A DNA stretch of 10,706 nt from Campylobacterota bacterium (GCA_034717975.1 JAYEMF010000108.1:1-10706), one strand, 5' to 3'. Counted from the stretch's first letter, positions 1-10,706 are shown. Notes: generated by a model from the sequence alone, not told the origin. A program made the numbers and translations.

Positions 1-60
1 TCCAGTTTTGTGGTCCGTGTCAAAAGTATCACTGATTACTGCTGCTCTTACCTCAACTAA
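1..60 (+). CDS. Possible 3' end of an unidentified upstream gene (partial; ...SSFVVRVKSITDYCCSYLN*)
   Basis: Frame 1 is open from base 1 to TAA at 58-60 and is followed immediately by a GC-rich hairpin and an AT-rich intergenic region. Too short to identify. Confidence 0.4.
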   Translation, partial: SSFVVRVKSITDYCCSYLN

Positions 61-61
61 C

Positions 62-92
62 TGACGGCTGATGCCGTCATCTCTCACTCTTT
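62..92 (+). terminator. Hairpin, likely intrinsic terminator of the upstream gene
   Basis: Perfect 7-bp stem TGACGGC (62-68) / GCCGTCA (73-79) with a 4-nt loop, followed by a pyrimidine-rich tail (TCTCTCACTCTTT) rather than a clean poly-T. Confidence 0.5.
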
Positions 93-202
93 ATATGATA
101 TAAGTATTTTTTATTAATTAACTACTCTAACTTTTCCATAAATCGCCAAGTAGTATTATAAGTTTAAGTATTATTTCATAATCTCTTCATGAGGAGAGAA
201 AG
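93..202 (+). promoter_or_regulatory. AT-rich promoter region and RBS of the napG operon
   Basis: Strongly AT-rich spacer with several TATAAT-like hexamers and AGGAG at 192-196 before ATG 203. The exact -10 element cannot be chosen from sequence alone. Confidence 0.5.
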
Positions 203-1015
203 ATGTATGAGACAGATAAGCCGGAAAGACGAAACTTTTTATTAAAGATGGTACACACCATTGGCTATGGAGCATTCGGGGCTATTGCCTGGGGTGCCTA
301 CCTGAGCCAGGCACAGGCAAAGCAGTTGATCCTGCGGCCGCCTGGTGCCCTGAATGAAAAAGAGTTTGTCTCCACCTGCATACGCTGCGGGATGTGCGTC
401 GAAGTCTGCCCATATGATGCACTGAAACTCTCTACCATCTCCGACCAGATCTCTATTGGCACCCCCTACTTTACCCCAAGGGAAGAGGCATGTCATATGT
501 GTCCTGATATCCCCTGTGCATCCACATGCCCTACCAGGTCGCTCGATCTAGACCTGTTACGCATTGACGATAAACTCCATATAGACAATGCAAAAATGGG
601 ACTGGCTACGATCAACACCAAGACCTGTCTTGCTCACCTGGGGCTTCAGTGCACCATGTGTATCCGTGCCTGCCCTCTGGCTGACAAAGCGATCGTCCTG
701 ACCAATGAGCGTAATCCCCGTACCGATATGCACGCTTTTTTAAAACCTGTGGTCGATCCCGACTACTGTACCGGATGCGGCATGTGTGAACGGGCCTGCC
801 CGACCAAAGTCGCCTCCATCTATGTTCTGCCGCTCTCTGTCTCTACCAGTGATGTAGGTGAACATTATATAGTCGGGTGGGAAGAGGAGGATGAGAAGCG
901 ACTCAAAGAGTGGACAAGCGATGTCATTCTGGATCGGACAGAACGCAACAAAAAAAGTGCCCTGGACAATGTCAATGATGTCGATGGCATCCTCAAAGGG
1001 ATCTATGATGAGTAG
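203..1015 (+). CDS. napG: NapG/MauM family ferredoxin-type protein (periplasmic Fe-S subunit of the NapGH quinol dehydrogenase)
   Basis: Tat motif ERRNFL, LRPPGA motif, and four Cys clusters (CIRCGMCVEVCP, CHMCPDIPCASTCP, CLAHLGLQCTMCIRACP, CTGCGMCERACP). C-terminal GEHYIVGWEEEDEKRL resembles Campylobacterota NapG. SD upstream. Confidence 0.92.
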   Translation: MYETDKPERRNFLLKMVHTIGYGAFGAIAWGAYLSQAQAKQLILRPPGALNEKEFVSTCIRCGMCVEVCPYDALKLSTISDQISIGTPYFTPREEACHMCPDIPCASTCPTRSLDLDLLRIDDKLHIDNAKMGLATINTKTCLAHLGLQCTMCIRACPLADKAIVLTNERNPRTDMHAFLKPVVDPDYCTGCGMCERACPTKVASIYVLPLSVSTSDVGEHYIVGWEEEDEKRLKEWTSDVILDRTERNKKSALDNVNDVDGILKGIYDE

Positions 1016-1835
1016 ATATCTTTACAAACACCGCTTTTCAATCGCACGAAGAGTCGTTCAAATCCTTTTATTAACCGCTTACTTCGGTGCCAATGCCTAT
1101 GGCTGGAAAGTTGTTATCGGCAACTTCAGCAGCGCACGCTATTTTGGCCTCATCCCGCTCTCCGACCCCTATGCCACTCTGCAGAGCTTTTTTGCCGGTG
1201 CCGTGATCGCTGCCGATGTTCTCGCAGGCGTTGCCGTTGTACTCTTCTTCTATGCCGTCATAGGCGGTCGATTTTTCTGTGCATGGGTATGTCCTGTCAA
1301 CATCATCACCGAAAGTGCCTCATGGCTTAGAGAACGGCTGCGTATCCCTGCCAAAAGCGATGCTCCCCTCCTGAGCCGTCATATCCGTTACTGGATCATC
1401 GCACTGAGCCTGTTCCTCTCCTACCTCTTCTCCGTCGCGGCCTTTGAGATGATCAGTCCCATCGCCATCACCCATCGGGGGATCATCTTCGGGTTTGGTT
1501 TCGGATGGGTATTTCTTGTCGCCATTTTTCTCTTCGATCTCTTCTCGCAAAAATACGGGTGGTGCGGGCATCTCTGCCCGCTTGGCGGGTTTAATGCCAT
1601 TGTCGGTAAATACAGCCTTATCAAGGTCGTCCACGATACCGACCGGTGTATCCATGCCGAGGCCTGCCTGAGAGCCTGTCCGGAGGTAGAGGTACTGGAT
1701 ATGATCGGCAAAGCCAGCCGGCCGGTTACCCAGATGGAGTGCATCAAGTGCGGACGCTGTGTAGAGGCGTGCGACAGCCACGCCCTAAAGTTTTCAATTG
1801 TCTCCATGACGAGACAGATACGAGGTGAACCATGA
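1008..1835 (+). CDS. napH: NapH/MauN family membrane-bound ferredoxin-type quinol dehydrogenase subunit
   Basis: Several hydrophobic segments, two CX3CP motifs (GGRFFCAWVCP, GWCGHLCP) and a C-terminal ferredoxin domain (CIHAEACLRACP, CIKCGRCVEAC). Start placed at ATG 1008 (AAAGGG upstream, 8-nt overlap with the napG stop) rather than 891; ATG 1005 is also possible. Confidence 0.92.
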   Translation: MSRYLYKHRFSIARRVVQILLLTAYFGANAYGWKVVIGNFSSARYFGLIPLSDPYATLQSFFAGAVIAADVLAGVAVVLFFYAVIGGRFFCAWVCPVNIITESASWLRERLRIPAKSDAPLLSRHIRYWIIALSLFLSYLFSVAAFEMISPIAITHRGIIFGFGFGWVFLVAIFLFDLFSQKYGWCGHLCPLGGFNAIVGKYSLIKVVHDTDRCIHAEACLRACPEVEVLDMIGKASRPVTQMECIKCGRCVEACDSHALKFSIVSMTRQIRGEP

Positions 1836-2779
1836 GACTCTGCTTCCTGATTGCCGTGATCTTTTTAGCCGTTAGCATGGCCAAAGAGATCACTCCCTAT
1901 CGCTACATCGAGGCAAGCCATCCCGTGACAGACTTCGTCAAAGCAGGCGACACCATAATCATCGGGACGGAAGAGGGAACGATCGACATCTATGATCTGA
2001 AAAGTGACAAACTGATCGACCAGATAATCCTCCCCAAAGTGAAAGATCTCTGGGGTGATGATATGCGCCCTCTGATTTTCAGTGTCGACTATCTGAATGG
2101 CAGACTACTTTTCGTGGCACGCATGTTCAGCGGCTGGAGGGAGTTCTACCTCTATGAAGATAAAAAGCTGACAAAACTGCTCGATGAGTCTCAAAAACTC
2201 AGTCTGCAGGAGGTGAAATTTGTCGATGCCGATACTGCCATCATCGGTATGATGAGTAACGAGCTGATGCTCTATGATCTGAAAGCGAGAAAGATCATCT
2301 ACCACAAGCAGCTCAATCAGGCCAGTCTTTCCGACATTGTTCTCGATGAAGAGAAAAACTTTCTCTTTACGGCAGACGAATCACCGCTGATCTATAAAAT
2401 TGATGTCAGAAGCGGCGAAATTCTGGAGAAATACAAAAAAGGCAACAAACGGGATATCTTCTCCATCGATTACAAAAACGGCATGCTTTTGAGCGGCGGG
2501 AAAGACAAGCGGGTCATCCTCTATAAAACACCCTCAGAATACACGATGACCAAAGGAGACTTTTTTATCTACAGTGTCGCCCTGAATCCCGATGCCACCC
2601 TGGCTGCATTCGTTAAAAACGAAGAGGATGATATCTCCATTGTCGGCACCGATAACCTTAAAGAGCGGTACCTTCTCAAAGAGCACAGACAGACCATCCT
2701 CAAAATAGAGTTTCAAACCAAAAATGAACTGATCACCGCCGATGAAGATAAAGCTTTGCGGTTTTGGAGATTAGACTAA
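1832..2779 (+). CDS. napL: Periplasmic WD40/beta-propeller protein, NapL-like
   Basis: Sec-type signal peptide (MRLCFLIAVIFLAVSMA) and WD40-like blades (IIIGTEEGTIDIYDL, LLSGGKDKRVILY, LITADEDKALRFWRL). ATGA overlap with napH; position in a napGH operon fits NapL. Confidence 0.72.
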   Translation: MRLCFLIAVIFLAVSMAKEITPYRYIEASHPVTDFVKAGDTIIIGTEEGTIDIYDLKSDKLIDQIILPKVKDLWGDDMRPLIFSVDYLNGRLLFVARMFSGWREFYLYEDKKLTKLLDESQKLSLQEVKFVDADTAIIGMMSNELMLYDLKARKIIYHKQLNQASLSDIVLDEEKNFLFTADESPLIYKIDVRSGEILEKYKKGNKRDIFSIDYKNGMLLSGGKDKRVILYKTPSEYTMTKGDFFIYSVALNPDATLAAFVKNEEDDISIVGTDNLKERYLLKEHRQTILKIEFQTKNELITADEDKALRFWRLD

Positions 2780-2788
2780 GGAGAAGAG

Positions 2789-3214
2789 ATGAACACACCC
2801 ATAAGAGCCATAACACTGATGTTGATTAGTACACTGCTTTGGGCTGCTCCCGAAGCGGACAAAGAGAAAACAGAGCTTAAAAAGGTGATGAAGTCGTTTG
2901 CTTCGGCACTCGAACTGATCCAGCACGGTATTTTGTACAATAAAACCGATGAAATGCATAAGGGTGCCCAACGTCTGAGGAACAGTGAACACAAATTTCT
3001 TCAGCGGCACGGCGATGCACTGGTGCGGCATATGCCTGACAATCCGGAGTTTGCACAAAGCTATGCCAAATCGACCGCTAAACGGATCCGAAACTATACC
3101 GACAGACTCAACTATCAGCTGGGAACGGCAAACGACTACAGCCAGATAGCGACTACCTATAACCACGTTTTGCAAGAGTGCGTAGGATGTCACCAGAAAA
3201 TTCGTCAGTGGTAG
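2789..3214 (+). CDS. Periplasmic monoheme cytochrome c, class II (cytochrome c'/c556-like four-helix bundle)
   Basis: AAGGAG SD, signal peptide, helical composition and a single C-terminal heme motif CVGCH (3179-3193) six residues from the end. Confidence 0.8.
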   Translation: MNTPIRAITLMLISTLLWAAPEADKEKTELKKVMKSFASALELIQHGILYNKTDEMHKGAQRLRNSEHKFLQRHGDALVRHMPDNPEFAQSYAKSTAKRIRNYTDRLNYQLGTANDYSQIATTYNHVLQECVGCHQKIRQW

Positions 3215-3261
3215 ATTAGGGAAAGTGGGAAGAGGTCGCTTCGCTAAGAGGGAATAGGTGC

Positions 3262-4377
3262 TTAAAATGTCACTTTGAAGTTCAGATAATAGGTCTGGCC
3301 AAGATCGCCGAACTCTGTACCGCTCTCTCCGGCGTAGAGCATTGCTCCTATGCCAAGTGTCATATCATCTGCCAGTGAGTAGTCGATAAAAGGCGAAAGG
3401 TAGAAACTCTCATCATCCATACTCACCATGCCAAAAAGCGATCCGTAGAGCAGTGCGTCAAACTCATACCCTGCACTTATTCCAAGATAATCATATGAAC
3501 CCATCAGGTTATCCCTCAGACCGGACTCCTCTCTTTGCGCAAGATCAAATGTTTTGGAGCTGTGAAGCCACTCACCTACTAACATAAGTGAGTTTTCAAA
3601 GGCATAGTCGGCACCGACGATCGCCTGGAAGAACTCCTCATTCAAGCCTTTGTCCTCAAACCAGCCGCCCTCAGACCTCACTTCGATACCACTCCCGAAG
3701 AGTTCGCCTTCAAGCTCATAGCCGATCATCGTAACATCATCGGCACTTACCACATCCAGACCGATATCGACTACTTCCAAGTACCCCTTCAGCCGTCCGG
3801 CATACTTGAAGCTGCTATCTTCTCTTTGTGCCGCGACGGCGGTTAGTTCACTCAACTGACTTGATGCATAGGTATAGGCCAGAGCAAAGACACCATAGAC
3901 CTCATCGGGTTCAAGCGCCAGCGGATTTTTGGGATTGAAAAGGTCCGTCGGATTCCAGATACGCCCCACTCCCATACTCACTTTTTGCAATCCAAGGGCG
4001 ATGCGATGCTTCTCGTCCACATACCCGCCATAAAGTCGGTAGAGCTGGGCATAATACTCCCCTTCACCATAATTATGTCTCTCGGTCTGGGTCTTGAACG
4101 GAGTATCGGTACTACTTGCGCTGAAGTAGCGGTACTCTGTACTCTGAATGTACCCACGCCCCAGATAGTTTTCCAGATCGCCGATCGCCGTAACAAACCA
4201 CGCACCCTCTTGCAGATGGTCAATGATCCTGAAACGGTTGTAGTTGACCAGAACCCGCTCACCGCTATCGATAAGTGCCCGAGAAAGTGTAAAGTTGCTG
4301 TTCTCGAAGGTGATCTCATGCTCAAGCGCCGAAACACTCATAGCAAAAAACACCCCGATCAACAGCGTGCGTATCAT
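3262..4377 (-). CDS. Putative outer-membrane beta-barrel protein associated with the ABC system
   Basis: Signal peptide (MIRTLLIGVFFAMSVSA), alternating aromatic/Gly beta-strand patterns, GVGRIWNPTDLFNP motif and C-terminal YYLNFKVTF typical of BAM substrates. ATGA overlap with the ATPase stop. Confidence 0.72.
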   Translation of the reverse strand: MIRTLLIGVFFAMSVSALEHEITFENSNFTLSRALIDSGERVLVNYNRFRIIDHLQEGAWFVTAIGDLENYLGRGYIQSTEYRYFSASSTDTPFKTQTERHNYGEGEYYAQLYRLYGGYVDEKHRIALGLQKVSMGVGRIWNPTDLFNPKNPLALEPDEVYGVFALAYTYASSQLSELTAVAAQREDSSFKYAGRLKGYLEVVDIGLDVVSADDVTMIGYELEGELFGSGIEVRSEGGWFEDKGLNEEFFQAIVGADYAFENSLMLVGEWLHSSKTFDLAQREESGLRDNLMGSYDYLGISAGYEFDALLYGSLFGMVSMDDESFYLSPFIDYSLADDMTLGIGAMLYAGESGTEFGDLGQTYYLNFKVTF

Positions 4378-5063
4378 GATCGTACCGTATCTTCGACAAT
4401 CTCACCGTCACGCAAAACGATGGAGCGGCGCGCCTTTTCGATGACCAGCGGGTCGTGGGAGGAGAAGATGATGGTCACCTTCTCCTCTTCGTTGAGACGG
4501 CGCATCAGCGCCATCAGCTTCTCACCGTTTGCCGTATCGAGATTGGCGGTGGGCTCATCGGCAAGAATGAGCTTGGGCTTGCTCGCTACCGCACGGGCCA
4601 CGGCGACACGCTGCTGCTGTCCGCCGCTGAGATGATCGGGGAGTTTGTTAAGGTAAGCATCGATATCAAGCTCTTTGGCCACCTCCATCACCCGGGCATC
4701 GCACTCGCTCTGCGGATAACCCGAGAGGCGCATGACATACTCGATGTTCTCTTTTACCGTCAGGACTGGAATAAGGTTGTACGCCTGAAAAACGAAACCG
4801 ATATGCTCGCGCCGAAAGAGCGCCAGGTCACTTTCGTCCAACGCGGTGATCTCAGTCCCCTCCAGATCGACTCTCCCCCCGCTTGGACTGTCGAGTCCAC
4901 CAATGATATTTAGCAGAGTCGTCTTACCACTGCCACTGGGACCGGAAATGACAATGAACTCCTCTTTGCCAATGGAGAGATCGACTCCTTTAAGAGCATT
5001 GCTTTCGCTTTCGCTCCCTTCGTTAAATACCTTTTTCAAGCCACTGATCGTTAAAAAATTCAT
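4374..5063 (-). CDS. ABC transporter ATP-binding protein (LolD/MacB-like)
   Basis: Walker A GPSGSGKT, Q-loop GFVFQAYNL, signature LSGGQQQRV, Walker B LILADEPT, H-loop SSHD. Start ATG 5063 has AAGGA about 8 nt upstream; the alternative is 5084. Confidence 0.93.
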   Translation of the reverse strand: MNFLTISGLKKVFNEGSESESNALKGVDLSIGKEEFIVISGPSGSGKTTLLNIIGGLDSPSGGRVDLEGTEITALDESDLALFRREHIGFVFQAYNLIPVLTVKENIEYVMRLSGYPQSECDARVMEVAKELDIDAYLNKLPDHLSGGQQQRVAVARAVASKPKLILADEPTANLDTANGEKLMALMRRLNEEEKVTIIFSSHDPLVIEKARRSIVLRDGEIVEDTVRS

Positions 5064-5097
5064 CTGAGGTTTCCTTATCTCCATTTTATCTATTTTA

Positions 5098-5134
5098 GAC
5101 CTGATTATTGTCTCCCCGGCACAATAATCAGGTC
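5098..5134. repeat. Perfect 14-bp inverted repeat overlapping the permease stop codon
   Basis: GACCTGATTATTGT (5098-5111), a 9-nt loop, then ACAATAATCAGGTC (5121-5134). Confidence 0.85.
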
Positions 5135-6354
5135 ATATCGTTTATGGATTGGATGGGATTGCGCTTTTTCAGGGTACGGATCGGGATGACCGTAGCTGCC
5201 AGCGTCGCCAGCAGTACGCTGATAAAAGAGCTGGTAAAATACTCCTGCTTGAGGATCGCGTGAATGCTCGAATCCATCCCGAAGATAGCGAAAGCATCGC
5301 TCAAACCGGAGAGGTCCAGCCCATACTCTCTGAAGTACCAGAGCAGGCCGCCGCCGACTACTGCCCCGACGATATAGCCGCTCATCGTGATGAGCAGGGA
5401 TTCGTAGATGATAAGGCGAGTGATATCCCGAAACTGCGTCCCGATGGCCATCATGATACCGAACTCCCGCACCCGCTCGAGCACCGAGACCAGTACCACG
5501 CCAAAGATACCCAGCGTTGCAACGATAAAGATAAAAGCGGAGCTGATCTTGTTATAAGTTTCCATGAACGCTTCGCTCTCGTAAAGCGTCGGATAGAGCT
5601 CCTTGTAACTATAGACAGCCAGGTTCCCGTCTTGCAGCTGCTTCTCGATGGCTTCTTTTATCGTAAAATCGGCATTTTGATCATCCAGCAATATTGCGAT
5701 CTCTGTCACGCCTTGGATACCCGTCAATGCACGCAACCGGTCTATATCCATCAGCAATCCACTGCCGTCTATCGCCATATTGTTCGTCTTGATAATGCCG
5801 CGTACTTTCAATGCGACGGAAACCACTTCGTTGTTCACATCCTGCATCGTGACAATCACTTTTTTACCGATCTCCACCTTGAGTTTTCGGGCCAAACGGT
5901 AGCCTATGACCGCCCCGCGCTTTTCAAAACTGTATTTACCTTTGATCATAAAGTTTGGCAAGCCGGCATGTTCTGCTTCGCGATCCTGCTCAACACCCAT
6001 TACACTCACCCCCTGTGAGTAGCCTGCCGTAGCAATAAGCCCACGCTGGCTGACCCGTGTCACATAACTGCTGATTCCCGCTTGTGCGTCAAGAAGCGGA
6101 ATGATCTGCTCAGGCGCATCGATATGGTACTTGATATTGTTGTCCGATCGAAACTCTTTGTGCTGAATCGAGACGGTCCCGCAGCCAGTTTTAATGGAAT
6201 TTTGGGTGATCTGAACCATCATCCCCTCATACATCCCCTCCATCAGCAGCAAGCCGATCAGCGAGAGACTGATCATCAGGGCGATCAGGACGGCACGTCC
6301 CTTGCGACGGACAATATGCAACAGTGCCATTTTGAAATAGAGCATCTCAGACAT
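5128..6354 (-). CDS. ABC transporter permease, FtsX/MacB/LolE-like (type VII)
   Basis: One N-terminal TM helix, a large periplasmic domain (AVIGYRLARKLKVEIG), SVLERVREFGIMMAIG motif and three C-terminal TM helices. 8-nt overlap with the upstream permease. Confidence 0.9.
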   Translation of the reverse strand: MSEMLYFKMALLHIVRRKGRAVLIALMISLSLIGLLLMEGMYEGMMVQITQNSIKTGCGTVSIQHKEFRSDNNIKYHIDAPEQIIPLLDAQAGISSYVTRVSQRGLIATAGYSQGVSVMGVEQDREAEHAGLPNFMIKGKYSFEKRGAVIGYRLARKLKVEIGKKVIVTMQDVNNEVVSVALKVRGIIKTNNMAIDGSGLLMDIDRLRALTGIQGVTEIAILLDDQNADFTIKEAIEKQLQDGNLAVYSYKELYPTLYESEAFMETYNKISSAFIFIVATLGIFGVVLVSVLERVREFGIMMAIGTQFRDITRLIIYESLLITMSGYIVGAVVGGGLLWYFREYGLDLSGLSDAFAIFGMDSSIHAILKQEYFTSSFISVLLATLAATVIPIRTLKKRNPIQSINDMT

Positions 6355-7588
6355 AACGTATCGCCTCCGTCGGGGTAAAGCGGTTGATCATCACAATAGG
6401 ATAGATCACCGTGAGCAGATTAAGCAGGAGCATCAACAGCATCTCAGCCATGATCTTGGAGGGATTGTACTCCGTAGGGATCGTCATATCGGCAACCATG
6501 TTGTACTGCTTGTAATACTCCTCGACATCCATATCTACCATCGAGCTGAACTCGATGGGGTGCTTCTCATAATAATCACTTGCATAAGCGCCTGCTGCTC
6601 CGCCGACACCGACACTGAGTATTCCGAGGATGAACGCCTCGATGAGCAGCAGCCCCATCACCTGAGACGGTGTCGTCCCGATGGCACGCAGCACCCCGAT
6701 CTGTCGGATGCGGGCATAGACGGAGAGGAAAGCGAAGATGGCAATGACGAAGAAGATAACTATAAAGAAGATTCCCAGGGTGATGTAGCCGAAGATCTCG
6801 TCGATCTCCATCGCCAGAATGAGGTCTTCAAGGGTCTCTTTGTAGTTTTTCACATCCAGAGCTTCACCTACTGCTTTTTGCACATCAGCGGTCACGGCAT
6901 CGATCATTTCAACGTCGACCGGTGATATGATGATATGTGTCGCAATATTCTTACTCTCCATCACCGTGTCGAAGTAGGCCTTATTCACAAAGGCCGAACC
7001 GTTATCGAACTCATATAGCTTCGTTTTAAAGAGCCCCTTGATGAGAAGGTTGTCTGCCGCGAAGGAGTAGTCCGCTCCCGTAGAGATAAACGAGAGTCTG
7101 TCGCCTACTCCCAGCTTCAAACGCTTGGCCAGTTCGACCCCGAGGTAGAGGGCGTTTGTGTCATCACTGTTTAGGTACTCCCCTTCGACCAGTGAGCTTT
7201 TCAGCCGCGACACCTCCGCTTCGTTCTCCGGTTCGATGGCGGTGAACATCCCGCCGATGGACTGTTTATCACTCACATAGAGAGCAAAGGCTTCAAACCG
7301 TACTGCATGCGCCTTGATCCCTTCAACGTTCTCAAGTGCCTCTCTTGCCGTCGCGACATCGAAGATCAGGCTCTCAAAGCTCGGTTCATCTTCAAACTCA
7401 CGGTTCGTTACCTCCATATAGCCGGGATAGATCTCGACGCTGGAGCGGATAAGCTGGTTGTGACTGCCGTCACTGATGGCGTTGGCAAAGATAAAGAGCA
7501 GTGTAGAGAAGGCACTGAGCAAAAAGGTAACGATGGAGCGTTTTTTGTGGGTGAATAACTGCCGAAGCGCCATCTTGACGAGTATCAT
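6347..7588 (-). CDS. ABC transporter permease, FtsX/MacB/LolC-like (type VII)
   Basis: Same architecture: LGVELAKRLKLGVGD, SVYARIRQIGVLRAIG and C-terminal PTEAIR. ATGA overlap with the upstream gene. Confidence 0.9.
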   Translation of the reverse strand: MILVKMALRQLFTHKKRSIVTFLLSAFSTLLFIFANAISDGSHNQLIRSSVEIYPGYMEVTNREFEDEPSFESLIFDVATAREALENVEGIKAHAVRFEAFALYVSDKQSIGGMFTAIEPENEAEVSRLKSSLVEGEYLNSDDTNALYLGVELAKRLKLGVGDRLSFISTGADYSFAADNLLIKGLFKTKLYEFDNGSAFVNKAYFDTVMESKNIATHIIISPVDVEMIDAVTADVQKAVGEALDVKNYKETLEDLILAMEIDEIFGYITLGIFFIVIFFVIAIFAFLSVYARIRQIGVLRAIGTTPSQVMGLLLIEAFILGILSVGVGGAAGAYASDYYEKHPIEFSSMVDMDVEEYYKQYNMVADMTIPTEYNPSKIMAEMLLMLLLNLLTVIYPIVMINRFTPTEAIRYV

Positions 7589-8310
7589 CGGCTGTACCTT
7601 TTAAGTGCACTCTTGGTAAAACGTGAATCATCAATCTCCACATCAAAATCAACCTCATCCATCGTCACGACAGTCTTTCGGTTCTTCTTGTCTGAGGGGA
7701 TCAACGTCATAACGGCAGGGAAATAACGGGACCCGACAACCTTGACATCGCTGTAGTAGAGTATACGCTGTTCGATCTCATCTTCATCGTAGTAGACAGC
7801 TTCCAGAGGAACAAAATGATCTTTCGTCACCTTCATAACGATCTTGCCCCAGACTACGGCGGCTTCCTCTTTCGGAATCAGGGTAAGGATAAACATCTTT
7901 TCATCCTCCCCGCTAAGCAGCGTATTGTAGTCCCTGACAATGGAGCTCTCTTTGGCCATATCGTCATTGGTAAAATCGCTTCCCATCCAGCTCTGCATCA
8001 TCATGGAACTCGGTATCTTGATGATCTTTTCTATCTTGGGAACATACTGCCACATTGTCGTGTTTACTTTTAAGAAGGTGATGCCTCGATCTTTTTTGGG
8101 GTAGAGGATCTTAATGAAACTCATCTCGTTGCCGCGGTTCCAGCTCTCCATCTTCATCGTCCGTTTACCCCTCGATGTCGTAACACTCATAGTGATTTTG
8201 GAGTAACCGCTATCGCTTTGCAGATTGTGTTCGACATTTTTGATGATCTCATCGGCGGTGATCGCCAACAGGGAAACCGAAACAAGCAGGAGGAGAACAA
8301 GCTTTTTCAT
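7585..8310 (-). CDS. Outer-membrane lipoprotein-sorting (LolA-like) periplasmic protein
   Basis: Signal peptide plus motifs YPKKDRGITFLK, MWQYVP and SWMGSDFTNDD characteristic of the LolA-like family. ATG 8310 fits the AGAGG SD better than GTG 8313. Confidence 0.85.
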   Translation of the reverse strand: MKKLVLLLLVSVSLLAITADEIIKNVEHNLQSDSGYSKITMSVTTSRGKRTMKMESWNRGNEMSFIKILYPKKDRGITFLKVNTTMWQYVPKIEKIIKIPSSMMMQSWMGSDFTNDDMAKESSIVRDYNTLLSGEDEKMFILTLIPKEEAAVVWGKIVMKVTKDHFVPLEAVYYDEDEIEQRILYYSDVKVVGSRYFPAVMTLIPSDKKNRKTVVTMDEVDFDVEIDDSRFTKSALKRYSR

Positions 8311-8313
8311 CAC

Positions 8314-8410
8314 GCCTCTTTTTAGGGGGTGTCCTATCTATAATAGAATCATTTTAGCCAAATCTTCACATATAGATAATAAAATACACGTATTAAAAAA
8401 GGAGTGTTCC
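8314..8410. promoter_or_regulatory. Divergent promoter region (ABC operon / rnhB)
   Basis: About 100-nt AT-rich spacer. The - strand has GGCTAAAAT (hexamer at 8351-8356); the + strand has TATAAT (8339-8344) and TAAAAT (8380-8385), with AAGGAG SD at 8399-8404. Confidence 0.5.
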
Positions 8411-8962
8411 ATGGCACTATGCGGAATTGACGAAGCTGGTCGCGGACCCATCGCCGGATCACTGGTGATGGCCGGTGTTATTCTAAACGAGCCCATTGAT
8501 GGGCTGAATGACTCAAAAAAGCTGACCGAAAAAAGACGCGAGCTCCTCTTTACCCAGATCCTCTCTTCCGCCACTTATCATATCGCGCACTTCTCTGCAC
8601 AGCAAGTAGATGAACATGGCATCTCTAAATGTCTGTCAATGGGCCTTGAGGCGATCAAGAAGCATGTCGAATCCGATGATTACCTCTTTGATGGCAACTC
8701 TACCTTTGGCGTCAATGGTCTGCGCACCATGATCAAAGCGGATACTGAGATTCCCGAAGTGAGTGCCGCTTCCATCCTGGCCAAAGTGACGCGTGACCGT
8801 GAGATGGTCAGGCTCTCATCCGACTATCCGGAGTACGGTTTTGAAGGGCATAAGGGCTACGGCACGCAAGCCCACGTTGAAGCAATTAAAACACATGGCT
8901 ACTGTGACATCCATCGCAAAACTTTTCGGCTCAAAGCACTTGAACCGACACTTTTTGATTAG
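8411..8962 (+). CDS. rnhB: Ribonuclease HII
   Basis: GIDEAGRGPIAG, DSKKL, DGN, KAD...SAASILAKVTRD and HKGYGT motifs. Start ATG 8411 follows AAGGAG; the 8225 start of the ORF track overlaps the opposite gene. Confidence 0.96.
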   Translation: MALCGIDEAGRGPIAGSLVMAGVILNEPIDGLNDSKKLTEKRRELLFTQILSSATYHIAHFSAQQVDEHGISKCLSMGLEAIKKHVESDDYLFDGNSTFGVNGLRTMIKADTEIPEVSAASILAKVTRDREMVRLSSDYPEYGFEGHKGYGTQAHVEAIKTHGYCDIHRKTFRLKALEPTLFD

Positions 8963-8965
8963 ATC

Positions 8966-8988
8966 TTTTCATAATTTTATTATGAAAA
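8966..8988. repeat. Perfect 10-bp AT-rich inverted repeat right after rnhB
   Basis: TTTTCATAAT (8966-8975), TTT, then ATTATGAAAA (8979-8988). Could be a weak terminator or an operator. Confidence 0.6.
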
Positions 8989-8995
8989 ATTCTCG

Positions 8996-9086
8996 GTCTC
9001 ACAAGAGACAAACTTTAGTGCCATAGCGGCTAGCGTAGCCAAATGGACTTCTGACACTAAATGTCGATACTACCGTTGCTAAAGCA
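8996..9086. other. Palindrome-rich intergenic element (REP-like remnant or structured RNA)
   Basis: Stems: GTCTC/GAGAC (8996-9009); TTTAGTGCCA/TGACACTAAA (9014-9023/9052-9061, one mismatch); GGCTA/TAGCC (9028-9040); GACA/TGTC (9053-9065). GTAG lies on the - strand at 9070-9073. Confidence 0.4.
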
Positions 9087-9124
9087 TAAGTGTGGTGTTG
9101 CTCATCTGGCGTTCAAAATAGTGG

Positions 9125-9133
9125 TGCTATAAT
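9125..9133 (+). promoter_or_regulatory. Extended -10 sigma70 promoter (TGnTATAAT)
   Basis: TGCTATAAT is a perfect extended -10 consensus, ending 6 nt before ATG 9140. Confidence 0.75.
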
Positions 9134-9139
9134 TCGCCC

Positions 9140-9367
9140 ATGAAATCAATCGAACATATCAACAATGCACTCAAGGACCTCGATGCGGAAGTAGAGAAAA
9201 TTTTGATGGACTGGTCCATCAATCTGACAGACAAAGACAACCTGATGCTCCCACTTCTGCAACAGAAAAAAGTGCTACAGCAGACCCTTGAGGACCTGAC
9301 CTATCTCAAAGAGAATCCTCCTACCCCAAATCAACCCTGCGGTATTTCAAAATACCGGGATGATTAA
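9140..9367 (+). CDS. Small hypothetical protein (75 aa, helical hairpin/coiled-coil-like), probably leaderless
   Basis: Own promoter, heptad-like Leu pattern and C-terminal PPTPNQPCGISKY. It fills the gap with no competing gene. Confidence 0.75.
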   Translation: MKSIEHINNALKDLDAEVEKILMDWSINLTDKDNLMLPLLQQKKVLQQTLEDLTYLKENPPTPNQPCGISKYRDD

Positions 9368-9549
9368 TTCAAAAACCACGCCAGCCAGCTCTTCTTCTCT
9401 TTGAGAGTATATGGCTTTTTACGTTCATCCACAAAATCCGGGTCACCCTTTCCAAACTGTTCTTTGGAGACACGGTCCAGATGTTTTTTAGGCTTCTCTT
9501 CTATATAGCCGTTATCTTTTGATGTTATCGTTCCATGAGGAATACACAT
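9364..9549 (-). CDS. Small hypothetical protein (61 aa), third gene of the KCG-peptide/DoxX unit
   Basis: ATG 2 nt after the DoxX stop, with a GGGAG SD inside the last DoxX codons. Highly charged sequence with N-terminal MCIPH and C-terminal WLAWFLN. Confidence 0.6.
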   Translation of the reverse strand: MCIPHGTITSKDNGYIEEKPKKHLDRVSKEQFGKGDPDFVDERKKPYTLKEKKSWLAWFLN

Positions 9550-9551
9550 AA

Positions 9552-9995
9552 CTACTCCCTCTCTTCAAGAAAATGGTCAACACCAAATTTTCCGCCACCG
9601 TGTGTTACCAGCGCAAAAAGCATCAACATATAATAAAGCGGTATCTCAAAACCGTTATCACCGGCACTGAAACCATTGCCAAGATGCACTGTAGTGATCG
9701 CCACAATCATAACGACAATCAGTGGAATGGAGATCAGGCGGGTAAAAAGTCCAAGTGTCAGTAAAACAACACCTGCCAACTCTGTTGATGCTGCCATGTA
9801 GGCATTGAGTGTCGGCAGCGGTATTCCAATGGAACCAAACCAATCGGCCACCGCACCGATATCGTCCCACTTATGCATGGCAGGGCTATAAAATCCGTAA
9901 GCCAGAATCAGACGAAGAGAGAGGAGTGAGAGATCTTTTCCCTTCTCTAAAAGGGGTGCTAGAAAATTGGTTACTTTAAGAAGTTGGCACTGCAT
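9552..9995 (-). CDS. DoxX family membrane protein (HvfX-like, RiPP/metal-associated)
   Basis: LLSLRLILAYGF...KW, ELAGVVLLTLGLFTR, VH...NGFEIPLYY and GGGKFGVD motifs of DoxX. ATG 9995 has AAAGGA 6 nt upstream and is preferred over TTG 10016. Confidence 0.88.
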   Translation of the reverse strand: MQCQLLKVTNFLAPLLEKGKDLSLLSLRLILAYGFYSPAMHKWDDIGAVADWFGSIGIPLPTLNAYMAASTELAGVVLLTLGLFTRLISIPLIVVMIVAITTVHLGNGFSAGDNGFEIPLYYMLMLFALVTHGGGKFGVDHFLEERE

Positions 9996-10059
9996 GACAG
10001 ATCCTTTAGTGTACAAATAACAGCAACCTATGACGTTGCACTTATCACTACACTAAACA

Positions 10060-10081
10060 ATCGGTTGCCGAAGCACCCGAT
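10060..10081 (-). terminator. C(UUCG)G tetraloop hairpin after the peptide gene (partial terminator or mRNA stabiliser)
   Basis: On the - strand: AUCGG-G-UGC-UUCG-GCA-A-CCGAU, 7 nt after the TGA, followed by a weak UGUUU tail. Confidence 0.6.
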
Positions 10082-10088
10082 GGTTATA

Positions 10089-10409
10089 TCAGCCGCACTT
10101 ACCGGCGCCGCATTTGCCTTTCACTGGCGGAGGTGTTTTCTTTTCACCACCGCATCTGCCAGGATTCATTGCTTTACCTTCCCCGCATTTGCCCGCAGGA
10201 GATTCCATTTTTTCTCCACCGCATTTGCCCGGCTTCATTGCTTTAGCTTCCCCGCATTTGCCCGCAGGGGCTTTCATTGTTTCTCCACCGCATTTACTGC
10301 TTTGCTGTGCACCGCACTTCTCACCCATTCCAGCCATCGCAGAAGTGGCGCCTAAACCTGTAAACAGAGCAGCCCCGACTAGCAGTGCCATCAGATTCAA
10401 CTTTCTCAT
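10089..10409 (-). CDS. Secreted low-complexity Cys-repeat peptide, HvfA/oxazolin-type RiPP precursor-like
   Basis: AAGGA SD, Sec signal (about 26 aa, ending SAMA) and eight (K/R)CG motifs ending KGKCGAGKCG. Adjacent to a DoxX gene. Confidence 0.85.
   Translation of the reverse strand: MRKLNLMALLVGAALFTGLGATSAMAGMGEKCGAQQSSKCGGETMKAPAGKCGEAKAMKPGKCGGEKMESPAGKCGEGKAMNPGRCGGEKKTPPPVKGKCGAGKCG
10140..10295 (-). repeat. In-frame 69-bp (23-aa) tandem repeat, about 2.3 copies
   Basis: KCGGETMKAPAGKCGEAKAMKPG / KCGGEKMESPAGKCGEGKAMNPG / RCGGEK. The repeat is also visible at DNA level (e.g. TTCCCCGCATTTGCCCGCAGG occurs twice). Confidence 0.85.
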
Positions 10410-10520
10410 TACATATCCTTTTATCTTATACTTGAGATATCCAAATATTGTATCAAGCTATTATAAATAGTAATATAATTATAAAATCTAATTTGTAGAA
10501 TTTAACAATAAAAAGATGTT
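10410..10520 (-). promoter_or_regulatory. AT-rich promoter region of the KCG-peptide unit
   Basis: The - strand has extended -10-like TGATACAAT (10447-10455) and further TATAAT hexamers upstream. Confidence 0.5.
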
Positions 10521-10578
10521 AGGGGTAGAGTGAAACAGACTCGTTCTCAGATAGTCTGGATATAGAAAACAAAGGGCT

Positions 10579-10706
10579 TTACTGATTCAAGGCACGAATC
10601 TTGAACAGAACACTCTGCTCTCCTTCGCGCTGCATATCCAGCAGAAAATGTGTTCGACTCCGATAAAGCCGAAAGTGATTGACCGCGCCAAGACTATCGA
10701 CAACCA
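10579..10706 (-). CDS. 3' end of an unidentified gene (partial; ...VVDSLGAVNHFRLYRSRTHFLLDMQREGEQSVLFKIRALNQ*)
   Basis: Open frame from the window edge to TAA at 10579-10581, with protein-like composition. It is followed by a weak CAGACT/AGTCTG hairpin (10536-10558) and then AT-rich DNA. Confidence 0.55.
   Translation of the reverse strand, partial: VVDSLGAVNHFRLYRSRTHFLLDMQREGEQSVLFKIRALNQ

Follow-up and report, generated by a model that had tools for sequence, protein, structure and literature searches.

The window, by which is meant the whole stretch of 10,706 nucleotides that was analysed, is one entire contig of a Campylobacterota genome that is 99.91% complete and lies in 149 contigs. 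Its minus strand carries, in order, a 106-aa peptide ORF, a DoxX gene and a 61-aa ORF (Table 1). A first-pass annotation made from the DNA alone had described a signal peptide followed by eight (K/R)CG motifs, a DoxX gene 93 nt after the peptide stop codon, a further ORF of 61 aa and an AT-rich promoter region belonging to the unit, and all of these features were recovered: the DoxX start codon, an ATG at 9995, leaves a gap of exactly 93 nt, the 61-aa ORF starts 2 nt past the DoxX stop, and the AT-rich region fills the 122 nt before the peptide gene. The junction between DoxX and the peptide gene is bridged by contigs from all four brine-metagenome runs of a single study, one of which may be the source of the genome.

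Table 1. Coordinates of the peptide-DoxX unit and of its neighbours within the window
Feature	Position	Strand	Basis or remark
HvfA-like precursor peptide	10089-10409	-	ORF, NF050137, homolog alignment
DoxX/HvfX-family membrane protein, 147 aa	9552-9995	-	PF07681, NF050144
Conserved small protein, 61 aa	9364-9549	-	Homologs; no Pfam or NCBIfam match
Intergenic RNA hairpin	10006-10056	-	Folding, compensatory changes
AT-rich upstream region	10410-10531	-	21% GC; extended -10-like TGATACAAT at 10447-10455
Convergent 75-aa ORF, synteny marker outside the unit	9140-9367	+	Shared neighbour in relatives
rnhB	8411-8962		Shared synteny

The hairpin abuts the DoxX ribosome-binding site and folds with a z of -2.7. 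A single search pattern recovered it in the window and in 9 of 12 loci of genus g8, and compensatory changes were seen in 5 of 18 pairs, with some covariation among the nine sequences folded; it may serve in processing or tuning.

Outside the unit, the convergent 75-aa ORF and rnhB mark the same site that holds a full cluster in the related genus g7, and the ORF is found no more than three genes away from 21 of the 57 peptide-DoxX pairs described below. It is conserved, has no family match, ends in a PCGISKY motif and belongs to a cluster present in loci from 29 genomes, mostly adjoining rnhB. Between rnhB and this ORF, positions 9024-9121 hold a short element that is probably a repeated intergenic sequence, since other contigs in the sequencing runs match it. 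Elsewhere in the window, positions 203-3214 on the plus strand read by eye as the end of an operon for a nap-type nitrate reductase, with ferredoxins resembling NapG and NapH and a WD40-like protein of NapL type, and then a small cytochrome c'-like protein with one heme (Pfam E 0.006). Positions 3262-8313 on the minus strand encode an ABC system that includes an ATPase, two permease-like proteins, a LolA-like protein (PF17131) and a probable outer-membrane protein that matches no Pfam family.

The KCG-repeat peptide

All eight cysteines of the peptide lie in KCG or RCG motifs. The HvfA-family domain model NF050137 matches at 33.9 bits, over its cut-off of 19.5; the HvfA equivalog NF050188 gives 16.3 bits, far under its cut-off of 95, and no Pfam family is matched. 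Residues 1-26 form a predicted Sec signal, recognized by eye from a basic start, a hydrophobic core and A-M-A at 24-26, and A26 is invariant across 25 peptide homologs. The core that follows comprises 80 low-complexity residues with the eight motifs, which stand singly at spacings of 5-14 residues and form no CxC or CxxC clusters; cysteine makes up about 10% of the peptide. No other frame under 400 aa in the genome has three or more such motifs. A related-locus search from the peptide returned gammaproteobacterial loci only, and an Atlas search gave best feature matches of 0.88-0.89, which serve as leads only, with an Atlas model pLDDT of 0.32.

Bacterial metallothioneins such as SmtA/BmtA and MymT are small, unmodified, Cys-rich and probably disordered until metal-bound; they are cytoplasmic, have dense CxC/CxxC clusters and match a family profile. 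The window peptide is likewise small and Cys-rich, is predicted to be unmodified and is probably disordered until metal-bound, but it differs from the metallothioneins in its signal peptide, its isolated KCG motifs, its want of a Pfam match and its descent from a RiPP precursor family.

DoxX and the 61-aa protein

The DoxX protein matches PF07681 (E 1e-18) and the HvfX model NF050144 (131 bits against a cut-off of 80), and it is predicted to be all-helical (model pLDDT 92.6). Across 51 sequences the polar residues K42, E72, R86, H104, E117 and D140 are invariant, and no cysteine is invariant or 90% conserved. The structure that it matches most closely is that of the chaperone NACHO/TMEM35A (Z 11.8, rmsd 3.2, 114 aligned residues), which is a lead only, because that Z lies below the caution level for helical bundles. 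Foldseek gave no hit at E <= 0.001, the VKOR rows standing at TM 0.22-0.32, and a sequence search of solved structures gave nothing significant.

The first-pass annotation had suggested that the peptide might be kept reduced by DoxX, a role that would make DoxX a quinone-linked reductase acting on the cysteines of the peptide. The two genes are paired in 57 loci and have common promoter boxes in genus g2, and the invariant H104, E72, R86 and E117 could hold a cofactor; however, with no conserved cysteine, with a closest fold in NACHO/TMEM35A rather than in DsbB or a cytochrome, with VKOR a weak match, and with DoxX genes that often stand without a peptide, the suggestion is unsupported and we consider such a reductase quite unlikely.

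Because 31 of 110 DoxX loci were classed as peptide-less (one of them a broken full cluster), DoxX is not dedicated to the peptide. Twenty of the 31 lone DoxX genes directly precede a gene for a glutamate-synthase-like (GltB-like) flavoprotein, and in the outgroup genome G286 the gene for this flavoprotein comes after a full cluster; from the lone loci and the arrangement in G286 it follows that DoxX also exists independently of the oxidase and of the peptide. Its likely role is that of a membrane helper under shared regulation, acting on the peptide or the metal and carrying out no thiol-disulfide chemistry itself. The GltB-like gene after a lone DoxX (for example L132:630-2381) encodes a 583-aa FMN protein with an N-terminal hydrophobic stretch, and this arrangement is a second context in which DoxX is conserved.

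Names of the DoxX homologs point to the family Sulfurimonadaceae. Homologs of the 61-aa protein, for which no Pfam or NCBIfam match was found, occur in 35 of 201 genomes of this family and in 10 genera, and invariant blocks, MCIPH at the start and GDPDFVDER in the core, run through the 18 that were aligned of 33 homologs. The gene is genuine and conserved; of its 38 matches, 15 are no more than 5 kb from a DoxX, and we propose that it is an accessory and optional member of the same stress unit.

Absence of the maturation genes

As in the window, a KCG-repeat secreted precursor is found with an HvfX-family DoxX both in the oxazolin system HvfABCX of nontypeable Haemophilus influenzae, where the precursor carries a Sec signal (PMC11252979), and in the EGKCG captophorins fontiphorin and gonophorin (PMC13097082). 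What the window lacks by comparison with HvfABCX is HvfB and HvfC, that is, the DUF692 oxidase (MNIO) and its DUF2063 partner; it also differs in having proline in two Cys 5-mers and an extra 61-aa gene, and relatives of the window's genome carry the full peptide-MNIO-partner-DoxX arrangement, in one genus at the same chromosomal site.

The first-pass annotation had seen neither maturation gene at the locus and had proposed that profiles be run against the whole genome. Neither is present at the locus, and across the 149 contigs PF05114 (DUF692/MNIO) and PF09836 (DUF2063) gave no match each; tblastn with 45 ORFs of relatives gave best E values of 0.02 for the 23 MNIO ORFs and 0.007 for the 22 partner ORFs. 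The negative result with PF09836 has power, since the model recovers four of the five partners tried from the family at E <= 1e-5. The peptide is present in all three genomes of the window's genus and an MNIO in none, and the two genus relatives carry the same peptide-DoxX pair in different surroundings. With HvfB and HvfC missing from locus and genome alike, 5-thiooxazole, which takes about 4 Da from each Cys and absorbs near 305 nm, is therefore not expected: the locus does not qualify as a producer of captophorins and probably does a similar job minus the modification.

Distribution in the family

Among the 201 family genomes, HvfX (NF050144) exceeded its cut-off in 87, an MNIO was matched in 15 (14 over cut-off), and NF050137, a model that misses many divergent peptides, was matched in 56. 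The 110 DoxX loci classed, taken from the over-cut-off DoxX places listed, comprised 57 peptide-DoxX pairs (a KCG peptide at most 400 nt upstream of DoxX with no local MNIO), 31 lone genes, 10 spaced loci, 9 full clusters and 3 contig-edge loci, counts in which one full cluster was dropped by the gene caller (G040), a broken full cluster was entered as lone (G178) and at least one spaced locus is spurious (G050). The pairs lie in 56 genomes, of which G010 holds a full cluster plus a separate pair and 55 are MNIO-negative (54 from the 201-genome sample, plus G002). The survey of MNIO-free pairs that the first-pass annotation had recommended thus found them in 54 of 201 family genomes and 8 genera; nine of the MNIO-negative pair genomes are single-contig and closed, and DUF2063 was absent from all five of the closed pair genomes tested for it. 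Contig G114:C4 ends in a truncated MNIO that is indistinguishable from a contig-end artefact. The MNIO-free pair is the commonest form in the family, nearly four times commoner in the sample than the full cluster, and for the majority of family members such automatic names as 'oxazolone/thioamide-modified RiPP' or 'RiPP maturation protein' are probably incorrect.

Precursors without an MNIO have been noted before, in 67 of 2583 precursor-bearing closed genomes, and called rare; the authors considered that MNIO-less Buf_EGKCG precursors may be active unmodified or may have lost their function (PMC12452194), so that the idea of orphan precursors acting unmodified is already published as speculation. 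The available part of that paper gives no analysis of lineage, DoxX linkage, selection or substrate for these orphans, which here represent the majority state of a family; among the rows listed in its genome table, none of 16 labelled Sulfurimonadaceae is an MNIO-less Buf_EGKCG precursor, and some labels look unreliable. Taxon names were not found in the supplement of PMC13097082, and a search mainly of freely accessible papers found no account of MNIO-free peptide-DoxX pairs in Campylobacterota.

Origin of the MNIO-free pair

Genus g7 displays both forms of the locus between the same flanking genes, G048 and G084 carrying peptide-MNIO-partner-DoxX, and G008, G060 and G072 carrying peptide-DoxX, minus exactly the MNIO and its partner. 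In a phylum sample of 301 genomes, eight outside the family match NF050137, six of them with an adjacent MNIO, one (G449) with an MNIO-free pair and one with a lone peptide. Loss is likely to have been the direction of change, since the site occurs in one genus both complete and stripped of the maturases, which are mostly retained in other families; repeated loss from an ancestral full cluster is the simplest reading. In a quick tree the Campylobacterota MNIOs form one clade relative to three gammaproteobacterial MNIOs and, some exceptions apart, those of the same genus or family mostly fall together. The DoxX tree, likewise quick in method (151 columns), intersperses full loci with MNIO-free ones; it has many open forks and is poorly resolved, the window's place included, and no formal loss count is claimed.

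Selection and substrate drift

For the peptide, dN/dS was 0.04-0.31 in 19 of 22 hand-picked pairs of MNIO-free genomes, the other 3 being saturated; for DoxX it was 0.01-0.11 in 16 of them, with 6 saturated. Most aligned cysteines were kept. Comparisons with the window's genome, at near-saturated synonymous divergence, gave 0.07 and 0.19 for the peptide and 0.11 for DoxX. Both genes are under purifying selection, a result that weighs heavily against a further possibility raised in the first-pass annotation, namely that close relatives all hold the full cluster and that the locus is the silent or decaying remnant of a recent deletion. The window promoter does lack the regulator boxes of its relatives, and some relatives have lost a single cysteine or are down to 2-4 (G029, G087, G192), but purifying selection at such divergence extends to the window's genome, the reading frames and ribosome-binding sites are intact, the hairpin is conserved and the MNIO-free pair recurs in 8 genera, all of which makes a remnant highly improbable.

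FonBC, a Lys-Cys MNIO whose substrate range has been tested, is reported to reject every Cys 5-mer that contains proline and to demand Gly or Ala next to the cysteine on its C-terminal side (PMC13097082). Proline occurs in the Cys 5-mer at 25 of 362 sites in MNIO-free peptides (in 5 of 8 genera) as against 0 of 161 in MNIO-linked ones. Counting every kind of site that FonBC disfavours, the figures are 62 of 362 in 56 MNIO-free peptides and 4 of 161 in 24 MNIO-linked peptides (0 of 94 for those within the family), a comparison whose rules come from one gammaproteobacterial enzyme, whose kin are not independent and which was chosen after other composition tests. In the window peptide proline falls in the Cys 5-mer at two of eight sites, PGKCG and PGRCG, both of which violate the rules, and six still fit them. 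Such drift off the substrate rules matches the pattern that release from enzyme recognition would predict.

Two other compositional signals were set aside. Methionine enrichment as compensation (4.7% versus 1.8% at first) was driven by genus g2 and vanished once outgroup full-cluster peptides, with up to 12% methionine, were added; an even number of cysteines, as a sign of disulfide pairing, was rejected at 40 of 56 versus 13 of 24 peptides, outgroups included.

Drift of this kind also bears on whether the peptide is modified in trans, as the first-pass annotation had offered as its second option, either by an MNIO pair that falls in an assembly gap or by a Tat-exported pair of GMC oxidoreductases. 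The 149 contigs leave room for a gap, six of the eight window motifs still obey the MNIO rules, G010 shows that a full cluster and a separate pair can share a genome, and GMC genes lie within three genes of 17 of the 57 pairs, some with a common promoter box. An MNIO is nevertheless missing from all three genomes of the genus and from nine closed genomes that hold the pair, the peptides have drifted off the substrate rules, and the GMC pair lies on another contig in the window's genome and is missing beside most pairs, so that modification in trans is very unlikely. A constant substitute enzyme adjoining the peptide-DoxX pair was looked for and not found. The first option of the first-pass annotation, an enzyme-free system, stands in its main part, carried by family spread, closed genomes, selection and substrate drift, and falls in its proposal of reduction by DoxX; the enzyme-free state of the locus itself we regard as highly probable.

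Metal, redox and regulatory context

In vitro, unmodified HvfA binds about 2-3 Cu(I), and unmodified HvfA from E. coli is fully disulfide-bonded, with four disulfides (PMC11252979); metal binding by a disulfide-bonded peptide would therefore be blocked unless it were reduced. Free thiols are plausible in this family, since DsbB occurs in only 8 of its 201 genomes. Two of those eight carry an MNIO-free pair; DsbB is found in none of the 15 MNIO-positive genomes, and a lack of DsbB was on these counts rejected as the cause of MNIO loss and is permissive at most. In the window's genome DsbB and VKOR were not found, DsbD is present, and L273:1468-2370 encodes a DsbG/DsbK-like CPFC protein of thioredoxin fold, so disulfide formation may still occur.

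The bufferin system BufABCD of Caulobacter vibrioides likewise joins a secreted Cys peptide to doxX, and its proposed role is periplasmic copper buffering; it differs in having a folded DUF2282 precursor and in that the MNIO and partner (BufB/BufC) are required for copper protection and doxX is dispensable (PMC11626156), whereas doxX is what the window locus keeps. Beyond the pairs, other KCG-repeat proteins come after CopA (G003, G045, G165, G195) or CusA (G009, G061), all in MNIO-negative genomes, and one precedes ccoN.

Two candidate regulator boxes recur before the peptide genes of relatives, and neither was found in the window promoter. A Crp/Fnr-like palindrome precedes 21 of 54 peptide genes, as against 0.37 in shuffles, and also precedes lone DoxX and YgaP/HD-domain genes; genome-wide it gave 3 and 7 sites versus 6 and 3 for the control, with no clear enrichment. 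The other box is a direct repeat, TACACA-N5-TACACA, that stands upstream of 12 of the 54 peptide genes, every one of them in genus g2, and of none in shuffles. In G127 one of its two sites precedes the peptide gene and the other a copper-resistance multicopper oxidase; in G165 three of seven precede the peptide gene, DoxX and a homolog of the 61-aa protein, and the other four have no copper link. By sequence the repeat resembles the core of CrdR (10.64898/2026.06.29.735229), the regulator in the CrdRS-type copper regulon of Helicobacter pylori, for which paired AC-rich promoter boxes are characteristic.

These surroundings also invite a reading in which the peptide, left unmodified, buffers sulfur or redox state in the periplasm as a sink for persulfide, polysulfide or oxidants, within a DoxX stress regulon. 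It would account for the palindrome and the genes that share it, and for neighbours that comprise Crp/Fnr regulators, a metallo-beta-lactamase-fold protein, the GltB-like flavoprotein, the GMC pair and DsbD. Rhodanese, SQR and persulfide dioxygenase are never constant neighbours, however, the palindrome is without clear genome-wide enrichment and the KCG module recurs by CopA, CusA and a Cu/Zn efflux permease; even with the link between M. tuberculosis DoxX, SseA/SodA and oxidative stress (as cited in PMC11252979), we judge this reading unlikely.

Proposed function and significance

The reading that we favour, and hold to be probable with some reserve, is an enzyme-free operon of HvfA/HvfX type whose peptide binds soft metals, mainly Cu(I), through periplasmic thiolates. 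The peptide is likely exported unmodified because the operon lacks the MNIO and its DUF2063 partner. After cleavage of the signal, its free Cys thiolates would bind soft metal ions, mainly Cu(I), in the periplasm, DoxX may assist in handling the peptide or the metal in the membrane, and the 61-aa protein would join the same stress unit in some genomes; the unit as a whole might be induced by metal stress.

A broader proposal, which we put forward tentatively and with less belief than doubt, is that the Sulfurimonadaceae have repeatedly reverted a RiPP pathway to an enzyme-free system, a secreted and metallothionein-like thiol peptide together with a DoxX that loads, unloads or recycles it. If so, the peptide-DoxX pair would be the functional core of captophorin clusters; the literature counts captophorins among the largest classes of RiPP. 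Thiooxazole formation, which consumes oxygen, would then be an addition that protects the thiols from oxidation and is dispensable in low-oxygen, sulfide-rich cells whose periplasm is mostly without DsbB. At stake are the benefit of turning Cys into thiooxazole over a plain thiol and the job of the DoxX gene. Since the family offers natural pairs with and without the maturases, in one genus and at one site, as well as closed genomes that hold no more of the cluster than peptide and DoxX, the two questions can be tested directly.

Other KCG-repeat proteins

An MKCGAGKCG module is grafted onto other proteins of the family (L005, L007, L014, L016-L019, L021, L024, L028, L032 and L035), many of them in MNIO-less genomes. 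Its carriers include lipoprotein-like proteins encoded directly downstream of CopA or CusA, a membrane protein encoded ahead of ccoN and a cytochrome of c type ahead of an SO_0444 Cu/Zn permease, and the module looks like a portable metal-binding tag. Secreted proteins at L008, L010, L011, L020, L026, L127 and L153 have KCG repeats on either side of more tightly packed cysteines, such as CxxCxxCxxxxC or runs of CxC, and these clusters look closer to true metallothionein domains. A Thalassotalea peptide (L164:3297-3785) with no adjoining MNIO within 7 kb has 15 KCG motifs and is followed by a response-regulator-like gene.
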